From Candidatus Elulimicrobium sp. (lineage in GTDB: Bacteria; Patescibacteriota; Minisyncoccia; Phycocordibacterales; UBA918): a stretch of 64,000 nucleotides of DNA. The DNA is taken from positions 1,002 through 65,001 of the forward strand of contig DYNY01000003.1 in NCBI GenBank assembly GCA_020720815.1. Reading direction: 5' to 3'. A program made the position numbers and the translations under genes. The notes beneath the pieces are model-generated. The model saw only the letters and a program-made list of their open reading frames with translations, did not search any database and was not told the DNA's origin. Below, one piece after another: positions 1-64,000 of this stretch; positions within the stretch are counted from its first letter, which is position 1, and each line of letters opens with the position of its first letter.

Positions 1-2
1 AA

Positions 3-221
3 TACTTTGAAGCTAACTCAGATAGGTTCGTCAGCGATTATGCCACTCTCTCGCCAGATGAAGATTTGGCCGAGACTTTTGTCACCTTTGTGCATGAAGA
101 AAGGGGAAGAGGTACAACGTTGCGCGAAGAAAAAATAAACGCGTTTTATAGCCTGCCCGAGTTTGTATCAATCCGAAATACTTTGCGAAATAATCTTAAA
201 AAGTTGGGTGTATTGGATTAA
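3..221 (+). CDS. 3' end of an unidentified CDS, 5'-truncated by the window edge
   Basis: Frame 3 is open from the window start to TAA at 219-221. Translation is ...YATLSPDEDLAETFVTFVHEERGRGTTLREEKINAFYSLPEF.... No recognisable family. Confidence 0.3.
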   Translation, partial: YFEANSDRFVSDYATLSPDEDLAETFVTFVHEERGRGTTLREEKINAFYSLPEFVSIRNTLRNNLKKLGVLD

Positions 222-233
222 GAAGGAGGGTTT

Positions 234-262
234 TTGCTACGTCTTGACAGCGGGTATATAAT
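234..262 (+). promoter_or_regulatory. Putative sigma70-type promoter for the Hsp20 gene (TTGCTA-17-TATAAT)
   Basis: ttgcta at 234-239, a 17-nt spacer, tataat at 257-262, about 50 nt upstream of the ATG at 311. Confidence 0.3.
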
Positions 263-310
263 ATAGTCGTAGCATATTGCCATAACTTATTAGTTAAGTA
301 TAAAAATACT

Positions 311-730
311 ATGTCACTAATAAGATGGGAACCATTTGATGAGTTTGATCGCTTCTTTAGGGAGGTACAACCGCTCGTACCAAATCGCCAGAATTCGATG
401 GGCTTTGATATGGCAGTGGATGTTTATGAGGATGGGAAAGATATTGTGGCGGAAATGAATGTACCAGGACTAAAAGGTGAAGATATCGATGTTGAGGTTG
501 AGGATAGTTATTTAAGGATTTCTGGGCGTCGCGAAGAAGTGCAAGAAAAGAAAGAAAAAAATCATTATGCTAAAGAGATTCGTCGCGGTTCTTTTGAAAG
601 GGTAGTGCAGCTACCCGATGCAGTAGAGCAAGAAGCAGTGAGTGCGCAGTACAAAGACGGTGTACTAAAAGTCGTCATGCCTAAACGAGAAAAGACTGCT
701 GACAAGAAAGTAAAGGTACAAGTGCGGTAG
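311..730 (+). CDS. Hsp20/alpha-crystallin family small heat-shock protein
   Basis: 139 aa with an alpha-crystallin domain signature (…DVYEDGKDIVAEMNVPGLKGEDIDVEVEDSYLRISGRR…GVLKVVMPK). Confidence 0.85.
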   Translation: MSLIRWEPFDEFDRFFREVQPLVPNRQNSMGFDMAVDVYEDGKDIVAEMNVPGLKGEDIDVEVEDSYLRISGRREEVQEKKEKNHYAKEIRRGSFERVVQLPDAVEQEAVSAQYKDGVLKVVMPKREKTADKKVKVQVR

Positions 731-789
731 AGGTAAAATTATATAACCTAGAAACAAAGTTGCGCCCTAAAGGCGCAACTTTGTTTCTA

Positions 790-1353
790 CTAGTCTAGAC
801 CAAGTATTCCTTTAAATTTACTCCAGGTACTAGCCGAAGCTTTAGTTTTGGCTTGTATTTCTCTATTAGAATAACCAGTATTGGGTCCAACCACCGCTTC
901 TCCTTGTGGCAGGTCTGTATACCCATTTATCATTTTAGCATCATAAATTGATCCAGTAATTTCTCCATGTGGTTGAGGTTTGCCGAGGATTCCTTCTGTT
1001 GGTCTTACACTAGCTAGATTTGAGTCTCGATTACCAGCGTATAACCTTTCAGTTGTTGCCTCTTCATCAAATCTAGTATTTTCCCAACCAGTTTTTGTGT
1101 GGTCTTTTAGTTCTAAACCAGCCGACAACTCATCCAGCATTTCCTCATTTAAAATTACTTCTTTTCTTTCAATGCCCTTGGCTATTACATCGGTTGTACT
1201 GAAAGGCTCGTTAGCAGCTTCGTTTCCACCTGATTTTATTAAGTAGTCTACAAATTTTTTATTTTCAAGTTTTATGTCAGGCAAAGAATCATTACCATGT
1301 TCGTCCCAGTTATAAACGGGCCCATCTTTTTTTGCCCTACCTTCAATGCTCAT
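790..1353 (-). CDS. Hypothetical soluble protein (187 aa)
   Basis: Long ORF with protein-like composition. No family recognised and no TM or signal peptide. Confidence 0.4.
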   Translation of the reverse strand: MSIEGRAKKDGPVYNWDEHGNDSLPDIKLENKKFVDYLIKSGGNEAANEPFSTTDVIAKGIERKEVILNEEMLDELSAGLELKDHTKTGWENTRFDEEATTERLYAGNRDSNLASVRPTEGILGKPQPHGEITGSIYDAKMINGYTDLPQGEAVVGPNTGYSNREIQAKTKASASTWSKFKGILGLD

Positions 1354-1456
1354 GATTTATTGGCTTATATTTTAATTTAATTACATTTTACACGATTTTG
1401 ACAAAAATTGAACAATGAATTACAGCTAACGCACCAAGGCGTGCTAAAATCTAGCA

Positions 1457-1618
1457 ATGGAAAGAAAACTCATTTGGCTTGGCCTGGCCGTCGGATCTGC
1501 TGTCGGCGGATATATACCGATGTTATGGGGGGACCCTGCCTTCTCAATGTCTTCTGTGTTGTTAAGTGCTGTTGGTGGAATATTAGGGATTTGGCTTGGT
1601 TACCGTCTGGGTAGATAA
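1457..1618 (+). CDS. GlsB/YeaQ/YmgE-family small membrane protein (53 aa)
   Basis: Below the ORF-track length cutoff. Translation MERKLIWLGLAVGSAVGGYIPMLWGDPAFSMSSVLLSAVGGILGIWLGYRLGR has the two Gly-rich TM helices typical of the transglycosylase-associated protein family. The overlapping listed ORF 1408..1614 looks spurious. Confidence 0.55.
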   Translation: MERKLIWLGLAVGSAVGGYIPMLWGDPAFSMSSVLLSAVGGILGIWLGYRLGR

Positions 1619-1712
1619 AGACGAAAACTTTTATTTTAAATAAATAAAGGCCCAGGTCTTAGCGTGCTAAACGCTAGTTTCCTGGACCCTTGTGACCAAC
1701 CTGGTCAATGAA

Positions 1713-3212
1713 TCACTTCTTCCGCATCAGCTCCGTGACCGGCTCGATCTTACCGGCGGTGAGGCTGAATACGGAATAGCGGTCCTCGTCACCGGCCTTG
1801 GGGCACATTGCGAGCGTACCGCTGTTGAGGCCGTGGTCGCGCAATGCACGGATGCCGTCCATGTTGGCCACCACGATGACTTCCTCCATCTCGCCCTTGA
1901 CGGGAACCGTCAGAAACGAAATGGATTGGGGAGCCATTTTTGCCGTGTTGGTGTGGGACAGAGAAGGTTCTCTGGTCACCGCGGTGACCGCTTGGCGAAC
2001 CTTCCTCGCGCCATCCTTCTTCACCATGAAGGATTCAATCAGTTCCCCGACCTCACCCGTCTTGGTGTTGTAGGAAGTGACGGAGATGCAGAAGGCGCCG
2101 TGTCCGAGCATCAGCCACTCATCGCCGACGACCGGATAGCCGTGACGGCGATCGCCCGAGAGGGTGTGTGCGAAGATGCGCTTGCGACCGGCGATTTCCG
2201 CCCGCTTGGCATCCCGCTCCGCTCGGCGCTTGGCACGCTCTTTTTCAGCGACAGCTTCTTCTTCCATCTTGGCCGCTTGACGTGCTGCGGTCAAGGTTTT
2301 GTTGATGGCTGTGCGAAGTGTTGCCTCGCGTTGCGACCAAATTGGCTCGAGGCCCTCGGCCTGCGCGATCAGTTCCTTCAGTGCGACGAGGTCCTTCAAC
2401 TTGCGACCGCCGATGGATTCACCACCGATGCGTTGACGATGGGAGAGATCCCGTACAGGCACCACTTCGCAGAGGCTCTGCTTGGTCGAGATCATGATGA
2501 CGAGTTCGTCACCGACCTCGCGCAGAAACGCCATCCCGGCAAAACCGTAGTTCTTGTACTCCTTTCCAAAGGACCACATTTCCTGGCCGTCAAAGACGAC
2601 TTGGGCAGGGAGGAACTCGGCATGAGGAGCGGCACGCGGAGATCTCAACTGCTCGATCCTGAAACCCTCGAAGAGGGTGGTTTGCAACTGAAAACCCTTG
2701 CTGTCGGTCTTCTCATCGATGATTCGTTTGTTCAAAAGTGGTGAGAAATGCCCTGCGTAAGAGATTTGTAATTCAGGTAGTGCCCAATCTGTACCTCTTA
2801 CTTTTCCTCGGCAGTTTTTAGCACCACAATGACAATCCCAACTTGATATGTAGTCTTCTCGTGCTTCCCAGAGGGCATAGTCAGCTAAAAGCTCTTCACC
2901 AATAGAAATGTTTCTCCGTGCAATAAGGGTGAAGGCGTCGTCCATCCACACATTTGGGTCGCATGAGTGATTGATAAAGTATGTATCATCTTCACCTCTA
3001 TCCTCTACACTGTATAAGTCATTGTCCCATTGCAGTATGAGTTTTTCTTCTTGCACTGCACGCTCAGCTTCTTCCTTATGTACATATTTACCACCCCACA
3101 CAAGCACTTTCTCACCTAAACAGATTGGACTTGTTGCAAACATTCCCTTACCACCAATCTCGGAGGCTTTGATTTCAATGTTTGGATGTATCCAAGACTG
3201 CGTAGGTATCAT
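1713..3212 (-). CDS. SET-domain (lysine-methyltransferase-like) protein fused to a C-terminal ~345-aa domain encoded by a GC-rich block
   Basis: The N-terminal 150 aa carry the SET hallmarks (…YFINHSCDPNV…, GEELLADY, post-SET CHCGAKNCRG). The remainder, 1713-2750, lies in >60% GC DNA with high GC3 in this frame and includes a charged coiled-coil (KMEEEAVAEKERAKRRAERDAKRAEIAGRKR). Confidence 0.6.
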   Translation of the reverse strand: MIPTQSWIHPNIEIKASEIGGKGMFATSPICLGEKVLVWGGKYVHKEEAERAVQEEKLILQWDNDLYSVEDRGEDDTYFINHSCDPNVWMDDAFTLIARRNISIGEELLADYALWEAREDYISSWDCHCGAKNCRGKVRGTDWALPELQISYAGHFSPLLNKRIIDEKTDSKGFQLQTTLFEGFRIEQLRSPRAAPHAEFLPAQVVFDGQEMWSFGKEYKNYGFAGMAFLREVGDELVIMISTKQSLCEVVPVRDLSHRQRIGGESIGGRKLKDLVALKELIAQAEGLEPIWSQREATLRTAINKTLTAARQAAKMEEEAVAEKERAKRRAERDAKRAEIAGRKRIFAHTLSGDRRHGYPVVGDEWLMLGHGAFCISVTSYNTKTGEVGELIESFMVKKDGARKVRQAVTAVTREPSLSHTNTAKMAPQSISFLTVPVKGEMEEVIVVANMDGIRALRDHGLNSGTLAMCPKAGDEDRYSVFSLTAGKIEPVTELMRKK

Positions 3213-3448
3213 AAAAACTACTTAGAATACACACTTTGGGGTACCTTCCAATAGGTTACTTTGCAGTCTCAGTCGGGAATGTATCAGAGCAGGTGGTCAA
3301 AGAATACCTGGAACATCATTTCAGCGACGAGGATGAAGCTGATGATGCGTTCAAGATACAACCCTAACGTTTGACTTCAGTCAGCGAAGCACTCTGTGCG
3401 CTTCAGCGCACAGAGGTTGAAATTTTTAATAGTATGTACTTAGATACA

Positions 3449-5062
3449 TTATGAGTTCATAAGTGGAAAGAGGTAAGCATACCCTTCTTTTTCCATATTA
3501 CTTTGTGAAATAAAACGGAGTGATGCAGAATTCATACAATATCGCTTACCACCCCTATCTGCTGGCCCATCATCGAACACATGCCCGAGATGTGAGTCAG
3601 CAAAGCGCGATCGGACTTCAGTTCGCTTTGTAAAGAGTGTACTGTCTTTGTGTAGCACAACTGCGTCATCCGTAATCGGTTTTACAAATGACGGCCACCC
3701 GGTGCCAGAGTCATATTTATCCTTTGAGAAATACAACGGTTCCCCCGATACAATGTCTACATAGATTCCCTCAACATCATTCTTATCATACTCGTTCTTA
3801 AATGGCGTTTCGGTTCCATCCTCTTGTGTCACCTCATACTGAATTGATGTGAGGCGAGCACGAAGAACTTCAGGGGAAGGCTTCATAAAACTTTGCCAAG
3901 AGTTTTCTTTGGAAGTTATAGTACTTGATCCTGGTTCAGTCCATATACTCGGAGTAACAAACGTATTTGCGGAATCGCCCCAATATTTTTTAATAAATGT
4001 ATCTCTTCCTGAGGCAGTGCGATATAAGTTGTACCGAACTGGATTCTTCTCAGAATAATCTTGATGATATTCTTCAGCTGCCCAAAATGGTACTCGCGGA
4101 GTGACCAGAAGCGGCAATGGATTAGGAAATGTACGAAGTGCATCAACCGTGTCAATGATCCGACGTGCTTCAATCTTTTCGATATCATTTTCGTAGAATA
4201 TTGCTGGTGCATATTCTTTTCCTCGATCACCGAAGGATCCTTCCGCGTCCGTTGGGTCACCGTGTTTAATGATATGTTCGACGAGGTTCCCAAATGTTAG
4301 GGTATTTGCATCATATGTTACCAACACTACTTCACGATGACCACCTTCCTCATAATTCTTATAGGTAGGATTCTCGGTAGACCCGCCCGCGTATCCCGAC
4401 ACTACATCAATAACCCCTGTAACTTCTTCAAGATCATGCTCCACGCACCAGAAACATCCGTTTGCAAGTAGAGCAGTCTTTTTCGACATCTCGTAATTTT
4501 GTTGTCCTGTGGTGGTGCTAGGAATTGGTATTTCGGCGGACTTGCTCATGTCATCACCGTCTTGCATAGAATCTTCAACACTCAATTCGTTTGAAGTTAA
4601 TCCACTAATACTAATGTCCGCGTAGTTAAACAAAACACCAAACTGTTTACACCACGTCATCACGTATTTATAATCAGAAATATCTACCTCTGCAGGAATA
4701 ATGTAGTTGATATTACCCTCTGTGCCACGTAGCTCCCCAAGACTCACAAACTCCTTACCTTCAAGATCTTTGCTTAAATATACAAATAAATCTGGGCCAT
4801 TGATTGTCTTGAAATTTTCATAACAAATAGTTTTTCCTTCCGGAGAATCAATGAGTCTTACGGTTCCTTCAGCTGGATGCCCAACTGTACCCATAACAGG
4901 ATAGCTCTCAACAATCATGACCTCGTCTTTACTACTAGAAACACTTAGCATTACTGGGGCTTCTTCGTTAAGTGTAACTGTTTTAAAGGTTGGAGAGATG
5001 GTGTAATAACCAAAACCGATGAGCACCGTGGCGACGACTGCAATAATTATTTTATTTAACAT
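3449..5062 (-). CDS. msrAB: Membrane-anchored/secreted DM13-MsrA-MsrB fusion (peptide methionine sulfoxide reductase A/B)
   Basis: N-terminal TM helix. DM13-like segment (…[37 protein letters not shown]…). MsrA motif GCFWCVEH…YAGG…NPTY. MsrB motifs (…GWPSF…HLGHVF…, CxxC pairs). Confidence 0.8.
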
Positions 5063-5086
5063 ATACTAATAAGTATATACAAAACA

Positions 5087-5119
5087 AGGAGAATGTAAAG
5101 TTAACTTTACATTCTCCTT
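5087..5119. promoter_or_regulatory. Perfect 33-bp palindrome containing TGTAAAG-N4-CTTTACA, a candidate operator and/or terminator
   Basis: aaggagaatgtaaagttaactttacattctcctt lies between the stop of the DUF2178 gene and the start of msrAB, 25 nt upstream of the msrAB start codon. Confidence 0.5.
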
Positions 5120-5134
5120 AGAGGATAACTCTTT

Positions 5135-5497
5135 TTATCGATTTTTGTCGCTCCAGATGCGCGTAGCAATCTTTGCAACAATCATCACGACCAGCGAAAC
5201 AACGAGCCACGGGTCGACGGTATGTGTATACCCCTCTACAACAATACCCAGAATGAGAAGAGCAGAACCTGCAAGAAATGCGTTTCTCCCCGCAAGGGTC
5301 TCATGCACAGCATCTCGTTCGTCAACAGTCTTCTCACGTAAAATAAAACTTGCAAATATTCCAAAGAGTACTAGTGTGAGAACAAGCATACCCACAACCA
5401 TCATGTCGGGCATCCAAAAGTCAAAAGGATTGAGAAGTAGCACAGCAATAAGTATCAGAAGTAGGGTAGTAAATATTTCAGAAAGATTATTTTTCAT
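5135..5497 (-). CDS. DUF2178-like small polytopic membrane protein, partner of the adjacent XRE regulator
   Basis: Four predicted TM helices. The start is taken at MKNNLSE…, with the ORF track starting 8 codons earlier at 5521. It overlaps the XRE gene stop by a few nt, which is the typical XRE-DUF2178 operon layout. Confidence 0.55.
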
Positions 5498-5699
5498 ACG
5501 ATATGGTAAATAGTTTCTCAACAGACACTTTGAAAAAGTGCGCTATCTTGAGTGCTAATAAAATTGACGGCGTGTAGTTACCTTTTTCAAGCGCAATGAT
5601 AGTCTGACGACTTACGCCCACTGCGCGCGCAAGATCTTCTTGGGTGATTCCTAAATTCACCCGGTAATCAGGTACTTTATTTTTTATACTCTCCTGCAT
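5487..5699 (-). CDS. XRE-family helix-turn-helix transcriptional regulator (70 aa)
   Basis: HTH_3 signature …[49 protein letters not shown]. Confidence 0.8.
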
Positions 5700-5730
5700 A
5701 GTAATATATGTTATAGAGTTTTGATGAGTA

Positions 5731-5748
5731 TGTAAAGTTTTCTTTACA
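5731..5748. promoter_or_regulatory. TGTAAAG-tttt-CTTTACA palindrome in the divergent XRE/msrB intergenic region, a candidate operator
   Basis: Same half-sites as the 5087-5119 palindrome. A third, imperfect copy aGTAAAG-taga-CTTTACa sits at 5825-5842. Confidence 0.45.
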
Positions 5749-5955
5749 CGGGATCACTTGCTTATTGAACTACGTCGTTTACTTACGACAGGGTAGTTCA
5801 ATTGGTCGTTGCAAAAGTTTTAAAAGTAAAGTAGACTTTACATCGGGAAGTGTGAAATTGTAACAATAGTAAAGAAGTAAAAAATAATTAGTATAACCAA
5901 AGTTTCAAAATTATCTTTGACTTGATTGTGTTTATCTATATTAAATCCCACCCGT

Positions 5956-6360
5956 ATGATATCTGACGAACAATTGAAGAAAGTTAACCCCGAATTGTAT
6001 AAAATTGCTCGAGAGGGTGGTACCGAAGCCCCACACTCCAGCGATCTGTTGTATGTTGACGATAATGGAACTTTCCACTGCGCAGTTTGCAACGCGCTGC
6101 TATTTGACTCGGAAACTAAGTTTGATTCCGGATCAGGTTGGCCCTCTTTTACAGATCCAATAAATAAAGAGGCCGTCACCCTCATCCATGATCATAGTCA
6201 TGGGATGCGAAGAACAGAAGTCCGTTGCAGTAATTGCAAGGCGCACTTAGGGCATGTCTTCCCTGATGGTCCAGAACGAACCGGTGGTGGAGAAAGAGAC
6301 TTTGGGCGTCACAATCGATATTGTATCAATGGCATTTCGCTTGAAATGCATAATAAATAA
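5956..6360 (+). CDS. msrB: Peptide methionine sulfoxide reductase MsrB (SelR)
   Basis: CAVCNALLFDSETKFDSGSGWPSF…CSNCKAHLGHVF, the Zn-binding CxxC pairs and the catalytic region. The start is taken at MISDEQ, while the track ORF begins 10 codons upstream. Confidence 0.85.
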   Translation: MISDEQLKKVNPELYKIAREGGTEAPHSSDLLYVDDNGTFHCAVCNALLFDSETKFDSGSGWPSFTDPINKEAVTLIHDHSHGMRRTEVRCSNCKAHLGHVFPDGPERTGGGERDFGRHNRYCINGISLEMHNK

Positions 6361-6363
6361 TTT

Positions 6364-6861
6364 ATGTCACAAAATTACAAAAAGGCTGTGGTGGCAGGGG
6401 GTTGTTTTTGGGGACTTGAAGACTTACTTCGAACACAGCCTGGCATTGTCGAGACTGAGACAGGTTATGCTGGCGGAAAAAATGCTAATCCGACATACGA
6501 ATCTCACCCAGGTCATGCTGAAGCCGTGGAAATTACTTACGACCCTTCAGTTACCGCCTACAAAAATATTCTTGACTTCTTTTTTCAAATCCATAACCCA
6601 ACAACTCTAAATCAGCAAGGAAATGATAAGGGTACTTCATACCGTTCTACAATCTTTTTCGCCACTAAGGAAGAAAAAGATACGGCGGAAGAGATGATAG
6701 GTATTGTAAATGAGTCTGGTCGATGGAATGAGCCTGTTGTCACAACACTTGAGCCGCTGACACGTTTTTGGCCAGCTGTAGATTATCACCAAGATTATCT
6801 ACAGAAGAGTCCTGGTGGTTATACGTGCCATGCCATATATTTTGATAGCTATCTGCAGTAG
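6364..6861 (+). CDS. msrA: Peptide methionine sulfoxide reductase MsrA
   Basis: AGGCFWGLE…GYAGG…NPTYE…HAEAV, the canonical MsrA active-site region. Confidence 0.9.
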   Translation: MSQNYKKAVVAGGCFWGLEDLLRTQPGIVETETGYAGGKNANPTYESHPGHAEAVEITYDPSVTAYKNILDFFFQIHNPTTLNQQGNDKGTSYRSTIFFATKEEKDTAEEMIGIVNESGRWNEPVVTTLEPLTRFWPAVDYHQDYLQKSPGGYTCHAIYFDSYLQ

Positions 6862-7185
6862 TAACTACACACTATATTTTTACCCTAAAATAAGATTCTA
6901 AAAAACAAACCCAAAATCCTCACTAGGGAAACGTTTGACTAGAACCAAAATGTCCCCTGTTTAGGGGACATTTTGGTGTTTTTATATTCTGGGCGACGTC
7001 GTAGAGAAAGTTAGAGTGTGTTTGATTGTTTGAGTGATTTGAGTGTCTATATTCCAGTGTTTAGTACAATACTGAATAGATTACCCTTGGCAATCCGCAT
7101 GGACTATCTTTTGTTGAGAGAAGCAACAAAATCATCTACTGTTTCAAAAACCTCTAGCTCTCCATCCTCAAAAGACTATTCAGCG

Positions 7186-7803
7186 TCACTTCATTTTAAA
7201 TGAAGTGAGCATTCTATCGTATATTTTTGTTGGTAATGTCCATGTTTCATCTCCTCCAAACTTTTCAAAACTGAGTCTATATATAGTATTTCCGTACCCA
7301 ATGAAATAATCATAGTTTAAGTCGGTCGTGATAATTTTGTACGCCGTGTACCCATTTACCTCGGTTTCCTCTGCACTCGCAACAATCGTGTTTGGGTATG
7401 GATAGATACCGTCGCTTTGGACTCGCGACTCTCTCAGATACCAATCCTTCGGGCTGAGTTTTTTTAGGTTCTCATACACGTGCACTGTCATTGAGGTCAT
7501 CTGTTCTTCTCCTCTTGAACTTTTTCCGTTTGTGAAAAAAGTCATTTCTATGCTCTCTGAAATTTCTTTACCGGTTCCTTCTGCTTTCCATCCGCTGGGA
7601 TATTCAATTTGATACGCATATTTGTAATTTTGATAGACTTTGAAGTCATCTTTTTCTTGGCTACAATTAAAACAGGTTTGAGTAAGTACGTACGCAAGGA
7701 CGATGAAAATCCCCATGACTAATACACCCACGTTCAAGTATCGGAATATTTTTTGACTGTTGCTCATCGATTTATTATCACATATCTCTGATTGAACAAT
7801 CAA
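7186..7803 (-). CDS. Hypothetical membrane-anchored protein
   Basis: N-terminal TM helix (NVGVLVMGIFIVLAYVL) followed by a Tyr-rich extracytoplasmic domain. An alternative start MSNSQK lies at 7767. Confidence 0.45.
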   Translation of the reverse strand: MIVQSEICDNKSMSNSQKIFRYLNVGVLVMGIFIVLAYVLTQTCFNCSQEKDDFKVYQNYKYAYQIEYPSGWKAEGTGKEISESIEMTFFTNGKSSRGEEQMTSMTVHVYENLKKLSPKDWYLRESRVQSDGIYPYPNTIVASAEETEVNGYTAYKIITTDLNYDYFIGYGNTIYRLSFEKFGGDETWTLPTKIYDRMLTSFKMK

Positions 7804-8105
7804 TGTGCTACGGGCAGTGAAAGTGTGCTAGAAAATTGTGTCAGCCATCATTTCCATATAAGTCACTTTTTAATTTTACCTAGTGGAACCAGAAGTCCTT
7901 ATTTAGATTTCTTTCTTGCAGGGTAGAGACAGTGGGGCGGCTATCGGGAATATCTTTCATTACATGAACGGTACACCTTTCGTATCGTACTTCGCTAGCG
8001 CTCGTGCGATACACTCAAGGTCTTCGATTCCCGAGCGGAAGCAAAGCAGTTTGCTTCCTTAGCCGCCCAAAACACAAAAGACCCTAAAGGGGTCCTTGTG
8101 TTTTG

Positions 8106-8178
8106 GGCGGCTATCGGGAATCGAACCCGAATCGAAGGCTCCACAAACCTCAGTGTTAACCGTTACACCATAGCCGCC
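8106..8178 (-). tRNA. tRNA-His (anticodon GTG) with an encoded G-1
   Basis: Manual cloverleaf fold. Acceptor GCGGCTA/TAGCCGC, D-stem GTGT/ACAC with a GG loop, anticodon stem GAGGT/GCCTT with loop TTGTGGA giving GUG, T-arm TCGGG-TTCGATT-CCCGA, discriminator C. The extra 5' G pairs with C73, a tRNA-His hallmark. Confidence 0.75.
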
Positions 8179-8419
8179 AGAAGTGTTGTTAGGATTCCGT
8201 TCTTGGAGTCCGTAACGCGCTATTTATACCTATTTTTTGCTAAAAAGTCGAGCCTTTTGTTTGCCCTGACATCTTTGTAGTGCTACACTTGTTCTTGATT
8301 ATGGACCACGAAGCTTTACTGGTCACTTTATTTTTTACCTTCATGCTTGGAGCAGGGGTTGGTTTTTATCTCACCAAATTTTTATTGTAGTTAGTCATTA
8401 TTCACTAAGACCAAAATAA

Positions 8420-9601
8420 ATGCCTAGAATTAAGACGGTAGTAACTAAATTAGTTGCCTTGTTCCTTCTAGGTTCCGTGGTGACACCTCTTTTTGCTCAA
8501 GAGCTACACCAAGATGTTCAGGAGTTACTAAAGGCTGAAGTGTTTGAGGTAGTAGATGAATATGAGCGGGATATTATGGGGACGCAGGCTTCGACAACTG
8601 TTCAAGAACTACGAATCATAATTAAGGAAGGAGAAAGAGAAGGGGAGGTGGTTAGGTTAGAGAATGATTTAATTAAGTTAGCTAAAGGGGACGATATCTT
8701 TGTTACTCGAATGGTGATGATAGATGGAACCGAATATTTCACTTTTAAGGATATTGAGCGGCGACCACCCTTAATTTTTCTCGTGTTTATATTTATCGGC
8801 TTAATAATTTGGCTTTCTGGGATGCAGGGAGTAAGAGCTATTTTGAGTCTTGGGCTTAGTGTTGCGGCTATATTGTTTGTATTGATTCCGGCCTTAAAGC
8901 TCGGCTATTCACCAGCCCTAGTTAGTCTTGGGATTGCTGGAGTAATTTTGGCGGTTACGCTCTTTTTTACCCACGGCTTCAAGCCACGAGTGGTGGTGAC
9001 ATTTCTTGGGACCTTTGGTGCGGTTTTTATTACCTGTATTGTTGCATGGGTTTGGGTAGAGTGGATGCGTTTTACTGGCTTTGGGGATGATGCTTCAGTT
9101 TATTTAAATTTTGCTACCGGTGGAAAGATTGATTTAGCCGGCCTACTTCTAGGGGGAATTATTATTGGTCTTCTCGGAGTATTGGATGATGTCTCTATTA
9201 CGCAAGCTTCGGTGGTGCAGGAACTTAAGGGGGCCAATCCCGGACTTGGTTTCAAGGCACTATACACAAAAGCACTGCGGGTCGGGAAAGACCATGTTGG
9301 TTCCTTGGTAAACACTTTGGCCTTGGCCTACGCCGGTGCCTCATTACCACTGTTGCTTCTTTATGCCTACTCGGAGTCATCAATGTGGGTAATTTTAAAC
9401 CAGGAGGTAATAGCGGCTGAAGTATTAAGAATAGTAGTGGGTAGTATCGGATTGATTTTAGCTGTACCGTTAACGACCGCTCTGGCAGCTTGGTATTTTA
9501 AGGATCAGGTGGTGGAGGAAGAGGATGATCATGGGCATTCGCATAGTCATGGACATAGTTACAATAGTGAAAACAAGCCAAAACATTATGACTACCATTA
9601 A
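8420..9601 (+). CDS. YibE/F-family polytopic membrane protein with a His-rich C-terminal tail
   Basis: Signal/TM at the N-terminus, a soluble N-domain, then ~8 TM helices with an LGVLDDVSITQASVV motif. C-terminal DDHGHSHSHGHSY. Confidence 0.5.
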   Translation: MPRIKTVVTKLVALFLLGSVVTPLFAQELHQDVQELLKAEVFEVVDEYERDIMGTQASTTVQELRIIIKEGEREGEVVRLENDLIKLAKGDDIFVTRMVMIDGTEYFTFKDIERRPPLIFLVFIFIGLIIWLSGMQGVRAILSLGLSVAAILFVLIPALKLGYSPALVSLGIAGVILAVTLFFTHGFKPRVVVTFLGTFGAVFITCIVAWVWVEWMRFTGFGDDASVYLNFATGGKIDLAGLLLGGIIIGLLGVLDDVSITQASVVQELKGANPGLGFKALYTKALRVGKDHVGSLVNTLALAYAGASLPLLLLYAYSESSMWVILNQEVIAAEVLRIVVGSIGLILAVPLTTALAAWYFKDQVVEEEDDHGHSHSHGHSYNSENKPKHYDYH

Positions 9602-9659
9602 TTTTTAAGCTATAATTTAAGTAAGGTTAACTTTAGCACTATTAATTAATAAAATAAAC

Positions 9660-10046
9660 ATGAAAAATTTTGGTCAAGAATTTAAAGCTTTTGTTATGCG
9701 GGGTAACGTGGTCGATCTGGCTGTGGCGGTCGTGATTGGTGCCGCTTTTGGTAAGATTGTTACTTCATTAGTAGAAAACATTATTACTCCACTTATTGGG
9801 GTACTTTTGGGCGGAGTAAATTTTACTGGTTTTTCGTTTACGATCGGTAAGGCGGTTGTAAACTATGGTGTATTCATTCAAAGTATTTTTGATTTTGTCG
9901 TTATTGCGCTAGCTATCTTTGTAGCCATCAAAGCTTTAAGTAAGCTACAAAAGAAAGAAGAAATAGCACCCTCAGCGGAAAAGATAGTAGAACCAACGGA
10001 AGAAATTAAGTTGCTACGAGAGATTCGCGATAGCTTGAGGCGGTAG
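9660..10046 (+). CDS. mscL: Large-conductance mechanosensitive channel MscL
   Basis: FKAFVMRGNVVDLAVAVVIGAAFGKIV…, the canonical MscL TM1 and N-terminal motif. Confidence 0.9.
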   Translation: MKNFGQEFKAFVMRGNVVDLAVAVVIGAAFGKIVTSLVENIITPLIGVLLGGVNFTGFSFTIGKAVVNYGVFIQSIFDFVVIALAIFVAIKALSKLQKKEEIAPSAEKIVEPTEEIKLLREIRDSLRR

Positions 10047-10462
10047 GTAGAGATTAAGAATAAACACAAAAACCAGTGGGTCTTTTTTGTTCGGAAGGCT
10101 CTTTTTTCTTGACCAACTAGTCAGATTTATAGTAGAGGTTTACGGGACTCACAGTTATCCACATTAGTGTTTACCGAACATGGCAATAAGGACTTTATTT
10201 TCAGCCGTTTAACGAAAAATAAGCTTTCTTTAAAAGATGGTATTATTTAATAACGCACGAGTTTCTCCACCGTGTGTTGGGGGTATCTTAGGCACAAGCG
10301 GACATGTACCATGACACAACAACATGGAGGCTGTTCCTGTCATATTTATATCTTTCTTAAACCTAACTGCGGACATTGACTATACAACAATGTATCCACC
10401 ACCAATTATGTTTGTGAGAGATTCCTTGAGAATTTATTGTTAATAGTTTTAGTAGTTGAAGT

Positions 10463-11776
10463 ATGGACATTAAAAATATTCGTAAGCGCGATGGTTCGAT
10501 TCAGTCATTCAATATCGATAAAGTGCAAAGTGCTATTTTGAAAGCACTCTACGAGACACAAGAAGGCGAAGTCACTGACGCCAAAAAAGTGGCTGACCTT
10601 ACTTTGCAAAAAACTATTGCCATGTGTACGCAGGCGGTTAATGCTTTGCCAGATGAGCCAGCGGCATTGAAGTGTGTGGATGGGTATCCGGCGGTAGAAG
10701 AAGTACAAGACTTAGTGGAGCAGTCTTTGATGGAACTTAATTACTTTGAGACCGCCAAGGCATATATAATTTATCGTAATAATAGAAAGAAGCTACGTGA
10801 GAGAGATATTTTTAAGGCTCGAGTAAATCTTAAACCATATGAATACCCAGAGCTTTATGAGTATACTAATTCGATTCGACATTCCTACTGGATTCATACG
10901 GAGTTTAATTACACTAGTGACATCAATGATTTTCATGTAAACGTAACAGAGGGTGAACGAGTGGCGATAAAAAATGCCATGCTTGCGATTGCCCAGATAG
11001 AGGTGTCCGTCAAAACTTTCTGGGGTGATATCTACAAAAAAATGCCGAAACCAGAAATTGGTTCAGTGGGGGCTACTTTTTCTGAAAGTGAAGTAAGACA
11101 CGCCGATGCTTACTCCCACTTGTTAGAAATCCTTGGACTTAATCAGGAATTTGAGCGAGTAAAAGATATTCCTGTGATTCAAGAGCGCATCAAGTACCTT
11201 GAGAAAACTATCAAGTTGTCACAAACTGATGAAAATCGTCAATACATGCACTCAGTGCTATTATTTTCATTATTTATTGAGCACGTCTCACTTTTCTCTC
11301 AGTTTTTGATTATTATGTCTTTCAACAAGCACCGTAATATTTTCAAGGGTATTAGTAATGCGGTTGAGGCTACCTCAAAAGAAGAACAAATTCATGGTTT
11401 GTTCGGTATTGATGTGATCAACATTATTAAGAAAGAACATCCTGAATGGTTTGATGAAGCTTGCAAGGATATGATAATTAAAGCTTGTGAAGAAGCTTAT
11501 GAAGCTGAAAGCAAGATCATTGATTGGATTTATGAAGCAGGGGAATTAGACTTTTTACCATCCACAAATGTAAAGGAGTTTGTCAAAAATCGCTTAAATA
11601 ATTCACTAGCATCAATTGGTTTACCGCGTATCTTTGAGGTAAGTGAAGCATTACTTGAAGAAACGGATTGGTTTGATAACGAAGTGATAGCTACCAAGCA
11701 TGTCGATTTCTTTCATAAGCGCTCAATTAATTACAATAAACGCAGTGCGAGTGTGACGAGTGAGGATTTATTTTAA
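10463..11776 (+). CDS. nrdB: Ribonucleotide reductase class I beta subunit (NrdB/R2) with an N-terminal ATP-cone domain
   Basis: ATP-cone (…IRKRDGSIQSFNIDKV…AKAYIIYRNN) followed by a ferritin-like R2 core with iron ligands (…ESEVRHADAYSHL…, …FSLFIEHVSLFSQF…, EEQIHG). Confidence 0.8.
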   Translation: MDIKNIRKRDGSIQSFNIDKVQSAILKALYETQEGEVTDAKKVADLTLQKTIAMCTQAVNALPDEPAALKCVDGYPAVEEVQDLVEQSLMELNYFETAKAYIIYRNNRKKLRERDIFKARVNLKPYEYPELYEYTNSIRHSYWIHTEFNYTSDINDFHVNVTEGERVAIKNAMLAIAQIEVSVKTFWGDIYKKMPKPEIGSVGATFSESEVRHADAYSHLLEILGLNQEFERVKDIPVIQERIKYLEKTIKLSQTDENRQYMHSVLLFSLFIEHVSLFSQFLIIMSFNKHRNIFKGISNAVEATSKEEQIHGLFGIDVINIIKKEHPEWFDEACKDMIIKACEEAYEAESKIIDWIYEAGELDFLPSTNVKEFVKNRLNNSLASIGLPRIFEVSEALLEETDWFDNEVIATKHVDFFHKRSINYNKRSASVTSEDLF

Positions 11777-11808
11777 ATTTACTAAATTAAATAGCAGATA
11801 AGTTAGAT

Positions 11809-13497
11809 ATGGACTCATGGTACTGGTTGAATGAAAATAGTCTCGGTTTTCTTGCTCGGGGTTATTTAGGGGAAGGACAGACGCCAGAGGAAAGAATTAG
11901 AGTGATTGCTGATACGGCCGAGAAATATCTTGGACGCAAAGGTTTTGCTGACAAGTTTTATAAGTACATGGGTAAGGGATGGATATCTCTAGCTTCACCA
12001 GTTTGGTCAAACTTTGGTAGTACCAAGGGCCTGCCAATTAGTTGTTTTGGTTCTTACATAGCAGACAACATGGGTAGCATTCTTTATTCTAACGCAGAAG
12101 TTGGTATGATGAGTAAGTTTGGTGGTGGCTGTTCTGGATACATGGGGGCACTGCGCGGGCGTGGGTCTAGTATTTCTGATAACGGACAATCTTCCGGCGC
12201 CGTGCATTTTATGCAACTATTTGAAACCTTGGTGGACGTGGTGAGTCAAGGTTCAGTCCGTCGCGGACACTTCTCGCCATACTTACCAGTTGAACACCCA
12301 GATATTTTAGAATTTTTAGACATTGGAACCGAAGGTAACCCAATTCAAAAGTTGACACACGCTGTGACGGTAACTGATAAATGGATGGAAGAGATGGTGG
12401 CTGGTGATAATGAAAAGCGAGCTATTTGGGCACGGGTAATTCAGCGTCGTGGTGAGATGGGTTATCCATATATTATGTTTACCGATACGGCCAACAAAAA
12501 TACCGTTGATGTATACAAAGAAAAAGGCCTCACTATTTATGCTAGTAACATGTGCAGTGAGATTATGTTACCGTCAAACGATGATTGGTCATTTGTCTGT
12601 TGTCTTTCTTCAATTAACCTTCTTCATTATGACGATTGGAAAGATACAGATTTAGTGGAGACTATGATTGCTTTTTTGGATGCTGTGATGGAGGACTTTA
12701 TTGTAAAGCTCGAAGCGATGCGTGATCATAAGGACCCAGAAAAGCGTTTAGGTTTTAGTTTTATGGAGCGAGCTTATAACTTTGCTAAGGCTAACCGAGC
12801 TTTAGGTCTTGGTGTCCTTGGTTGGCATTCACTGTTGCAGGCTAAACAACTAGCTTTTCAAAGCGAAGAAGCGGAAAAGATGAATATCGCAGTTTTCAAA
12901 AACATCAAAGAGCGAGCCACCAAGGCTAGTAAAGATTTAGCGGAAGAGTTGGGTGAACCAGCTGTACTTAATGGTTATGGTCGCCGTAACACCACATTGC
13001 TAGCAATTGCTCCGACCACTTCCTCAGCTTTTATATTGGGGCAGGTATCACAAGGAATTGAGCCAATCTGGTCCAACTGCTACGTTAAGGATGTGGCCAA
13101 GATGAAAGTGACAATCAAAAACCCAACTCTCCAGACTTTGTTGTCGGAAAAAGGAAAAGATACTAAAGTGATCTGGGATAGTATTCGCGATACTGATGGT
13201 TCGGTCCAACACCTCGATTTTTTGACTGACCAAGAGCGAGCGGTTTTTCGTACTTTTTCAGAAATTGATCAAGGAGCGGTGATTAAGCAGGCGGCCGATA
13301 GACAAGTTTATATCGACCAAGGTCAATCATTAAATATTATGGTTGAACCAGATACACCAGTCAAAGATATCAATCAGCTCTATATTCAGGCTTGGAGACA
13401 GGGTATAAAATCCCTTTACTACCAGCACTCGATGAACGCAGCTCAGCAGATGGTGCGCAAGAAGTTGGCCGCTAACGCAAAAGAGGCAGGCAAATAG
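11809..13497 (+). CDS. nrdA: Ribonucleotide reductase class I alpha subunit (NrdA), short form without an ATP-cone
   Basis: Catalytic NMCSEI and SFVCCLSSINL regions, ten-stranded barrel motifs, C-terminal tail. Confidence 0.8.
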   Translation: MDSWYWLNENSLGFLARGYLGEGQTPEERIRVIADTAEKYLGRKGFADKFYKYMGKGWISLASPVWSNFGSTKGLPISCFGSYIADNMGSILYSNAEVGMMSKFGGGCSGYMGALRGRGSSISDNGQSSGAVHFMQLFETLVDVVSQGSVRRGHFSPYLPVEHPDILEFLDIGTEGNPIQKLTHAVTVTDKWMEEMVAGDNEKRAIWARVIQRRGEMGYPYIMFTDTANKNTVDVYKEKGLTIYASNMCSEIMLPSNDDWSFVCCLSSINLLHYDDWKDTDLVETMIAFLDAVMEDFIVKLEAMRDHKDPEKRLGFSFMERAYNFAKANRALGLGVLGWHSLLQAKQLAFQSEEAEKMNIAVFKNIKERATKASKDLAEELGEPAVLNGYGRRNTTLLAIAPTTSSAFILGQVSQGIEPIWSNCYVKDVAKMKVTIKNPTLQTLLSEKGKDTKVIWDSIRDTDGSVQHLDFLTDQERAVFRTFSEIDQGAVIKQAADRQVYIDQGQSLNIMVEPDTPVKDINQLYIQAWRQGIKSLYYQHSMNAAQQMVRKKLAANAKEAGK

Positions 13498-13502
13498 AAA
13501 TA

Positions 13503-13551
13503 AAACAGCCGAACCGCTAATCTAGATGAGGAATTGCTCGGCTGTTTTTAT
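13503..13551 (+). terminator. Rho-independent terminator after nrdA
   Basis: aaacagccga…tcggctgttttta hairpin followed by a T-run. Confidence 0.6.
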
Positions 13552-13924
13552 ATACCAACCAGTACTTGCCATCTTTTTCTGGTCGGAGTACGATATTTAG
13601 TACCTTAAGCCACAGAGGCAAATGAGGGGAAATAAGTACATAATGGAGTGAGTATGGGGAATAAGAATCAGACTGGTGGTGATTTTTGCGGTGGTCTCCC
13701 ACACGCTGAAAGGTGCGCTATCCAGCAGTACAGAATGAGGTTTGGTTGCACCAGTGTAACTGGTGCAAAAACCGCTTCCTTATCTGTAAATGCGCAGAGT
13801 ATTTCGAATGCTGAGCCTGTCCAACAGGGCGATGTCAGCGTTACCGACAAGAAGACCTGAGGACTAGTCACCAACTAGTTCGATTAAGAGGCCTCCGGCA
13901 ACCCCGGCGGCTTTTCGTTTCTGG

Positions 13925-13953
13925 TTGACTTAGTTATGGTCTGGGCGTACTAT
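13925..13953 (+). promoter_or_regulatory. Putative promoter TTGACT-17-TACTAT
   Basis: Read directly from the sequence. It lies 50 nt upstream of the RBS/ATG of the small basic ORF. Confidence 0.4.
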
Positions 13954-14006
13954 TTTTTTGGTCAAGTTTTTAAAGTGTTATTTCGTCAACCAAAAGAGGA
14001 GTTTTG

Positions 14007-14216
14007 ATGCCTTGTATTACAAATGGACGAGCCGGATCAAGGGGGAAGTTGGCTCGAAAGGAGGAAAAGAAATGTGGCAAAGAAGTGGTGCGCCGCAGGG
14101 AATTCCGAAGGAAACTTGCGAAACTTTGCCTGCGTTGGCATAACGCATGGCGAGGGAAGCAGCGAATTCCGAAAGGTCTCATTGAGTCCCTCAAGAAAGA
14201 GGCAAACATCATCTGA
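14007..14216 (+). CDS. Small highly basic protein (69 aa), possibly ribosomal protein S21-like
   Basis: Strong SD (AAGAGGAG) 6 nt before the ATG, own promoter and terminator. MPCITNGRAGSRGKLARKEEKKCGKEVVRRREFRRK… resembles the S21 core (…RRFKRSxEKxGxLxExRRREFYEKP…). Confidence 0.35.
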   Translation: MPCITNGRAGSRGKLARKEEKKCGKEVVRRREFRRKLAKLCLRWHNAWRGKQRIPKGLIESLKKEANII

Positions 14217-14247
14217 TGTTTTGACAAAATGATTGGAAGTAAGATTA

Positions 14248-14275
14248 AGGTGGTCCTTCGGACCACCTTTTAAAT
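14248..14275 (+). terminator. Rho-independent terminator
   Basis: aaggtggtccttcggaccacctttt followed by aaatt. Confidence 0.65.
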
Positions 14276-14508
14276 TGTCTTGGAAAAACGCCTTTTTATA
14301 CCTTTGTAAAGTCTACTAAGTATTTTTGATGAACAAGTAATACACAGGACTGTTGAAAGCTTGGTGGTATGAAAGTGTATACAGTGTATGATAGGGGAAG
14401 TTGAGTATTGGTTAAAAAACAGCGAGCAGGGACTACGTATCGCGACTACGCAGTCCCCGCTCGCTGTTTTTTGTTTTTCTTTTAATAAATTTGTTATAGT
14501 TTAGGTTC

Positions 14509-15453
14509 ATGCGAGCCATTTTTATTTTTGCTTTTATTTTTGCCGTCGTTTTTGCTACCAGTAATTGGTACGTTAATACCGCATCTGTTTGCCCTACACC
14601 TATTACTTATAGTGTTGGTAATCTTGATCCACGTTTTCCTATTTCGGATGATGAAATAAAAGCTGTTGCAACTAAAGCAGAAGCGGTTTGGGAAACTGCG
14701 TCTTTGCGTGATTTATTTGTTTATGACGAACAGTCAGATTTTACAATTAATTTAATTTATGATGAGCGTCAACAGCGGACGGTGACGGAAGAAGAATGGC
14801 GAATAAGGTTAGATGAGATGCAAAAAGAACACCAGGCGTTAATTACTCAAATTGAAGGATTGGGTGTTCGTTACCAAAGTGACGTTGCTTCGTATGATAA
14901 TAAGCGGGAGGAATATGAAGCGAAATTAGTTGCTTACAACGCACAAGTAGAAAAATATAACAAGGCAGGAGGAGCACCACCGGACGTTTTTTCGGCTTTA
15001 CAAGAAGAAGCTGAAAATCTAAATAAAATGCAACGAGAAATGTTGGAATTAGAGAAGAAGCTAAACCAACAAGTCGATATAGTTAATAAGTTAGGAGAAG
15101 AGGGGAATGCCAAAATTGCAGTCTACAACTCTGAAGTCGTAGAGTACAACGAAGTGTTTGGTGCTCTGGAAACCTTTACTCAAGGAGATTACGAACGAGA
15201 ACGAATTAATATCTATAAATTTTCAAGTATTGATGAGTTGACTCGGGTAATAATTCATGAGTTTGGTCACGCCCTTGGTGTTGGTCATGTTGAGGGAGAA
15301 GATTCAGTCATGTATTATTTAATGACAGAGAAAAGTTCCTCGGTTTTATCAGCTGAAGACATCTCTGCTTTAACTGCTATCTGTGGAAGTACTGATACTG
15401 CACAAGCGAAACTACGTCAACTAATAAGAAAACTATTAAAAAACTTTAATTAA
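14509..15453 (+). CDS. Secreted metzincin-type zinc metalloprotease (matrixin/M10-like) with a coiled-coil region
   Basis: N-terminal signal/TM. HEFGHALGVGH…SVMYY is the HExxHxxGxxH motif plus Met-turn. Confidence 0.7.
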   Translation: MRAIFIFAFIFAVVFATSNWYVNTASVCPTPITYSVGNLDPRFPISDDEIKAVATKAEAVWETASLRDLFVYDEQSDFTINLIYDERQQRTVTEEEWRIRLDEMQKEHQALITQIEGLGVRYQSDVASYDNKREEYEAKLVAYNAQVEKYNKAGGAPPDVFSALQEEAENLNKMQREMLELEKKLNQQVDIVNKLGEEGNAKIAVYNSEVVEYNEVFGALETFTQGDYERERINIYKFSSIDELTRVIIHEFGHALGVGHVEGEDSVMYYLMTEKSSSVLSAEDISALTAICGSTDTAQAKLRQLIRKLLKNFN

Positions 15454-15458
15454 TTTAT

Positions 15459-16253
15459 ATGGAAACAACCTTTTTTAGTAACAAGAATAATCGATTGCTG
15501 GGGGCATTAGCTTTGCTAATGTTTATTATCGCCTTAGGTGCTTATACCCAATATACTTTTAAGCAGTCAGAGTATCTATATTCAGGACCAACAACTATTT
15601 CTGTTATTGGTGAGGGCGAAGTCAGTGCTATTCCAGATATTGGCAAGTTTAGTTTTTCGGTTATGGCAGAAGGTGTTGACGCAATAAAAGCACGTGAAGT
15701 GTCAAATACCAAAACAAATGATGTCCTCGCTTTCCTAAAAGAAAAGGGAGTGGAAGAAAAAGATATTAAAACTGAGTCCTACAGTCTTTATCCAAAGTAT
15801 AAATATGAGCAAAGGCCTTGCCCAGTTGGTTCATATTGTCCTGGTGATCAAGTCCAAGATGGATTTGAGGTAATGCAGACTATTTCCGTTAAGGTGCGCA
15901 ATATTGATTTGGCTGGGGATCTAGTTGCTGGAGTAGGCGATAAGGGAGCGACTAACCTCAGTGGTTTAGAATTTACGATTGATGATACGAGTGTACTAAA
16001 AGAGGAAGCCAGAAAAGAAGCGATTGCCGATGCCAAAGCTAAGGCTGAGGTATTAGCTAAGGAGCTAAATGTAAGACTTGAAAGGATGGTTGGTTACTAT
16101 GAAGATGAGAATGGTGGACCGGTGCCATATTATGGTATGGGAGAGGATATGATGGTAAAAACAGCTATGGAGACAGCTCCGGCGTCACCAGACCTACCAG
16201 TCGGAGAGAATGTGACTAAAAGTAGAGTAACAATTACTTACCAAATAAAATAG
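15459..16253 (+). CDS. SIMPL-domain (DUF541/YggE-like) periplasmic protein
   Basis: …ISVIGEGEVSAIPDIGKFSFSV… and …FEVMQTISVKVRNIDLAGDLVAGVGDKGATNLSGLEFTIDDTSVLKEEARKEAIADAKAKAEVLAKELN… align with E. coli YggE. Confidence 0.75.
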   Translation: METTFFSNKNNRLLGALALLMFIIALGAYTQYTFKQSEYLYSGPTTISVIGEGEVSAIPDIGKFSFSVMAEGVDAIKAREVSNTKTNDVLAFLKEKGVEEKDIKTESYSLYPKYKYEQRPCPVGSYCPGDQVQDGFEVMQTISVKVRNIDLAGDLVAGVGDKGATNLSGLEFTIDDTSVLKEEARKEAIADAKAKAEVLAKELNVRLERMVGYYEDENGGPVPYYGMGEDMMVKTAMETAPASPDLPVGENVTKSRVTITYQIK

Positions 16254-16273
16254 GGTAACAGAACACTAAAACA

Positions 16274-16297
16274 AAAAAGCCCTAAGGGGCTTTTTTG
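16274..16297 (+). terminator. Rho-independent terminator
   Basis: aaaaaagccctaaggggctttttt. Confidence 0.7.
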
Positions 16298-16306
16298 TTA
16301 AAAATT

Positions 16307-16334
16307 TTGACATTATTCAAAATATCTGTATAAT
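16307..16334 (+). promoter_or_regulatory. Sigma70-type promoter TTGACA-16-TATAAT upstream of secE
   Basis: ttgaca at 16307-16312, tataat at 16329-16334. Confidence 0.55.
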
Positions 16335-16383
16335 AGTAGTTAATTCGCCCCAGAGGCGTTTTTATTTTGGTAAACTAATTCGT

Positions 16384-16572
16384 ATGAGTAAATTAAGTAA
16401 TTATCTAAGGGACACAATGGTAGAACTTAAGCAGGTATCTTGGCCGACGCAAAGACAAGCTTTTACGTATACAGCATTGGTGATTGTTATTTCAGTGTTC
16501 GTCTCTTTCTTTTTAGGGGCTTTCGATTTCCTATTTACTAAAGTGGTGGAGTTTATTGTTGGAACGGTTTAA
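16384..16572 (+). CDS. secE: Preprotein translocase subunit SecE
   Basis: 62 aa, with a C-terminal TM helix and …ELKQVSWPTQRQAFTYTALVIV…. It lies directly upstream of nusG. Confidence 0.85.
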   Translation: MSKLSNYLRDTMVELKQVSWPTQRQAFTYTALVIVISVFVSFFLGAFDFLFTKVVEFIVGTV

Positions 16573-16591
16573 TTAGTATTAATAATTTATT

Positions 16592-17137
16592 ATGGCTAAA
16601 CAACAAGGCACAGGCGAACGGCATTGGTATGCAATACACACTTACTCCGGCTATGAAAACGCTGTAACCAGAAATCTAAAACAACGTATTGATTCACTTG
16701 GTATGAATGATAAGATTTTCAGTGTGGTAGTACCAACTGAAAAAAAGATTCGCGTGAAGGGAGGGAAGCGGGTAATGGAAGAAGAAAGAATTTATCCGGG
16801 TTATGTATTGGTAGAAATGATCGTCGATGATGAGTCATGGTATGTGGTACGTAATACACCTAGAGTCACCGGCTTTGTTGGTAGTGGTACTCAACCAGTC
16901 CCACTTACTCCAGCCGAATACAATGCTCTAATGGAACGAATGTCGACCGATACGGTAAAGCATAAACTTGATATTGCTCCCGGAGACATTGTTACGATTG
17001 TGGATGGGCCATTCAAAGACCTAGAAGGACACGTCGGTGAGGTTGATGAAAAGAGCGGTAAGGTTAAGGTTTTGGTGTCGATGTTTGGACGCGAGACCCC
17101 GGTCGAGCTAGATTTTTTGCAGTTAAAGCGTGTGTAA
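16592..17137 (+). CDS. nusG: Transcription termination/antitermination factor NusG
   Basis: NGN domain (WYAIHTYSGYENAV…) and a C-terminal KOW domain (…PGDIVTIVDGPFKDLEGHVGEVD…). Confidence 0.9.
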   Translation: MAKQQGTGERHWYAIHTYSGYENAVTRNLKQRIDSLGMNDKIFSVVVPTEKKIRVKGGKRVMEEERIYPGYVLVEMIVDDESWYVVRNTPRVTGFVGSGTQPVPLTPAEYNALMERMSTDTVKHKLDIAPGDIVTIVDGPFKDLEGHVGEVDEKSGKVKVLVSMFGRETPVELDFLQLKRV

Positions 17138-17260
17138 AAGATTCTAATTTTGCATATTGGCTTTGTTGGTCGTCAGAAAATTTTGTTCAATGTACGATAA
17201 AGTACACCTCACAAATTTTCTTTAACCGTCTCGCCATTGCATCAAAACTAAACCTTTTAG

Positions 17261-17287
17261 AAAAAAGCCCCTCGGGGCTTTTTTCTT
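17261..17287 (+). terminator. Rho-independent terminator after nusG
   Basis: aaaaaagcccctcggggctttttt. Confidence 0.7.
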
Positions 17288-17297
17288 GTTTTCCAAG

Positions 17298-17368
17298 CCC
17301 AGCCCCCCAGCTATTTGCGGAGGGCGAATATTGGGGTGGTGGGCGGAGCAAATAGCTGGGGGACTGGG
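17298..17368 (+). promoter_or_regulatory. GC-rich ~20-bp-stem hairpin with a G-rich 30-nt loop in the rplK leader
   Basis: cccagccccccagctatttgc … gcaaatagctgggggactggg is a near-perfect inverted repeat. The loop is ggagggcgaatattggggtggtgggcgga. Confidence 0.4.
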
Positions 17369-17494
17369 CGTAGGGGAATAAGACAGGCCTATTTCTATTG
17401 CAAAATAACCCTTTTTCTTGTAGGATACGCAAGCTTCTAAGTAGGAATCTGTAATGGAACAGGGACTGAAAATAATTTAAATTTAATCAACCAC

Positions 17495-17917
17495 ATGGCA
17501 AAAAAATTAGTAAAGAAAATCAAAGTTCAAGCCACAGGTGGAAAAGCTACACCAGCTCCACCTTTAGGACCAGTACTAGGACAAGCCGGTATTAATATCG
17601 GTGAGTTCGTTAATCAATTTAACGAACAAACACGTGACCGTATGGGTCAGGTAGTACCGGTAGAACTTTCGGTTTACGATGATCGTACTTTTACTTTCAT
17701 TACCAAAGTATCACCAATGTCTCGTCTTATTCTAAAGGCACTCGGTAAAGACAAGGGTTCAAGTAAGAATGCTGTATCAAAAGTCGGTACCCTTACACAG
17801 GCTCAAGTCAAAGCCATTGCTGAAGAAAAGATGGCTGATCTCAACGCTGCTTCACTCGAAGCTGCGATGAAAACAGTGGCCGGTACTGCGCGCTCAATGG
17901 GCGTAAACGTGGAATAA
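17495..17917 (+). CDS. rplK: 50S ribosomal protein L11
   Basis: …QATGGKATPAPPLGPVLGQAGINIGEFVNQFN…, the canonical L11 N-terminal domain. Confidence 0.95.
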   Translation: MAKKLVKKIKVQATGGKATPAPPLGPVLGQAGINIGEFVNQFNEQTRDRMGQVVPVELSVYDDRTFTFITKVSPMSRLILKALGKDKGSSKNAVSKVGTLTQAQVKAIAEEKMADLNAASLEAAMKTVAGTARSMGVNVE

Positions 17918-18113
17918 ATCCACGTTTACGAAGCTTTTGAGCTCTTTTATGAGCGATAGCGATGTAAAAGAGCCAAAAGGTATACAGTTTCTGTTAAGAA
18001 ATAAACGTGGAATAAATCCACGTTTACGAAGCTTTTGAGCTCTTTTATGAGCGATAGCGATGTAAAAGAGCCAAAAGGTATACAGTTTCTGTTAAGAAAT
18101 AAACGTGGAATAA
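17904..18113. repeat. Tandem direct repeat, 98-bp unit x ~2.1 copies, beginning inside the rplK stop region
   Basis: 17904-18001 is repeated exactly at 18002-18099, with a 14-nt partial third copy. Each unit holds two hairpins (acgtgga…tccacgt and gctctttta…taaaagagc). Confidence 0.9.
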
Positions 18114-18200
18114 TAGACAAAATCAAGTAAAAAACCAGCGGTCTCTTAGAGACCGCTGGTTTTTTGGTATTATAAAACTTACTTAAACATTAAGAAAACA

Positions 18201-18722
18201 TTAAGAATTTCGTCTTTTATAATCAACCCATTGAAATTCAAAGTTGCCACTTTGTACTGGTATGTGCTCTTTGGTAGGAACAAAATCATTTTCATATTCT
18301 GGGAAGAAAGAATCAGCTAATGGTTCGCTATCGACAATGGTTAGGTGTAAGCGATCAACATACGGCATGGTTGTTGCGTAAAGTTCGGCTCCACCGCCAA
18401 TGTGTATCTCTTTGGGATTTCCTCTCTCTGCAATAGCAAAGGCAGCCTCTAGTGAACCGGCGGTAATAGCGCCCGGGACTTTGTAGTCAGGGTTACGGGT
18501 GACAATGATATTGGTCCTACCTGGTAGTGGCTTGCCCAGCATAGCGACGATAGATTCAAAGGTCTTTCGCCCCATAATAATAGGATGACCAAGGGTCAGC
18601 TCCTTAAATCGCTTTAAGTCCGCTGGAATATGCCAGAGAAGCTTATTTTTATAACCAATAGCTCGTTTCTTTCGGCTCATCGCCGCCACGATTACGATCG
18701 GTGTGGTTGGAAAGTGCATCAT
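18201..18722 (-). CDS. folA: Dihydrofolate reductase
   Basis: …PIVIVAAMSRKKRAIGYKNKLLWHIPADLKRFKELTLGHPIIMGRKTFES… gives the DHFR fold motifs. The start is chosen at MMHF…, whereas the track ORF starts 6 codons upstream. Confidence 0.85.
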   Translation of the reverse strand: MMHFPTTPIVIVAAMSRKKRAIGYKNKLLWHIPADLKRFKELTLGHPIIMGRKTFESIVAMLGKPLPGRTNIIVTRNPDYKVPGAITAGSLEAAFAIAERGNPKEIHIGGGAELYATTMPYVDRLHLTIVDSEPLADSFFPEYENDFVPTKEHIPVQSGNFEFQWVDYKRRNS

Positions 18723-18793
18723 GGTCACATTATGCCACAAGCCAGAGTGGATGTCTTTTGGCAGACCGCTTCGGGCTCACGTATAATAGAGTC

Positions 18794-19468
18794 ATGTCAC
18801 ACTTTGAAATTGAGATCAAAAGTCTATTAGGTGAAAAAAAGAACGCAGAAGCTTTAATCGAGGCGATGAAAAGCCACGATGGAGAGTGTGCTCTTTTATC
18901 TAAAAACACCCAGTTAAATCATTACTTCACCGGCGGTTCGATTCATGAGTTATACAAAAAAGTTGAACATCTTTTTACCGGGGTTGAGCATGAAAAAATA
19001 AAAACCATTACCGAGCGAGGAAAGGATTTTTCGATTCGTACCCGACAGAGAGATGACGAAGTCTTGTTGGTTATAAAAGCGGCGATTGATGGTGGCACTA
19101 GTGCTAACGCTGTCTCACGCCTTGAGTTTGAAGAACCGGTGGCAATCACCCTAACGGGACTTGATGATTTACTGATGACGGCTGGATATACTTACGAGGC
19201 CAAATGGTCACGCAGGCGTGAGGAGTATGTTTACAAAGGAGTGGCAGTCTGTATTGATAAAAATGCCGGCTATGGTTACTTGGCTGAATTTGAGACGGTG
19301 ACAGAGGATGAAAGTAGTTTGCCAGCAGTGCGGGAGAAATTAAAAGAATTGATGGATGAGCTTGGAGTGGCCGAATTACCGCAAGAACGTCTAGCGCGCA
19401 TGTTCGCACACTACAATTCCAACTGGAAGGAGTATTATGGTACTGAAAAGACTTTTGTTATTGAATAA
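18794..19468 (+). CDS. CYTH-domain protein (triphosphate tunnel metalloenzyme / class IV adenylate cyclase-like)
   Basis: The N-terminal HFEIEIK strand typical of CYTH. The start is taken at MSHFEIEIK, and the track ORF extends further upstream across the divergent folA start. Confidence 0.5.
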   Translation: MSHFEIEIKSLLGEKKNAEALIEAMKSHDGECALLSKNTQLNHYFTGGSIHELYKKVEHLFTGVEHEKIKTITERGKDFSIRTRQRDDEVLLVIKAAIDGGTSANAVSRLEFEEPVAITLTGLDDLLMTAGYTYEAKWSRRREEYVYKGVAVCIDKNAGYGYLAEFETVTEDESSLPAVREKLKELMDELGVAELPQERLARMFAHYNSNWKEYYGTEKTFVIE

Positions 19469-19478
19469 TTATCACAAT

Positions 19479-20033
19479 ATGTTTCTATCTGATGTCGATA
19501 TCATGAAGGGGGTGCACGATGGCAAGATTGTTATTAGGCCGTTTAATGAGTCTCAACTTCAGCTAGCTAGTTATGATGTTACACTTGGGAATGAGTTTGA
19601 AGTAGTAGACAGACATTTACTTGAAGCTTCCGACCCGGCCCATAAAATTTATCCAGCTACTCGCAAAGTAATGATTCCCGATGATGGCGAATTCGTTCTT
19701 CATCCAGGTGAAAATGTTCTCGGTAAGCAACGTGAGTTTATTGGAGTCGATAATGAACACCTGATTCTGCTTTCCGGTAAAAGTAGTTTGGCTCGTATTG
19801 GACTGGTGGTTCATAACACCGCTATGCTTTTTAATCCCGGGCATCATTTCTACCCCACCTTTGAGCTAGTGAATAGTAGTAATATTCCAATTATTCTTCG
19901 TCCGGGTATGCAGGTGGCTCAGTTACTTTTTGCTAGACTGACTTCACCGACCAGTAAAGACTATATGGGTGAGTCCGGAGTTGGGCGTTTTGATAGTGAG
20001 AACTCAGACCATTTTGCTGAACCAAAAAAATAA
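19479..20033 (+). CDS. dcd: dCTP deaminase (dUTPase superfamily)
   Basis: MFLSDVDIMKGVHDGKIVIRPF…QLASYDVTLG… The start is taken at MFLSD. Confidence 0.75.
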   Translation: MFLSDVDIMKGVHDGKIVIRPFNESQLQLASYDVTLGNEFEVVDRHLLEASDPAHKIYPATRKVMIPDDGEFVLHPGENVLGKQREFIGVDNEHLILLSGKSSLARIGLVVHNTAMLFNPGHHFYPTFELVNSSNIPIILRPGMQVAQLLFARLTSPTSKDYMGESGVGRFDSENSDHFAEPKK

Positions 20034-20049
20034 TTTAATTATAATTATT

Positions 20050-21060
20050 ATGTCCCAAAAACACCCCGAGTACCAATACTTAGATTTGATGCAGGATATT
20101 CTTGATAATGGTTTTAATAAGCCACTTTTCTTCAACCAAGTAGTGCTCGATGAGTACGCTAGCAAAGGAGAAGAGCCACCATTTATTCGGTCAGTTTTTG
20201 GACGACAAATTCGGTTTGATTTAAGTGACGGTTTCCCATTGTTGACCACCAAGAAAACCTTTTGGCGAGGCATCACCACTGAACTATTGTGGTTTCTCTC
20301 TGGTAGCTCAAATATTAAACCACTAATTGATGCCAATAATCATATTTGGGATGAATGGGCTTGGAAGCATTACCATATGTGGGCAGTAGAAAATGCACCA
20401 AAAGAGGACATGGAGCAGGATGCTTTTATTGCCAAGCTCTTAGAGTTACCAGAGACTGATCCTTTTGTGCAAAAGTGGGGTGACATTATTACTATTTATG
20501 GTCGAATGTGGCGACGTTGGCCAGCTAAAGATGGTCGTGAGATAGACCAACTAGCCTGGGCGATTGAAGGATTGAAGAATCGACCAGAAAGGAAGTCGTA
20601 TGTGGTGAGTGCCTGGAATCCTGATTTTATTTATGAGATGGCCTCGGAAGGACAACACTCCCAAGTACCACCTTTTTGTCATACTATGTTCCAGTTTCAG
20701 GTAGCCAACGGTAAATTAAATCTTGGTCTCTATCAACGTTCGGGGGATTTGTTTCTCGGTGTGCCATTTAATATCGCAAGTTACGCGCTATTACTCCAAA
20801 TGGTTTCTCAAATAGTTGGCATCCCGCCAGGTGAGTTCGTTCATACTTTTGGTGATGTTCACCTTTACTCCAATCATATGGAGCAAGTAAATGAACAACT
20901 AACTCGTGGGCCACTGCCTTTTCCAACGGTGAAACTTAATCCTGAAATCAAAAATATTGATGATTTCAAAATAGAAGATATAACGCTTGAAAACTACGAA
21001 TCGCATGGAGCCCTGCGGGCCCCAATAGCCAACATTGGTGGTTTTATCAAGAAGAAATAG
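20050..21060 (+). CDS. thyA: Thymidylate synthase ThyA, the long form with insertions
   Basis: …RSVFGRQIRFDLSDGFPLLTTKK…, …VPPFCHTMFQFQV…, YQRSGDLFLGVPFNIASYALLLQM. The start is taken at MSQKHPEY. Confidence 0.85.
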   Translation: MSQKHPEYQYLDLMQDILDNGFNKPLFFNQVVLDEYASKGEEPPFIRSVFGRQIRFDLSDGFPLLTTKKTFWRGITTELLWFLSGSSNIKPLIDANNHIWDEWAWKHYHMWAVENAPKEDMEQDAFIAKLLELPETDPFVQKWGDIITIYGRMWRRWPAKDGREIDQLAWAIEGLKNRPERKSYVVSAWNPDFIYEMASEGQHSQVPPFCHTMFQFQVANGKLNLGLYQRSGDLFLGVPFNIASYALLLQMVSQIVGIPPGEFVHTFGDVHLYSNHMEQVNEQLTRGPLPFPTVKLNPEIKNIDDFKIEDITLENYESHGALRAPIANIGGFIKKK

Positions 21061-21272
21061 ATATACTATTAAAATAATTTTGTAACATGATTTAATACCA
21101 CTCGTTCAATTACAGAAAGACGGTCACTTCATTTTTTGAGTCGTTTGTTCCAGGAATTTTTGCTGGGAAGGGCAAAAATTTGGAACTAAATTAAGTAAGT
21201 AAAGGAGCCATTGAGCGACTATTATGAACTTATGCAAGGCTCAAAATATTCATTACATTCATTTTTTCATTT

Positions 21273-22541
21273 ATGAACGAGTATCAATTTATTAAAGATC
21301 AAGATCCAGAAATTTACGCCACTTTAGTTGGTGAGGAGGAGCGAGAGCGTAAAGGCGTAGAGCTAATTCCCAGTGAGAACTATGTATCGAAGGCTGTACG
21401 TGAAGCCAATGGCTCAGTCTTTACCAACAAATATTCCGAAGGTTACCCTGGTCGACGCTACTATGGCGGACAAGAGTTTACTGACATTATGGAGACAATT
21501 ACTATTGAGCGGGCGAAGAAACTTTTCAACGCCAAGTATGCCAATGTGCAACCGCTCGGTGGGGCAGCGGCTAACGTGGCGATGTACTTTGCTCTGATGG
21601 AGCCGGGTGATACTGTGCTCGGAATGGACTTAAGTCACGGCGGACACTTAACCCATGGACATCCAACGACCGCCATCAACAAAGTTTTTAACTTTGTGCG
21701 GTACAAGATGAAGGATGTTGATACTGGCGAGATAGATTACGAGGCTCTTCGCCAGGTGGCACTCGAACATAAGCCAAAGATTATTCTAGCCGGTTTCTCA
21801 GCTTATAGTCGCGAGCTTGATTATGAGAAGTTTGTGGCGATTGCTAAAGAAGTGGGAGCTTACACTGTTGCTGACATGGCGCATATTGCTGGACTCATTG
21901 CTGGAGGGGTAGCGAAAAATCCTTTTGACGCTGGCTTTGATGTTATTACGACTACTACTCACAAAACCTTGCGTGGGCCACGCGGGGGAATGATTTTGAT
22001 TCGTGAGAATGAAGATATCGCCAAACGTATTAACAAAGCAGTTTTTCCAGGTATGCAAGGCGGTCCACACATGAATACAATTGCCGGTAAAGGGGTGGCT
22101 TTTGGGGAAGCGTTGACGCCAGCTTTTAAGGTCTATGTCGCACAAATTCTCAAAAACACTAAGGCGATGGAGGTAGTCTTTAAAGCACACGATGTTAGAT
22201 TACTTTGTGGGGGAACTGACAACCACTTGTTGTTGGCTGATGTCTTTGGTTCACTAGGCATCACCGGTCAAGAAGCTGAGACAGTCCTAGATGAAGTTGG
22301 AATTACGCTCAATAAAAACATGATTGCTGATGAGACTCGCACTGCTATGGACCCTTCTGGCATACGTTTTGGTACACCAGCCATGACCACTCGGGGCATG
22401 AAGGAAAGGGAGGCTACTAAACTCGCAGAGATTATGATTACTACCATGCAAGCCAAAGATGATTCAGCTAAAAAAGTTGAATTACAAAGAGAAGTACAGA
22501 CTCTCTGCGAGGCTTTCCCTGTACCAGAAAAGTTTGTTTAA
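21273..22541 (+). CDS. glyA: Serine hydroxymethyltransferase
   Basis: …LIPSENYVS…, THKTLRGPRGG PLP-lysine region. Confidence 0.9.
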   Translation: MNEYQFIKDQDPEIYATLVGEEERERKGVELIPSENYVSKAVREANGSVFTNKYSEGYPGRRYYGGQEFTDIMETITIERAKKLFNAKYANVQPLGGAAANVAMYFALMEPGDTVLGMDLSHGGHLTHGHPTTAINKVFNFVRYKMKDVDTGEIDYEALRQVALEHKPKIILAGFSAYSRELDYEKFVAIAKEVGAYTVADMAHIAGLIAGGVAKNPFDAGFDVITTTTHKTLRGPRGGMILIRENEDIAKRINKAVFPGMQGGPHMNTIAGKGVAFGEALTPAFKVYVAQILKNTKAMEVVFKAHDVRLLCGGTDNHLLLADVFGSLGITGQEAETVLDEVGITLNKNMIADETRTAMDPSGIRFGTPAMTTRGMKEREATKLAEIMITTMQAKDDSAKKVELQREVQTLCEAFPVPEKFV

Positions 22542-22677
22542 AACCTTGCTTCCTAGCGATAATTGTGTTGCTATTGTAAAATAGCCAGTTTTATATTACT
22601 ATCAATATAGGTTGTTCATGTCTCCTCCTGGCGCATCTCGTGGCTTCTTTGCAGTTGCCTATGATCTCTGCGCTTTT

Positions 22678-22712
22678 CAGCGGGTCCTTCGGGACCCGCT
22701 TTTTTTTATTTC
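22678..22712 (+). terminator. Rho-independent terminator after glyA
   Basis: cagcgggtccttcgggacccgcttttttttat. Confidence 0.7.
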
Positions 22713-22734
22713 ATTTTGCCTGTTACAATACAAA

Positions 22735-23830
22735 CGTGAATTTAGAATCCCTACGTTCCTCTTTTTTGTATTCGTTTATTAAACATCATTGGTTAACGAT
22801 AGCTTTTCTTTTTGGTTTTGTTACTGATTTTATTTTGCTTAATCGGATTGATGATAAGTTTGATAATGCGGTTTTATTTCTCTATGTTGTCCTGGCTAGT
22901 GCTTCTTTGGTTTTATTTTATTCAAGTGTGGCGGAGAAAGGTCCGTTGTGGTGGGTACGATTATTGACTAGGTTTACACCGATCACCATGCAGTATGCCT
23001 TTGGAGGCCTACTCTCGGGAATGTTGATTTTTTATGGTCGGAGTGGCGATCTGGTTGCTAGTGCACCATTTTTAGTGTTGATTATAGGTGTCATCATTGC
23101 TAATGAAGTGGTTAAGAAACGTTCTGATCGTCTACTGTATAACGTTTCAATTTATTTCATTGGGGTATTTTCGTATTGCGTTTTGATTGTGCCAGTTTTG
23201 CTAGGGTATACCGGTAATTGGATTTTTTATAGTAGTGGTCTTTTGGCTGTGGCAATAACAATGTTTTTAATCAAACTATTAAAGTGGGTTATTCCAAATT
23301 TCTTAACCATGCAGAAAAGGCTACTGGTTTTTTATGTGGGGTGCTTGTATGTCTTATTTAATACTTTCTATTTTTTTAATTTCATTCCACCTATTCCACT
23401 TTCATTGACCGAATTAAGTATTTTTCAATCAGTTGAAAAAAATCAAATTACTGGTATGTACACGATCATGAAAACAGAACCAGCTTGGTATCAAAAATTA
23501 CCTGGTTGGCCACTGACTTTTAGTCCGATGTCTGGTGGTGGGGTGTCTTGCTTTGCACGAGTTTATGCGCCAACTGCATTTAAGACTAATGTTGTACAAC
23601 GTTGGGAATATAAAGATTCTAATGGAGATTGGCAAGAAAGATATAAGCAGACCTACCCAGTCTCTGGGGAGAATAAAAATGGTTATCGTGGGTTCACAAC
23701 TCTTAGTAATGTAACTTCAGGGGTTTGGCGTTGTAGTGTAGAAAATGAACACGGACAAGTCTTAGGCCGCCAGGTGTTTACTGTCGATACTAGCTTGGTA
23801 CCTCAGAACCTCGTGACAGTCACTGAATAA
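22735..23830 (+). CDS. Polytopic membrane protein with a C-terminal soluble beta-rich domain (tentatively DUF2914-like)
   Basis: Eight or more TM helices, then …YPVSGENKNGYRGFTTLSNVTSGVWRCSVENEHGQVLGRQVFTV. The track ORF start at 22640 runs through the glyA terminator, so a GTG start at 22735 is proposed. Confidence 0.45.
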
Positions 23831-23850
23831 TTGGGTATTGTACAGAAGTC

Positions 23851-25536
23851 ATGAAAGATGTAATTACGATTGCGATTCAGGAAACTCTAGTTAATTTGGG
23901 AATGCCCAGAGTGGCTTTTGCGGTGGATCACCCAGAAGAGGTGGCTCATGGTGACTATGCTTGTAATGTAGCGATGGTGTTAGGTAGAAAAGTGGGAAAA
24001 ACACCGAAAGTGGTGGCCGAAGAAATAATGGTCGCTCTGGAAGGACAGATCGAATATGTTGAGCGGATCGCCATCGCTGGTCCGGGCTTTTTAAATTTCT
24101 ATCTTAGTCGAGACTTTTTTGCGACTGAGATAGAACGTGCTAATACTTTAGGTGAGAGTTGGGGTAAAAATAATGATTGGGCCGATAAAAAAGTAATCGT
24201 TGAGTACACTGACCCTAACCCCTTCAAGGAATTTCATATTGGACATCTTTTCACCAATGTCGTGGGAGAAAGTATTGCTCGTTTGTTTATGATGCAAGGG
24301 GCTGATACTAGACGGGTTAATTACCAGGGTGATGTTGGTCTTCATGTAGCCCATGCGGTCTGGGGAATGCAAAAACTCGGCATTGATGTGGCGGGAGATT
24401 TTAGTGCGCGCGAACTTGGTAAGGCTTATGCGCTTGGTGCCACTGCCTACAAAACCGACGAGACAGCTCAAGCTGAGATAAGAGCCATCAACAAAAAGAT
24501 TTATGATCGCTCTGACGAAGATATAAATACTATCTATGATGCCGGGCGTGCGGTCTCACTAGCCTACTTTGAAACGATTTATGCTAGCATAGGTACTCAA
24601 TTCTCATCGTATTTTTTTGAAAGTGAGACGGGGCCTTTGGGTAAAAAATTGGTTTTGGCTAACCCAGAGGTTTTTACGCTAAGTGACGGAGCAAGGATTT
24701 TTAAAGGGGAAGACTATGGTCTCCACACTCGGGTGTTTATAAACAAAGAAGATTTACCGACTTACGAAGCCAAAGAGTTGGCACTAGCTAAACTAAAAGA
24801 AGATAGGTTAGGTAAATATGATTGGTCCGTTATTAGTACCGCCAATGAGGTTTCTGAGTACTTCAAGGTGCTAAAGCAGGCGATGAGTTTTGTTTACCCA
24901 GAATTAGCAGCCAAGACGGAACACATCGGGCACGGCATGGTGCGCTTAGCTACCGGTAAGATGTCCTCTCGAACAGGGGAAGTGATTGCTGCGATAGATT
25001 TTATTGATGAAGTGATACAAGCCGCTGTGGCTAAAATGGGGCAGAGTGGTCATAGCGAACCAGATCCTGAGCTAGCCCGTAGCGTGGCTATGGCGGCCAT
25101 TAAGTACGAGATTTTACGGGGTTCAATTTTGCAGAATTCTATTTTTGACAAAGAAAAAGCTCTTTCTTTTGAAGGCGACTCCGGGCCATATTTGCAGTAT
25201 ACCCATGCTCGAATTTGCAGTGTTTTAGAAAAAACTAGAGTAGCTGGCTTATCTTCGAGTGTGATGCTATTTCCGGAGACACCTTACAAAGTAGAGCGAA
25301 TTATCTATCAATTTGAAGAAGTAGTGAGGGAGGCATTTTGTGAAAGAGCACCACATAAAGTTACTACCTATTTGACTGAACTGGCTGGGGCCTTTAATTC
25401 TTTCTACGCCCAAGAAAAAATTGCTGACCCGACTGATACGTATGCTCCGTATAAGATAGCCGTGGCTGAAGTAGTGTGTACTACGCTCAAGAACGGTTTA
25501 TGGGTTTTGGGTATCAAGGCGCCTGAAAAGATGTAG
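23851..25536 (+). CDS. argS: Arginyl-tRNA synthetase
   Basis: HIGH-region …NPFKEFHIGHLFTNVVGESIARL…, an N-terminal Arg_tRNA_synt_N-like domain, and a C-terminal DALR region. Confidence 0.85.
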   Translation: MKDVITIAIQETLVNLGMPRVAFAVDHPEEVAHGDYACNVAMVLGRKVGKTPKVVAEEIMVALEGQIEYVERIAIAGPGFLNFYLSRDFFATEIERANTLGESWGKNNDWADKKVIVEYTDPNPFKEFHIGHLFTNVVGESIARLFMMQGADTRRVNYQGDVGLHVAHAVWGMQKLGIDVAGDFSARELGKAYALGATAYKTDETAQAEIRAINKKIYDRSDEDINTIYDAGRAVSLAYFETIYASIGTQFSSYFFESETGPLGKKLVLANPEVFTLSDGARIFKGEDYGLHTRVFINKEDLPTYEAKELALAKLKEDRLGKYDWSVISTANEVSEYFKVLKQAMSFVYPELAAKTEHIGHGMVRLATGKMSSRTGEVIAAIDFIDEVIQAAVAKMGQSGHSEPDPELARSVAMAAIKYEILRGSILQNSIFDKEKALSFEGDSGPYLQYTHARICSVLEKTRVAGLSSSVMLFPETPYKVERIIYQFEEVVREAFCERAPHKVTTYLTELAGAFNSFYAQEKIADPTDTYAPYKIAVAEVVCTTLKNGLWVLGIKAPEKM

Positions 25537-25549
25537 TTAACTTTCAATA

Positions 25550-25587
25550 GTAAACGACCACCGGCCCTAAGGCCGGTGGTCGTTTAC
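25550..25587. terminator. Bidirectional hairpin terminator after argS
   Basis: gtaaacgaccaccggccctaaggccggtggtcgtttac. Confidence 0.65.
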
Positions 25588-25983
25588 TTATATGTTGCAT
25601 AGTTTTATTTGTCGTGTAATATTTCTTCTCAGAACCCTGGCGCCGTCGGGGATGTTGATGGAGAAATAAACATGTCTGGATGCTTCAAACCGGAAGTGAC
25701 GGAAGTTACCCCGGCCCATTTTTCGGGCGATGCTCGGCAGTCTTTCATCTTGGGACTTGTTCCCAAGCAAACCTGCATCGAAGTCTCTGGGACCATACTG
25801 TTGGAGCAGGTTGTGGTCGAGTTTCCTCGGCATGACCCACAACTTTTGGCCGAGAGGCTGATTTCGGAGCTTTTGAATCTTCAGGTCAGTCATGGTTTCA
25901 AGATTCGGGGGAGCAAGACGTCCCTGAGGGATATGTTCATTAGTCGACCTCTCGCCTGACATCACGATGCCTGGTCTACACAA
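25588..25983 (-). CDS. Hypothetical protein in a short GC-enriched patch, of uncertain strand and reality
   Basis: A 131-aa ORF convergent with argS and sharing its terminator. A 116-aa ORF on the + strand (25609..25959) covers the same DNA in the same codon phase. No family recognised. Confidence 0.2.
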   Translation of the reverse strand: MCRPGIVMSGERSTNEHIPQGRLAPPNLETMTDLKIQKLRNQPLGQKLWVMPRKLDHNLLQQYGPRDFDAGLLGNKSQDERLPSIARKMGRGNFRHFRFEASRHVYFSINIPDGARVLRRNITRQIKLCNI

Positions 25984-26093
25984 GCCGCACCTGTAAGGTG
26001 CGGCTTTAACGTTTTCGCTAGGCTAAATTAGTGCTATTATGCCGATATATGCCTGATATGCATATTTATTATTATGTCTGATTTACATAACTT

Positions 26094-29000
26094 ATGAGCA
26101 AATTACATGGACGAGAGAATGATTCAGTTAAGGTTGAAGAAGTTTTTAATAAAAGTGAAGTGGCACTACGCGAAGAGGCCATCCAAGCTTTTTGGGTAGA
26201 GCATGATATTTTTAATAAAAGTTTAGAGAAGCCAGCTGGGGTAGAGCCAAAGGGAGATTTTGTGTTTTATGATGGTCCACCGTTTGCCACTGGACTACCG
26301 CACTACGGACATATTCTAGCGGGGACTATTAAGGATGCCATTCCTCGTTTTTGGACGATGCAGGGCTTTCATGTGCGTCGCCAGTGGGGTTGGGATTGTC
26401 ATGGTTTGCCACTAGAGAATTTGATTGAGAAGAAACTAGGTCTTTCTAATAAGCGGGATATTGAGGCGTATGGGGTCAAGAATTTTAATGAGCAAGCGCG
26501 CGAGGCGGTTTTGGAGTATCGTGACGATTGGAAAAAGGTCGTACCACGAATGGGACGATGGGCTGATATGGAGAACGATTATAAAACGATGGATAGCACC
26601 TACACTGAGAGTGTCTGGTGGGTTTTCAAGCAACTGCATGAAAAAGGTCTGGTGTATGAAGGCTTTAAAAGTATGCACCTGTGTCCGCGTTGTGGGACGA
26701 CCCTAAGTAATTTTGAGGTCAATCAGGGTTATAAGGATATTAAAGACATTGCGGTATTTGTTGAATTACCCTTTACTGAGCCACTGCTTGAGGTTGGAGA
26801 ACCAGTCACTTCACTTATCGTTTGGACCACTACCCCTTGGACACTACCGGGTAACATGGCAGCGGCGGTACATAAGGATTTTGATTATGTAGTAGTAGAG
26901 AAAAAAGATGAAGGTAGAGGCGCTTTAGTGCGGTTTGTGGTGGCTAAGGCGCGTGCAGTTTCCGTCTTTGGTAACGATGAGTACATCATTGTTAAAGAAC
27001 TGAAAGGCTCTGATCTCGTTGGTCGTTCTTATGAGCCACCATTTTCGTATTTACAAAATCAGGATTTTAAAGGCAAGGACAAGGTTTGGAAAATTTATCA
27101 CGCCGATTATGTCGAACTTGGTGTAGAGGGTACGGGAGCAGTGCACCTAGCGCCAGCGTATGGTGAAGAAGACATGGTCTTGGCTAAAGCTGAAGGTGTT
27201 CCAATTGTGCACCATGTCGATTATGAAGGACGATTTATGCCATTTGTGACTGACTTTGCCGGAGAATTAGTGAAGCCAAAAGACGACGATGCGTCGGGTA
27301 TTGATCACAAAGACGCTGACATCAAGATACTAAAGGCGCTCCAAGCTAGTGGTAAGATTTTCAAAAAGGAAAATATTACCCATAGCTACCCACATTGTTG
27401 GCGTGACGATACACCGCTTTTGAATTACGCTACCACTTCTTGGTTTGTGAAAGTGACGGATATCAAAGATGACTTGGTAGAAGCTAATAATAAAGTGCAT
27501 TGGGTACCTGAGCATGTTGGTAGTAATCGTTTCGGTCGTTGGCTAGAGGGGGCTCGTGACTGGGCAGTTTCTCGTCAACGTTACTGGGGAGCACCAATAC
27601 CAATTTGGCGTAATCCAAAGACTGGCACATATAAAGTGTTTGGTTCCAAAGGGGAACTGTTGGATCATGTACCAAAGTCTGGTAATACAATTTTTTTGAC
27701 TCGTCATGGTGAATCAGTCTTTAACACCCAAAATCGTCTTAATGGAAAAATTGGTGTAGAGAATGATTTGACTGAATTAGGTCAAAAGCAGTCGGCTGAA
27801 TCGGCCAGGAAATTGAAAACGGCAGGAATTGATTATATTTATTATTCACCACTTCTTCGTACTGAAAAAACTGCTAAAATAATGGCTGAAGTGCTTGGCG
27901 TACCTGAGCAAAATGTACTGGCAGATGAAAGGCTCCTAGAAATGCAGTTTGGTCAGTTTGAAGACAAGACGGTAGAGGAATATCATGCTTTTTTTGGTAC
28001 TGGTTCTGGAAGACTGACTAAAAGACCAGATGGGGGGGAAAGTTGGACCGATGTAAAGAAAAGAATGGGAGTTTTTCTGTTTGAACTTGAGCAAAAACAT
28101 CAAGGAAAAAAGATTTTGGTGGTCTCGCATAATGGCCCGCTACAGATGGTGCAAGCAGCTGCGAGAGGAGATGATTTTGTCACTACCGCTAAGCATATTG
28201 ATAACAATGGTTACGATCTAACAAATGCTGAGCTACGCCAGTTGAATTTTATCTCGTATCCGCATAATGACAATTTCGAACTTGATTACCACCGACCATA
28301 TATTGATGAGGTGACTGTGCTCGATATCGATGCTGTAAAACTTGAACGAGTACCGGATGTATTTGATTGTTGGTTCGAAAGTGGGGCGATGCCATATGGA
28401 CAACACCATTACCCGTTTTCGTGCCCGGTTGATAAATTTGCTAAGGAATATTTCCCGGCCCAATTTATTGCTGAGGGGCTCGATCAAACGCGGGGCTGGT
28501 TTTATTCACTCATTGTGCTTGGTACAGCCTTGTTTGGTAAATCACCGTATGAGAATGTGATTGTAAATGGTCTAGTCTTGGCGGAAGACGGCAAGAAGAT
28601 GAGTAAATCGCTTCGTAACTATCCAGACCCGATGGAATTAGCCGATCGAGTGGGAGTTGATGCGATGCGTTACTATCTACTTTCGGCACCGATTATGAGG
28701 TCAGAAGATCTGGCTTTTTCGGAAAAGGAAGTGCTTGAGTTACAACGAAAAAACATTGGCCGTTTACATAACGTACTAGCAATGTATGAGATGTTCGCTG
28801 ATGGTACCAAAGCTACGGCTGATTCTACCCAGGTGCTTGACCGTTGGATAATTGCACGACTGAATCAGCTAATAGCTGAATCAACACAGTGGTATAAAGC
28901 CTATGAGTTAGATAAAGCTACTCGGCCACTGGCAGATTTTATTGATGATTTGTCGGTGTGGTACTTACGTCGTAGTCGTGACCGTTTCAAGGGGGCTGAA

Positions 29001-29666
29001 GAAGAAGATAAAAAAGTGGCACTGAGTACGCTTCGGTTTGTGCTTCGAGAATTGGCTAAAATAATGGCACCAGCTATGCCGTTTTATGCAGAGTACCTGT
29101 ATCTCGCGGTACGTGAAGAAGTTGAAGCAGAAAGTGTCCATCTTACAGCCTGGCCAGAGGGGGGAGAAGTACATGAATCATTAATAGTCGATATGGTCGA
29201 AGTCCGCCGACTGACCACTGTGGCTCTGGAAGCTAGGACCAAAGCAAAAATTAATGTCAAACAACCACTCGCTCTACTTAAGGTAAAAATATCTGAGCCA
29301 GCAGTTAAGCTTTTGTTTGGACTTCTGGCTTCAGAATTAAACGTAAAAACTGTAGTGGAGGATCCTTTCCTGGAAGGTGAGGGTGTGTGGCTTGATACTA
29401 ATATTACCCCTGAATTAAAAATTGAAGGTGATGCCCGGGAGTTTATTCGTGGTGTTCAGGAGCGTCGCAAAGCCGAAGGCTTTGCGACGCAAGACCGTAT
29501 CGAACTTATTGTTTTTACCGAAAGCGGTGGAGAAGCAGTATTAAATAGTTTCAAAGAAATGATTACCAAAACTGTTGGTGCTAATGAAATTATTTTTGAT
29601 GCTAACTCAGGGACAGAAATCAAAGCTGGAGATTATTTCTTTAGAATTTTGTTGAAAAAAATCTAA
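26094..29666 (+). CDS. ileS: Isoleucyl-tRNA synthetase (type 2 / eukaryote-like) carrying an inserted PGAM-type histidine phosphatase domain
   Basis: PPFATGLPHYGHIL, WAVSRQRYWGAPIPIW, FDCWFESGAMPYGQ, FIAEGLDQTRGWFYS and KKMSKSLRNY are all present. The product is 1190 aa, longer than the usual ~1040-1070. Confidence 0.85.
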   Translation: MSKLHGRENDSVKVEEVFNKSEVALREEAIQAFWVEHDIFNKSLEKPAGVEPKGDFVFYDGPPFATGLPHYGHILAGTIKDAIPRFWTMQGFHVRRQWGWDCHGLPLENLIEKKLGLSNKRDIEAYGVKNFNEQAREAVLEYRDDWKKVVPRMGRWADMENDYKTMDSTYTESVWWVFKQLHEKGLVYEGFKSMHLCPRCGTTLSNFEVNQGYKDIKDIAVFVELPFTEPLLEVGEPVTSLIVWTTTPWTLPGNMAAAVHKDFDYVVVEKKDEGRGALVRFVVAKARAVSVFGNDEYIIVKELKGSDLVGRSYEPPFSYLQNQDFKGKDKVWKIYHADYVELGVEGTGAVHLAPAYGEEDMVLAKAEGVPIVHHVDYEGRFMPFVTDFAGELVKPKDDDASGIDHKDADIKILKALQASGKIFKKENITHSYPHCWRDDTPLLNYATTSWFVKVTDIKDDLVEANNKVHWVPEHVGSNRFGRWLEGARDWAVSRQRYWGAPIPIWRNPKTGTYKVFGSKGELLDHVPKSGNTIFLTRHGESVFNTQNRLNGKIGVENDLTELGQKQSAESARKLKTAGIDYIYYSPLLRTEKTAKIMAEVLGVPEQNVLADERLLEMQFGQFEDKTVEEYHAFFGTGSGRLTKRPDGGESWTDVKKRMGVFLFELEQKHQGKKILVVSHNGPLQMVQAAARGDDFVTTAKHIDNNGYDLTNAELRQLNFISYPHNDNFELDYHRPYIDEVTVLDIDAVKLERVPDVFDCWFESGAMPYGQHHYPFSCPVDKFAKEYFPAQFIAEGLDQTRGWFYSLIVLGTALFGKSPYENVIVNGLVLAEDGKKMSKSLRNYPDPMELADRVGVDAMRYYLLSAPIMRSEDLAFSEKEVLELQRKNIGRLHNVLAMYEMFADGTKATADSTQVLDRWIIARLNQLIAESTQWYKAYELDKATRPLADFIDDLSVWYLRRSRDRFKGAEEEDKKVALSTLRFVLRELAKIMAPAMPFYAEYLYLAVREEVEAESVHLTAWPEGGEVHESLIVDMVEVRRLTTVALEARTKAKINVKQPLALLKVKISEPAVKLLFGLLASELNVKTVVEDPFLEGEGVWLDTNITPELKIEGDAREFIRGVQERRKAEGFATQDRIELIVFTESGGEAVLNSFKEMITKTVGANEIIFDANSGTEIKAGDYFFRILLKKI

Positions 29667-30245
29667 ATGTCTTACACGACATATATCACGCAGGCGTTGG
29701 TATGCGGTACCTTTAACCGCAATACCACTGATCGTACTTATCTACTTTTTACTAGAGAAGCCGGGATGTTGTTTGCTGAGGCGCGTAGTGTACGAGAGGA
29801 GAGAAGTCGCCAGCGTTATGCCCTGCAAGATTTTTCGCGTATCCGTGTCTCCCTGGTAAAGGGTAAGCAAAGTTGGAAAATTGGTAGTGTGGAAGCAGTA
29901 GCTAGTGATTTTTCTGTTGCTACTTCACGCGAGGCACGTGGTGGTGTAGTTTCTTTTTATCGTTTACTACGGCGTTTCATTCGAGGTGAAGAGGCCTCAC
30001 CTGAATTATTTGATTTTTGTCAGCAAGCACTAAATATTTTGATTTTACCCTCTACCCATAGAACTTTTATGGAAATGTGTATCAAGGTCAGATTGCTGTC
30101 TGCTTTGGGTTACGTCGATAATGAAGCGGTGCCAAAAATAATCAGGGATTGCCCGCTTGAGGAAGTAATAACACACCAAACGGATAATTTACTAGCCCAG
30201 ATGCAGTTACTGTATGATCAAGCTATTGACCATAGTCAACTCTGA
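29667..30245 (+). CDS. recO: DNA repair protein RecO-like (short form)
   Basis: N-terminal OB-fold pattern (…ALVCGTFNRNTTDRTYLLFTREAGMLFAEARSVRE…RIRVSLVKGK…). Its start overlaps the ileS stop. Confidence 0.45.
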   Translation: MSYTTYITQALVCGTFNRNTTDRTYLLFTREAGMLFAEARSVREERSRQRYALQDFSRIRVSLVKGKQSWKIGSVEAVASDFSVATSREARGGVVSFYRLLRRFIRGEEASPELFDFCQQALNILILPSTHRTFMEMCIKVRLLSALGYVDNEAVPKIIRDCPLEEVITHQTDNLLAQMQLLYDQAIDHSQL

Positions 30246-30280
30246 CTAAACTATTTTGGTGTTATAATAAACCGTATTAT

Positions 30281-32233
30281 ATGGCAGGTATTAAAGATCA
30301 GGAGAATATTGATGAGTTACGTAGGCGTCTTTATGAACGCGGTGATACTTTGGAATCATCGACCAGGCATCAGCTGACACCGTGTCCGGTGGTTAATGTT
30401 TCTCGAGGCTGGGATACACCCTGGTCAACTCCAGCTCAGTCTTTAAGCACAGTAGACACCATTTCACAAGATAACGAAATAGCTAATGAAGTAGTAGAAG
30501 TAGTAAAGACACCTACTAAAAGACGATATCGTAAGTTTGTCTTAATTGTCAGTTTGATTTTCTTCTTCATTACAGCCACATTGTCATCCCTGTATCTATT
30601 CTTTGGGGCTAATCAAATATCTGCTACTAATGTTAGTATTTCGCTTAGTACCGAATTTTCTATTGCGGCTGGAGAAACCTTGCCCATGCAGGTAAGTATT
30701 ACCAATCAAAATTCAGTTGCCATAGAATCAGCTACTTTGATTATTAACTATCCACCAGGCACTAGAGCTAATGAAGAAAACGGAAAAGATTTATATGAAG
30801 AGAGAATTACGCTAGAGACAATTACACCAGGACAAGCTAAAAATATCCCTCTTCGAGTGGTGTTGTATGGTGAGGAAAATGATAGTAAGGAAATTAAGGC
30901 TTCAGTTGAGTATCGTATCGCTGGTTCAAATGGTACCTTCTTTAAGGAAGCGGTACCACAGTCAGTTATCATCAGTTCCTCACCACTGGTGTTACGGGTA
31001 ACTGGAATCGACAAGATATCTTCCGGTCAGGAGTTAGAAGTACGCTTGCAGTTAAAATCAAACTCTTCGCTCGTTCAGCGTAATATTTTAATCAGTGCTT
31101 CATACCCCAATAGTTTTTCTTTTGTTAAGTCCGAACCGGAAGCTGTTTACGGTGATAATAGCTGGTTGGTTAAAGAGTTAAAACCAGAAGAGACGTTCGA
31201 CATCACTTTGCATGGAAAAATTGCAGGACTCTCGAGTGAAATTTCCGAAATACAGCTTAAGGCCGGTAATCCACAATTAGAAAATCAATTTATGATGGGA
31301 GCGGTTTTGGCACAATCAAAATTTAACTATACGATAGAAAACCCTTTCACTAATGTAGTATTTAGTATTAATGGTGACTCTGATGGAGAGGCTGTACTGG
31401 ACCCTAACACAGAGGCCGTAGTGACGGTTAAGGTAACCAATACTTTAACTGAACCAATTTATGATATGCGAGTGGAATTGAAGCCTCGGGGTAATTTAAT
31501 TCGAGAAGGACTGTTGGTGGTGGAACGTGGACTGTATGATTCTGATAGTAAGAATATAAAATTTGATGTTTCAGGAGATGTAACCTTAGCAGAAGTTAAA
31601 CCAAACGAGACCAGGGAATTTTCTTTTAAGGTAAAACCAGACCCTAAACAAACTACTGCTTCGTTTAATGTTTCGGCCGATATCTATGCGAGACGAATAG
31701 ATGAAACCCAGGTTGCAGAAAGTTTAGTTGGTAATGCCCTGACTGAAGTTAAGTACTCTTCGGTTGCTACCCTAGGTAGCCAACTAGGGTATAGCGATGG
31801 TCCGTTTACAGATTCTGGCCCAGTACCACCGGTGGTTGAGACTGCTACCACCTACACAGTTACGCTGGCCGCTTCTTCTGGTGTAAATGATATGGTAAGT
31901 GCGGTGGTAACAACTAGTCTACCCCAGTATATGACTTGGTTAGAAAAGACTGAAGGAGACGGGCAAATCGAATATAATCCAGTCTCTAAACAAATTCGTT
32001 GGAGTGTTGGTGAAGTATTGGCTGGGCAAAATAAAACTATTAAGTTCCAAGTGTCCCTCTTGCCAACCACGACTCAAGTTGGTAGAACTGCACTAGTGAC
32101 TGGTCCACAAGAGTTGCGTGCTAGTGATAGCTTTACTGGGGTTTCTTTAAGGGCTAGTAACCCTGCCTTATCGAATGAACTTTCTACTGAGTTAGGGTTT
32201 GTGAAAAAAAACGGTGAGATTCAATCACGCTAA
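30281..32233 (+). CDS. Membrane-anchored large surface protein with repeated beta-sandwich (CARDB/DUF11-like) modules
   Basis: Single TM helix near residue 90, then ~550 aa of repetitive T/S/V-rich beta-rich sequence. Confidence 0.4.
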   Translation: MAGIKDQENIDELRRRLYERGDTLESSTRHQLTPCPVVNVSRGWDTPWSTPAQSLSTVDTISQDNEIANEVVEVVKTPTKRRYRKFVLIVSLIFFFITATLSSLYLFFGANQISATNVSISLSTEFSIAAGETLPMQVSITNQNSVAIESATLIINYPPGTRANEENGKDLYEERITLETITPGQAKNIPLRVVLYGEENDSKEIKASVEYRIAGSNGTFFKEAVPQSVIISSSPLVLRVTGIDKISSGQELEVRLQLKSNSSLVQRNILISASYPNSFSFVKSEPEAVYGDNSWLVKELKPEETFDITLHGKIAGLSSEISEIQLKAGNPQLENQFMMGAVLAQSKFNYTIENPFTNVVFSINGDSDGEAVLDPNTEAVVTVKVTNTLTEPIYDMRVELKPRGNLIREGLLVVERGLYDSDSKNIKFDVSGDVTLAEVKPNETREFSFKVKPDPKQTTASFNVSADIYARRIDETQVAESLVGNALTEVKYSSVATLGSQLGYSDGPFTDSGPVPPVVETATTYTVTLAASSGVNDMVSAVVTTSLPQYMTWLEKTEGDGQIEYNPVSKQIRWSVGEVLAGQNKTIKFQVSLLPTTTQVGRTALVTGPQELRASDSFTGVSLRASNPALSNELSTELGFVKKNGEIQSR

Positions 32234-32269
32234 GGGTATGGGTACTATTAAGTAAAGAAAGAAATTTAT

Positions 32270-33664
32270 ATGGATAATGACAAAATGGAAAAAGTAGTAT
32301 CACTCTGCAAAAGACGCGGTTTTGTATTTCAGGGTAGTGAGATATATGGCGGTTTGGCCGGAGTATTTGACTTTGGACCTAATGGAGTAGAACTCTTAAA
32401 TAATTTAAAGCGAGCTTGGTGGAAATCCAATGTTTACGATAAAGAAAGTCATTACGGTATAGATTCCGGTATGTTTAAACACCCAAAGGTTTGGGATGCT
32501 AGCGGCCATACATCGGGCTTCTCTGATCCATTAGCTGAGTGTCGTGAGTGTAATACACGTATTCGAGTGGATAAGGAACTGGGTAAGGTTGGTGTGGTGG
32601 CGGATGAAAAAATGTCAGAAGAAGACATCAATAAGCTTTTTGATGAAAACCGAGATAAGATTGTCTGCCCAAAGTGTGGGCAGAAGAACTTTACCCCTGC
32701 TAGAGCTTTTAACCTCTTAGTAAAATCAAACCTAGGTGACTTTACTGGAGATGGTAGTGACCCAGTTTATTTACCTGGAGAAGCCTGTCAGGGTATTTAC
32801 CTCGACTACAAGAACATTCTTGATTCTATGTCGCCGAAGTTACCGTTTGGTATTGTGCAGATAGGTAAAGCCTTCCGCAATGAAATCTCTCCCCGAAACT
32901 TTCTCTTTCGTACTCGGGAACTGGAGCAAGCTGACACACAACTATTTGTTAAACCAAATCAGAATAAAGAGGCTTACGAACAGCTGAAACAAGATCGAAT
33001 GAATTGGTATATCTCAATTGGAATCAAACCAGAAAATTTACGCTTTAAACAGCACGATAACTTAGTTTTTTATGCTTCTGATGCTTGGGATATTGAATAT
33101 AATTTTCCTAGTCTTGGTTTTGATGAGCTAGAAGGAATACATGATAGAACGGATTACGATCTTACTCAGCATATGAAGTACTCAGGAGTTGATCTTCGCT
33201 ACACCGACTCTGAAACAGGAGAAAAATATGTTCCCTGGATTTTGGAAACTTCAGTTGGTATGGGAAGAATGTTTTTGGCTGTCATCGCTGATGCTTATTA
33301 CGAAGAGGAGATGGGGGACGGTATTCGTACTGTGCTCAAACTACATCCGAGTTTAGCCCCCTACCGAGCGGCTGTTTCGCCTCTTTTAAAGAATAAACCA
33401 GAGTTAGTAGCTAAAGCTCGCGGGGTGTTTTCACTCTTGAAAAAAGAGTTTGGTAATATTGCCTGGGACGATAATGGCAATATTGGCAAGCGCTATCGTC
33501 GCCAAGATGAAATCGGTACTCCGGCTTGCATCGTCATCGATTTTGAAACTCTCGGCGAGGAGAAGTCAGAACTAAAAGATACTGTAACAGTACGAAATCG
33601 TGATACTGGCGCTCAAGAGCGAGTAGCAATCGGGGATTTGGTGGGCTATTTAGCTAACAAGTAA
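32270..33664 (+). CDS. glyQS: Glycyl-tRNA synthetase, dimeric alpha2 type
   Basis: …RRGFVFQGSEIYGGLAGVFDFGPNGVELLNNLKRAWW…, class II motifs, and a C-terminal anticodon-binding domain. Confidence 0.85.
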   Translation: MDNDKMEKVVSLCKRRGFVFQGSEIYGGLAGVFDFGPNGVELLNNLKRAWWKSNVYDKESHYGIDSGMFKHPKVWDASGHTSGFSDPLAECRECNTRIRVDKELGKVGVVADEKMSEEDINKLFDENRDKIVCPKCGQKNFTPARAFNLLVKSNLGDFTGDGSDPVYLPGEACQGIYLDYKNILDSMSPKLPFGIVQIGKAFRNEISPRNFLFRTRELEQADTQLFVKPNQNKEAYEQLKQDRMNWYISIGIKPENLRFKQHDNLVFYASDAWDIEYNFPSLGFDELEGIHDRTDYDLTQHMKYSGVDLRYTDSETGEKYVPWILETSVGMGRMFLAVIADAYYEEEMGDGIRTVLKLHPSLAPYRAAVSPLLKNKPELVAKARGVFSLLKKEFGNIAWDDNGNIGKRYRRQDEIGTPACIVIDFETLGEEKSELKDTVTVRNRDTGAQERVAIGDLVGYLANK

Positions 33665-33668
33665 TTAT

Positions 33669-33707
33669 AAAAAAGCCAGGCACCCGAAGGGTGCCTGGCT
33701 TTTTTTA
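33669..33707 (+). terminator. Rho-independent terminator after glyQS
   Basis: aaaaagccaggcacccgaagggtgcctggcttttttt. Confidence 0.7.
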
Positions 33708-33736
33708 TTTCTACGCTGTGCTACAGTAATTTAATT

Positions 33737-35179
33737 ATGTTAGATAAAAAAGCTCGTTATATTACTACCACCCTACCTTATGTAAACTCCGACCCGCATA
33801 TTGGCTTTGCCTTTGAAATCGTCACAGCTGATGCGCTGGCGCGCTACTGGCGGCTAATGGATTATGAAGTGTTTTTCAATACTGGCACTGATGAACATGG
33901 ACAAAAGATTGCTCAAATGGCAGATAAGGCGGGGCAAGACCGTCAAGCCTATGTTGATCACTATGCTAATGAATTTAAAAAGCTCGGTGAGTCTCTCAAT
34001 CTTTCTTTTGATAATTTCATTCGCACTACGGATGAAAATCATAAGACGGCCGCACAGGAAATCTGGCAACGCTGTGAGGCCAAAGACGATATCTACAAAA
34101 AGAAATACAGTGGTCTATATTGTGTGGGGTGTGAGTCGTTTTATAAAGAGTCTGAACTAGGTACCAATAAGTGTTGTCTGATTCACGGCAAGCCAGCGGA
34201 AGAGATTGAAGAAGAAAATTATTTTTTTAAGCTCTCGAACTACCAAGCTTACTTAGCAGAGTATTTAAATCGGCCAGGTGTAATAGAACCAGAGTGGCGT
34301 CGTCAGGAGGCGATTAATTTCGTGCAGGGTGGCTTGGAAGATTTTAGTATCTCGCGCGAGAAGGCGAGATTAGACTGGGGTATCCCAGTGCCGGGCGATG
34401 ATAATCAAGTGATGTATGTGTGGTTTGATGCCCTAACCAACTACATATCTACCTTAGGCTGGCCGAAAGAGGGTAGTAATTTTGAGAAGTTCTGGATTAA
34501 TGGGGAAGTCATCCAACTGGCGGGTAAAGACCAGGTGCGTTTTCAATCTATCATGTGGCAGGCCATGCTTAAGAGTGCTGACGTAAAAGCGACCGATAAA
34601 CTGGTCTACCATGGCTTTATAAATAGTGGTGGTCAAAAGATGAGCAAGAGTCTCGGTAATGTCATTTCACCTTATGAGCTGATTGCCAAGTATGGTACCG
34701 ACGCCACTCGCTACTTACTTCTACGGCACGTACATCCGTTTGATGACTCAGACATCACTTGGGAGCGTCTCGATGAGTGGTATACCGCCAATCTAGTAAA
34801 TGGTCTAGGAAATCTCGTAGCGCGGGTGATGAAGATGGCCGAGACTCATCTAAGTGAACCTGTTGCGCACCCTGAGGCGGTCGGTTTTGACTCAGCCTAT
34901 AACAATGCCCTCCTGGACAACTTCAACACGCTACAAGCTTGTGATTATATTTGGCAAAAAATTGGTGCTCTAGATGAACGGATAGCTTTGGAACAACCAT
35001 TTAAGGTGGTCAAAGAAGATAAAGCCAGTGCGCAAATGATGATTAAAGAAATGGTCTTAGAACTATATGCTATTGGTCATCTTTTGCATCCAATCATGCC
35101 AGAAACGAATAAAATAATTAAAGAGGCGGTTTTACAAAACAAAAAACCCGCTAATCTTTTCACCCGCCTAGAAAACTAA
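33737..35179 (+). CDS. metG: Methionyl-tRNA synthetase, minimal form
   Basis: …TTTLPYVNSDPHIGFAFE… is the HIGH-like region, and QKMSKSLGN is the KMSKS motif. Confidence 0.85.
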   Translation: MLDKKARYITTTLPYVNSDPHIGFAFEIVTADALARYWRLMDYEVFFNTGTDEHGQKIAQMADKAGQDRQAYVDHYANEFKKLGESLNLSFDNFIRTTDENHKTAAQEIWQRCEAKDDIYKKKYSGLYCVGCESFYKESELGTNKCCLIHGKPAEEIEEENYFFKLSNYQAYLAEYLNRPGVIEPEWRRQEAINFVQGGLEDFSISREKARLDWGIPVPGDDNQVMYVWFDALTNYISTLGWPKEGSNFEKFWINGEVIQLAGKDQVRFQSIMWQAMLKSADVKATDKLVYHGFINSGGQKMSKSLGNVISPYELIAKYGTDATRYLLLRHVHPFDDSDITWERLDEWYTANLVNGLGNLVARVMKMAETHLSEPVAHPEAVGFDSAYNNALLDNFNTLQACDYIWQKIGALDERIALEQPFKVVKEDKASAQMMIKEMVLELYAIGHLLHPIMPETNKIIKEAVLQNKKPANLFTRLEN

Positions 35180-35180
35180 T

Positions 35181-35447
35181 ATGCAAAGTATCGAAGAAAT
35201 CTTAAAGCGAGATAGCCGAGTTGAGCTAGATAAAGCATGGGAAGTCAGTTTTACTAGACGAGCAGTTATTGCTTTCATTACCTACCTCACGGCTACTAGC
35301 TTTTTGTTTTTAATTGATAATAATTTGCCATTTATAAATTCTTTAATACCAACAGGCGGTTATTTACTGTCCACTCTGTCTTTACCTTTTATTAAAAATT
35401 GGTGGTTAAAAAGACAAGTAAATCAAAGTTTACCCGGTGCCGAATAA
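35181..35447 (+). CDS. Hypothetical small membrane protein (88 aa)
   Basis: Two predicted TM helices. It directly follows metG. Confidence 0.35.
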   Translation: MQSIEEILKRDSRVELDKAWEVSFTRRAVIAFITYLTATSFLFLIDNNLPFINSLIPTGGYLLSTLSLPFIKNWWLKRQVNQSLPGAE

Positions 35448-35484
35448 AAGTTTTAGCTAGGTTCTACAATACAGACTGCCTTCT

Positions 35485-35510
35485 AAATAGTACGATCGAT
35501 CGTACTATTT
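35485..35510. repeat. 26-bp perfect palindrome aaatagtacgatcgatcgtactattt, copy 1
   Basis: Read directly from the sequence. It abuts the stop codon of the YerC-like gene. Confidence 0.85.
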
Positions 35511-35513
35511 AGT

Positions 35514-35927
35514 CTAGTGATTTAATTTTTCCAAGGTGCTTTTCCAACGACCACGACCTCGCGGCGGTAGTCCAGCTTGAAGAATAGTCTCTAGTATATT
35601 CAAAATACGAGCGTGCTCGGTTTTATTTTCGGTGATAAATTTTTGAATATTACCGTATTGTCCTATTTGGTAGTTTAGACGTATACGGTCGGCGGTTGAA
35701 GGACTTATTTTTAGGAGTGTCCAGACTCTATATGAGGAATGACCTTCTATGAAAAGAATGATTGCCGCCAAACGCTTTGAGAGCATCAATTTTTCTTCCT
35801 CACCCAAAAGCTCTTCTAGAAACTTTGGGCTTTGAGTTTTGTCCAAGCGAGCGATTATGTCGCTTAGTTGTTTGAAAAGCTCCGTTTGTTTTTCTTCCGT
35901 CATTAGTTGTTTTGAGAGGTGAGCCAT
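35514..35927 (-). CDS. TrpR-like YerC/YecD-family small DNA-binding protein
   Basis: …LMLSKRLAAIILFIEGHSSYRVWTLLKISPSTADRIRLNY… matches the Trp-repressor-like HTH core. The track ORF begins 2 codons upstream with TTG. Confidence 0.55.
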   Translation of the reverse strand: MAHLSKQLMTEEKQTELFKQLSDIIARLDKTQSPKFLEELLGEEEKLMLSKRLAAIILFIEGHSSYRVWTLLKISPSTADRIRLNYQIGQYGNIQKFITENKTEHARILNILETILQAGLPPRGRGRWKSTLEKLNH

Positions 35928-35931
35928 ACCC

Positions 35932-35957
35932 AAATAGTACGATCGATCGTACTATTT
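35932..35957. repeat. 26-bp perfect palindrome aaatagtacgatcgatcgtactattt, copy 2
   Basis: Identical to copy 1. It abuts the start codon of the YerC-like gene. Confidence 0.85.
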
Positions 35958-36100
35958 GGGTATTAGGAGTTGTGGATTGGGTATGTGAGATATGGAACGG
36001 CGGTGAGATTGTGTGCGAATGGATTAGGTATTTTCTGTATAGATTGCAGGAAAGGTGTAAAATTTGGACATCAGACTAGGCGGGCTGGTATAGTATCGTT

Positions 36101-36385
36101 ATGAAACACTTGATAGTTTTGCCTGGTAATAGCCTACAAAATCAGTCCTGGGGGATTCGAATGGCTTCACATTATGGAGAGTATTTTGATTCCATACATA
36201 CAGTCGAATATGATCATTGGAAGACTGGTGAAGCGGATATAAATTTAGCCCTGGAAGAGGAGCGATTGCGGGAGCATGTGGCGACCTTACCCAAAGGGAC
36301 ACAGATTATTGTTTTGGCCAAATCAGCTGGTAGTATTCTGACCTTCTTGGCGGTACAATCCGGGGCGATTAATCCTATCTACTAG
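36101..36385 (+). pseudogene. N-terminal fragment of an alpha/beta-hydrolase (YdeN/RBBP9-like serine hydrolase), apparently truncated
   Basis: 94 aa ending shortly after the nucleophile-elbow-like LAKSAGS. Full-length members run ~190 aa. Confidence 0.3.
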
Positions 36386-36429
36386 ACATGTTCAAGAAAG
36401 ATACTATTTAGCCTAAGCATGAATAGACT

Positions 36430-37281
36430 ATGAAATACATTGATACTCATTCCCATTTGAACCTGTCAGCTTTTGCTGACGATTTAGCTGAAGTAGTAAA
36501 TCGCTGTGTAGATAAAGGAATGGCGGTCATTAACGTTGGTACCAAAGAAAGTACAAGCGTTCGAGCTGTTAAGTTGGCGCTTTTACATCAGAGTCTGTAT
36601 GCCATCATTGGGCTACACCCGACCCAAACAGTCCCCAGTCGGCCAGATATGGTCGATGATGGAAAGGGTGGTACACCGCTACCTGAAGCGGGGGAGATTT
36701 TCAATCAGGCTTTTTATCGTCAGTTGGCGGGTAGTAGCGACGGCAAGGTGGTCGGGATTGGTGAATGTGGTTTTGATTATTATCATACAAAGCAGGGTAG
36801 CTATGCCGTACAAGAGGCGGCTTTTATTGCGCAAATTGAGTTAGCCAACGAACTCAATTTACCACTGATGATTCATACCCGTGGCCCGAGGCCAGGAGAG
36901 GAAAGTCCAACTGGACGAAGTGTTTATACTGACGTTTATGAGGTGCTCAAGCAATACGCTAAAGTACCTTTTAATGTTCACTTTTACGCTGGCTCTCTAG
37001 CGGAAGCTCGGCGATTTTTCGAGTTAGGTGGAACAATCTCTTTTACCGGCGTGATAACCTTTGCGAAAGCCTATGAAGAAATCGTTAAAGCTGTCCCACT
37101 AGAATTAATTCACGCTGAAACGGATTGTCCTTACGTGGCGCCTGTGCCGTATCGTGGACAGCGCTGCGAGCCTTGGATGGTAGAGGAAGTGTATAAAAAA
37201 ATCGCCAGTATTCGTGGAGAAGATGAGGAAAGTGTTCGATTAGCTTTACTTGAAAACTCTAGAAGGTTTTATAAGATCTAA
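36430..37281 (+). CDS. tatD: TatD-family metal-dependent hydrolase/DNase
   Basis: MKYIDTHSHLNL…, …GECGFDYYH…, and a conserved TatD His/Glu/Asp pattern. Confidence 0.85.
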   Translation: MKYIDTHSHLNLSAFADDLAEVVNRCVDKGMAVINVGTKESTSVRAVKLALLHQSLYAIIGLHPTQTVPSRPDMVDDGKGGTPLPEAGEIFNQAFYRQLAGSSDGKVVGIGECGFDYYHTKQGSYAVQEAAFIAQIELANELNLPLMIHTRGPRPGEESPTGRSVYTDVYEVLKQYAKVPFNVHFYAGSLAEARRFFELGGTISFTGVITFAKAYEEIVKAVPLELIHAETDCPYVAPVPYRGQRCEPWMVEEVYKKIASIRGEDEESVRLALLENSRRFYKI

Positions 37282-37391
37282 ATTAGAGTATGATGGAATG
37301 ACAGAAACCAAGAGCCATGCCCTTAGGCATGGCTCTTGGTTTCTGTGTATAACGCTAAATATTACTTTTTTCCATTCTACAATTAAACTGT

Positions 37392-39194
37392 ATGTTTTAT
37401 TACTATGATTTCTTCGCACTATTATTTTTATTAATTATTCCAGTAGTATTGTGGATGATATTTGCCCCGATTTACTTAATTTATAAAACACGCCGGCTTG
37501 AGCGAGAGATAATTTCTTTACGTCAACATTTAGAAAATAACCCACCGGTACCAACTGAGTTAGGTAATGGGGAAGTATTTAATGAACCATTAAACAAGAC
37601 GAAACCGGTTTCGATGTATTCAGATTCTGGCCAGCTCATCCCTAAGCCTAGGGAATTAACCCCAATTCCAGCACCGGAGCCAGAATCAGAATTTTGGCTT
37701 TGGCTAAAACAAGATTTTTTGGTCAAGATTGGAGCCTTCCTACTTATTTTAGCTTTCGCTTGGTTTGTCACTTATGCTTTTGCCAATAATTGGATTGGTC
37801 CGGTTGGACGAATTACTCTGGGAATAATCTTTGGTACAGCGGTGCTTGTATTTGGCACCCAAAGAATGATGAAGAGTCTCAGTCAGGGTTCAATTTTTAG
37901 TATTGTTGGCTCACTTATTATTATAATAACTATTTCCGCCGGTCAGTTTGTTTATGAAATGTTTCCACCACAGGTGGCTCTAGGGCTAATCTTTTTGGTA
38001 TCTGTTTACGTGGCGTTTGTAAGTCTAAGCTATGAACGTAATCAGTTAGCTTATGCCAGCTTGATATCAGCTCTAATGGCACCGTTTCTAATTAACAGCA
38101 ACACCGGTGATTCATTGTCACTGATGTTTTATTTACTACTAATAATAATTGGTACTCTTTGGGTAGTGTGGCGTCTGCGTGCAGAAAAAATCACCCTAGT
38201 CGCCCTTCTAGGTGTAATAGTTTATACCGAAGTGGCTTATAGTCTGGATACCGGGGTAGCTCTATTATTTTCTTTTGTCTTTACCGGTATCTTTTTTGTG
38301 ACCAACATTATTTCGCTGATTCGTCGTTATACAAAATGGGTATCACCGGTTCACGTTATGACAGCCCTTCTGACTGGTGTCTATCTTATTAGCTCAATAA
38401 TTGGCGCATCGCCAGAAGAGTGGCGGAGTACCTACTTACTCTTTTGGGCTTTGGTATTTGCTTATGGCTCATTTCAGGTCTTTATACGTACTCTAAATCG
38501 AACCCCTTTCTATATTTATACCTCGGTTAGTCTGATTATGATGGGTACCGCCACGGTAATTGAACTTTCTGGCCCATGGCTCACCATTGTCCTTACTCTA
38601 GAAGTACTAGCAACTGTTATCTTGCTCAAGCAACTGACTAAAGATAAGAGAGCATCTAATTTGTCCTTGGCACTATTTGTCGTTCCTGGTTTATATACGT
38701 TTGGACATATTAGTACTTATGCTTGGCAGAGTGGTATACCAAATGGGGATTTGTTAGCGCTACTCATTTTTACTGGATCTATCATATTGGCTGGTTTGGT
38801 GAAGAGTGGTTTGTTGCCGGAAACAAACGCTAGTGAAAGCTTAGCTCAAAACGATGGTCAAGTGCTCTTTACGATAGCCGGTATTTATATAGGCATCATC
38901 ATCTGGCTTATCCTGCACGCTTTGTTTACCAATATGGTAGGAACAATGTTAGCGATGATTATTTACAGTATCATCGGCCTTGTTCTTTATATTAAAGGTA
39001 AGTTTGAAAATAACAAAACGATTAAAACTATCGGTATCGTAATCTTATCGTTTGTGGTTATTAGACTAATTTTGGTTGATGTTTGGGCTATGGAAACAGC
39101 CGGCCGCATAATTACCTTCCTAATTATCGGGTTATTATTTATGTCGACTGCCTTTCTACCTAGACTTAAAAAAAATTATCATCAGCCAAACTAA
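37392..39194 (+). CDS. DUF2339-like large polytopic membrane protein (600 aa)
   Basis: An N-terminal TM pair plus a soluble linker, then ~14 TM helices beginning …WLWLKQDFLVKIGAFLLILAFAWFV…. Confidence 0.45.
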   Translation: MFYYYDFFALLFLLIIPVVLWMIFAPIYLIYKTRRLEREIISLRQHLENNPPVPTELGNGEVFNEPLNKTKPVSMYSDSGQLIPKPRELTPIPAPEPESEFWLWLKQDFLVKIGAFLLILAFAWFVTYAFANNWIGPVGRITLGIIFGTAVLVFGTQRMMKSLSQGSIFSIVGSLIIIITISAGQFVYEMFPPQVALGLIFLVSVYVAFVSLSYERNQLAYASLISALMAPFLINSNTGDSLSLMFYLLLIIIGTLWVVWRLRAEKITLVALLGVIVYTEVAYSLDTGVALLFSFVFTGIFFVTNIISLIRRYTKWVSPVHVMTALLTGVYLISSIIGASPEEWRSTYLLFWALVFAYGSFQVFIRTLNRTPFYIYTSVSLIMMGTATVIELSGPWLTIVLTLEVLATVILLKQLTKDKRASNLSLALFVVPGLYTFGHISTYAWQSGIPNGDLLALLIFTGSIILAGLVKSGLLPETNASESLAQNDGQVLFTIAGIYIGIIIWLILHALFTNMVGTMLAMIIYSIIGLVLYIKGKFENNKTIKTIGIVILSFVVIRLILVDVWAMETAGRIITFLIIGLLFMSTAFLPRLKKNYHQPN

Positions 39195-39203
39195 ACAATC
39201 ACT

Positions 39204-40385
39204 ATGACTAAAAATTATATTTTTCGCGCCGCACTATTTTTGGCGATGATAATAGTGGCGCCACTCTTAAGTTATGGTAATGAGGATCCGCGGAATAATT
39301 ATAAAAGTGTAATAGACGTAGTACCGGCTATTTCTACCTTACCGACTGTGGTAGAGGTACCGTTACCAGTAGATGCTGATTATGTACTCGTACAAGAAAT
39401 TACCACTGGAGATTATTTGTCATCGATTATCGGTAGGCGTCAGGTTACTTCGGCCGCAACCTATCAAGCTGATTTACAGACCAGTACTGATGGTGTAAGG
39501 GGAAGTTTAAGTAGTCTACTTGATAAAAATTGGGACACTCAAATAGATTTATTGGTTGAGGGGCAAAATAGAGAAGCCACTACCAATATTAATTTCAACG
39601 CTAGTTTTAGTGAAGTTGTCTCAGAACTACAGATTGACTATGCCTCAAATTCCGCTTTACCTTCGACGGTTGCACTTTTTAGCCTTGTAAATGGACGAGA
39701 GGAGTTGGTGGTAAAGAAGTCTGGTTATGAGTCGATGAGAATGGTTTTTCCTGAACGCTACGGCCAATCTTGGCGAGTAGTATTTACTTATGAAGAGCCG
39801 GTGAGAATTTCTGGTATAAAGTTTGGACCTGAAAAAACTTCCAGTGTGGTTAATTCCGTTCGTTTATTAGCTCAACCAGAACAAAAATATACGATTTACT
39901 TATATCCAGAAAATTTTGTTAGTGTAACACTGCGGGATAGTGGGGTTATGTACGGTGTGGAAGCCATAGCTCCACACTATTCAAGTGCTGTAAAAAACAA
40001 TCCGCTATTTGTTGAATCTGATCGTGACAAGGATACTATTCCCGATGTTAGAGATAATTGCCCAGCTGATTATAACCCCGACCAATTAAGTAGCCGTGGT
40101 GGTATATGGGGTGATGTCTGTGATGATTTTGATAATGATAGTATCCTTAACCCAAAAGATAATTGTCCCTATCTTCCCAATTATAATCAACGTGATACCG
40201 ACAGTGATGGTATTGGAGATGAATGTGATGAAGGGGAGAGCCGATTGACTGAACAGTATCCATGGTTGCCTTGGCTTGGTATAGGTGTCACTTTACTGGT
40301 TATCCTGATGCTATTTATCTTCGTCGCTAGACGTCCACTACCTGTACCAGAAGGAGAAAATGAAAATAGTAATTCGACTGAATAA
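39204..40385 (+). CDS. Secreted protein with thrombospondin type-3-like Ca-binding repeats and a C-terminal TM anchor
   Basis: Signal peptide. Repeats DKDTIPDVRDNCP…NDSILNPKDNCPY…DTDSDGIGDECD. C-terminal TM helix. Confidence 0.45.
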   Translation: MTKNYIFRAALFLAMIIVAPLLSYGNEDPRNNYKSVIDVVPAISTLPTVVEVPLPVDADYVLVQEITTGDYLSSIIGRRQVTSAATYQADLQTSTDGVRGSLSSLLDKNWDTQIDLLVEGQNREATTNINFNASFSEVVSELQIDYASNSALPSTVALFSLVNGREELVVKKSGYESMRMVFPERYGQSWRVVFTYEEPVRISGIKFGPEKTSSVVNSVRLLAQPEQKYTIYLYPENFVSVTLRDSGVMYGVEAIAPHYSSAVKNNPLFVESDRDKDTIPDVRDNCPADYNPDQLSSRGGIWGDVCDDFDNDSILNPKDNCPYLPNYNQRDTDSDGIGDECDEGESRLTEQYPWLPWLGIGVTLLVILMLFIFVARRPLPVPEGENENSNSTE

Positions 40386-40492
40386 TTAAATTTCACTAAA
40401 GTGAAAGAAAAAGCCACACCTTTAAAGGGTGTGGCAGGGTTCGTGCGACCAATCCGGTAAACAGCCATCAGTAATTCATGAGGTTCGTCCGG

Positions 40493-40825
40493 CTAAATGC
40501 TGTTTTGCCGGTGTTCGTCCTCATCTAGCACTGGAATTTTATCCAGGTCCCCAAAAGTCTTCTTGGACCAGGGTCGTGCCTTTTGACGCAGGAATCGCTT
40601 GACGCTGTCCTTGCCGGCAAAGCCAAAGAAATAGGACGTTGCTACGGTCAGACTGGCCATTAACCAGTGATCGTATAGGGTCAAATAATTGATAAAACCG
40701 AGAGCCGAAAGGATGAACAGGGAACCTGAGAGCTGGATATTTCTTTCCTTGTTGCTCACCATCAAACGACCTGTGGCGAAAGTCAAGAAACATAGTGCAA
40801 TTAAGTAAAGAACTTCTTTATCCAT
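40493..40825 (-). CDS. Hypothetical small membrane protein
   Basis: Three predicted TM helices. No family recognised. Confidence 0.35.
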   Translation of the reverse strand: MDKEVLYLIALCFLTFATGRLMVSNKERNIQLSGSLFILSALGFINYLTLYDHWLMASLTVATSYFFGFAGKDSVKRFLRQKARPWSKKTFGDLDKIPVLDEDEHRQNSI

Positions 40826-40877
40826 TTCCCCTCCAGGGAAGTTATGAGCAACTTACATTATAGCACAAAATCAGTAT

Positions 40878-41828
40878 TTAATCAAATATTTTAACTAAAT
40901 AAGCATCTAGTTCGCGTTGATCTAAGTCGTAAAAAGTTTTATCACTATTATATAAGTCATTAGCTAAATCTCGCCCAACAAACCGCCAGTGCCAAGGTTC
41001 AAAGATATAAAACTGGTTACCTTCTGGATAAGAGAGAATAAAGCCATATTTATGAGCGTTCTTTTGAAGCCATGCGTAAGCTTCGGTGGTAGCAAAACTA
41101 GTATTTGTGCCACCAGTTAAGATGTCAGTGATATCTACCGTGGTCCCGAGTTGGTGCTCAGAGTAGCCCTGGTCGGCTGAAAAGGCATTGGAACCACTGC
41201 CATAAACTAGGGTGTGTTGGCTTTTAATTGCAATCTGTTCTTCAAACGAACGAAATGCCGAAATAACTCTAATATCATGACCAGCTTTTTTAGCATCATC
41301 AAGCATGTCTTCAAGGAATTCGATAGCATCGCCATGGAAATACATTTCCTTTCCTGACGACATGTGATATTTTTCAGGAATCAAGGAAAGTTTAAGTGGT
41401 ATGAAGTTCTCATTGAGGAAATAAGTACGGGAATACTTCTGGAGAAGTTCTTTGTCAGTCTTGGATAGTTTATCGAGGACGCCGACTGTGCCGGCAATTT
41501 CCTTAATTTGATCTTCAAACTCATCATTTTTATTTTTCTCCCGCTTGAGGTCGCGCTCGATGTCATCTAACTCCTCATTTGATAGGGAAAGTCTATTGGC
41601 TAGGTCTTGAATAGTTGAGCTAGCCAGCTCTCTTTCCTCGGCTAAAAGCTTGGTTGTGGAAGCCTTTTCTAGGAGAAAATAATCATGCTCTAGGAGAAGT
41701 GTAGTGATTTTTTCTTGATGGCTTTGATTTTGTTGATAAAGGTAAATAGCAACGACACTTAATCCAATTAAGGAGATAAAGATAGTAGCTCGAAAGATAA
41801 CAGTTTTTGTAGAAGGTGTATTGTTCAC
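40878..41828 (-). CDS. Membrane-anchored D-alanyl-D-alanine carboxypeptidase (VanY/peptidase M15B-like) with a coiled-coil
   Basis: …GYSEHQLGTTVDI… and …EPWHWRFVG… are the M15 Zn-ligand motifs. N-terminal TM plus coiled-coil. Confidence 0.7.
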   Translation of the reverse strand: MNNTPSTKTVIFRATIFISLIGLSVVAIYLYQQNQSHQEKITTLLLEHDYFLLEKASTTKLLAEERELASSTIQDLANRLSLSNEELDDIERDLKREKNKNDEFEDQIKEIAGTVGVLDKLSKTDKELLQKYSRTYFLNENFIPLKLSLIPEKYHMSSGKEMYFHGDAIEFLEDMLDDAKKAGHDIRVISAFRSFEEQIAIKSQHTLVYGSGSNAFSADQGYSEHQLGTTVDITDILTGGTNTSFATTEAYAWLQKNAHKYGFILSYPEGNQFYIFEPWHWRFVGRDLANDLYNSDKTFYDLDQRELDAYLVKIFD

Positions 41829-41914
41829 CGGTCTATTCTAGCATGCTTAGGCCTCTTGAATAGGCTTTATTTTCATGGTAGGGTTATGCCGTTATTAAGT
41901 TAAGTTCTGGACAC

Positions 41915-42463
41915 ATGTCAGAAACACAAATGCCAGCAGTCGAAGCGACTAATAGTGCGGAGCAAGAGTTCCAAAGCTATGAGTTCGCTTTCCACATTCT
42001 TCCAACGATTGCTGAAGGGGAAGTCGGAGGAGTCTTTGATTTACTCAAAGCTCGCATTACTAAGGCCGGAGGCGTAATCACCGGTGAAGAAGTACCACAA
42101 CGGTTCGATTTGGCATACGAGATAGTAAAATATCTTGAAGGTAAGAATCGAAAGTTTAGCAGTGCTTACTTTGGTTGGGTACGTTTTAAGCTTGATTCCG
42201 CATCATTGACTGCCCTAACTGAAGAAATTGACTCTATTAAAGAATTACTTCGTTATCTACTCATTAAGCTCACTCGAGTTGAAGAAGAGCATGAGTTTAG
42301 CTTCCATGATTCAATAATAAACAAGAAAATTTACACCATAGCTGACGATGAAATCATAGCTGAGGAAGAGGTGATTGAAGATGTAGTAGGCGAGGAGGCG
42401 GTAGTTGTGGTTGCCGATATTGTAGAATCTACTGATAGCGAAGAGACAAAGGAGGCGGTATAA
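41915..42463 (+). CDS. rpsF: 30S ribosomal protein S6 with an acidic C-terminal tail
   Basis: …YEFAFHILPTIAEGEV…GGVITGEEVPQRFDLAYEI…, in rpsF-ssb-rpsR order. Confidence 0.75.
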   Translation: MSETQMPAVEATNSAEQEFQSYEFAFHILPTIAEGEVGGVFDLLKARITKAGGVITGEEVPQRFDLAYEIVKYLEGKNRKFSSAYFGWVRFKLDSASLTALTEEIDSIKELLRYLLIKLTRVEEEHEFSFHDSIINKKIYTIADDEIIAEEEVIEDVVGEEAVVVVADIVESTDSEETKEAV

Positions 42464-42493
42464 TTGAGTTCTATTTAAGTAACCACAATACCT

Positions 42494-42946
42494 ATGTATC
42501 TCAACAAAGCAATGATCTATGGAAACCTTACCCGTGACCCAGAGATGAAGGCATTGCCAAGTGGCATGCAAGTTTGTTCATTTTCTCTAGCTACTAACCG
42601 TATTTACAACGATCGTGATGGCAAGCGACAAGAGTCGGTTGACTATCACAACGTAGCTGTCTTTGGTAAGCAGGCCGAAAATTGCGCTAAGTACCTGACC
42701 AAAGGTAGCCCTACCTACGTTGAGGGAAGAATGCAGACTCGTAGTTGGGAGAAAGATGGTGTAAAACAGTACCGTACCGAAATTATTGCCGATCGAGTAC
42801 AATTTGGTCCTAAAGGAGGTAGTACTACTGTAGTACCACAACCGGGAGGAGACGGAGGTAAGTCTAGTAGTGGGAACGATAATCGTGAGTCAGCTTTACC
42901 TGATTATCCTGAGGAGGAGATTAATCCTGAGGATATTCCTTTTTAA
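42494..42946 (+). CDS. ssb: Single-stranded DNA-binding protein
   Basis: OB fold (…AMIYGNLTRDPEMKALPSGMQVCSFSLATNR…) and a C-terminal DIPF tail. Confidence 0.9.
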   Translation: MYLNKAMIYGNLTRDPEMKALPSGMQVCSFSLATNRIYNDRDGKRQESVDYHNVAVFGKQAENCAKYLTKGSPTYVEGRMQTRSWEKDGVKQYRTEIIADRVQFGPKGGSTTVVPQPGGDGGKSSSGNDNRESALPDYPEEEINPEDIPF

Positions 42947-43110
42947 AAGCTTTGTTATCTTAGTTACGTCGTTGCCCGATGGCGAAAATAAGTTTCACCG
43001 TAGTCTAGTATGACTCAACTTATTTTCCTGGGGTGCCTCGTATCTAAGCGACAAATTACTTAAAACATTAAATTTGAAAAATTGGCTACTTTAATAGTTA
43101 AAAACACAAC

Positions 43111-43317
43111 ATGGAACAACAACACAACCTACACAAGAAAGCCGCTCTAGAACATATTGATTACAAAGATATTACTCGTCTTAGTGCTCATGTAAATCCA
43201 CACGCACGTATGATGAGTCGCCGCCGCACTGGTTTTTCTGCCAAGGCTCAGCGAGATTTTGCCCGCTCAATCAAACGTGCCCGGTTTATGGCTTTGATGC
43301 CGTACATTCAGCACTAG
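43111..43317 (+). CDS. rpsR: 30S ribosomal protein S18
   Basis: …IDYKDITRLSAHVNPHARMMSRRRTGFSAKAQRDFARSIKRARFMALMPY. Confidence 0.9.
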   Translation: MEQQHNLHKKAALEHIDYKDITRLSAHVNPHARMMSRRRTGFSAKAQRDFARSIKRARFMALMPYIQH

Positions 43318-43435
43318 ACACTGCTGGATTCAAACAAAAGCACCGAGGGACTTCATCTCTCGGGGCTTTTGTTTTATACAATTTCCAGTTATAATAAAAT
43401 AGGTTTATGGTCTTTCAACTGAGGAGGTATTTCTC

Positions 43436-43654
43436 ATGGATGATCTTTTTTGGTCTAACCTGATTTTGTTTGCTGTCTGGGCGGCTTTCTTCATTGCTCT
43501 GGTCTTTTTTTTGTGGGCAGAATATGGGGCAGAATCTCTACCACCCAATGCGGCAGAGTTGGCAGAGGATTGTCTTCGGTCCGAAGGTGTTGGCCAGTAC
43601 TTTTGGGCGAAACGGTGGAAGGCTCTACAAGATACAGGCCAATGGGGTCGGTGA
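43436..43654 (+). CDS. Hypothetical small membrane protein (72 aa) in a GC-enriched patch
   Basis: Strong SD (GAGGAGG) 8 nt before the ATG. One TM helix. Confidence 0.35.
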   Translation: MDDLFWSNLILFAVWAAFFIALVFFLWAEYGAESLPPNAAELAEDCLRSEGVGQYFWAKRWKALQDTGQWGR

Positions 43655-43743
43655 GATAAATTCTTTAAAGAAAGGAAGAGATGCTATCATTCTTATCAAG
43701 AAAAAAGCCACAGCACGAGTGCTGTGGCTTCTCTCGTCTCCTC

Positions 43744-44319
43744 TTAGGCCTTTTCTACTCGTTCTGAATAGTCACCACTTTCAGTATTGATAGCGATAAC
43801 ATCTCCCTGATTAATAAACATTGGCACCATTACCTTAGCCCCAGTTTCCAGAACTGCTTCCTTTAGGGCACCAGAGGAAGTGTTACCCTTGACCGCGTCT
43901 ACTGTTTCGGTCACCTTAAGCTCAATTTTGACTGGTACAGTAACACCAATAACTTCTTCATCATAGATTAAGGCTTTCAGCTCTGAGCGCTCCTTAATAA
44001 ACTTGCCTTGATCACCAATTAAGTCTTCCGCTAAAGTAAAGCGCTCGCCTGGTTTACCAGAAATATGGAACCAATACTCGGACCCTTTGCGGTAAATAAA
44101 GATAATGTTCTGATTTTCTAGGTCAGCTTCTTCAGCTACTTCATTTACATGGAAGGTATTTTCAATCACACGCCCTGATTTTAGGTTCTTTAGCTTAGTA
44201 ATATTTACCGGTTTACGTTGTTGTTTACGAAACACGTGATAAGACAATACCAAATAAGGTTCGTCATTAAAAATGATGACTTTTTTCGGAGTTATTTCGT
44301 TATAAGAGAGGACTGCCAT
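43744..44319 (-). CDS. efp: Elongation factor P
   Basis: …YHVFRKQQRKPVNITKLKNLKSGRVIE… KOW and OB domains, 191 aa. Confidence 0.85.
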   Translation of the reverse strand: MAVLSYNEITPKKVIIFNDEPYLVLSYHVFRKQQRKPVNITKLKNLKSGRVIENTFHVNEVAEEADLENQNIIFIYRKGSEYWFHISGKPGERFTLAEDLIGDQGKFIKERSELKALIYDEEVIGVTVPVKIELKVTETVDAVKGNTSSGALKEAVLETGAKVMVPMFINQGDVIAINTESGDYSERVEKA

Positions 44320-44627
44320 TAAATGAATAGACGAGCGTAGCGACTACTATGAATTTAAGTATAAATAAGGAGTACGAAGTACGACTATATTTTACTTATG
44401 CAGGCGCTTAGTTGAGCCGCGACCCCAAAAGGAGCGGTCAACTGTAGCGCGTTTCTAGGCCCAGCAAATTGCTTGCCCAAGGCAAATCGCTGGAACCACG
44501 ACTCTAAGTGTCATTAACGCTCTGTTAAAAATGAATAATACGCCCACAGTTATACCAAACCCGCACATTAAAAGCAAAGCGTGTATAGTCAGATTTGTAA
44601 AAATTCAATGTTATTATATAAACACAT

Positions 44628-45218
44628 ATGGAAAAACTGACGACCACTGAAGGCACCATTGCGCTCAGAGATGAAGACCTGTTGCGTCGCTCAACGAATG
44701 AGCCATGGCTTTTTTCTTTTCTGGTTGGTCGTTATGAAGCCCCTTTTCTACGCAAGGTTAGAGCGATTTTGCGCGATCCTCGTGATTGTGAGGAGGTAGT
44801 ATTAGATGCTTTTACTAAGATTTACATACACGCTGATTCATTTACACCTCAAAGTGGGGCCCAGTTTTCATCTTGGGCTTATCGTATCCTGCTCAACACT
44901 GCTTTTACCAGGTACCAGAAGCTAGTTAAGGAAGGACAGCGGTTTATTGTCTTTGACCCGGAATTTGAACAGTTAGTCGGTGAGCGGGCTGGGCATACTG
45001 GCTTTGAGGAAAAAAGAGACGGTATTGAACGTGTCTTAGCTAGGTTGCCGGGACACTTTGCTAGTGTGCTTAGGCTGCATTATTTGGAACGATGGTCACA
45101 TGAAGATATCGCAAAAGCTACTGATGAAAATGTCGGCACCATCAAGGCTCGCATCCATAGGGCCAAGGCGGCTTTTAGGCAGGAGAGTAAGGATGGGGAG
45201 GTTGAAGCTTTATTGTAA
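44628..45218 (+). CDS. ECF-type RNA polymerase sigma factor
   Basis: Sigma70 region 2, and region 4 (…HEDIAKATDENVGTIKARIHRAKAAF…). Confidence 0.7.
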   Translation: MEKLTTTEGTIALRDEDLLRRSTNEPWLFSFLVGRYEAPFLRKVRAILRDPRDCEEVVLDAFTKIYIHADSFTPQSGAQFSSWAYRILLNTAFTRYQKLVKEGQRFIVFDPEFEQLVGERAGHTGFEEKRDGIERVLARLPGHFASVLRLHYLERWSHEDIAKATDENVGTIKARIHRAKAAFRQESKDGEVEALL

Positions 45219-45264
45219 CCAGATGAGAGATTAAGTAGTTATATCTATTACATTACAAATACTT

Positions 45265-45618
45265 ATGAAAAACTTTTTATTACCACAAAATAGCTTGCAA
45301 AGACGCATTATGCGTCGGGTTTGGTATAGCTATAGTCTAAGTATTTTAGTCAGTAATGCTATGGCTAGGGGCTTTATTCTTGGTTTCAGTGCGGTACTTT
45401 TTCTAGAATTAGTTTCGGTACCGAGTGTCTTAGCCAACTTACTATCCGTTGAGGTGAAGGCTGTTCCGGAGTATGTTTGGCAGTCGGTATTGCAATCTAT
45501 AGTAACCGGCGAGGTTTTGCAACTCATTATGTTGGGTATCATGTTTCTCTCTCTCTTATCTTTTCGTTTTAACTTACGGTCAACTTTGCCAAAGGGGCAA
45601 GCGATGCAACACGTTTAA
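45265..45618 (+). CDS. Membrane protein downstream of the ECF sigma gene, a candidate anti-sigma factor
   Basis: Position and membrane topology only. No family motif recognised. Confidence 0.3.
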   Translation: MKNFLLPQNSLQRRIMRRVWYSYSLSILVSNAMARGFILGFSAVLFLELVSVPSVLANLLSVEVKAVPEYVWQSVLQSIVTGEVLQLIMLGIMFLSLLSFRFNLRSTLPKGQAMQHV

Positions 45619-45695
45619 TTGGGTGACGATGAAAAAGCCAGTGGAAAGCTTTGCTTTCCACTGGCTTTTTCTAATTTACTAGTTACCTCTAAACT

Positions 45696-46841
45696 TTATT
45701 CCGGTTGAGCTTCTTCAGTTGCTTCTGGACCACTACTACTTTCTACGCCACTATGTCGGGCACTATTTCCTGCTACCTCATCTTTCAGTGCCCTACGAAT
45801 ATGTCCCAAAAGTACTTTCTCTACTTTAGGATTCTCGCGTAGGAAAGTGCGGGCTGCATCATAACCTCGTCCAAGCTTCACTTCAGTACTCTCATCGCCA
45901 CCTGGTGGAAGGAAAGTGTATGAAGCGCCTGACTTACGAACCAGCTTATATTTCTCACCAAGGGCTAGAAGTTCACCTTGTGTACTGATACCCTCACCGT
46001 AGATAAGGTCAAATTCAGTGGTACGGAAAGGAGAGGCGACTTTGTTTTTCACTACCTTTACTCGGTGTCGTCCACCCACCACTTCTTCACCTTTCTTGAT
46101 TTGGGCGATGCGGCGGATATCGAGACGCACTGAAGTATAAAACTTAAGTGCCTTACCGCCTGGGGTAGTTTCTGGATTACCAAACATCACTCCGACCTGC
46201 ATACGGATCTGGTTAATAAAGATAACTACCGTTTTGCTCTTGGCGACGATACCAGTTAGCTTACGCAAAGCCTGACTCATGAGACGAGCTTGTTTGCCAA
46301 CGTGATGTGCTCCCATTTCACCCTCGATTTCATCACGTGGTGTAAGGGCAGCCACGGAGTCGATAACGATGATATCAATTTTTCCGGATCGAACTAGTGA
46401 CTCAACGATTTCCAAAGCCTGCTCACCATTATCAGGTTGAGAAATAAGTAACTGATCAAGTTTGACACCGATGTTGCGAGCGTATTCAGGGTCCATGGCG
46501 TGTTCTGCATCAATAAAAGCACAAATACCGCCAAGCTTTTGTGCTTCTGCTACTGCATGTAGTGCTAGCGTAGTTTTACCGGATGATTCTGGTCCAAATA
46601 TTTCCAATATACGACCACGTGGGTAGCCACCTATACCGAGAGCATCATCTAGTCCGATTGAGCCACTTGGAACGGCGTCCACATCAACTCGTTTGCTCTC
46701 ATTAAGTGTCATTATTGAATCGTCACCAAATTTGGTTTTGATGGCTCGCAGGGTTTCCGCGATACTAGAAATATCACCACCTTTTTTGTCATTGGCTTCG
46801 CCTAGGGTCTTAGCCACCTTAGCTACTTTTTTCTTTACCAT
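45696..46841 (-). CDS. recA: Recombinase RecA
   Basis: Walker [13 protein letters not shown], the N-terminal …[10 protein letters not shown], and a long acidic C-terminal tail. Confidence 0.95.
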
Positions 46842-46850
46842 AGAGATTTA

Positions 46851-47237
46851 TTAGTTTTTAGTAAATGAGGCTGGAGTGTACACAAACGATCTTTCTATTC
46901 GTGTCTCTCGGCCGTACCTATCTTTTGCTCGCAGGGTAGCTACAGTATACCCGTTTTCCAAGACAAGTGCTTCTGTAAAATGCCCGGCTTCATTGGTATA
47001 AATTGGTCGCTCATTGAGCCAGAGGTGGGTAATATTGTAGGCGGTTCCACTGAGTTCTACTAGACGAGTATTATTGTGAATGAGTGGTTCATTTACAAGT
47101 ACTATTTGTGGTCCTGCAATCATAAATCTAGCCTGAAATAGCACATAAACACCAACCACCACTAATAAAATAATCAAACCAACAAAAATCAGAATTGATC
47201 GAAATTCAAAGCGGGGTAAAGAAGTACGAGGTATCAT
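46851..47237 (-). CDS. Hypothetical membrane-anchored protein
   Basis: N-terminal TM helix. Sits between ftsK and recA on the same strand. Confidence 0.35.
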   Translation of the reverse strand: MIPRTSLPRFEFRSILIFVGLIILLVVVGVYVLFQARFMIAGPQIVLVNEPLIHNNTRLVELSGTAYNITHLWLNERPIYTNEAGHFTEALVLENGYTVATLRAKDRYGRETRIERSFVYTPASFTKN

Positions 47238-47243
47238 AGCTGG

Positions 47244-49469
47244 CTAATTTTCTTGCTCATTTTGACTTACTTCACCGTCATTACCGTCATTATTTTTTCC
47301 TATCAAAATCTCGCGTGGTCTAGCGCCGTCGGCTGGCCCAATCACACCTTGTTCTTCTAGTAGGTCTATTAGACGAGCCGCTCTGGAATAACCAATACGT
47401 AGTTTGCGTTGTAAGTATGAAGTTGAAGCTTTACCAGCTTCCATGACTGCGTATTTAGCATCATCAAGTAATTCATCATCACTGTCCACATCATCACCAT
47501 TAAGAGATACCATGAAAGAGTTGGCGTTACCAACACCGTCCTTTTGTTCATCTAAGTCGATAGTGTCAAGCGTGTGATCGCTCTGATCTTTTAGATAAGC
47601 GACCACTTTTTTAATCTCATCACCGGAGATATAGGCTGATTGGATACGAATCAGCCTAGAACCTTCAGAAGAAAATAGCATGTCTCCCTGACCTAGTAGT
47701 TTTTCAGCTCCCATCTGGTCGATAATTGTGCGGGAGTCTATTTGTGAAGCGACGTTTAGGGCAATACGAGTCGGAATATTGGCCTTGATTGTGCCAGTTA
47801 TAACATTTACCGATGGTCTTTGTGTAGCTAATAGGAGGTGTATACCGACGGCGCGACTCATCTGGGCTAAACGGACGATCAAGGCTTCTAGTTCTCGTGG
47901 ATACGCTTGCATTAAGTCATTAAGCTCATCGAGGATAATAACAATATATGGTAGGGGTTCGGGCAGGCTTCCTTTTTCTTCTTCCAGACTCCCTCTTTCT
48001 TCCCAGGCTTTTTTAGCTGGATGGTAAACTTTACTATGATATAACTCTAAACCTTGCACACCTTCGGTCTGTAGTATGTCGTAACGACGAGCCATTTCTT
48101 TCACCGCCCAAGCCAAAGATCGAATCGCTTTTTTTGGTTCAGTAATGACTGGAGTCAAAAGATGGGGAATACCGTTATAGAGGGTAAGTTCTACACGCTT
48201 GGGGTCTACTAAAATAAAACGTAATTGTTCTGGTGAATTTCTGAAGAGTAGGGAAACAATCATATTATGAATTGTGACAGACTTACCCGATCCGGTTGTA
48301 CCAGCAATAAGTGCGTGGGGCATACGGGCGATGTTGGCAAAATGTACGCCACCAGCCACGTCCTTACCAAGGGCTATTAAGAGTGGACGAGGTGAGTCAG
48401 TGTACTCGGGACTTTTCAGGATTGAAGCTAGGCCAACGATAGAACGAACGGCATTTGGTACCTCAATACCAACGAGCGACTTTCCTGGTATTGGGGCTTC
48501 GATACGGATGGTACTAGCCTTAAGTGCTAGTTGTAGTTCTTGTTGGAGAGCGACAATACGGGAGATGCGTACACCTTGGGCTGGTTTCAGTGAGTAGCGG
48601 GTGATAGCTGGTCCACTTTCAACGGCATCCATTTCGACATTAATACCAAACTCCTTGAGGGTACGTTTGATGATGAGTGAGTTGGCTTTTACATCACCTG
48701 CTACCGCCTTACCTTTATCTTTATTGAGTAGCGATAAAGAAGGAGGGATATAGAGACCACTAAAGTTTTTGACCACTATATCATTTAAGTTTCTGTTGGC
48801 ATCTACCATCTCAGTCATCTTACTAGTGACTGCCTCGAGACCCTTTTTTGCTTCCTCACTTGGATTTTTGTTATCCTCGGAAGTTACAGTTTCATGAGGA
48901 GTCTGTTCCAGCCCAGATAAGTCTAAATCAGCTAATCCTAAATCATCTTCTTCGACATTAAGATTTTTATCTTCACGCTTTCCAAGACGAGGCAAAGTTA
49001 GTCCAGTATTGAAGCTAAGGAAAATGGCAATAAGAATAAAACCAATTAGCAAAACCCCGGTTACCATTTCACCTACCAAAAAAGATAAAGGGTAGGTGAG
49101 TGATAGACCAGCTATGCCACCTAGGTCACTTTGGTACAGTTCAAAGAGAGCTAAAACAGAGATAAAGAAAAGTGATATACCAAGTACCTTAGAAATACTG
49201 ATCCGTTCATCTTCACGTGGATTCATTAAGACAAAAACATAAAATACACAAGCCAGTGGAGCAAGCCATGCTCCGGTACCAAAGAGCCAAGTCAAGCCCA
49301 TACTAGTGTAGTCTCCTGCTCGTCCAGCATAGCCTAGAAGCGAGAAGAAGAAGAATATACCAAGTACCCCTACAACTACCGCGCCGATGGCTTGTTTGGT
49401 TTGAGGAGATAGGTCATCAAAGATGGGCGTTCTCTCTTTTATTTCGACGGGTCTTTTCTTTCGTGCCAT
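47244..49469 (-). CDS. ftsK: DNA translocase FtsK/SpoIIIE
   Basis: N-terminal TM helices, a linker, then an ATPase with GTTGSGKS and the gamma domain …SYLQRKLRIGYSRAARLIDLLEEQGVI…. Confidence 0.9.
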   Translation of the reverse strand: MARKKRPVEIKERTPIFDDLSPQTKQAIGAVVVGVLGIFFFFSLLGYAGRAGDYTSMGLTWLFGTGAWLAPLACVFYVFVLMNPREDERISISKVLGISLFFISVLALFELYQSDLGGIAGLSLTYPLSFLVGEMVTGVLLIGFILIAIFLSFNTGLTLPRLGKREDKNLNVEEDDLGLADLDLSGLEQTPHETVTSEDNKNPSEEAKKGLEAVTSKMTEMVDANRNLNDIVVKNFSGLYIPPSLSLLNKDKGKAVAGDVKANSLIIKRTLKEFGINVEMDAVESGPAITRYSLKPAQGVRISRIVALQQELQLALKASTIRIEAPIPGKSLVGIEVPNAVRSIVGLASILKSPEYTDSPRPLLIALGKDVAGGVHFANIARMPHALIAGTTGSGKSVTIHNMIVSLLFRNSPEQLRFILVDPKRVELTLYNGIPHLLTPVITEPKKAIRSLAWAVKEMARRYDILQTEGVQGLELYHSKVYHPAKKAWEERGSLEEEKGSLPEPLPYIVIILDELNDLMQAYPRELEALIVRLAQMSRAVGIHLLLATQRPSVNVITGTIKANIPTRIALNVASQIDSRTIIDQMGAEKLLGQGDMLFSSEGSRLIRIQSAYISGDEIKKVVAYLKDQSDHTLDTIDLDEQKDGVGNANSFMVSLNGDDVDSDDELLDDAKYAVMEAGKASTSYLQRKLRIGYSRAARLIDLLEEQGVIGPADGARPREILIGKNNDGNDGEVSQNEQEN

Positions 49470-49753
49470 AGGTAAAATGTTCAGTATTTCTTAAGTGATT
49501 ACGCCAATAATACCATGAAGTATGGCTATAGGGTTGGGGAAAGTGTCACTATCACTACAAGTTTTGTGCCTTGCACAGGGCCTTTTGGCTGGCCTACATT
49601 GGTACCCCACAAAAAATTAGGTTTCACTAAAAGACAATTAAACAGCCTTGCAAATAAAGCAAAATGTCCTTATAGTAGTACTTAGACCTTTAGCTCAAAA
49701 AGACAGATTTATCAAAGACACACAAGCCAAATAAAAGACTATTAAAGACAGAT

Positions 49754-50488
49754 ATGGATAAAGATAACCCGTTTGCAGTTAAAAGACTTTCCGCCAATAA
49801 TGAGTACTATAGTAATGTTTTCAAAAAGACAGAAAGAACTGTCTCGGTAGTCTTTTACATATTGTCTTACATTGAACGAAACGAACAGACAGAATTCCAT
49901 ATAAAAGTCATGAGTGAAAAAGCCATGCAAGTGCATGAAGCCTCACTGGCTTCTTTGTCCTTATATGAATATGAGGCGCGCGAAAAAATATTTCCTTTCC
50001 AGCAAGCCTTAGTCGCACTTGAGGGTGCTTTTCGGATCGGCAACGCCGCCCGGGTCCTTAATGATGAGGTGCTTGTTTTACTCCTTACGGAAGTAGATTT
50101 GGTTCAGCGTTATCTCCGCAATCACTTCGCCATTCAGCTCCCACAGTCTGTGCGCGAGTACAATTCCCTCATTGCCTCCCCGAGTGAGCCATCTCGTCCC
50201 AATCGTCTTTATCGTGAGAATATTGCACCGAGAGCTTCGCGGGTAAACATTCCGAAAGGGGACATTAGCTCTGATGCCCATATGGTCTATAGTCAACTAG
50301 TAGATCGCTCCGCCCGCATAAAGACAGTCCTTGAAGCTAAACCTGAAGCGACGATAAAAGACATTGCGGAAGTAATAACTGATGTTAGTGAAAAGACAAT
50401 TCAGCGCGAGCTAAATAGTCTCATAGAAAAAGGACAAGTGATAAGACAAGGAGAAAGGCGTTGGTCTAAATACTCAATTGCGAAGTAG
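49754..50488 (+). CDS. Hypothetical transcriptional regulator with a C-terminal winged HTH (DeoR-like)
   Basis: …ATIKDIAEVITDVSEKTIQRELNSLIEKGQVIRQGERRWSKY. N-terminal domain unrecognised. Confidence 0.4.
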   Translation: MDKDNPFAVKRLSANNEYYSNVFKKTERTVSVVFYILSYIERNEQTEFHIKVMSEKAMQVHEASLASLSLYEYEAREKIFPFQQALVALEGAFRIGNAARVLNDEVLVLLLTEVDLVQRYLRNHFAIQLPQSVREYNSLIASPSEPSRPNRLYRENIAPRASRVNIPKGDISSDAHMVYSQLVDRSARIKTVLEAKPEATIKDIAEVITDVSEKTIQRELNSLIEKGQVIRQGERRWSKYSIAK

Positions 50489-51425
50489 TGAATATTTGTC
50501 TCTTATTTATAAAGAACATTGAACAACTGGAGAACTGGGACAGAGTATAGGGTTCATAGACATGAAACAGGGATGATTCCTCGGTTGGAGCGAAATTCAA
50601 GAGATACGAAACGCAGGAGATTTCTCGGTTGTAGCGAAGCGGAAAACGAGGAATTTCCTGAGTGAGTGTCTCTCTTGCACACCCTCTTTTTCCGTGTCGT
50701 GATGCAATTATGGTCGTAAGAAGTGACTACCTAGTGCGTCATAAGAGAAAGGAAGATAGTGTTGTTTTTATTGACGTTTGTTCTACTTTCACGTAATGTG
50801 GCAGCAGAAATCTGTCCATATCACCTAGGCTATATGGTTGTTTGGCCCCTTGTGTTACTTAGCTTAGTGCTTAGTTAGTTTCGTATCACATCCTGGACTA
50901 AGCAATCCACATCTAGCTTGGATAAATGCGGTTGGAGTTTGTCAGTCTTCTGCTATACTTCCGAGTGATGCGCTTATGCGCTTTTTTCTAAAGTCGGTCT
51001 GTGTTTTCCTCTGGGAGAGGAAAACCACCCGAAGCTTTACGACAGGAGAAAGCCGTAAGAGTCGTTATGTTCTTTAACAAACATGTTGCTTTGCAACATG
51101 GGTAGCCGGGAAACCAAACTACTTTCATATCTATAACCACCACCCTGTGCGCAACCTAATATTATATTCATATAATATATAATTATGAAGCACGGACTAC
51201 CGCCTCACTTTTTCCTGCCTTGGTTGCCTATGACAGACACGCAGTCCTTCCTTACAGCTAATCTTTACGTCGCGAGATGTAGAGTTAGTGATATTTCGTA
51301 AGGTGGCGTGATAAACCACTTTATGAATATGAATTAATTCATATTATCAGCCGTTATCAAACTAATTAGCTCGCGCAAGTGAGCACACGCATTAATCCTG
51401 CGTAAAAAAACAAATTACTTAATAT

Positions 51426-53444
51426 ATGACTATTGCAAAAGATTTTGCAGCAAAGGCTTCTGTAGCTTTCGTTGCAGCCGCAATGATCTTCTCAATGATT
51501 GCTCCTGCTGCGCAGGCACAGTCAACAGAGGACTTGCAAACGATGATTAACACACTACTTGCTCAAATTGCGTCTCTACAGGCACAAGTTGGACAGGGAG
51601 GTACATCAGTAGCTTCAGGTGTTTGCCCATACACATGGACACGTGACCTTTCAACCGGTTCAACCGGAGCTGACGTTATGAAACTACAACAGTTCCTAAA
51701 CGCTGACGCTGATACACGAGTAGCAGCTGAAGGTGCAGGTTCAGTAGGTATGGAGACTGAGACTTTTGGTCCAGCTACTGCCGCTGCTGTTTCTAAGTTC
51801 CAGGTTAAGTACCGAGCAGAGACCCTATCACCAGCCGGATTAGTAAATCCAACTGGCTACTTTGGTCCAGCTTCACGTGCTAAGGCTAACTCACTTTGTT
51901 CAGCTCCGGTGGTAACACCAGTAGATGAGACAGATGAGGATATGACTGACGATGAAGATACAGAATCATCTGATCTTTCAGGTGAGGCTTCACTTGATTC
52001 ATTTGAAATAAATGACGGAGATTCAACTATTGAGGAAGGAGATTCAGATGTTGTTATCGGTGAAATCACAGTTGAATTCACAGATGGTGACGCTTCAATT
52101 TCACGACTTGATGTGACTCTAGACGGTCTTGCTTCAGGAGCAAAGCCATGGGACGCCTTTGACACTCTATCACTTTGGGTAGATGGCGAAATGGTGGCTG
52201 AAGTAAATGCTTCTGATAAGGATGACTACACCACTGAAAGTACAGGTATGATTCGTTTCTCAGGTCTAGACATTGTTGCTATGGAGGATGAGGCACTAGA
52301 CATTACTGTTGGTGCTTCAATTCAAAACAATCTTGATACTGAAGAACTTACATCTTGGGATCTTAAGGCTGTAGCAATGCGTTACTTTGACGCAGATGGT
52401 GTAGCAACAACTGAAGATGCAACTCCAGTTACAGATGATACTGCAACATTCGAAATTCAAACAGCTGGAACTGACGAAGAATTGAAATTATCTCTCGCTT
52501 CATCAAATCCAGATTCAACTGACATTGTTGTAGACACAGATGTTGACACTAATGATGTAACCATCATGGTGGCAGATCTAGAAGCTGTTGACAATGACAT
52601 TGAAATGACTACAGTTGTTGTAAAGGTAACTACAGTTGCTACAACTACAACTAACGTTGTTGATGATGTTCGAGTTGTTATTGATGGACAAGAGTTTGAT
52701 GCGGAACCACTAGGATTGCTTTCAGCTGGAAAGTCACAAGCAAGTACTACTGGTAATTTCGTACAATACCTCTTCGATATCGATGGTGATGTAATTATCG
52801 ATGAAGATGATACTGTCGAAATGGAAGTGGTGGTTGATCTTAACGATACCAATGATGGTCTACGTTATGTTAACGGCACAACTATCAAGGCTGAAGTTAC
52901 TTCAACAGAACGAAATCTATGGGTAGCTGAAGGTGCTGATGATCTTGGTACTTCACAGTTCAATGGAACGGCAGTTGGTGATGCTCATACACTAGTAGCT
53001 GAGGGTATCATCGTACCAGTAGACGGCTTCGAATCAGAAGTTGATACTCTAGGTACAAATGACACTATCGGTGAATTCACACTTACATTTGATGTAACAG
53101 CTGTAGAAGGAGACTTCTATGTTACTGAATTTGCAAGTACAAGTGCTACAACTAATGGTGTTCAATTCACAGTTGATGGAACTCTAGGAACAGGAACTAT
53201 TTCTGCTTCAATGACTTCAACTGGTGATGAGGATACTTCGGGAGTATTCACAGTACGTGAAGGTGAGACTGAGACATTCACTTTGACTGTTACAGTTGAC
53301 CCACAAGCTACTGGTACTTTCCGAGTTGAACTTAACGAAGTATGGTACTCTGCAGAAGTAGATGGAACAACTACTTCAGAGATGTATATACCAACCCCAG
53401 TTTCTGACTTCCGAACTGCTTCACAAGCTATCCAAGGTGCTTAA
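51426..53444 (+). CDS. Secreted protein with a peptidoglycan-binding (PG_binding_1-like) domain and a long, extremely acidic D/T/V-rich C-terminal region
   Basis: Signal peptide and a coiled-coil. …TRDLSTGSTGADVMKLQQFLNADADTRVAAEGAGSVGMETETFGPATAAAVSKFQ… Then ~480 aa at roughly 25% Asp+Glu. Confidence 0.5.
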   Translation: MTIAKDFAAKASVAFVAAAMIFSMIAPAAQAQSTEDLQTMINTLLAQIASLQAQVGQGGTSVASGVCPYTWTRDLSTGSTGADVMKLQQFLNADADTRVAAEGAGSVGMETETFGPATAAAVSKFQVKYRAETLSPAGLVNPTGYFGPASRAKANSLCSAPVVTPVDETDEDMTDDEDTESSDLSGEASLDSFEINDGDSTIEEGDSDVVIGEITVEFTDGDASISRLDVTLDGLASGAKPWDAFDTLSLWVDGEMVAEVNASDKDDYTTESTGMIRFSGLDIVAMEDEALDITVGASIQNNLDTEELTSWDLKAVAMRYFDADGVATTEDATPVTDDTATFEIQTAGTDEELKLSLASSNPDSTDIVVDTDVDTNDVTIMVADLEAVDNDIEMTTVVVKVTTVATTTTNVVDDVRVVIDGQEFDAEPLGLLSAGKSQASTTGNFVQYLFDIDGDVIIDEDDTVEMEVVVDLNDTNDGLRYVNGTTIKAEVTSTERNLWVAEGADDLGTSQFNGTAVGDAHTLVAEGIIVPVDGFESEVDTLGTNDTIGEFTLTFDVTAVEGDFYVTEFASTSATTNGVQFTVDGTLGTGTISASMTSTGDEDTSGVFTVREGETETFTLTVTVDPQATGTFRVELNEVWYSAEVDGTTTSEMYIPTPVSDFRTASQAIQGA

Positions 53445-53495
53445 TCTCTGATTAAGACCGCGGACTGCTAAGAACAGTACGTAGTTAAGAAAAGG

Positions 53496-53522
53496 AAAAA
53501 CCCCTTGCGGGGTTTTTCTTTT
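53496..53522 (+). terminator. Rho-independent terminator
   Basis: aaaaaccccttgcggggtttttctttt. Confidence 0.65.
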
Positions 53523-53600
53523 GTCCAAATTTTACCTATAGCTACCCGAAGATAGGTGGCAGGCACCTCCGGAAGGCAAAATCTGTTGTATAATATTTCC

Positions 53601-54245
53601 ATGGCCCGTGCTCCTCGCATTGATATAGCAGATTATCAATATCACGTTCTAAACCGAGCTAATGCCCGTACGCAGATTTTTAATACTACTGAAGATTATC
53701 GACTGTTTATGGAGATACTCACAGATACGGTAGAATTTTTGGACATGCGTCTGCTGGCTTTTTGTTTAATGCCAAATCATTGGCATTTGATTTTGGAACC
53801 AAGAGTTGATGGAGATTTGTCTCGCTTCATGGCTCGCCTTACCAACACTCATGTTAAGCAGTATCAAGCGAAGCATGAGTCAGTGGGGATGGGACATCTC
53901 TATCAGGGTAGGTATAAATCTTTTACGATTGAAGAAGGTCAATACTTCTATACTGTCTTGCGTTATGTTGAACATAACGCTTTAAAGGCAAAACTATGTC
54001 CGCGGGCTGAGGATTGGCCGTGGGGAAGTGCCTACCTGCGAGCAAGGGGCACTACTAAATTACTCTCACCTTTGCCGATAGATTTGTCGGCAAATTATCT
54101 AATAGATTTAAATGCACCACTTTTTGCGTCTGAAGAAGAGGCAGTAGAATTGAGTGAAAACTGCAGCGTTCCATACGCTAGTGCTGTTTGGCAGGATAAT
54201 TTGAATGTTATTGTAGAACAAAAGACGACGGGTAAAATATTGTAA
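53601..54245 (+). CDS. REP-associated tyrosine transposase (RAYT), an IS200/IS605-like Y1 HUH transposase of the COG1943 family
   Basis: HUH motif …MPNHWHLIL. …LYQGRYKSFTIEEGQYFYTVLRYVEHNALKAKLCPRAEDWPWGSA aligns with E. coli RAYT (…IWQRRYWEH…YIHFNPVKHGWV…DWPWSS). The start is taken at MARAPRID. Confidence 0.8.
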   Translation: MARAPRIDIADYQYHVLNRANARTQIFNTTEDYRLFMEILTDTVEFLDMRLLAFCLMPNHWHLILEPRVDGDLSRFMARLTNTHVKQYQAKHESVGMGHLYQGRYKSFTIEEGQYFYTVLRYVEHNALKAKLCPRAEDWPWGSAYLRARGTTKLLSPLPIDLSANYLIDLNAPLFASEEEAVELSENCSVPYASAVWQDNLNVIVEQKTTGKIL

Positions 54246-54262
54246 AACAAAGTTTATATAGT

Positions 54263-54424
54263 ATGAGACACGTTTTTAACCTCACAGAAGAAGAACTTGA
54301 AATTGAAGCTGAATTTGAGCGTGGAGAATACGAGTCTGTGCCGTGTTTGATCGAAGAAAGGCTTCGTCTTAAGCAGACTGCTAGAAATACTATAGCTCGA
54401 AAAAGAGGCAGGTTCAAATTTTAA
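54263..54424 (+). pseudogene. Truncated BrnA-like antitoxin remnant (N-terminal region only, RHH domain missing)
   Basis: MRHVFNLTEEELEIEAEFERGEYESVPCLIEERLRLKQTARNTIARKRGRFKF matches the BrnA N-region (…EEExLLxAFERGEWKSV…AARNTLxKDKR…) but stops before the ribbon-helix-helix part. Confidence 0.3.
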
Positions 54425-54471
54425 GGACCCAACCCATTTACTTAGTGTACATATAAGTGTACACTTGATAC

Positions 54472-54720
54472 ATGAATACAAAATTTATTGGTATTAAAGA
54501 TTTTCGTCAGAATATGGCGCAGTACGCCAAAGAAGCTCGTGCCAAGAGGAGTCGTCTTGTTGTTACTAGTCGCAATACTCCTCTCTTTGCAATTGAGCCT
54601 TTTGAAGAGAGCGAGAATTATGAATCTCTCTATAATAAATTAGTAAAGGCTAAGTCTGATTTGGCGGCCGGACGTACCTACACTGAAGAGGAGATAATGA
54701 AAGAATTCGGGGTGCGTTAG
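54472..54720 (+). CDS. Phd/YefM-family antitoxin
   Basis: …IGIKDFRQNMAQYAKEARAKRSRLVVTSRNTPLFAIEPFEE. Upstream operator-like repeats agtgtaca…gtgtacac at 54441-54466. Confidence 0.7.
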   Translation: MNTKFIGIKDFRQNMAQYAKEARAKRSRLVVTSRNTPLFAIEPFEESENYESLYNKLVKAKSDLAAGRTYTEEEIMKEFGVR

Positions 54721-54729
54721 TCTTTTAGT

Positions 54730-54993
54730 ATGCGTGTCGAATATTCAGCTGAGACACGTAAAGATTTAAAAGCTCTTGATAAGGCCATAGCAGCCAGGAT
54801 TATTAAAAAAGTATCCATCTATGCTTCAGCTAGTGACCATCGAAAGCATGCTAAGTCTCTAACGGGTAGTTTTAGAGGCTTTTACAGATTTCGTGTAGGT
54901 GATTATCGGGTAGTCTTCTCAATCTCTGAAGAAGGAACAGTCTCCATTATTATTGTTATCTTAATCGCTCACCGAAAAGATGTGTATTGGTAA
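54730..54993 (+). CDS. RelE/ParE-family toxin
   Basis: …FRGFYRFRVGDYRVVFSISEEGTVSIIIVILIAHRKDVY. Lies 10 nt after the antitoxin. Confidence 0.7.
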   Translation: MRVEYSAETRKDLKALDKAIAARIIKKVSIYASASDHRKHAKSLTGSFRGFYRFRVGDYRVVFSISEEGTVSIIIVILIAHRKDVYW

Positions 54994-55049
54994 GTTTATA
55001 AAAGATTAGGGGATTTTGTATAAAGCTGGATTTAAGCTAATATAGTCAT

Positions 55050-55580
55050 ATGCTTAAAATAAAAAAAATATTCCTATTAGTTATTATTGCTTTTGTGTCT
55101 TTGCCACAAATTTCTTCGGCTTACCTTACCACTGAACAAACTGCTACTAAGCTAGATGCCAATACCTTCTTATTTACGGTTACTTACAAATTTGGTTTTC
55201 TCAACCGCGAACTGCGGATGCCGATTGGGGCGGTGCGCGGAGTTTCGTTTGGTGCCACTTCACCTTTTGCCGGATACGTAATCCAAAATGATGGAAAGAT
55301 GGTGGTGACTAAAGGGGAAGCTCATTCGATTGTCTTAAGTGGTGCCAAAGTGATAGATAATGAATATTATCTACCACCTGGTAAGGCCAGTAACTTTACC
55401 TTGATCACAGTCCTGAATCTCACACCAGAGATGATAGCGGTAGCCGATGAAGAATCGCGTCTGTCTCTCCTTATAACTTCGTTACCTTTCACTATGATTG
55501 ATAAAGGGAAGGATATTCCGGCTAGACTGAATCCTTCAGAGTTGCAGTACTATGTTACACCGGAATTAAGTATCAAATAA
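55050..55580 (+). CDS. Hypothetical secreted protein
   Basis: Signal peptide. No family recognised. Confidence 0.4.
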   Translation: MLKIKKIFLLVIIAFVSLPQISSAYLTTEQTATKLDANTFLFTVTYKFGFLNRELRMPIGAVRGVSFGATSPFAGYVIQNDGKMVVTKGEAHSIVLSGAKVIDNEYYLPPGKASNFTLITVLNLTPEMIAVADEESRLSLLITSLPFTMIDKGKDIPARLNPSELQYYVTPELSIK

Positions 55581-55623
55581 TACTCTTCTCCCTTGGGTCC
55601 TTTCTAATAAAAAGTGACAAGTA

Positions 55624-55657
55624 AAAACCCCGCGCCTACTATGGCGCGGGGTTTTTA
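55624..55657. terminator. Hairpin terminator
   Basis: aaaaaccccgcgcctactatggcgcggggttttt. Confidence 0.65.
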
Positions 55658-55673
55658 CTTTATTTACTCTGTA

Positions 55674-56009
55674 TTAGAGAGTGATTGCTCCGCTAGCGTC
55701 TTTTGGTTCCGCATCTTCCTTTGGTAGACGAGTCTCGCGACATTCAGTCTTCATGGTTTGTTTAAATTCAGCCCAAGCAGCTTTTCGATCTGTTTTAAGT
55801 GCCACATGTGCTTTCTTGCTAGCATCCTTCCAATTTTTCCATGAATTCTTTAGAGCAGTAGCTCTTTCTTTTACGTTAGTAATTTTCCAAGACTCTACCA
55901 GGGCATCTTTACGTAAGGTCAAGGTAGCGGTAATTGAAGTATTGAACTCTGCCCAAGACTCGATAATAGCCGTCTCACGGTCTAGAACAGCTCCTTGAAC
56001 ACAACTCAA
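55674..56009 (-). CDS. Small K/W-rich helical protein (111 aa)
   Basis: Repetitive …SWKITNVKERATALKNSWKNWKDASKKAHVALKTDRKAAWAEFKQ…, coupled to the upstream signal-peptide ORF. Confidence 0.35.
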   Translation of the reverse strand: MSCVQGAVLDRETAIIESWAEFNTSITATLTLRKDALVESWKITNVKERATALKNSWKNWKDASKKAHVALKTDRKAAWAEFKQTMKTECRETRLPKEDAEPKDASGAITL

Positions 56010-56188
56010 GTCTGTTGTTGGTCGAGAGAAATGGCAGTGGTTGAAGCCATAGCTCGGTTTTTCATTATACTTATATCACTAATACTCACTTTAGCTTCTG
56101 CTTGAGCCTGTGGCATAGCCAATAAGATACTAAACAGAGTGGCCACGAACGCTACAACAACAATATTTTTAGTAATAGTTTGTGTCAT
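56006..56188 (-). CDS. Small secreted protein (60 aa), translationally coupled to the next ORF
   Basis: Signal peptide MTQTITKNIVVVAFVATLFSILLAMPQAQA. ATGA stop/start overlap with the downstream ORF. Confidence 0.35.
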   Translation of the reverse strand: MTQTITKNIVVVAFVATLFSILLAMPQAQAEAKVSISDISIMKNRAMASTTAISLDQQQT

Positions 56189-56321
56189 TTTCTTTAATTA
56201 ATTTTGGTTTAATGTACCTATTAAACCAAGTCTGGCAGGTAATCGCAACCATAAAATTATGAACAAGTGGTCACTATTTGGTTTCCTTGGTGTTAGTATA
56301 GGTAAATAAGACAAAATACTC

Positions 56322-59102
56322 ATGTCACACAATATTACGACCAAAGGCAACAGGAACCAAGGCCAACAAACAGTTGGCCTGACTAAGTTGATTATAATGA
56401 GCAGTCTGGCACTGCTCATTTCCTTTTCACCAGAGACGGCTTTGGCTTGTGGGAATATCATCTCTTGGGATGGTGAAAGTGAGGTGATAGAACCGATTGT
56501 AGATTGCGCTGACCCTTTTAAGGTTACAAATGATCCGCCTTCTCCCTATTCTCTTAGAATAAACGGCACGGTCGTGGCCGATGGCGGTTCGGTGGCCGTG
56601 TCTGAGGTCAAGACAAGTGATATTTTAGTAGAAGGAGAACCATACTTAAATCAGCAAGATTTTTATCTCTATCGTTACGAGGCGGGTAATTATCAGTATG
56701 TACGACAAGAGGCGCCAGTACCGACCTTGAATGATTATCGTGAATTTGCAGTTGGTTATTTCACACTCGCATCTGAAGTGGACTTTTATATAAATATTTT
56801 AAGAGAGGCACAAGAAACGGGGAATACTGATCAGTACTTTTATGACGAATATTTTGTTGAGCTAATAGATGAACAGACAGGAGAGACAATTTATAGTCGT
56901 TATAACAACTTTGTCGCGGCGGCCGATTCATATTTATATTCACTGGTACCGACAATTGGGGTAGGTACTTATACCATGGTGATTGAAGATTCTGAATTGA
57001 TATTTAGTAAGCGGTCAATCTTGCAATACTTTAAAGACCTTATTTTACCAACCACTTTTGCTCAAACTTTTCGTGGTCCCTATATCTATACAATAACTTT
57101 TACCCTGACAGAGCCAATTGAAGAACCACCAACTGGCGCTTCCAGTGTCCTATTTTTACCGGGGATTATGGGTTCAAGACTTTATGAAGATGGGAATTTT
57201 TGTGATAAAGGAGAGGCCCAGTACCAGCTATGGTTCTCGTCTAATGAATGTTATCAGATGCGCCTAACAACAAAGTTTACCGGCCAAAGTAATAATCCTA
57301 TTTATACCAAGCCAGGAGCCGCGGGTATTCTTGATGAAACATTTGGCCTAAACATTTACAAATCATTTATTTCTGATTTAAAAGATTGGAAAGACGAAGA
57401 TATTATTGATGATTACACTGTTGTACCCTATGACTGGCGAGCTGAGTTAGATAATGTACTAAAATCAGGTACCAGGGACGAGACAGGTAACATCTTTGCT
57501 GGGGAAAAGACAACTATCTATGAAGGTAACTTGTATAACCTTATTAAGGAGTTAGCAGACAACTCAAAAAATGGGAAGGTCACGGTTGTGGCTCACTCCA
57601 ATGGTGGTTTAGTCATTAAGCAACTGATAAGTAACCTAAAAAATACTAATGACCCGCTTTTGGATGTAATAGATAATGTAATTTTAGTCGCCGTGCCCCA
57701 ACTGGGGGCACCAAACGCCGCTATTGGCATTCTCCACGGGGAAGATTTGGACCCAGTGATGTCCCAGGCGGTCACTCGTAAACTGATGAACACCATGCCA
57801 TTCTCACACCACTTACTTCCGGTGACTGGTTATTTTGACACGGTGGATACCCCAGTTATTGCGATTGAGCCTGGTGAAGCGACGGATTTGTGGATTAATA
57901 CTTATGGTGGAAGTATTTCTACTCAAGATGACCTACAGAATTTTTTGAGTTTTGACAGTGGAAGAGATAAACCAGAGTTTAATGATCTGGAAAAACCAGA
58001 CGTGGTAGATATTTATTTACTTAACTACGCCAAAACAACAGAAGTGGTTCAAGGTAACTTTGTCCCAACAGCCGGGATGAAAGTGTATCAAATCGCTGGA
58101 GTCGGTTTAGAGACACCGACCAGCCTGGTCTATTTCTCAGATAAAGAGTGCACAAAAAGAAGTTTCTTTTTGTGCACCGAATACAGTCCTAAAATAAGCT
58201 ATCGGGTAGAGATGACAATTGATGGTGATGATACCGTTCCGGTTCCTAGTGCACTGGCTTTGGCAGAAGACTTGAAAGTGAACAGGATGTGGTTAGATTT
58301 TCTTACTTATAATAATGAGTCATTTATAAATCGCCAGCATAAAGATTTTTTCGAAGTGCCAGACGTTAGTAATTTTGTGTCAAATATAATCCAAGCCACT
58401 AATACTAAAACCTACGACTATCTGTCAGATTCTGTGCCAGAGTTAGATGAGGGAGAAAGATTAGTTTTTCAGCTACATTCACCATTAGATATGCTGATAG
58501 AAAGTAGTGATGGAAAGACAGTGAGTAGTTCGACCAATGAGATAGAAGGTTCAGTTTATCGAAGATTTGGCGAATTGCAGTACATTTCTATCCCCGCTGA
58601 TGAAAATGCGACGTTAGTCTTAAACGGTCTGGCCGAAGGTTCCTTCACTCTAGATATAGAGGAGGTGGCTGGGGAAGAAAGGACGCGTCATACATATAGC
58701 GCTATTCCGTCTAGCACTAGTACTCAAGTGACATTAGAAATTGATAGTAGTATCGTGATAGAAAATTCTATTTTGGAAATTGACTACGACGGAGATGGGG
58801 AGGAAGACGTTTTATATAATACTTCTGGTGTAGTAAAAGAAGAAGTCACCTATAAAGATTTATATGAAACTATTAATAACCTAGGACTGAAGAGAGCTCC
58901 TAGGATGGTTCTGCTTGAATTAGCAAAAATAGCCGAAAAGTTTCACGACAAAGCAGTCAAGAATAAAAGATATCTTAAGTTAGAAAAAGTGAGCCTGGGT
59001 TTGTTGGTGAAGCAAGTTATTCTATTTGAGAGAATTAAGTTAATCAGTCTGGATCAAAGAAGAGAGGTTGAAGGTGTTATTACTAAGTTATTAAATAAAT
59101 AG
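56322..59102 (+). CDS. Secreted alpha/beta-hydrolase, LCAT/PGAP1-like lipase/esterase, with a large C-terminal beta-rich extension
   Basis: …LFLPGIMGSRLYEDGN…, VTVVAHSNGGLV nucleophile elbow, and a candidate signal peptide from the internal start MSSLALLISFSPETALA at 56397. Confidence 0.55.
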   Translation: MSHNITTKGNRNQGQQTVGLTKLIIMSSLALLISFSPETALACGNIISWDGESEVIEPIVDCADPFKVTNDPPSPYSLRINGTVVADGGSVAVSEVKTSDILVEGEPYLNQQDFYLYRYEAGNYQYVRQEAPVPTLNDYREFAVGYFTLASEVDFYINILREAQETGNTDQYFYDEYFVELIDEQTGETIYSRYNNFVAAADSYLYSLVPTIGVGTYTMVIEDSELIFSKRSILQYFKDLILPTTFAQTFRGPYIYTITFTLTEPIEEPPTGASSVLFLPGIMGSRLYEDGNFCDKGEAQYQLWFSSNECYQMRLTTKFTGQSNNPIYTKPGAAGILDETFGLNIYKSFISDLKDWKDEDIIDDYTVVPYDWRAELDNVLKSGTRDETGNIFAGEKTTIYEGNLYNLIKELADNSKNGKVTVVAHSNGGLVIKQLISNLKNTNDPLLDVIDNVILVAVPQLGAPNAAIGILHGEDLDPVMSQAVTRKLMNTMPFSHHLLPVTGYFDTVDTPVIAIEPGEATDLWINTYGGSISTQDDLQNFLSFDSGRDKPEFNDLEKPDVVDIYLLNYAKTTEVVQGNFVPTAGMKVYQIAGVGLETPTSLVYFSDKECTKRSFFLCTEYSPKISYRVEMTIDGDDTVPVPSALALAEDLKVNRMWLDFLTYNNESFINRQHKDFFEVPDVSNFVSNIIQATNTKTYDYLSDSVPELDEGERLVFQLHSPLDMLIESSDGKTVSSSTNEIEGSVYRRFGELQYISIPADENATLVLNGLAEGSFTLDIEEVAGEERTRHTYSAIPSSTSTQVTLEIDSSIVIENSILEIDYDGDGEEDVLYNTSGVVKEEVTYKDLYETINNLGLKRAPRMVLLELAKIAEKFHDKAVKNKRYLKLEKVSLGLLVKQVILFERIKLISLDQRREVEGVITKLLNK

Positions 59103-59104
59103 GT

Positions 59105-59500
59105 ATGAATTTAAAAAAAGTAATTTTGTTACCATCATTAGTAGGGACTTTGTTGCTATACTTTCTATTTAATACTCGTGAATTAGGTTTGTGTAACATA
59201 TACTGCGGTTCTGGAATTAATAATTATCAAGATATCTTTATTTTCTTCCCAGTCATTCTCTTTTTCTCTTTGGTTACCTATAAGCTCAAACCCGAAGTAT
59301 TTATTGCTTGGTGGAGATTTGCTCGATTAGCTATACCAGCTGTCTTTGTTGGTTTATTTATCATTAGCTTAGAATTGCATCATAACCCGGGAGGTTGGTT
59401 TAATTTTGATGAAGCAAAAGACATGTTTATGTATTTTGTTATCTATGGAATTTTCGTCATAGGATCTTTCATCCAAATCTACCGGGGGTATAAAAAATAA
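59105..59500 (+). CDS. Hypothetical small membrane protein
   Basis: Four TM helices. Starts 3 nt after the preceding stop. Confidence 0.4.
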   Translation: MNLKKVILLPSLVGTLLLYFLFNTRELGLCNIYCGSGINNYQDIFIFFPVILFFSLVTYKLKPEVFIAWWRFARLAIPAVFVGLFIISLELHHNPGGWFNFDEAKDMFMYFVIYGIFVIGSFIQIYRGYKK

Positions 59501-59637
59501 ATGATGGGGATGTTATACTACTGGCGTGCATGTTCAACAAAACCTTTTATAAGTTTCTGATGAATTTTGTCGCGGTGGTGGCGGCTGTCCTATTTTTTAT
59601 TTTGATAGTGGGGCTCGGGGTGGGGAGTTAATAACGT

Positions 59638-60099
59638 ATGATAAAGATAACGGATCAATATTTTTGGAATTTTGTTTTTCTATCCTTCTTTGGGTTTCTT
59701 TTAATCATGGCCACGATTATCCTTGATACCGAAAGCCGAATTCCGCTCTCTGAATTATCTAAATTTGATCTCGCTGTTATAATTTTGGCGTCGTGGCGAC
59801 TAACCCGACTATTTACTTCCGATATTACTACCAAATTTTTCCGTGAACAATTCTATGACCTGAAGAAAACCGCTCGCACTATTACCTTAGAAAAACCCCC
59901 AACCGGACCAAGACGCACCATCCTTGACATCATTCTTTCTCCGTGGAGCTTTGGGATTGGGATGACGGCCCTCGTTACTTTTTGTTACTTGATTTCTGCC
60001 TATACAGTCTACGTATTATTACTCTTGGCTTTGTCCGGCTTGGTGGCCCTCCTTGAGGTGTGTACACAATATTTGACGGCCAAAGGGAAGGAGGAGTAG
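59638..60099 (+). CDS. Small polytopic membrane protein (DUF1360-like, tentative)
   Basis: …LSKFDLAVIILASWRLTRLFTSDITTKFFRE… motif and three TM helices. Confidence 0.35.
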   Translation: MIKITDQYFWNFVFLSFFGFLLIMATIILDTESRIPLSELSKFDLAVIILASWRLTRLFTSDITTKFFREQFYDLKKTARTITLEKPPTGPRRTILDIILSPWSFGIGMTALVTFCYLISAYTVYVLLLLALSGLVALLEVCTQYLTAKGKEE

Positions 60100-60110
60100 G
60101 CTTCTAGGAT

Positions 60111-60506
60111 ATGAAAATATCCGAAAATTGTCACGAGATGTTACTAAATGCCGAAGGTAAAGCTTTAGCTACGTATAGTCAAGAGACTGGCGTGCACGTC
60201 GTGCCGATTTCTAGTATTAAGGTGGATGGAGATAATATTATTTTGGTCAACTATTTTTTTGGTGCTACCCTACGCAATATTAATAATGACCCACATGTCG
60301 CTTTAGCTGCATGGATTGGACTTAAAGGGTATCAAATAAAAGCGACGGCCATAGAAGAGAAGGAAGGGGAACGATTTGAAGCGGTCGTGAAATGGATTGC
60401 GGAAACTATTCCTGGTTGGGTGGTAAAAAGTATTTTGGTTTTGACCCCAACGCGAATATTTGATGTGAGCGCTGGAGCCGAGGCAGGGAAGGAAGTGTTT
60501 GAGTAA
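60111..60506 (+). CDS. Pyridoxamine 5'-phosphate oxidase-like FMN-binding split-barrel protein
   Basis: …LATYSQETGVHVVPISSIKVDGDNIILVNYFFGATLRNINNDPHVALAAW…. Confidence 0.6.
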   Translation: MKISENCHEMLLNAEGKALATYSQETGVHVVPISSIKVDGDNIILVNYFFGATLRNINNDPHVALAAWIGLKGYQIKATAIEEKEGERFEAVVKWIAETIPGWVVKSILVLTPTRIFDVSAGAEAGKEVFE

Positions 60507-60517
60507 GTGTCCAAGGT

Positions 60518-60555
60518 AAAAGCCGGTCGAGGCGTCTGCCTCGACCGGCTTTTAT
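60518..60555. terminator. Hairpin terminator
   Basis: aaaagccggtcgaggcgtctgcctcgaccggctttta. Confidence 0.7.
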
Positions 60556-60575
60556 AGCATTTGGTCAATTTTTTG

Positions 60576-60646
60576 TCGGGCTAGGCGGAATCGAACCACC
60601 ACCACACACACCCCATGCGTGCACACTACCACTATGCTATAGCCCG
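60576..60646 (-). tRNA. tRNA-Pro (anticodon GGG, tentative)
   Basis: Manual fold. Acceptor CGGGCTA/TAGCCCG, D-arm with a GG loop, anticodon stem CACGC/GTGTG with loop ATGGGGT, T-arm GGTGG-TTCGATT-CCGCC, discriminator A. The D-stem is weak at 3 bp. Confidence 0.6.
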
Positions 60647-60954
60647 AAATCAGTCTAGAAGACTGATTTAGTTGAGTACAATACAGTACTCAAATATTAT
60701 GTTATTCGAAAACAATCTACACACTGAAACCTTATTCGGAAAATCGATTATACAGCCTATTTACATTACATTCCAATCTGGTATAGTGCAAAGCGACAGG
60801 CTCATGACAGCTGGTCGCACGAAAGTGCGGTAATGACTATAAAATAGTCGCCCGCCGAGGTCCAATCTCTTATGTATTGGGGTCGAAGCCTATGACACAA
60901 CATTTTGTTGTGTCCGTGGCCTGTATTTATTAGCACTTTTACACTATAGACATC

Positions 60955-61437
60955 ATGGCCATTAATAAAGCCAAGAAGCAAGACATTCTCGTTAAACTGG
61001 AAACTGTTCGCGAGAGTGCAGATTCAATTGTGTTTGTGCACTACAAGGGTCTTTCCGTAGCCAACACGACTGCTATGCGTAAGGAATTACGTGAGAAGGG
61101 AGTAGGTTACTTTGTTGCCAAGAAGACCCTTATGGAACGAGCATTTGGTTCTACCTTTACCGGTACAATGCCAACTCTCGATGGTGAAATTGCTATCGCT
61201 TATAGTGAAGATGCAATTGCTCCAGCTCAGAACATCAAAGAATTCAGTACCAAATTCAAGGATAATATATCTATCGTTGGAGGAGTGTTCCAAGGAGTAT
61301 TCAAGAATCAGGATGAGATGACAGCTATCGCTTCAATCCCACCACTACAGACTCTGCGAGGTATGTTTGCTCAACTTCTAAATTCACCACGACAGCGTTT
61401 TGCGGTGGTACTTAGCGCAGTTGCTGAGACTAAGTAG
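60955..61437 (+). CDS. rplJ: 50S ribosomal protein L10
   Basis: MAINKAKKQDILVKLETVRESADSIVFVHYKGLSVANTTAMRKELREKGVGYFVAKKTLM…. Confidence 0.9.
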   Translation: MAINKAKKQDILVKLETVRESADSIVFVHYKGLSVANTTAMRKELREKGVGYFVAKKTLMERAFGSTFTGTMPTLDGEIAIAYSEDAIAPAQNIKEFSTKFKDNISIVGGVFQGVFKNQDEMTAIASIPPLQTLRGMFAQLLNSPRQRFAVVLSAVAETK

Positions 61438-61488
61438 AAATTGCAGGACGTCTCCAACATTTCCATTATCTAAATTTAATTAATCAAC

Positions 61489-61848
61489 ATGACACACGAA
61501 CAAATTATCGAAGCGGTTGAGAAGATGACTGTACTTGAGCTAAACGACTTAGTAAAGACGATTGAGGAAAAGTGGGGAGTTTCTGCTACAGCCGTAGCAG
61601 TAGCTGGTCCAGTGGCTGCTGGCGCTGCTGAAGAGCAATCAGAATTCACTGTAGAGCTTACCGAAGCTGGTGCTCAGAAGATTGCTGTTATCAAGGTAGT
61701 TAAGGAAGTACTTGGTCTAGGACTTAAGGAAGCTAAGGATCTCGTTGATGCTGCCCCCTCAGTTGTTAAGGAAGGTATGAAGAAGGAAGACGCTGAAACC
61801 CTAAAGGCCAAGCTTGAAGAAGCTGGAGCAAAAATAACATTGAAATAA
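61489..61848 (+). CDS. rplL: 50S ribosomal protein L7/L12
   Basis: …[28 protein letters not shown]…[42 protein letters not shown]…. Confidence 0.95.
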
Positions 61849-61866
61849 TACAAAGTAATTTTAAAC

Positions 61867-61900
61867 AAACCGGCAACAACTTTAGTGTTGCCGGTTTTGT
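61867..61900 (+). terminator. Rho-independent terminator after rplL
   Basis: aaaccggcaacaactttagtgttgccggttttgtgttg. Confidence 0.7.
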
Positions 61901-61954
61901 GTTGTATAAAAAAGCAACTGCCCTGCTAGGGCAGGGCAGTAAGGCGTAACTAGT

Positions 61955-62176
61955 TCAAGTCTCATCGGCCGTCATGGTGTACCAGACGTCGTCTGGAGGT
62001 ATCCGGGCTTGCACCCGACCTTCCCCGATGACTGTAGGTCCACCATCTTCTCCAAGTGAGGTCACCCCTGGAAGTGAAAAGCTACCATGTTCCGGTGATC
62101 TGGTCACATACTTGGGAGTGTCTCCGACACACTTGTGTGTCGGGGAATTAACTATTTCTTTCCTCTTTATTGGCAT
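61955..62176 (-). CDS. Hypothetical small protein in a GC-enriched patch
   Basis: 73-aa ORF downstream of the response-regulator gene on the same strand. No family recognised. Confidence 0.2.
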   Translation of the reverse strand: MPIKRKEIVNSPTHKCVGDTPKYVTRSPEHGSFSLPGVTSLGEDGGPTVIGEGRVQARIPPDDVWYTMTADET

Positions 62177-62358
62177 TCTGTTCTCCTGATCCCATCAATT
62201 TAATCGGTTGATGATTTACCGTGTACTAACAGCCTATAATATATAACCTTTTTTGCTAAAATAAAAACCACTTATTCTTTTTTGCTATCAAATCATGGTA
62301 AAAAGCAAATCCTGCGAATGGGGATTCGCAGGATGGGTTGGGGTGTACTGGTGTCAGT

Positions 62359-62733
62359 TTAGGAAGGCATCGCCTGTTTGATTGCTTGGGCGATGTCGAC
62401 GCTGGTGAAAGGCTTCGTGATGAAACCCGCTACTGTAAGTTCACTGGCTTCTAGCTTGGTCTTTTCGTCATTCAAGCTTGTAACCATGAAGACAGGAAAT
62501 GACCAGCGTCCAAGACCGGTACGGATCTCCCTCAACAATTCTAGACCAGTCATCTCTGGCATTTCGACGTCGGTGAAGACTGCTTGAAAGTCTTGCTCAT
62601 GCAAAAGAAGCAGTGCTTCGTGGCCATTGTTGACCATGCTTACTTCATACCCGAGTTTGTACAGGACTTGGTAAAGAATTATTCGGCATACCTCATCGTC
62701 ATCGACGATGAGAACTCTAGATAGTGGTTCCAT
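62359..62733 (-). CDS. Single-domain response regulator (CheY-like receiver)
   Basis: …RVLIVDDDEVCRIILYQVL…AVFTDVEMPEMTGLELLREIR…FMVTSLNDEKTKL…AGFITKPF. Phospho-acceptor Asp in TDVEMP. Confidence 0.8.
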   Translation of the reverse strand: MEPLSRVLIVDDDEVCRIILYQVLYKLGYEVSMVNNGHEALLLLHEQDFQAVFTDVEMPEMTGLELLREIRTGLGRWSFPVFMVTSLNDEKTKLEASELTVAGFITKPFTSVDIAQAIKQAMPS

Positions 62734-62911
62734 TGTGTAGTCTCCTGGTGGTTGGGTGGTGAAGAACTATGTTTCCTATTTAACTTACATTAAGCAACGA
62801 AAATGTCAATCTGTATAGGCAAATAAAATCAAAGTTTACTTTACGACACACCCCGTTTTTCTGTCCAGATTTGTGGATAAGTGGATTATGTTATACTCAG
62901 CGAAATTCAGT

Positions 62912-63547
62912 ATGTCAGACCCGCTTTCGATTCTTTTTGGTAGTACGGCTCGTGTTAAACTCCTGCGGTTTTTTCTATTTAATCCCTCTAAAGAATTTAC
63001 CTTTGATGAAATAAGTAAGCGGGCAAGGTTGGTTCGTCGCACTGCTCGCACTGAAATTTCTGCTCTGGAAAAGGCAGAGGTAATAGTGAAGAGAACAGTC
63101 TATGTTGATCAGCCAGGCAAAGATAAGAAACTAAAAGCACTGGGCTTTGCGGTAAATAAAAAGTTTCCCGAGCTACAAGCCTTGCAAACATTTCTGTTTG
63201 AAACAGCTCCGATTGATGGCAAGAATCTACTTAGTCATTTGCGTAAAGCGGGGACGATTGATTTCTTGGTGGTGGCTGGAGTGTTTGTGCGCGAGTTTGA
63301 ACAACAACTTGATGTCTTGATTGCGATGAAGAAAGTCTCGCAAGCAAAAATTGAAAGTGCTATACGATCGCTCGAAGCTGAGATTGGAATTGAGATTCGT
63401 TTTGCAGTGATGACTTCTGATGATCTCTTATACCGAGTAGGGATGAATGATAAGCTAGCGCGTGATTTATTTGATTACAAGCATCAAATACTAGTAGATA
63501 AAATTGGTGTACGGGATGAACGGCACAATGGTTCGTATCCGGGGTAG
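62912..63547 (+). CDS. Hypothetical protein with an N-terminal winged-HTH-like region
   Basis: …STARVKLLRFFLFNPSKEFTFDEISKRARLVRRTARTEISALEKAEVI…. The start is taken at the internal MSDPLSIL. Confidence 0.3.
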   Translation: MSDPLSILFGSTARVKLLRFFLFNPSKEFTFDEISKRARLVRRTARTEISALEKAEVIVKRTVYVDQPGKDKKLKALGFAVNKKFPELQALQTFLFETAPIDGKNLLSHLRKAGTIDFLVVAGVFVREFEQQLDVLIAMKKVSQAKIESAIRSLEAEIGIEIRFAVMTSDDLLYRVGMNDKLARDLFDYKHQILVDKIGVRDERHNGSYPG

Positions 63548-63747
63548 TTAAGACAGCTATATACAGAAGCGTTTTATTATGTACTCTAAAGTTAATAAAT
63601 GCTTATAAATTAATACTAATTGGCTTAGGTAAACACTATTGTTTACCTGGGTATAAACCTGTGGATAGAACTGTAGACAAAAGGACTAGTTTGACCACAG
63701 TAAATACTTGACTTTATTTTTTGATTGTATACAATGGCGCCTACGTA

Positions 63748-63835
63748 TTTATGAGATTTGGAAATCAAGCAAGCTAACCCGGTAAGAACTTCGCTTTGCG
63801 AGTTTCCTGCCGCGGTAACGCGGTCTTTTTTATCC
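63748..63835 (+). ncRNA. Candidate small RNA or riboswitch-like leader, unassigned
   Basis: Promoter-like ttgact-17-tataca at ~63709-63737, then ~90 nt of ORF-free sequence ending in the terminator gccgcggtaacgcggtctttttt. Confidence 0.2.
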
Positions 63836-64000
63836 AGAAATCAAGGGGGTACGCGATCATCGACAGATCCCACGATTAAGCGAAAAGCATTTTAAGTTTA
63901 CTTGAAATGACAAGTACTTTAGTCACACGTGGGAGTTGTATGGTAAAACATACAATCGCATATTCTAGGGGTCAGATTTGATAAGGTCTGACCCTGAAAA

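What the first reader, a model, noticed from the sequence alone, without database searches (positions are those of the whole stretch)
17298..17368. Exceptionally stable GC-rich hairpin with a G-tract loop in the rplK leader
Between the nusG terminator and the rplK start lies a ~20-bp near-perfect inverted repeat (cccagccccccagctatttgc / gcaaatagctgggggactggg). It encloses a 30-nt loop, ggagggcgaatattggggtggtgggcgga, with several G-runs that could form a G-quadruplex.

In many bacteria the rplK leader carries the L1-binding autoregulatory structure, but no L1 gene is present in this window. A structure this GC-rich stands out in ~40% GC DNA, so it may be a different regulatory or processing element.
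Basis: seen in the sequence. Interest (0 to 1): 0.5.

Follow-up and report, generated by a model that had tools for sequence, protein, structure and literature searches.

The report
Conserved hairpin upstream of rplK promoter
A very stable 73-base hairpin with a G-rich loop lies between nusG and rplK of an uncultured Paceibacteria (candidate phyla radiation, CPR) bacterium; its loop is conserved and its stem co-varies in the three related lineages that carry it, but it sits upstream of the rplK promoter, not in the leader, and its function is unknown.

Summary
Arms 17297-17318 and 17348-17369 pair at 21 of 22 positions around a 29-nt G-rich loop, far beyond chance, and the element is single-copy in the window.

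The placement is wrong. A promoter conserved across relatives (TTGCAA 17398-17403, 17 nt, TAGGAT 17421-17426) lies downstream of the hairpin. The hairpin therefore sits between the nusG terminator (17259-17286) and the rplK promoter. The true rplK leader (about 17433-17494) carries a different, widely conserved hairpin.

No Rfam family fits, and there is no match in phage or plasmid records.

Among about 200 related Paceibacteria loci, only three lineages carry the element, always at this site. Within these, a 30-nt core is 29-30/30 identical although synonymous sites in nusG are near saturation. Seven of the 15 inner stem pairs changed on both sides and still pair. Most relatives have a 100-150 nt spacer with no element, and the spacer is a hypervariable slot.

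The best reading is a young, lineage-restricted structured element acting as RNA; strand and function are unresolved. It is not an L1 operator, not a canonical terminator and not a dispersed repeat in the DNA sampled. Interest is moderate to low.

The parts
17297..17318 (.). Left arm of the hairpin (GCCCAGCCCCCCAGCTATTTGC). The inner 5 nt (TTTGC) belong to the conserved core.
   Evidence: The outer part is replaced by unrelated sequence that still pairs in L002 and L006.
17319..17347 (.). 29-nt G-rich loop, GGAGGGCGAATATTGGGGTGGTGGGCGGA.
   Evidence: G4Hunter 1.68.
17314..17343 (.). Conserved 30-nt core, TTTGCGGAGGGCGRATATTGGGGTGGTGGG. It is 29/30 or 30/30 identical among the window, L002 and L006.
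   Evidence: Fourfold synonymous sites of the flanking nusG are only 35-51% identical between the same genomes.
17348..17369 (.). Right arm of the hairpin (GCAAATAGCTGGGGGACTGGGC).
17312..17330 (+). Possible small alternative hairpin, UAUUUGC-GGAGG-GCGAAUA, mutually exclusive with the long stem. It forms only on the + strand.
   Evidence: -5.5 to -6.4 kcal/mol on + in all three lineages, -0.3 to -1.2 on -. A weak hint only.
17259..17286 (.). Bidirectional intrinsic terminator T1 (AGAAAAAAGCCCCTCGGGGCTTTTTTCT), 10 nt upstream of the hairpin. It ends nusG transcription on + and would end any - strand transcript that crosses the hairpin.
   Evidence: An equivalent terminator is present in L002 and L006.
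17398..17426 (+). Context: rplK promoter, TTGCAA (17398-17403), 17 nt, TAGGAT (17421-17426), downstream of the hairpin.
   Evidence: Inferred from conservation, not from the consensus scan. It scores 8/12, below the scan's cut-off. It is conserved in relatives with and without the hairpin. The strict pattern is found in 49 of 150 distinct upstream regions, mostly 59-70 nt before the ATG.
17433..17494 (+). Context: the real rplK 5' leader, with GCUUC at its start and a hairpin CUGU-AAUGGA-ACAG (17449-17462).

Best explanation
The element is a young, lineage-restricted structured element that works as a folded single strand, most likely RNA. A 22-29 bp stem, kept by compensatory change, presents a sequence-specific 30-nt G-rich core.

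It occupies the variable slot between the nusG terminator and the rplK promoter. I commit to the + strand reading. On transcripts that read through terminator T1, the hairpin forms at the 3' end of the secE-nusG message. There it acts as a second barrier or processing and stability module that insulates the rplK promoter, and its conserved loop is a recognition site for a protein or another RNA.

What is shown: the structure, its position, its restricted distribution, the conserved core and the compensated stem. What is inferred: transcription, the strand and the molecular role.
For: 1. The structure is far beyond chance and unique in the window.

2. The three lineages are old relative to each other. 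Fourfold-site identity in nusG is 44/86, 29/83 and 36/85, and in rplK 60/79, 47/75 and 54/74. Yet the core is 29-30/30 identical.

3. The arms next to the core are only about 70% identical between L002 and L006, and are unrelated in their outer half in the window (my count from the sequences). A recent transfer of the whole element therefore cannot explain the conservation of the core.

4. The stem is kept. Over the 15 inner pairs, 97.8% of cells pair and 7 pairs changed on both sides. None of 500 shuffles reached the covariation score or the count of pairs changed on both sides. Slid controls pair at 29-51%. The full stems are 22, 28 and 27 bp.

5. The neighbouring segments that are equally well conserved are the functional ones, the promoter and the leader.

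6. For the + strand: L002 has three G-U pairs that exist only on +, giving -40.3 against -30.7 kcal/mol for the arms alone. A small GGAGG-loop hairpin forms only on + in all three lineages.

7. Many relatives carry some long hairpin directly upstream of the rplK -35 element. A structural barrier at this spot is therefore a recurring feature.
Against: - Only three independent sequences exist, so the covariation statistics are thin. Palindromes can also be homogenised by template switching without any selection on RNA.
- On the + strand the element lies after a good intrinsic terminator, so few transcripts may reach it.
- It has no U-tract, so it is not itself a canonical terminator.
- A barrier or stability role does not explain why 30 nt of the loop are invariant.
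- The window and L006 each have one position that pairs only on the - strand (arms -47.5 against -43.0 and -46.2 against -42.0 kcal/mol). The strand evidence is therefore split.
- The loop length is not conserved: 29 nt here and in L002, about 122 nt between the arms in L006.
- Close relatives do without the element (L004, L093, L115).
Confidence: 0.32

Rival explanations
1. It is a small RNA gene on the - strand. A transcript would start near the rplK promoter region, fold into the hairpin with a C-rich loop (UCCGCCCACCACCCCAAUAUUCGCCCUCC), and end at the bidirectional terminator T1 just downstream. The conserved loop would be the seed that pairs with G-rich targets.
For: - The layout 'hairpin, 10-25 nt, intrinsic terminator' exists on the - strand in all three lineages. 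This layout is what produced the sub-threshold Thr_leader hit on the - strand (37.3 bits, E = 1.9e-5).
- The single non-Watson-Crick position in the window and in L006 is a G-U pair on -.
- The same slot holds - strand genes in relatives: a 106-aa membrane protein in L122, and others in L112 and L113. T1 therefore already serves - strand units.
- Candidate - strand promoters exist, by my reading of the sequences: TTGCAA-17-TAATCT in L006 and TTGCAA-15-TATAAT in L002. One search lists TTGCCA-16-TAAATT at 17501-17474.
Against: - The window's own - strand -10 candidate is poor (TATTCC).
- The L002 and L006 candidates would start transcription inside the outer arm, leaving the conserved outer pairs out of the RNA.
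- L002 has three A-C mismatches on -.
- No complementary target stands out in the window.
- Thirty invariant nucleotides is long for a seed.
Confidence: 0.25
2. It is a non-functional palindrome: a relic of repeated insertion, deletion and template-switch events in a recombination-prone spacer. The identity of the core would then reflect exchange between lineages rather than selection.
For: - The nusG-rplK spacer ranges from 21 to more than 2000 nt and holds unrelated cargo in different lineages.
- The 5' spacer types are distributed against the gene similarities. The window resembles L006 there, and L002 resembles L004, which indicates recombination.
- The element is missing in very close relatives.
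- The outer arms of the window look replaced as a block on both sides.
Against: - An exchange tract that carried only the 30-nt core, and not the arms that touch it on both sides, is implausible.
- Core identity of 30/30 stands against about 70% in the adjoining arms for L002 versus L006.
- Pairing is kept in three diverged versions.
Confidence: 0.2
3. It acts as DNA: a recognition site for a recombinase, HUH nuclease or regulator presented on an extruded hairpin, or a G-quadruplex on the non-template strand that affects the adjacent rplK promoter.
For: - Both strands can form the stem about equally well, as expected for a DNA palindrome.
- The core is asymmetric and strictly conserved, like a protein site.
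- G4Hunter is 1.7-1.8, and L006 carries a four-tract G3 motif.
- An IS3-family insertion right after nusG in L113 shows that the region attracts mobile DNA.
Against: - A loop of 29 to about 122 nt makes cruciform extrusion unfavourable.
- No recombinase, transposase or Rep gene is linked to the element in the carriers.
- The IS3 terminal repeats (TGAACCGACCCC) are unrelated to it.
- The distance to the promoter is not conserved: the core ends about 55 nt upstream of the -35 element in the window and clearly further upstream in L006.
- The window and L002 lack a fourth G3 tract in the loop.
Confidence: 0.12
4. It is a miniature mobile or dispersed palindromic repeat of the REP, ERIC or MITE type that happened to land here.
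For: - It shows presence/absence polymorphism at one site.
- An internal insertion variant exists (L006). From my own knowledge, ERIC elements show such variants.
- It sits in an intergenic position next to a terminator.
Against: - There is one copy in 64 kb.
- There are no further copies in about 780 kb of related DNA by Hamming scan, blastn-short or covariance model.
- The core pattern gives no hit in viral contigs or metagenome contigs.
- No target-site duplication is visible. The comparison of L002 with L004 shows a block replacement rather than a clean insertion.
Confidence: 0.06
5. It is an autoregulatory operator for ribosomal protein L1 or L11 in the rplK leader, as the first reader first considered.
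For: Only its proximity to rplK.
Against: - It lies upstream of the conserved promoter.
- It is absent from nearly all relatives that keep the same rplK gene and leader.
- There is no ribosomal-leader hit in Rfam even at E up to 10.
- No rplA gene follows rplK here or in the relatives' gene tables.
- Some CPR lineages, notably within Parcubacteria, are reported to lack L1 (bioRxiv 10.1101/2022.01.07.475337); whether this lineage does was not checked.
Confidence: 0.03

Closest known systems
L1-binding operator in the leader of the E. coli-type L11 (rplKA) operon
   Same: It lies near rplK and is a structured element that a reader would expect in this neighbourhood.
   Different: It is upstream of the promoter rather than in the 5' UTR. 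No rplA gene is co-transcribed. There is no Rfam ribosomal-leader match. It is present in only 3 lineages, whereas the real leader motif is present in about 115 of 150.
Intrinsic (rho-independent) terminators, including the long bidirectional ones common in this genome
   Same: It has a GC-rich, long, near-perfect stem located at the end of nusG. Relatives carry terminator hairpins at the equivalent spot just before the rplK -35 element.
   Different: The loop is 29 nt where terminators have 3-8 nt. There is no T-run after the stem on either strand. The loop sequence is conserved, which terminators do not need.
RNase III processing hairpins in ribosomal-protein and secE-nusG operon spacers of E. 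coli (from my own knowledge, not tested here)
   Same: A double-stranded stem of two or more helical turns (22-28 bp) sits between genes of the translation apparatus.
   Different: No cleavage data exist. Known RNase III sites do not need a conserved 30-nt loop.
Small RNAs with C-rich loops, such as RsaE/RoxS of Firmicutes (from my own knowledge)
   Same: On the - strand the element would be a hairpin with a C-rich loop followed by a terminator.
   Different: There is no sequence or Rfam similarity. The promoter is uncertain. This genome has almost no Shine-Dalgarno sites for such an RNA to target: 39 of 41 long ORFs have none.
REP, ERIC and MITE-type palindromic repeats
   Same: It is an imperfect palindrome in an intergenic region next to a terminator, and it has a size variant with an internal insertion.
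   Different: It is single-copy in all the DNA searched, has no target-site duplication, and is not linked to a transposase or a RAYT (REP-associated tyrosine transposase).

Membership tests
L11-operon leader / L1 operator | Lies in the transcribed 5' UTR of rplK, downstream of its promoter. | tested here: not met
   The conserved promoter at 17398-17426 is downstream of the hairpin, which ends at 17369.
L11-operon leader / L1 operator | An rplA (L1) gene is co-transcribed with rplK. | tested here: not met
   rplK is followed by a tandem repeat, a terminator and a convergent DHFR gene. No Ribosomal_L1 domain appears in the relatives' gene tables.
L11-operon leader / L1 operator | Conserved across the relatives that share the gene. 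| tested here: not met
   It is present in 3 lineages only.
Any Rfam family (release 15) | Score at or above the family's gathering threshold. | tested here: not met
   Only two tRNAs pass in the window. The best hit over the hairpin is Thr_leader at 37.3 bits against a threshold of 55. Nothing was found in the L006 version either.
Intrinsic terminator | A short loop and a U-tract directly after the stem. | tested here: not met
   The loop is 29 nt. The stem is followed by GTAGGGGAAT on + and TTGGAAAACA on -. It is not listed by the terminator scan.
Amino-acid operon attenuator (Thr_leader-like) | A leader peptide with regulatory codons plus alternative terminator and antiterminator structures upstream of a biosynthetic operon. 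| tested here: not met
   The score is sub-threshold. No conserved leader ORF exists: MGWW... agrees only over the nucleotides that are conserved anyway (my translation of the sequences). No biosynthetic operon follows.
Dispersed palindromic repeat (REP/ERIC/MITE) | Multiple copies per genome at unrelated sites. | tested here: not met
   There is one copy in the 64-kb window and none elsewhere in about 780 kb of related loci. Whole carrier genomes could not be scanned.
Dispersed palindromic repeat (REP/ERIC/MITE) | Target-site duplication, or a clean filled-versus-empty site. | tested here: not met
   L002 and L004 differ by a block replacement of about 150 against 65 nt, not by a clean insertion.
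G-quadruplex | Four G-tracts of three or more separated by short loops. | tested here: inconclusive
   There are three G3+ tracts in the loop of the window and of L002. L006 has four (G3N8G4N4G3N8G3). G4Hunter is 1.68-1.8. Folding in K+ cannot be tested here.
Structured RNA motif (generic) | Base pairs maintained by compensatory substitutions, with conserved unpaired nucleotides. | tested here: met
   Seven of 15 pairs changed on both sides and 97.8% of cells pair. The core is 29-30/30 identical. The test rests on only 3 sequences.
Stand-alone small RNA gene | Its own promoter and its own terminator on one strand. | tested here: inconclusive
   A terminator is present on the - strand. The promoter candidates are inconsistent among the three lineages.
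RNase III substrate | About 20 bp or more of near-perfect double-stranded RNA, cleaved by RNase III. | not testable with these tools
   The stem length criterion is met, at 22-28 bp. Cleavage is unknown.

The most novel reading that the evidence does not exclude
The element is a previously undescribed, clade-specific regulatory RNA of L1-less, Shine-Dalgarno-less Paceibacteria. It could be a trans-acting small RNA with a C-rich seed, or a G-rich (possibly quadruplex-capped) protein-binding hairpin. Either way it would couple expression of nusG/secE with that of ribosomal protein L11.
Probability: 0.22. Interest if true: 0.55.

Novelty: new member of a known kind. Interest (0 to 1): 0.35.

Why it matters
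Almost nothing is known about non-coding regulation in candidate phyla radiation (CPR) bacteria. These have tiny genomes, largely lack Shine-Dalgarno sites and, in this group, lack ribosomal protein L1, the usual regulator of the L11 operon.

A hairpin whose 30-nt loop core is frozen while synonymous sites around it are saturated is a real candidate functional element, and a handle for experiments. Its reach is narrow, at three lineages, so its general importance is limited.

The more broadly useful by-product is the true rplK leader motif, conserved in more than 100 related species.

Tried and rejected
- **Rfam.** I scanned the whole window at gathering thresholds, and the spacer of the window and of L006 at E up to 10 and up to 1 respectively. 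Only generic 'hairpin plus terminator' or microRNA-like hits appeared, all far below threshold.
- **tRNA and tmRNA.** Nothing at the site.
- **Phage and plasmid records.** blastn found nothing meaningful.
- **Pattern scans of public collections.** The 24-nt core pattern gave 0 hits in viral contigs and 0 in metagenome contigs. The metagenome collection evidently lacks the JGI contigs L001 and L002 that do carry the pattern, so that negative result is weak. A 16-mer gave 7 viral hits, all unrelated in context. A 19-mer gave none.
- **More distant copies.** Hamming scan, blastn-short and covariance model R1 over about 780 kb of related loci found only the three known lineages. The next-best hits were a generic hairpin (L162) and a stretch that by coordinates lies within the nusG gene of L081. 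A weak look-alike in L015 (TGTTTGCGG..GATATTGGGG, E = 0.63) sits upstream of an unrelated gene.
- **Small ORF or leader peptide.** GGAGGG, 7 nt, then TTG GGG TGG TGG would encode MGWW.... The peptides agree only where the nucleotides are conserved anyway, and this genome does not use Shine-Dalgarno sites, so I rejected it.
- **The 81-aa - strand ORF at 17187-17432.** It runs through the terminator. Rejected.
- **Mimic of the L11-binding 23S rRNA region.** A partial resemblance (AAUAGCU..ACUGG) exists only in the window's arm, not in L002 or L006. The comparison used the E. coli sequence from my memory. Rejected.
- **IS3 terminal repeats of L113.** Unrelated.
- **REP-type GTAG head.** It is on the wrong side of the palindrome and absent in L002 and L006. 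Rejected.
- **Remnant of the - strand gene seen in L122.** Only a 9 of 10 nt resemblance (CCAATATT region); not significant.
- **Complementary targets in the window.** Nothing beyond chance. Two adjacent 10-mers at 3964-3987 inside a coding region were judged coincidental.
- **RNAalifold on the rplK leaders.** It returned no structure because the loop register shifts between species. I replaced it with a per-sequence test.

Full report
**Observation.** The inverted repeat is real. The arms are 17297-17318 and 17348-17369, 22 nt each with 21 complementary positions, around 29 nt of G-rich sequence. The one odd position is C-A on the + strand and G-U on the - strand. As RNA, the 91 nt around it fold at -50.1 kcal/mol on + (z = -5.0) and -48.1 kcal/mol on - (z = -8.5), and no shuffle does as well. 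The arm and the loop each occur only once in the 64-kb window, with zero matches expected by chance. Two other assemblies carry the identical sequence (L001, L003), so it is not an assembly artefact.

**Context.** The gene order is secE (16384-16572), nusG (16592-17137), a 357-nt spacer, then rplK (17495-17917). The spacer holds four features:
- an AT-rich hairpin at about 17175-17221;
- a textbook bidirectional intrinsic terminator, T1, at 17259-17286;
- the hairpin under study, 10 nt after T1;
- TTGCAA (17398-17403), 17 nt, TAGGAT (17421-17426).

This last motif scores 8/12 against the sigma-70 consensus, so the scan does not list it. It is nevertheless conserved as TTGCAA/TTGCCA-17-TAGGAT/TACGAT in relatives with and without the hairpin. 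It is followed by a conserved transcript start, ACGCrGGCUUC. I therefore take it as the rplK promoter. The hairpin lies upstream of that promoter, not in the rplK leader.

**Known families.** Rfam at gathering thresholds finds only two tRNAs in the window. A permissive scan of the spacer gives Thr_leader on the - strand at 37.3 bits (threshold 55), a microRNA model and similar hits. All of these reflect 'long hairpin plus terminator', and no ribosomal-protein leader appears. ARAGORN finds nothing there. Phage and plasmid records hold nothing similar.

**Who has it.** The L11 protein places the window in Patescibacteria/Paceibacteria, near Kaiserbacteria metagenome-assembled genomes. I collected about 200 related loci:
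- 80 species representatives from genome contigs;
- 80 metagenome contigs;
- contigs found by exact look-up of L11 and NusG cluster members.

The nusG-rplK spacer ranges from 21 to more than 2000 nt. Many species have only 100-150 nt, which is the promoter plus the leader. The 30-nt core TTTGCGGAGGGCGRATATTGGGGTGGTGGG occurs only in the window's strain, in L002 and in L006. In each case it sits at the same place, between T1 and the promoter. Covariance model R1, built from the three, finds no further member in about 780 kb.

Very close relatives lack the element:
- L004 (L11 98.6% identical, 5' spacer nearly identical to that of L002);
- L093 (NusG 179/181 identical);
- L114, L115 and L118.

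The slot is a variable locus. In L113 an IS3-family element and a rearrangement follow nusG directly. L122 has a 106-aa membrane-protein gene on the - strand. By my reading of the spacer sequences, L012 and L014 have small hydrophobic ORFs. L115 has three other perfect hairpins.

**Signature of constraint.** The three carrier lineages are far apart. Fourfold-degenerate sites in nusG are 44/86, 29/83 and 36/85 identical, which is close to saturation. In rplK they are 60/79, 47/75 and 54/74. Against this background the core is 29/30, 29/30 and 30/30 identical.

The arms that touch the core are much less conserved. L002 and L006 differ at about 8 of 28 arm positions (my count on the sequences). 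In the window the outer 14 bp are replaced on both sides by unrelated GC-rich sequence. Pairing survives all the same. Over the 15 inner pairs, 97.8% of cells pair and 7 pairs changed on both sides. None of 500 shuffles reaches the covariation score, and slid controls pair at 29-51%. The full stems are 22, 28 and 27 bp.

The loop length is not fixed. L006 has about 100 extra nucleotides between the core and the right arm, including a partial copy of that arm.

A recent transfer of the element cannot explain a frozen core flanked by diverged arms, so selection on the core and on pairing is the simplest reading. Two cautions apply. There are only three sequences, and palindromes can keep their symmetry through template switching.

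**Is it a dispersed repeat?** Not in anything I could search. There is one copy in the window and none elsewhere in the related loci. The core pattern has zero hits in viral contigs and metagenome contigs. The metagenome collection lacks the JGI contigs that do carry the element, so that negative result is weak. I could not scan the carriers' whole genomes.

**Strand and mechanism.** The evidence is split.
- For the + strand: L002 has three G-U pairs that would be A-C on the - strand (arms alone -40.3 against -30.7 kcal/mol). A small alternative hairpin, UAUUUGC-GGAGG-GCGrAUA, forms only on + in all three lineages (-5.5 to -6.4 against -0.3 to -1.2 kcal/mol).
- For the - strand: the single odd position in the window and in L006 is G-U on -. 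The hairpin is followed on that strand by T1, the usual layout of a small RNA, and this drives the Thr_leader hit. The slot also holds - strand genes in relatives.
- Promoter candidates on the - strand are inconsistent. They are TTGCAA-17-TAATCT in L006, TTGCAA-15-TATAAT in L002 and a poor TATTCC in the window. The first two would start inside the outer arm.

The GGAGGG in the loop is not a ribosome-binding site in any ordinary sense, because 39 of 41 long ORFs in the window have no Shine-Dalgarno motif. A preprint reports loss of the anti-SD motif in L1-lacking Parcubacteria (10.1101/2022.01.07.475337). The short ORF that would follow it (MGWW...) is conserved only where the nucleotides are conserved anyway.

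The G-quadruplex idea gets partial support. G4Hunter is 1.68-1.8, but the loop has only three G3 tracts in the window and in L002. A fourth would have to come from the stem. L006 does have a four-tract motif.

**Verdict on mechanism.** My weights are as follows:

| Reading | Weight |
|---|---|
| + strand cis element at the 3' end of secE-nusG read-through transcripts: barrier, processing or stability hairpin, with the loop as a recognition site | about 0.32 |
| - strand small RNA | about 0.25 |
| Non-functional palindrome | about 0.2 |
| DNA-level site or G4 | about 0.12 |
| Mobile repeat | about 0.06 |
| L1/L11 operator | about 0.03 |

The structure, position, distribution, conserved core and compensated stem are shown. 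Transcription, strand and partner are inferred.

**Comparison with the known.** It is not a member of the L1-operator leader class: it is in the wrong place, there is no rplA, it is not conserved with the gene, and there is no Rfam match. It is not a canonical terminator, because the loop is 29 nt and there is no U-tract. It does not behave as a REP, ERIC or MITE repeat. Its 22-28 bp helix resembles RNase III processing hairpins, and on the - strand it resembles C-rich-loop small RNAs. Both comparisons rest on my own knowledge and were not tested. I file it as a new, orphan member of the general kind 'lineage-specific conserved intergenic stem-loop'.

**Noticed along the way.**
- The real rplK leader carries a motif found in about 115 of 150 distinct upstream regions. 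It consists of GCUUC at the 5' end and a two-part stem of variable sequence closed by an invariant loop nUAUGGA(A/C)C, followed by ACAAAA. The flanks of the loop pair in nearly all sequences (mean 9.8 pairs; mean z = -3.2 against shuffled 3' flanks), and 79 different hexamers precede the loop. It has no Rfam match. It is a good candidate ribosomal-protein leader in a group where the usual regulator of the L11 operon, L1, is not encoded next to rplK.
- A perfect 98-nt tandem duplication (2.1 copies) spans the end of rplK, at 17904-18113.

Noticed in passing
window 17433-17494 (hairpin 17449-17462); same position upstream of rplK in about 115 related loci: The true rplK 5' leader carries a conserved motif. 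It has GCUUC at the 5' end and a two-part stem whose sequence differs between species, closed by an invariant loop nUAUGGA(A/C)C, followed by ACAAAA. It is found in 114-116 of 150 distinct upstream regions. The loop is unpaired in the minimum-free-energy (MFE) fold in 107 of 114. Mean z is -3.2 against shuffled 3' flanks, and 79 distinct hexamers flank the loop. It has no Rfam hit. It is a candidate new uL11-operon leader; no rplA follows rplK in these loci.
   Followed up: partly
window 17904-18113: A perfect tandem duplication, with a 98-nt period, 2.1 copies and 100% identity. It starts in the last codons of rplK and contains a small hairpin, AAACGTGGA-ATAA-TCCACGTTT. Its origin and effect are unknown.
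   Followed up: partly
whole window: 39 of 41 long ORFs have no Shine-Dalgarno-like motif upstream. Several have a TATAAT-like hexamer within 25 nt of the ATG, which suggests leaderless or very short-leader mRNAs. This is consistent with the reported loss of the anti-SD motif in L1-lacking Parcubacteria.
   Followed up: partly
nusG-rplK spacer in related loci (L113 1635-3450; L122 1079-1399; L012, L014, L115): The spacer is a hypervariable slot of 21 to more than 2000 nt. L113 has an IS3-family insertion plus a rearrangement. L122 has a 106-aa membrane protein on the - strand. L012 and L014 have small hydrophobic ORFs ending in YG. L115 has three unrelated perfect hairpins, one of which (GAGTTTCGCC-TAGGGAG-GGCGAAACTC) shares GGAGGGCGAA with the core.
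   Followed up: partly
window 44331-44343 (- strand); L116 and L067 just upstream of rplK: A shared upstream motif, TCGCTACGCTCGT...TTCATTTA-ATG, precedes an unrelated gene in the window. It replaces the usual rplK leader in L116 and L067. It may be a portable promoter and leader cassette.
   Followed up: no
L015 6378-6417 (- strand): A small hairpin, CACTGTTTGCGGGAAGCAGATATTGGGGCTGGAAATAGTG, shares TTTGCGG and GATATTGGGG with the core. It lies just upstream of a different gene. The covariance-model E-value is 0.63, so it may be chance.
   Followed up: partly

What the first reader, a model, noticed from the sequence alone, without database searches (positions are those of the whole stretch)
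17904..18113. 98-bp tandem duplication that begins inside the rplK stop codon region
The sequence 17904-18001 is repeated exactly at 18002-18099, followed by a 14-nt third start. The unit begins with the last 14 nt of rplK (…aaacgtggaataa, TAA stop included). It holds two hairpins, acgtgga-ataaa-tccacgt and gctctttta-N14-taaaagagc.

The perfect identity implies a very recent duplication, or possibly an assembly repeat artefact. Downstream, where rplA would normally follow, is an unrelated convergent gene (folA). The duplicated module could be a terminator/attenuator or an sRNA unit.
Basis: seen in the sequence. Interest (0 to 1): 0.5.

Follow-up and report, generated by a model that had tools for sequence, protein, structure and literature searches.

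The report
Duplicated structured repeat module after rplK
The perfect 98-base tandem repeat is a real, very recent duplication of one unit of a hairpin-rich module absent from Rfam, which many Paceibacteria (candidate-phyla-radiation bacteria) carry in one to three copies between the stop codon of the ribosomal protein L11 gene and its terminator.

Summary
In detail: 17904-18113 is a 98-nt unit in 2.1 copies at 100% identity, and it starts with the last 14 nt of rplK. It is not an assembly artefact. Two k=31 contigs from read set SRR1560848 stop exactly 30 nt inside the repeat on each side. That requires the unit-to-unit junction to exist in reads.

The unit is not lineage-specific junk. It consists of a hairpin with the rplK stop codon in its loop, plus a 72-nt core (long hairpin P2, conserved junction GUAUACAG, short hairpin P3 with CUGUAAG). 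This module follows rplK in 56 of 138 related Paceibacteria loci, in 1, 2 or 3 copies. All 20 core base pairs show compensatory changes. It matches no Rfam 15 family.

A third copy lies after tRNA-His (7955-8023, minus strand). It is followed by an exact 17-nt copy of the tRNA 3' end.

Each module after rplK is followed by a copy of the last L11 codons plus stop. These copies differ from the gene end mainly at third codon positions.

The window caught an array expanding by slippage or unequal crossover between 14-nt repeats. The function of the module is unknown. My best guess is a cis-acting 3'-UTR structural element that behaves like an insertion-prone repeat.

The parts
17495..17917 (+). 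rplK (ribosomal protein L11, 140 aa). Its last 12 nt plus the preceding base form the 5' arm of hairpin HP1. The stop TAA is at 17915-17917.
   Evidence: ORF list. Pfam Ribosomal_L11_N and Ribosomal_L11 on the identical protein in L001-L003.
17902..17930 (+). HP1: 12-bp hairpin CGTAAACGTGGA / TCCACGTTTACG with loop ATAAA. The stop codon lies in the loop.
   Evidence: the repeat finder I16. MFE fold. The 3' arm compensates for lineage-specific changes in the L11 codons across 49 units.
17904..18001 (+). Repeat unit 1 (98 nt), made of a hairpin repeat (HP) plus the core.
   Evidence: TRF. CM R1 hit 17903-18000 at 88.9 bits.
17930..18001 (+). Core of module 1: J1 (G)AAG, P2 17934-17979 (bulged A17940, 15-nt tip), J2 GTATACAG 17980-17987, P3 17988-18001 (TTTCT-GTTA-AGAAA).
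   Evidence: CM R2 hit at 71.7 bits, E = 1.6e-15. Covariation.
18002..18099 (+). Repeat unit 2, identical to unit 1. HP2 has a 10-bp stem (18002-18011 with 18017-18026). The core is 18028-18099.
18100..18113 (+). Terminal partial unit TAAACGTGGAATAA. With the preceding A it reads ATA AAC GTG GAA TAA (INVE*). It has no complementary 3' arm.
18129..18165 (.). Bidirectional intrinsic terminator shared by rplK plus the array and the convergent folA. Perfect 18-nt arms with an A-run and a T-run.
   Evidence: the repeat finder I4. Terminator scan.
18201..18722 (-). folA (dihydrofolate reductase), convergent with rplK.
   Evidence: Exact protein found on Logan contig L164 with PF00186.
7955..8023 (-). 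Third module core of the same family, downstream of tRNA-His.
   Evidence: CM R2 at 44.2 bits, E = 1.5e-8. Still the only other hit with filters off.
7935..7951 (-). ATTCCCGATAGCCGCCC: an exact 17-nt copy of the 3' end of tRNA-His (8121-8105), placed 4 nt after the third module.
   Evidence: Sequence. Direct-repeat test: score 17, 0 of 60 shuffles reach it.
8027..8068 (-). GGGCGGCTA (8068-8060) and TCGGGAAT (8034-8027): complements of that 17-nt repeat, split by a small hairpin. They can close the third module with a 17-bp helix.
   Evidence: Sequence read directly.
8105..8177 (-). tRNA-His (GTG).
   Evidence: ARAGORN and Rfam.

Best explanation
The 98-bp repeat is a genuine, very recent expansion from one to two units of a small array of structured modules. 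The array lies in the 3' untranslated region of rplK, between the stop codon and the intrinsic terminator.

One unit consists of a hairpin (HP) plus a 72-nt core.
- The 5' arm of HP is the last L11 codons, and its loop holds the stop codon.
- The core has a long hairpin P2 with a variable tip, a conserved single-stranded junction (G/U)(G/A/U)(A/U)AC(A/U)G, and a 5-bp hairpin P3 with CUGUAAG.

The module family is conserved with compensatory base-pair changes across Paceibacteria (Kaiserbacteria, Nomurabacteria and relatives). It occurs in 0-3 tandem copies after rplK and at a few other places, including after tRNA-His in this window. It is in no Rfam family.

Because every unit starts with a near-copy of the rplK end, the array carries short direct repeats (14 nt here). 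Replication slippage or unequal crossover between them turned A-B-A into A-B-A-B-A. That step is inferred from the anatomy.

The same expansion and contraction dynamics would explain two further things. Module number differs among close relatives, and the downstream copies keep L11-like codons and a stop. Any of them can become, or has recently been, the real gene end.

What the module does is not shown. My most likely reading is a cis-acting structural element of the transcript 3' end. It would be co-transcribed with rplK, with HP1 melted by the terminating ribosome, and would affect mRNA 3'-end stability or processing. It also behaves like an insertion-prone intergenic repeat of the REP/BOX/MIRU kind.
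For: - Repeat.
- Real junction: Logan SRR1560848 contigs L003 and L164 end exactly 30 nt (k-1) inside the repeat on the two sides. A 14-nt repeat alone cannot break a k=31 graph.
- Single-copy relative with an identical L11 protein: L001 has HP-core-HP, then a terminator.
- Family: the module follows rplK in 56 of 138 distinct loci (44 with one, 5 with two, 7 with three).
- Covariation: RNAalifold finds 20 of 20 pairs with double changes. On 56 cores, 86% of cells pair against 66% in shuffles (0 of 500 shuffles reach it) and 39-54% when slid. On 84 CM-aligned modules, 89.7% against 67%.
- In-situ compensation: where the rplK end and its downstream copy differ, the 3' arm of HP1 pairs with the rplK end only in 39 cases and with the copy only in 1.
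- Codon-like copies: differences in codons 2-4 fall 20/15/69 at positions 1/2/3, and the stop is kept in 46 of 59.
- Other sites: tRNA-His with a 17-nt duplicated tRNA end, after a SIMPL-domain gene, and intergenic on either strand.
- Presence/absence: in L086 a module sits inside the nusG-rplK leader hairpin, which is intact in L001 and in the window.
- No Rfam match.
Against: - Function is not shown by any data here.
- G.U pairs are not clearly commoner than A.C (about 36 against 24-57, depending on which systematically mismatched columns are excluded). Selection on RNA of this strand, rather than on DNA hairpins, is therefore not demonstrated.
- The third-position bias of the downstream copies (66%) exceeds what neutral decay of a non-coding copy predicts (at most about 50%; p = 5.5e-4). 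Simple duplication followed by drift is therefore not the whole story.
- The exact copy number in the organism (2 or more) cannot be read from short-read graphs.
- The loci were chosen through rplK, so the apparent preference for rplK is biased.
Confidence: 0.72

Rival explanations
1. Assembly artefact: the genome has one unit and the assembler walked a graph loop twice.
For: The identity is perfect. The 210-bp repeat exceeds typical short-read length. All three contigs carrying the identical L11 end soon after rplK.
Against: The k=31 contigs from SRR1560848 end exactly 30 nt into the repeat on both flanks. That happens only if reads contain the unit-unit junction. With one unit the only repeated stretch is 14 nt, shorter than k-1. 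Relatives carry diverged 2- and 3-unit arrays that cannot be artefacts.
Confidence: 0.04
2. A host regulatory RNA specific to L11. The module would bind L11 (or another stalk protein) or sense the terminating ribosome, giving rplK an autoregulatory element in clades that lost L1, the usual regulator of the L11 operon.
For: The module sits at rplK in 41% of loci. HP1 is maintained by compensatory change against the coding arm. The junction and loop nucleotides are conserved. This clade lacks L1. From memory, the P3 loop (C-UGUAA-G) and the GAAG in the P2 tip loosely recall H44 and H43 of the 23S GTPase-associated centre. That resemblance was not tested.
Against: Modules also follow tRNA-His and a SIMPL-domain gene, and lie intergenic on either strand. 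Occurrence is patchy even among L11 proteins at least 95% identical (5 with, 4 without). The P2 tip, which would correspond to the L11-contacting H43 loop, is the most variable part. Only the local hairpins are preserved, so there is no evidence for a switch.
Confidence: 0.12
3. A mobile structured element: a MITE-like DNA repeat, or an RNA-mediated or ribozyme-bearing element that inserts at gene 3' ends and duplicates the target. Its structure would be kept for its own propagation rather than for the host.
For: - Presence/absence inside another conserved element (L086 against L001 and the window).
- Flanking direct repeats of 7-26 nt.
- Nested modules in L084, L104 and L133.
- Both orientations in intergenic DNA.
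- Patchy distribution.
- No G.U excess.
- From general knowledge, tandem arrays of diverged small structured RNAs are typical of bacterial self-cleaving ribozymes.
Against: - Only 3 copies occur in 64 kb, and about 1 per 50 kb outside the rplK site.
- There are no terminal inverted repeats.
- No transposase or reverse transcriptase was linked (not searched systematically).
- The module is not found in viral contigs.
- Cores at the orthologous rplK site diverge in step with L11, and the HP 3' arm compensates in situ. That indicates long vertical residence under local selection.
- No known ribozyme model matches.
Confidence: 0.2
4. The unit encodes a small protein: ATG at 17949 and 18047, MSDSDVKEPKGIQFLLRNKRGIIDKIK from copy 2.
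For: L001 keeps the frame, and its three differences fall on third codon positions.
Against: The ATG lies in the variable tip of P2 and is absent in close relatives (L005 ACAAGCG, L091 GCTAGCG, L104 AAAGCT). Variation elsewhere follows base pairing, not codons. There is no ribosome-binding site.
Confidence: 0.02
5. The module hairpins are the rplK terminator or attenuator.
For: Stable hairpins sit directly after the stop codon.
Against: None of the three hairpins is followed by a U-tract. A canonical terminator follows the array at 18129-18165, as it does in nearly all related loci with or without modules.
Confidence: 0.05

Closest known systems
REP/BIME elements of enterobacteria and pseudomonads (repetitive extragenic palindromes)
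   Same: Hairpin-forming repeats sit between a stop codon and the terminator. They are co-transcribed in 3' UTRs, clustered in variable numbers, and differ between close strains. By general knowledge, REPs within about 15 nt of a stop codon affect termination and mRNA decay.
   Different: - The unit here is about 95 nt with three distinct hairpins and conserved unpaired junctions, not a single 20-40-nt palindrome.
- There is no GTAG-type 5' motif.
- Copy number per genome appears low.
- The first hairpin overlaps coding sequence.
- The module is conserved across a class-level clade.
- No RAYT link was examined.
MIRU-VNTR loci of mycobacteria
   Same: Tandem repeats of 40-100 bp lie in intergenic DNA. 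The repeat overlaps the stop codon of the upstream gene, and copy number varies between strains through slippage.
   Different: MIRUs carry short in-frame ORFs linking the flanking genes. They are not defined by a conserved covarying secondary structure. Here the units are out of frame (98 nt) and full of stops.
BOX elements of Streptococcus pneumoniae
   Same: Modular intergenic repeats with a variable number of internal modules. They form stable RNA structures and lie near gene ends.
   Different: The sequence and architecture are unrelated. BOX elements number over a hundred copies per genome. They show no overlap with coding ends and no duplication of the host gene end.
Candidate structured RNA motifs and tandem arrays of small self-cleaving ribozymes (hammerhead, twister, hatchet, pistol)
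   Same: The size is 70-100 nt. Conserved junction nucleotides sit between covarying helices with a variable-length distal stem. Different variants occur side by side in short tandem arrays.
   Different: No Rfam model matches, including all ribozyme families, even at E <= 10. The junction order does not fit the hammerhead core. No cleavage data exist.
Integration at tRNA gene 3' ends (attL/attR duplication of the tRNA end)
   Same: At tRNA-His the inserted segment is followed by an exact 17-nt copy of the tRNA 3' end.
   Different: The segment between the repeats is only about 150 nt and has no integrase. It also contains the complement of the repeat, so it can fold into a closed helix. At rplK the duplicated segment is the hairpin repeat of the array itself.

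Membership tests
Any Rfam 15 family | Score at or above the family's gathering threshold | tested here: not met
   No hit in the window apart from two tRNAs. At E <= 10 the only hits are far below threshold and driven by the terminator. Nothing was found in 15 related loci.
Intrinsic terminator | G+C-rich hairpin directly followed by a U-tract | tested here: not met
   The module hairpins are AT-rich with no T-run. The scan finds a terminator only at 18129-18165.
VNTR / MIRU-like tandem repeat | Head-to-tail units whose number differs among related genomes | tested here: met
   There are 2.1 units here, 1 in L001 with an identical L11 protein, and 0/1/2/3 units in 82/44/5/7 loci.
VNTR / MIRU-like tandem repeat | The unit carries an ORF in frame with the flanking genes | tested here: not met
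   The unit is 98 nt, not a multiple of 3. Stops occur in all frames. The candidate ATG is not conserved.
REP/BIME | Short imperfect palindrome (20-40 nt) with a conserved 5' tetranucleotide, in many copies per genome | tested here: not met
   The unit has three different hairpins over about 95 nt. There are three copies in 64 kb and about 1 per 50 kb in the flanks.
REP/BIME | Association with a RAYT (IS200/IS605-type Y1 transposase) in the genome | not tested
   Whole genomes were not available to the tools. The window's proteins were not screened.
MITE | Terminal inverted repeats and a fixed-length target-site duplication | tested here: not met
   There are no terminal inverted repeats (the HP and P3 ends are unrelated). 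Flanking repeats vary from none to 26 nt.
Conserved structured RNA (general criterion) | Compensatory base-pair changes beyond the controls | tested here: met
   20 of 20 pairs have double changes. Pairing is 86-90% against 66-67% in shuffles (0 of 500) and 39-54% when slid.
Conserved structured RNA (general criterion) | Strand-specific signature: G.U tolerated more than A.C | tested here: inconclusive
   G.U 36-37 against A.C 24-57, depending on the exclusion of type-specific mismatches. In the HP helix alone, 14 against 6.
Ribosomal-protein autoregulatory mimic of the 23S GTPase-associated centre | Conserved H43/H44-like loops that L11 contacts | not tested
   I made only a comparison by eye with the E. 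coli 1051-1108 sequence recalled from memory. The P2 tip is variable. No 23S sequence of this clade was at hand.
Programmed translational bypass (T4 gene 60 type) | Matched take-off and landing codons, a stop in a hairpin after take-off, and a reading frame that continues after landing | tested here: not met
   Matched codons and a stop in the hairpin are present. However, the landing copy is itself followed at once by a stop, so bypass would add nothing.
CRISPR array | Identical repeats separated by unique spacers | tested here: not met
   The sequences between the hairpin repeats are themselves the conserved, covarying part.

The most novel reading that the evidence does not exclude
The module is a new class of self-propagating structured RNA element. 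It could be ribozyme-like or retro-element-like, or a ribosome-coupled RNA device. It would install itself at the 3' ends of genes (rplK, a SIMPL-domain gene, tRNA-His) and regenerate the host gene's terminal codons and stop, or the tRNA 3' end, on its far side. Gain, loss and copy-number change would then never damage the host gene. The codon-preserving copies would be under direct selection, not just leftovers.
Probability: 0.15. Interest if true: 0.85.

Novelty: new variant of a known kind. Interest (0 to 1): 0.6.

Why it matters
CPR/Patescibacteria have tiny genomes and almost no described non-coding RNA biology. This is a well-supported, covarying, multi-copy structured module that is absent from Rfam. 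It is widespread in Paceibacteria and attached to the end of a universal ribosomal protein gene. The window shows it changing copy number essentially in real time.

Two features are unusual and testable:
- The first hairpin uses the last L11 codons as one arm and holds the stop codon in its loop. The non-coding arm tracks coding changes.
- Every downstream repeat keeps L11-like codons and a stop, with a third-position bias as strong as in real orthologous genes. At tRNA-His the same logic duplicates the tRNA 3' end.

This gives a concrete model for how repeat arrays can sit on a gene end without harming it. It also provides a ready covariance model for surveying CPR genomes and metatranscriptomes. 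If the function is only that of a tolerated repeat, the result is a modest addition to the list of bacterial intergenic repeats.

Tried and rejected
- **Small ORF inside the unit.** It looked attractive from the L001 comparison (3 of 3 differences at third positions). I rejected it because the ATG is not conserved and variation follows pairing.
- **Closing helix.** I considered the 3' arm of HP1 pairing with the downstream copy of the rplK end, making a three-way junction or a ribosome-driven switch. It is possible (84% of positions can pair), but where the two copies differ the arm follows the rplK end 39 to 1. At rplK the local hairpins are what is conserved. At tRNA-His, however, a 17-bp closing helix is the only sensible fold.
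- **Pairing constraint as the reason the copies resemble the gene end.** Rejected: identity is the same in stem (83.7%), loop (83.5%) and stop codon (87.6%).
- **Read-through or bypass translation of the copies.** Rejected on frame and on lack of any continuing ORF.
- **Rfam.** Scans at the gathering threshold and at E <= 10 found nothing.
- **Viral contigs.** A scan with AAGGTRTACWGNNNCTGTAAG gave two pattern hits, both weak by the model (15-18 bits).
- **Relatives of the tRNA-His locus.** Exact-protein look-ups of two neighbouring genes found nothing on record, so an empty-site comparison there was not possible.
- **tRNA scan.** tRNAs are not generally next to the other stand-alone modules.
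- **Literature.** Four searches for a described CPR motif, MITE or ribozyme of this kind found nothing relevant.
- **First G.U/A.C count.** It was distorted by register conflicts between module types and was redone on the model-based alignment.

Full report
**1. The observation**

Tandem Repeats Finder reports one array at 17904-18113: period 98, 2.1 copies, 100% matches, score 420. The repeat finder gives 17904-18001 = 18002-18099, and a third start TAAACGTGGAATAA at 18100-18113. A 38-nt piece of the unit is expected 0.00 times by chance.

rplK is 17495-17917, so the unit starts with its last 14 nt, TAA included. The layout is A-B-A-B-A, with A = 14 nt and B = 84 nt.

The unit holds three hairpins, not two:
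- HP has 12 bp in copy 1 (arms 17902-17913 and 17919-17930), with the stop codon in the 5-nt loop.
- P2 (17934-17979) consists of CTTTTG/CAAAAG plus GCTCTTTTA/TAAAAGAGC, with one bulged A and a 15-nt tip.
- P3 (17988-18001) is TTTCT-GTTA-AGAAA.

A perfect bidirectional terminator follows at 18129-18165, and then the convergent folA. The whole stretch folds far better than shuffles (z = -12.3).

**2. Real or artefact**

Three public contigs encode exactly this L11 protein.

L003 (Logan, SRR1560848, k = 31) ends at ...GCG|TAAACGTGGAATAAATCCACGTTTACGAAG, which is exactly 30 nt into the repeat. The contig from the same run that carries folA (L164) begins AGTTTCTGTTAAGAAATAAACGTGGAATAA|TAGACA. That is exactly 30 nt of repeat before unique sequence.

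Unitigs break k-1 bases into a repeat only if the graph branches there. With a single unit the only repeated stretch would be the 14-nt A, too short to branch a k=31 graph. So the junction between the end of one unit and the start of the next exists in those reads.

L002 (JGI 3300000234) has identical DNA and also ends inside the repeat. The duplication is therefore real. Whether the true number is two or more cannot be told from these graphs.

**3. What the unit is**

L001 has the same L11 protein but diverged DNA. It has one unit: HP, core, then a second complete hairpin (AAACGTCGA-ATAA-TCGACGTTT), then a terminator.

I fetched 160 loci around L11 relatives (70-99% identical) from metagenomes and GTDB genomes. 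All are Patescibacteria of the Paceibacteria group, including Kaiserbacteria and Nomurabacteria.

Printing the 150 nt after each rplK stop showed the same architecture in many of them:
- the complement of the last L11 codons directly after the stop;
- 3-4 nt (GAAG, AAGA or CGAC);
- a long hairpin whose base is CTTTTG/CAAAAG, GGTTGT/ACAACC, CCTTGC/GCAAGG or CTCATTG/CAATGAG;
- a junction such as GTATACAG, TGTACTG or TGAACAG;
- a 5-bp hairpin NNNCT-GTA-AGNNN;
- then again the last L11 codons with a stop.

An alignment of 49 units gave 20 predicted pairs, each with compensatory changes. On 56 cores, 86% of cells pair, against 66% in column shuffles (0 of 500 reach it) and 39-54% when partners are slid. 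On 84 model-aligned modules the figure is 89.7% against 67%. That alignment is fitted to the model, so it leans towards the structure.

No Rfam 15 family matches at the gathering threshold or at E <= 10. Four literature searches found no description.

**4. Distribution**

With the core model R2, 56 of 138 distinct loci with enough downstream sequence have modules right after rplK. Of these, 44 have one, 5 have two and 7 have three. Occurrence is patchy in every identity band.

Arrays mix module types. L035 is C-B-C and L124 is A-A-C. Some are nested (L084, L104, L133).

Seventeen hits lie elsewhere in the fetched flanks:
- directly after a SIMPL-domain gene, whose last codons and stop lie in the hairpin's 5' arm;
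- in the nusG-rplK spacer, on either strand;
- in other intergenic DNA.

In L086 a complete module (about 93 nt) sits inside a conserved leader hairpin between nusG and rplK. That hairpin is uninterrupted in L001 and in the window. This is a clean presence/absence difference.

In the 64-kb window, a search with filters off finds just three modules: the two after rplK and one at 7955-8023 on the minus strand (44 bits, E about 1e-8). The module was not found in viral contigs.

**5. The copy after tRNA-His**

On the minus strand the order is as follows:
- tRNA-His (8177-8105);
- a terminator-like hairpin;
- GGGCGGCTA;
- a small hairpin;
- TCGGGAAT;
- CGAAGA and the core;
- four bases later, ATTCCCGATAGCCGCCC (7951-7935).

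That last stretch is an exact 17-nt copy of the tRNA 3' end, and 0 of 60 shuffles reach its score. The two short blocks before the core are its complement. This module can therefore be closed by a 17-bp helix with the sequence of the tRNA-His acceptor and T stems.

At both sites in the window, then, the module is followed by a copy of the 3' end of the upstream gene.

**6. The copies of the gene end**

After each rplK-associated module I located the best ungapped match to the last 15 nt of rplK. Of 59 usable copies, 46 keep a stop codon in register.

In codons 2-4 the differences fall 20/15/69 on codon positions 1/2/3. That is 66% at the third position, with p = 6e-12 against one third and p = 5.5e-4 against one half. 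Real orthologous rplK ends show 59%.

Examples:
- L035: GTTGAAGTGAAGTAA / GTAGAAGTGAAATAG / ATAGAAGTAAAGTAA / GTCGAAGTGAAATAA (VEVK*, VEVK*, IEVK*, VEVK*).
- L152: AAAGTCGTAGACTAG against AAGGTTGTAGATTAA (both KVVD*).

Identity between the gene end and its copy is the same in the hairpin stem, the hairpin loop and the stop codon: 84%, 84% and 88%. Pairing therefore does not explain the resemblance.

Where the two differ inside the stem, the 3' arm of HP1 pairs with the gene end only in 39 cases, with both in 15, and with the copy only in 1. That count is somewhat biased, because the hairpin was defined on the gene end. The conserved structures at rplK are the local hairpins, and the non-coding arm of HP1 has followed changes in the L11 codons in situ.

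**7. How the duplication arose, and why the copies look coding (inference)**

In a one-unit array the 14-26 nt at the start of HP occur twice, about 98 nt apart. Slipped mispairing or unequal crossover between them gives exactly the window's structure.
- The middle A is followed by the 3' arm of HP1.
- The last A is followed by the old downstream sequence TAGACAAAATC.

The reciprocal event deletes the module and leaves a hybrid gene end. Some module-less relatives look like such products. L089 and L090 have the stop, then a partial complement, then the terminator.

By general knowledge, such events between short repeats are far more frequent than point mutations. If so, every copy is regularly re-derived from, or turned into, the true gene end. 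In very large populations that would keep the copies codon-compatible.

This accounts for the third-position bias better than neutral decay does, but it is an argument, not a measurement. Direct selection on the copies remains open as the novel reading.

**8. What the module does**

This is not shown.

In favour of a role in cis, on the transcript:
- HP1 is maintained by compensation against a coding arm.
- The junction and the P3 loop are conserved across a class-level clade.
- The position is fixed between the stop and the terminator, in one orientation, at rplK.

In favour of a selfish or merely tolerated repeat:
- patchiness among close relatives;
- insertion into another element;
- nesting;
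- both orientations elsewhere;
- flanking repeats;
- no clear excess of G.U over A.C (about 36 against 24-57).

I therefore describe it as a structured, array-forming intergenic module of the REP/BOX/MIRU kind. It has unusually strong structural conservation and an unusual relation to the gene end. My preferred working function is a 3'-UTR structural element affecting mRNA 3'-end stability or processing.

An L11-specific regulator and a ribozyme-like mobile element remain live rivals.

**9. The absent rplA**

No locus has rplA or rplJ after rplK. The downstream genes vary: CofE-like, CYTH, dCTP deaminase, or small unknown ORFs. L1 is known to be missing in a subgroup of Parcubacteria (bioRxiv 10.1101/2022.01.07.475337, citing Brown et al. 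2015).

**10. Verdict**

It is a recent expansion of an array of a conserved structured module family that is absent from Rfam. I found no description of it in the searched literature.

I rate the novelty as a new variant of a known kind (structured intergenic repeats, or candidate RNA motifs). Interest is 0.6. The most novel reading not excluded is a self-installing element that regenerates the host gene end, at about 0.15 probability.

Noticed in passing
window 17297-17369 (+), between nusG and rplK: A long hairpin (22-nt arms, 95% complementary) closes a G-rich loop, GCGGAGGGCGAATATTGGGGTGGTGGGCGGAGC. The loop is nearly identical in L001 and L086 while the stem differs with compensation. 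It is a candidate rplK leader element, and G-quadruplex-like. It follows the nusG terminator at 17259-17286 and has no Rfam match.
   Followed up: partly
L086 2765-2857: A complete module (hairpin plus core, about 93 nt) is inserted inside that leader hairpin, between GGGTGA and AGCAAAC. L001 and the window have the uninterrupted hairpin.
   Followed up: yes
window 7935-8121 (-): tRNA-His is followed by a terminator-like hairpin, then a module that can be closed by a 17-bp helix repeating the tRNA-His acceptor and T stems. The far strand is an exact 17-nt copy of the tRNA 3' end. The whole looks like a tRNA-His minihelix with the module in place of the T loop.
   Followed up: partly
L023, L042, L103, L104, L124, L068 and others, 100-450 nt after rplK: A second recurring motif, GTAAGA-N(8-40)-GTC(T/A)AAGG, lies just upstream of small (about 135-165 aa) unannotated ORFs that follow rplK in many loci. 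It has no Rfam match. It is not present after rplK in the window.
   Followed up: no
L066 about 2846-2930, L142 about 3745-3830, L020 about 2590-2640, L137, L069: In some modules P3 is interrupted after CTGTA by a further 50-80 nt containing CA(C/T)TCGC or CACTCACTCGG. This suggests a larger variant, or another element nested in the P3 loop.
   Followed up: no
L113 1819, L112 1929, L142 1174, L082 1868, L151 1679: A SIMPL-domain gene (the homologue of window 15459-16253) ends inside the module's hairpin. Its last codons and stop (..EVK*, ..EVR*) are the 5' arm, for example GTGAGATAG. The window's own SIMPL-domain gene has no module.
   Followed up: partly
window 18185-18207: A small perfect tandem repeat, AAACATTAAGA x 2.1, overlaps the folA stop codon region.
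   Followed up: no
window 17947-18126 (-): A 59-aa minus-strand ORF spans the repeat. It exists only because the unit is duplicated, and I regard it as spurious.
   Followed up: partly

What the first reader, a model, noticed from the sequence alone, without database searches (positions are those of the whole stretch)
35483..35960. TrpR-like (YerC/YecD) gene exactly bracketed by two identical 26-bp perfect palindromes
aaatagtacgatcgatcgtactattt occurs at 35485-35510, ending 3 nt before the gene's stop codon, and again at 35932-35957, starting 4 nt after its ATG. The motif is centred on GATCGATC, so it contains two GATC sites.

A small DNA-binding protein gene framed this precisely by identical palindromes suggests one of three things: autoregulatory operators, a mobile cassette or MITE-like unit, or paired bidirectional terminators insulating the gene from metG upstream and from the fragmented hydrolase/tatD genes downstream.
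Basis: seen in the sequence. Interest (0 to 1): 0.5.

Follow-up and report, generated by a model that had tools for sequence, protein, structure and literature searches.

The report
Repressor-like gene bracketed by its own palindromes
A small Trp-repressor-like DNA-binding gene in an ultra-small (Paceibacterota) bacterium sits exactly between two copies of a 26-bp perfect palindrome that is probably its own binding site, and the same palindrome is scattered through related genomes, even in frame inside essential genes, like a miniature selfish DNA element.

Summary
AAATAGTACGATCGATCGTACTATTT occurs only at 35485-35510 and 35932-35957, hugging the stop and start codons of a 137-aa minus-strand gene. 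The perfect palindromes are really 30 and 38 bp.

The protein has a TrpR/YerC (HisR) fold plus a conserved C-terminal PPRGRGRWK tail.

The bracket is conserved in about 20 homologous loci (45-100% identity), always between metG and tatD. The 20-bp core lies 7 nt before the ATG in most of them, and the second copy abuts or overlaps the stop codon.

The core is TAGTACG-N6-CGTACTA. Its centre varies symmetrically (TCGA or TTAA), so the two GATC sites are not conserved. Its outer bases co-vary with the protein's recognition helix.

The same palindrome also occurs away from the gene, at about 85 other sites. These include gene 3' ends, sites where its TAG supplies the stop codon, and in-frame copies inside leuS, murD-like, rsmI and apbE genes (peptide NSTINRT). 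These show presence, absence and decay.

Best reading: these are cognate operator-type sites of the encoded repressor, with the 5' site over a leaderless-type promoter, belonging to a REP-like dispersed palindrome family. Binding itself is untested.

The parts
35485..35510 (.). 3' palindrome. The 26-mer AAATAGTACGATCGATCGTACTATTT is perfect over 30 bp (35483-35512), with the 20-bp core at 35488-35507. It lies between the convergent 3' ends of the 88-aa gene and the yerC-like gene.
   Evidence: A copy at the same position is seen in most homologous loci examined.
35514..35927 (-). yerC-like gene of 137 aa. It has a TrpR/HisR-family helix-turn-helix, a conserved N-terminus M(T/A)H(V/L)SK and a conserved C-terminal tail PPRGRGRWK.
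   Evidence: Homologs. PDB profile hits 3kor, 3frw and 3g1c. AF2 model plus Foldseek, where the top 26 hits are all TrpR or TrpR-like. Pfam PF01371 in 20 of 25 family members.
35932..35957 (.). 5' palindrome. The same 26-mer is perfect over 38 bp (35926-35963), with the 20-bp core at 35935-35954. The core ends 7 nt before the ATG.
   Evidence: The 7-nt spacing recurs in nearly all TAG-type (A-type) homologous loci.
35934..35939 (-). A -10-like hexamer TACTAT formed by the gene-proximal arm of the 5' palindrome. It is followed by 6 nt and then the ATG, which fits a candidate leaderless promoter.
   Evidence: Read from the sequence. The same TACTAT + 6 nt + ATG is present in other A-type loci, and TAAGAT + 6-7 nt + ATG in B-type loci. 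The genome almost lacks Shine-Dalgarno motifs, and TATAAT-like boxes peak at 6 nt from the ATG.
33737..35179 (+). metG (methionyl-tRNA synthetase), the conserved neighbour on the 3' side of the cassette.
   Evidence: Synteny.
35181..35447 (+). Conserved 88-aa membrane-protein gene, convergent with the yerC-like gene.
   Evidence: 63% identical to the gene at the same position in L020.
36430..37281 (+). tatD (intact), the conserved divergent neighbour on the 5' side.
   Evidence: Pfam TatD_DNase 1.4e-64, full length. Synteny.

Best explanation
The two 26-mers are cognate, operator-type binding sites of the TrpR/HisR(YerC)-family helix-turn-helix protein encoded between them.

- **Binding (inferred).** A dimer would recognise the 20-bp core T-AGTAC-N8-GTACT-A.
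- **5' site (inferred).** Its gene-proximal arm doubles as a -10-like box (TACTAT) 6 nt before the ATG of what looks like a leaderless mRNA. A bound protein would therefore shut off its own transcription.
- **3' site (weaker inference).** It starts at the stop codon, about 445 bp away. It would act as a second operator, by looping or as a roadblock, and/or as a hairpin that insulates this antisense gene from metG-to-tatD read-through.
- **Wider family (shown).** The sites are not private to this gene. They belong to a lineage-wide family of about 26-bp perfect palindromes that is gained, lost and decays elsewhere in these genomes like a REP or Rickettsia-palindromic-element type of selfish DNA.
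- **Outer arms (inferred).** Where DNA is unconstrained, the arms are extended into 30-60-bp perfect palindromes, probably by hairpin-templated (quasipalindrome) correction.
For: **Protein family**
- A profile of 25 homologs hits S. aureus and Firmicutes TrpR-like structures: 3kor at E=1.5e-6, plus 3frw and 3g1c.
- The AF2 model (pLDDT 84) has only TrpR or TrpR-like chains as its top 26 Foldseek hits.
- 20 of 25 family members hit PF01371.

**Family precedent**
- B. subtilis YerC is HisR. TrpR and HisR operators are 20-bp palindromes with GNACT half-sites and an 8-bp spacer, and about half of hisR genes carry their own site (PMC9413887).

**Linkage**
- The bracket is present in the window, JAIPIB01, L015-L023, L058, L061, L084-L086, L089, L100 and L104-L108, at 45-100% protein identity. 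It is always between metG and tatD and always in the same orientation.
- The core-to-ATG spacing is 7 nt in most loci, and the centre-to-centre distance is 435-471 bp.

**Conservation**
- The core is identical in JAIPIB01, whose protein is only 53% identical.

**Co-variation**
- Outer triplet TAG goes with YRVW..SPSTA(D/E)xI.
- Outer triplets CTT, CCT, ATT or TCA go with YRI(S/A)Q..ST(V/I)(A/E)R.

**Promoter geometry**
- TACTAT or TAAGAT lies 6-7 nt before the ATG.
- Only 2 of 41 long ORFs have SD-like motifs, and TATAAT-like boxes peak 6 nt from the ATG.

**Core as the functional unit**
- Intragenic copies keep only about 20-24 bp. Other copies extend by a mean of 4.8 bp per arm, against 0.34 expected.
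Against: - No binding or expression data exist.
- The window protein itself is below Pfam's TrpR threshold. It is 137 aa, whereas TrpR and HisR are under about 110 aa.
- Most other copies are not in promoter positions. They lie inside coding sequences, at convergent 3' ends, or next to unrelated palindromes. This is not a classical regulon, and no his or trp genes are involved.
- Copies match all 20 positions almost perfectly, which is unusual for operator sets and typical of repeats.
- A relative keeps a solo palindrome between metG and tatD without the gene.
- The co-variation may reflect only one or two evolutionary events and shared ancestry.
- The most distant homolog examined (L024, 37% identity) has no bracket.
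Confidence: 0.55

Rival explanations
1. REPtron-like system. The palindromes are primarily a mobile or selfish repeat family. The YerC-like protein is their dedicated partner, recruiting or directing the machinery that copies, maintains or silences them, much as RAYT transposase genes are flanked by the REPs they act on. Autoregulation would then be secondary.
For: - The family is dispersed, with about 85 unlinked copies.
- Copies sit close to 3' ends, between convergent genes, and can supply a TAG stop codon. These are traits reported for REPs (PMC3733652).
- In-frame copies occur in leuS, a Mur ligase gene, rsmI and apbE.
- Presence, absence and decay are seen among 120 RsmI homologs and in the L078 murD homolog.
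- Different palindrome families cluster side by side.
- The gene is single-copy and syntenic, like RAYTs.
Against: - The protein is an all-helical TrpR fold with no HUH/Tyr, DDE or Ser-recombinase catalytic domain.
- No transposase or IS-end half-sites were found in 682 kb of loci.
- Copy number is low, at 2 to at least 8 per genome.
- There is no GTAG or CGTC tag.
- There are no target-site duplications.
Confidence: 0.2
2. Structural hairpins only. The palindromes are generic bidirectional terminators or mRNA-stabilising hairpins, or DNA cruciforms, of this lineage. They insulate an antisense gene embedded in the metG-tatD unit, and the protein does not recognise them.
For: - The 3' copy lies between convergent genes.
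- Predicted RNA hairpins have energies of -16 to -26 kcal/mol.
- Many unlinked copies sit 0-100 nt after stop codons.
- Outer arms co-vary to keep pairing, for example GGTATGA/TCATACC against GGAATG/CATTCC.
- These genomes hold many other long perfect palindromes: about 36 unrelated ones in 725 kb, against 0.7 expected.
- A solo copy lies between metG and tatD.
Against: - The 20-bp core sequence is conserved across species whose proteins are about 50% identical. A mere stem would drift.
- Copies inside essential genes cannot be terminators.
- There is no T-run in the higher-GC genomes.
- The terminator scan did not call the window copies, and the window has ordinary GC-rich hairpin-plus-T terminators elsewhere.
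- The 5' copy sits at the promoter and start codon with fixed spacing.
- The arms are perfect DNA symmetry with no G-T wobble pairs.
Confidence: 0.15
3. Chromosome-organising sites, like parS, matS or Noc-binding sites. The protein is a site-specific nucleoid or centromere-like factor. Its few sites per genome, including intragenic ones, mark a chromosomal domain, and the gene carries its own sites.
For: - There are few copies per genome, and some are intragenic, as with parS.
- On the 962,580-bp contig Ga0156292_11, all 5 exact sites lie within 141 kb (470.6-611.7 kb). The chance of this is p of about 0.01 for 4 independent loci.
Against: - Sites in JALHRC01 are spread over 7 contigs.
- The rsmI site is absent or decayed in most relatives.
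- The protein is not ParB-like.
- No origin or terminus signal is seen in the window.
Confidence: 0.06
4. Excisable or invertible gene cassette. The two identical palindromes are recombination sites that delete, invert or insert the gene.
For: - Identical repeats flank the gene.
- A relative has exactly one palindrome and no gene at the same metG-tatD junction (L040, L063 and L035).
Against: - Orientation and position are identical in about 20 loci, with no inverted form.
- No recombinase gene is nearby.
- There were no hits in viral contigs.
- The solo site is adequately explained by a one-off homologous deletion.
Confidence: 0.04

Closest known systems
TrpR/HisR (YerC) repressors and their autoregulated 20-bp palindromic operators (PMC9413887)
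   Same: - Same fold and Pfam family at the family level.
- The site is a 20-bp palindrome with GTAC-containing half-sites separated by 8 bp.
- A site lies immediately upstream of the regulator's own gene.
   Different: - The protein is about 30-40 aa longer, with a conserved PPRGRGRWK tail.
- A second identical site lies at the stop codon.
- Sites are perfect and extend into 30-60-bp palindromes.
- Other copies lie in coding sequences and at 3' ends rather than in promoters of amino-acid genes.
- The half-site is AGTAC...GTACT, the reverse order of TrpR's GTACT...AGTAC.
REP elements and REPtrons (RAYT genes flanked by REPs; PMC3733652)
   Same: - Short palindromic repeats sit near 3' ends and between convergent genes.
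- They sometimes supply TAG stop codons, and some are intragenic.
- Different families cluster together.
- A single-copy, syntenic gene is flanked by two copies.
   Different: - The flanked gene encodes a TrpR-like HTH, not an HUH tyrosine transposase.
- The palindromes are perfect and have no GTAG or CGTC tag.
- There are only a few copies per genome.
Rickettsia palindromic elements (selfish DNA inserted in frame in protein-coding genes; from my own knowledge, Ogata et al. 2000)
   Same: - A palindromic repeat is tolerated in frame in loops of essential proteins (leuS, Mur ligase, rsmI, apbE).
- It shows presence/absence and decay among orthologs.
   Different: - It is only 20-26 bp (7-8 codons, NST(I/V)(N/D)RT) rather than about 100-150 bp.
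- It is associated with a specific DNA-binding gene.
Intrinsic bidirectional terminators
   Same: It is a hairpin-forming palindrome between convergent genes, with A-run and T-run flanks in the window copy.
   Different: - The stem sequence is conserved across species.
- There is no real T-tract.
- Copies occur at a promoter and inside genes.

Membership tests
TrpR/YerC(HisR) family repressor | TrpR-type all-helical fold and a PF01371 match | tested here: met
   - The profile hits 3kor at E=1.5e-6, plus 3frw and 3g1c.
- The Foldseek top 26 hits are all TrpR or TrpR-like, with target-normalised TM about 0.7.
- 20 of 25 family members hit PF01371.
- The window protein alone falls below the threshold.
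TrpR/YerC(HisR) family repressor | 20-bp palindromic operator upstream of the regulator's own gene (autoregulation) | tested here: met
   The 20-bp core lies 7 nt before the ATG in the window and in most homologous loci. Only the position is shown. The regulatory effect is not testable here.
TrpR/YerC(HisR) family repressor | Regulon sites in promoters of amino-acid (trp/his) biosynthesis or transport genes | tested here: not met
   Other copies lie inside leuS, a Mur ligase gene, rsmI and apbE, at 3' ends, or upstream of ileS, dnaK and ruvA. No his or trp genes were seen.
TrpR/YerC(HisR) family repressor | Specific DNA binding stimulated by an amino-acid co-repressor | not testable with these tools
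   This needs EMSA or footprinting with purified protein.
REP / REPtron | Short palindromic repeats dispersed mainly outside genes near 3' ends, with occasional intragenic copies and TAG stop donation | tested here: met
   Copy number is low, however: 5 on a 963-kb contig and at least 8 in JALHRC01.
REP / REPtron | GTAG or CGTC tag at one end and an imperfect stem-loop | tested here: not met
   The palindromes are perfect, symmetric and loopless, with no tag.
REP / REPtron | The flanked gene encodes a RAYT (HUH/Tyr) transposase | tested here: not met
   The protein has a TrpR-like HTH fold and no HUH motif.
Rickettsia-palindromic-element-like intragenic selfish DNA | In-frame palindromic insert in conserved proteins, variably present among orthologs | tested here: met
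   - The peptide NST(I/V)(N/D)RT occurs in 4 protein families.
- Among 120 RsmI homologs, about 9 are intact, about 12 decayed and about 70 have no insert.
- The murD homolog of L078 lacks it.
Rickettsia-palindromic-element-like intragenic selfish DNA | Element length about 100-150 bp | tested here: not met
   The element is 20-26 bp.
Intrinsic terminator | GC-rich stem-loop followed by a T-tract | tested here: not met
   The scan did not call either copy. The stem is AT-rich and the T-run is only 3 nt. There is no T-run in the higher-GC relatives.
MITE / IS-derived element | Terminal inverted repeats with target-site duplication and a parent IS with matching ends | tested here: not met
   No isolated half-sites or IS ends were found in 682 kb. 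Flanks are inverted rather than direct repeats.
Invertible or excisable cassette | Both orientations or empty and occupied sites in populations, plus a recombinase | tested here: inconclusive
   One solo site exists, but orientation is constant in about 20 loci and there is no recombinase nearby.

The most novel reading that the evidence does not exclude
A large, uncharacterised family of about 135-aa TrpR-like proteins in Patescibacteria are the dedicated partners of miniature mobile palindromes. There are about 1,068 clusters of these proteins at 50% identity with E<=1e-10. This would be a transposase-free 'REPtron' in which an HTH protein and its 20-26-bp palindrome co-evolve. The palindrome would spread to new sites, including in frame into essential genes, and grow into long perfect palindromes. 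The protein would control or promote this process through an unknown, possibly replication-template-switch or host-nuclease-dependent, mechanism.
Probability: 0.2. Interest if true: 0.85.

Novelty: new variant of a known kind. Interest (0 to 1): 0.62.

Why it matters
- **A regulator-site pair for the Candidate Phyla Radiation.** If the protein binds these sites, this gives a defined regulator-operator pair and promoter architecture (a leaderless start with the -10 box inside the operator). Almost nothing is known experimentally about gene regulation in this group.
- **A new kind of repeat-protein association.** The wider pattern is a repressor-type gene invariably bracketed by a palindrome that also behaves as selfish DNA inside essential genes. 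That resembles REP/RAYT systems but has no transposase. It would point to a new way for short palindromes to spread or be maintained.
- **Palindrome stability.** It would also show how perfect palindromes of 30-60 bp are tolerated and generated in minimal genomes.
- **Practical use.** The NST(I/V)(N/D)RT insert is a convenient marker for tracing these events.

Tried and rejected
- **GATC/Dam or PvuI-type methylation or restriction site.** Rejected, because the centre changes to ATTAAT, GTTAAC or TGTTAACA in relatives while the bracket persists.
- **Chance repeat.** Rejected.
- **Assembly artefact.** Rejected for the family, since interior copies are seen in NCBI, JGI, ENA and Logan assemblies. 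It probably does explain the 108-bp palindrome that reaches the contig edge in L076.
- **Known RNA family.** Only sub-threshold noise was found.
- **Phage or defence protein.** There was no PHROGs hit and no match in viral contigs.
- **IS with half-palindrome ends.** No isolated half-sites were found.
- **Integron attC cassette.** There is no integrase, the palindromes are perfect and synteny is fixed.
- **Inversion switch.** Orientation is constant.
- **Classical regulon.** Neighbouring genes have no common function.
- **Caps reached.** The genome-collection scan could not be repeated, so I could not test whether JALHRC01 (8 unlinked sites) encodes a YerC-like gene.
- **IPVNWN peptide.** I infer that this peptide in RsmI is encoded by another palindrome. 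The inference rests on the peptide and on one DNA example at a different locus (L056:2188).

Full report
**1.
The 26-mer AAATAGTACGATCGATCGTACTATTT is at 35485-35510 and 35932-35957 and nowhere else in the window. That remains true allowing 3 mismatches for the 26-mer or 5 for the 20-bp core, and none are expected by chance. The gene between the copies runs on the minus strand from ATG 35927-35925 to TAG 35516-35514 and encodes 137 aa. The perfect palindromes are in fact 30 bp (35483-35512) and 38 bp (35926-35963), and the longer one reaches into the start codon.

The neighbours are as follows:
- metG at 33737-35179.
- A conserved 88-aa gene at 35181-35447, convergent with the yerC-like gene.
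- A 94-aa ORF with no family match.
- An intact tatD at 36430-37281.

**2. The protein belongs to the TrpR/YerC family.**
On its own the window protein gives only a weak HTH_23 hit, but the family-level evidence is clear:
- A profile of 25 homologs hits the S. aureus 'possible Trp repressor' 3kor (E=1.5e-6), plus 3frw and 3g1c.
- An AlphaFold2 model (pLDDT 84) has only TrpR or TrpR-like chains among its 26 best Foldseek hits.
- 20 of 25 family members match PF01371.

It differs from TrpR and HisR in being about 30-40 aa longer. It has a nearly invariant C-terminal PPRGRGRWK tail and a conserved N-terminus M(T/P)(H/N)(V/I)SK. The family is large, with about 1,068 clusters at 50% identity at E<=1e-10. 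According to PMC9413887:
- B. subtilis YerC is the histidine repressor HisR.
- TrpR and HisR operators are 20-bp palindromes with GNACT half-sites and an 8-bp spacer.
- About half of hisR genes are preceded by their own site.

**3. The bracket is conserved, and the palindrome co-varies with the protein.**
I examined about 20 homologous loci from independent assemblies. Nearly all sit between metG and tatD, and all have the gene in the same orientation. Nearly all have a palindrome on both sides of the gene.

Geometry of the bracket:
- The core ends 7 nt before the ATG in most loci, and 11 nt before it in one subgroup.
- The 3' copy abuts the stop codon. In several loci the palindrome's own TAG is the stop codon.
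- The centre-to-centre distance is 435-471 bp.

Sequence of the core:
- The core is TAGTACG-N6-CGTACTA.
- The centre differs symmetrically between genomes (ATCGAT, ATTAAT, GTTAAC, and TGTTAACA in L105), so the GATC pair is incidental.
- JAIPIB01, whose protein is only 53% identical, has the identical 20-bp core on both sides.

In more distant subfamilies the outer triplet changes together with the helix-turn-helix:

| Outer triplet of the half-site | Helix-turn-helix sequence |
|---|---|
| TAG | YRVW(T/Q)..SPSTA(D/E)xI |
| CTT, CCT, ATT or TCA (L106, L022, L107, L108) | YRI(S/A)Q..ST(V/I)(A/E)R |

The invariant part across all types except L105 (TACT) and L022 (TTCG) is TACG-N6-CGTA. The most distant homolog examined (L024, 37% identity) has no bracket.

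**4. The 5' site looks like a promoter-operator.**
The gene-proximal arm always provides a TAnnAT hexamer. This is TACTAT in A-type loci and TAAGAT in B-type loci, and it lies 6-7 nt before the ATG. In this genome only 2 of 41 long ORFs have a Shine-Dalgarno-like motif. TATAAT-like hexamers show a modest peak exactly 6 nt from the ATG, at 4 of 52 ORFs. This fits leaderless transcription starting at the ATG, with the operator over the -10 box, which would give negative autoregulation. That step is an inference.

**5. The palindrome is not private to this gene.**
- *Genome collection scan.* An exact scan for the 20-mer found 14 places. Eight of them are on seven contigs of one Paceibacterota MAG (JALHRC01), with no yerC within 8 kb.
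- *Metagenome scan.* A scan with the degenerate core found 79 loci. Nearly all hits were the three symmetric variants and only 6 were asymmetric, so chance hits are negligible. A YerC HMM finds the gene next to only a minority of them, leaving about 85 unlinked site instances.
- *A near-complete genome.* A 962,580-bp contig carries five exact sites. Two bracket yerC and three lie elsewhere, and all five fall within 141 kb.

The unlinked copies occupy several kinds of position:
- Just after stop codons and between convergent genes.
- At gene ends, where the palindrome's TAG supplies the stop codon.
- Upstream of ileS, dnaK and ruvA.
- In frame inside leuS, a Mur ligase gene, rsmI and apbE. These intragenic copies always encode (E/D)NST(I/V)(N/D)RT.

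I took an unbiased census of 120 RsmI homologs at this loop. About 9 have the intact peptide. About 12 have decayed versions such as ENSSIDHT and ENSTVNCT. About 20 have a different peptide, IPVNWN, which is the translation of another perfect palindrome. About 70 have no insert. One murD homolog lacks the insert. One relative has metG, a single palindrome, then tatD, with no yerC.

In JALHRC01 the A-type palindrome sits within 5-100 bp of a second family, CCCTTCGGTTAACCGAAGGG. That second family is the type that brackets yerC in L022. All of this is the behaviour described for REPs (PMC3733652) and for palindromic elements inside Rickettsia genes. However, there is no transposase, no tag and no IS-end half-sites, and there are only a few copies per genome.

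**6. The outer arms.**
Beyond that, the arms are site-specific yet perfectly complementary:
- They extend by a mean of 4.8 bp per arm, against 0.34 expected.
- 44% extend by at least 5 bp, against 0.1% expected.
- The longest interior palindromes reach 60 bp.
- Intragenic copies stay at about 20-24 bp.

At the yerC ends the coding side is mirrored on the non-coding side. Differences between relatives are compensated on both arms, for example GGTATGA/TCATACC against GGAATG/CATTCC. These genomes also hold many unrelated long perfect palindromes. I infer a general palindrome-perfecting process, hairpin-templated correction, acting wherever sequence is unconstrained. Selection for RNA hairpins cannot be excluded. 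The predicted RNA hairpins have energies of -16 to -26 kcal/mol.

**7. Verdict.**
The best-supported reading has a confidence of about 0.55. The palindromes are cognate TrpR-family operator-type sites of the encoded protein. The 5' site would mediate autorepression at a leaderless promoter. The 3' site would act as an auxiliary operator and/or an insulating hairpin. Both belong to a REP-like dispersed family.

The rivals, with confidences, are:
- A REPtron-like partnership in which the protein serves the repeats (0.2).
- Purely structural hairpins (0.15).
- Chromosome-organising sites (0.06).
- An excisable or invertible cassette (0.04).

Nothing here has been shown biochemically. Binding assays and transcript end mapping are the decisive tests.

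Noticed in passing
window 17904-18099: An exact tandem duplication of a 98-nt unit (two copies, 100% identical). It lies just after the ORF at 17495-17917. Each unit starts with a hairpin, TAAACGTGGAATAAATCCACGTTTA.
   Followed up: no
window 5086-5119 and 51326-51345: Two other long perfect palindromes unrelated to the yerC one. The first is 34 bp (AAGGAGAATGTAAAGTTAACTTTACATTCTCCTT), 24 nt upstream of the start of the 537-aa minus-strand gene. The second is 20 bp (AATATGAATTAATTCATATT).
   Followed up: no
window, whole: Shine-Dalgarno-like motifs precede only 2 of 41 long ORFs. Several genes have a TATAAT-like box exactly 6 nt before the ATG, for example at 18794, 53601, 55050, and on the minus strand at 18722 and 7767. 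This suggests widespread leaderless mRNAs.
   Followed up: partly
L062:7023, L029:1759, L044:5345 (leuS); L006:542, L025, L046, L069 (Mur ligase); L006:5757, L039, L078, L080 (rsmI); L055, L060, L099 (apbE): The same 20-bp palindrome sits in frame inside four housekeeping genes and encodes (E/D)NST(I/V)(N/D)RT. It is at orthologous positions but carries different centre variants. Contig L006 carries two variants.
   Followed up: yes
L004:6507, L008:7664, L009:4519-4617, L012:7349 (JALHRC01): Intergenic regions at gene 3' ends carry two or three different perfect palindromes side by side. These are A-type, CCCTTCGGTTAACCGAAGGG-type and GC-rich 36-bp palindromes, and the arrangement is reminiscent of REP clusters.
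   Followed up: partly
Contig Ga0156292_11 (L090, L042, L027, L049, L091): All five exact sites of this 962,580-bp contig lie between about 470.6 and 611.7 kb, which is 15% of the contig (p of about 0.01).
   Followed up: partly
L040:1893, L063:425, L035:224: A 'solo' palindrome lies between metG (7 nt after its stop) and tatD (40 nt before its ATG), with no yerC-like gene. The same sequence appears in three metagenomes.
   Followed up: yes
L010, L011 (JBLHQB01, labelled Patiriisocius sp.): Two contigs of a MAG labelled as a flavobacterium carry the Paceibacterota-type palindrome. They may be mis-binned.
   Followed up: no
L062:4918-7809 and L001:4381-7923 (also L020, L022): The LeuRS carries a NUDIX domain insert (aa 406-530). 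The IleRS carries a histidine-phosphatase (His_Phos_1) domain insert. These are unusual fused aminoacyl-tRNA synthetases in these genomes.
   Followed up: no
L076:1-108: A 108-bp perfect palindrome around the core reaches the contig edge exactly. It is probably a fold-back assembly or amplification artefact.
   Followed up: no
P0074, P0104, P0153 and other RsmI homologs; L056:2188-2213: About 20 of 120 RsmI homologs carry the peptide IPVNWN in the same loop. This is the translation of the perfect palindrome ATTCCAGTTAACTGGAAT. That palindrome is seen as DNA in L056, 13 nt from an A-like site.
   Followed up: partly
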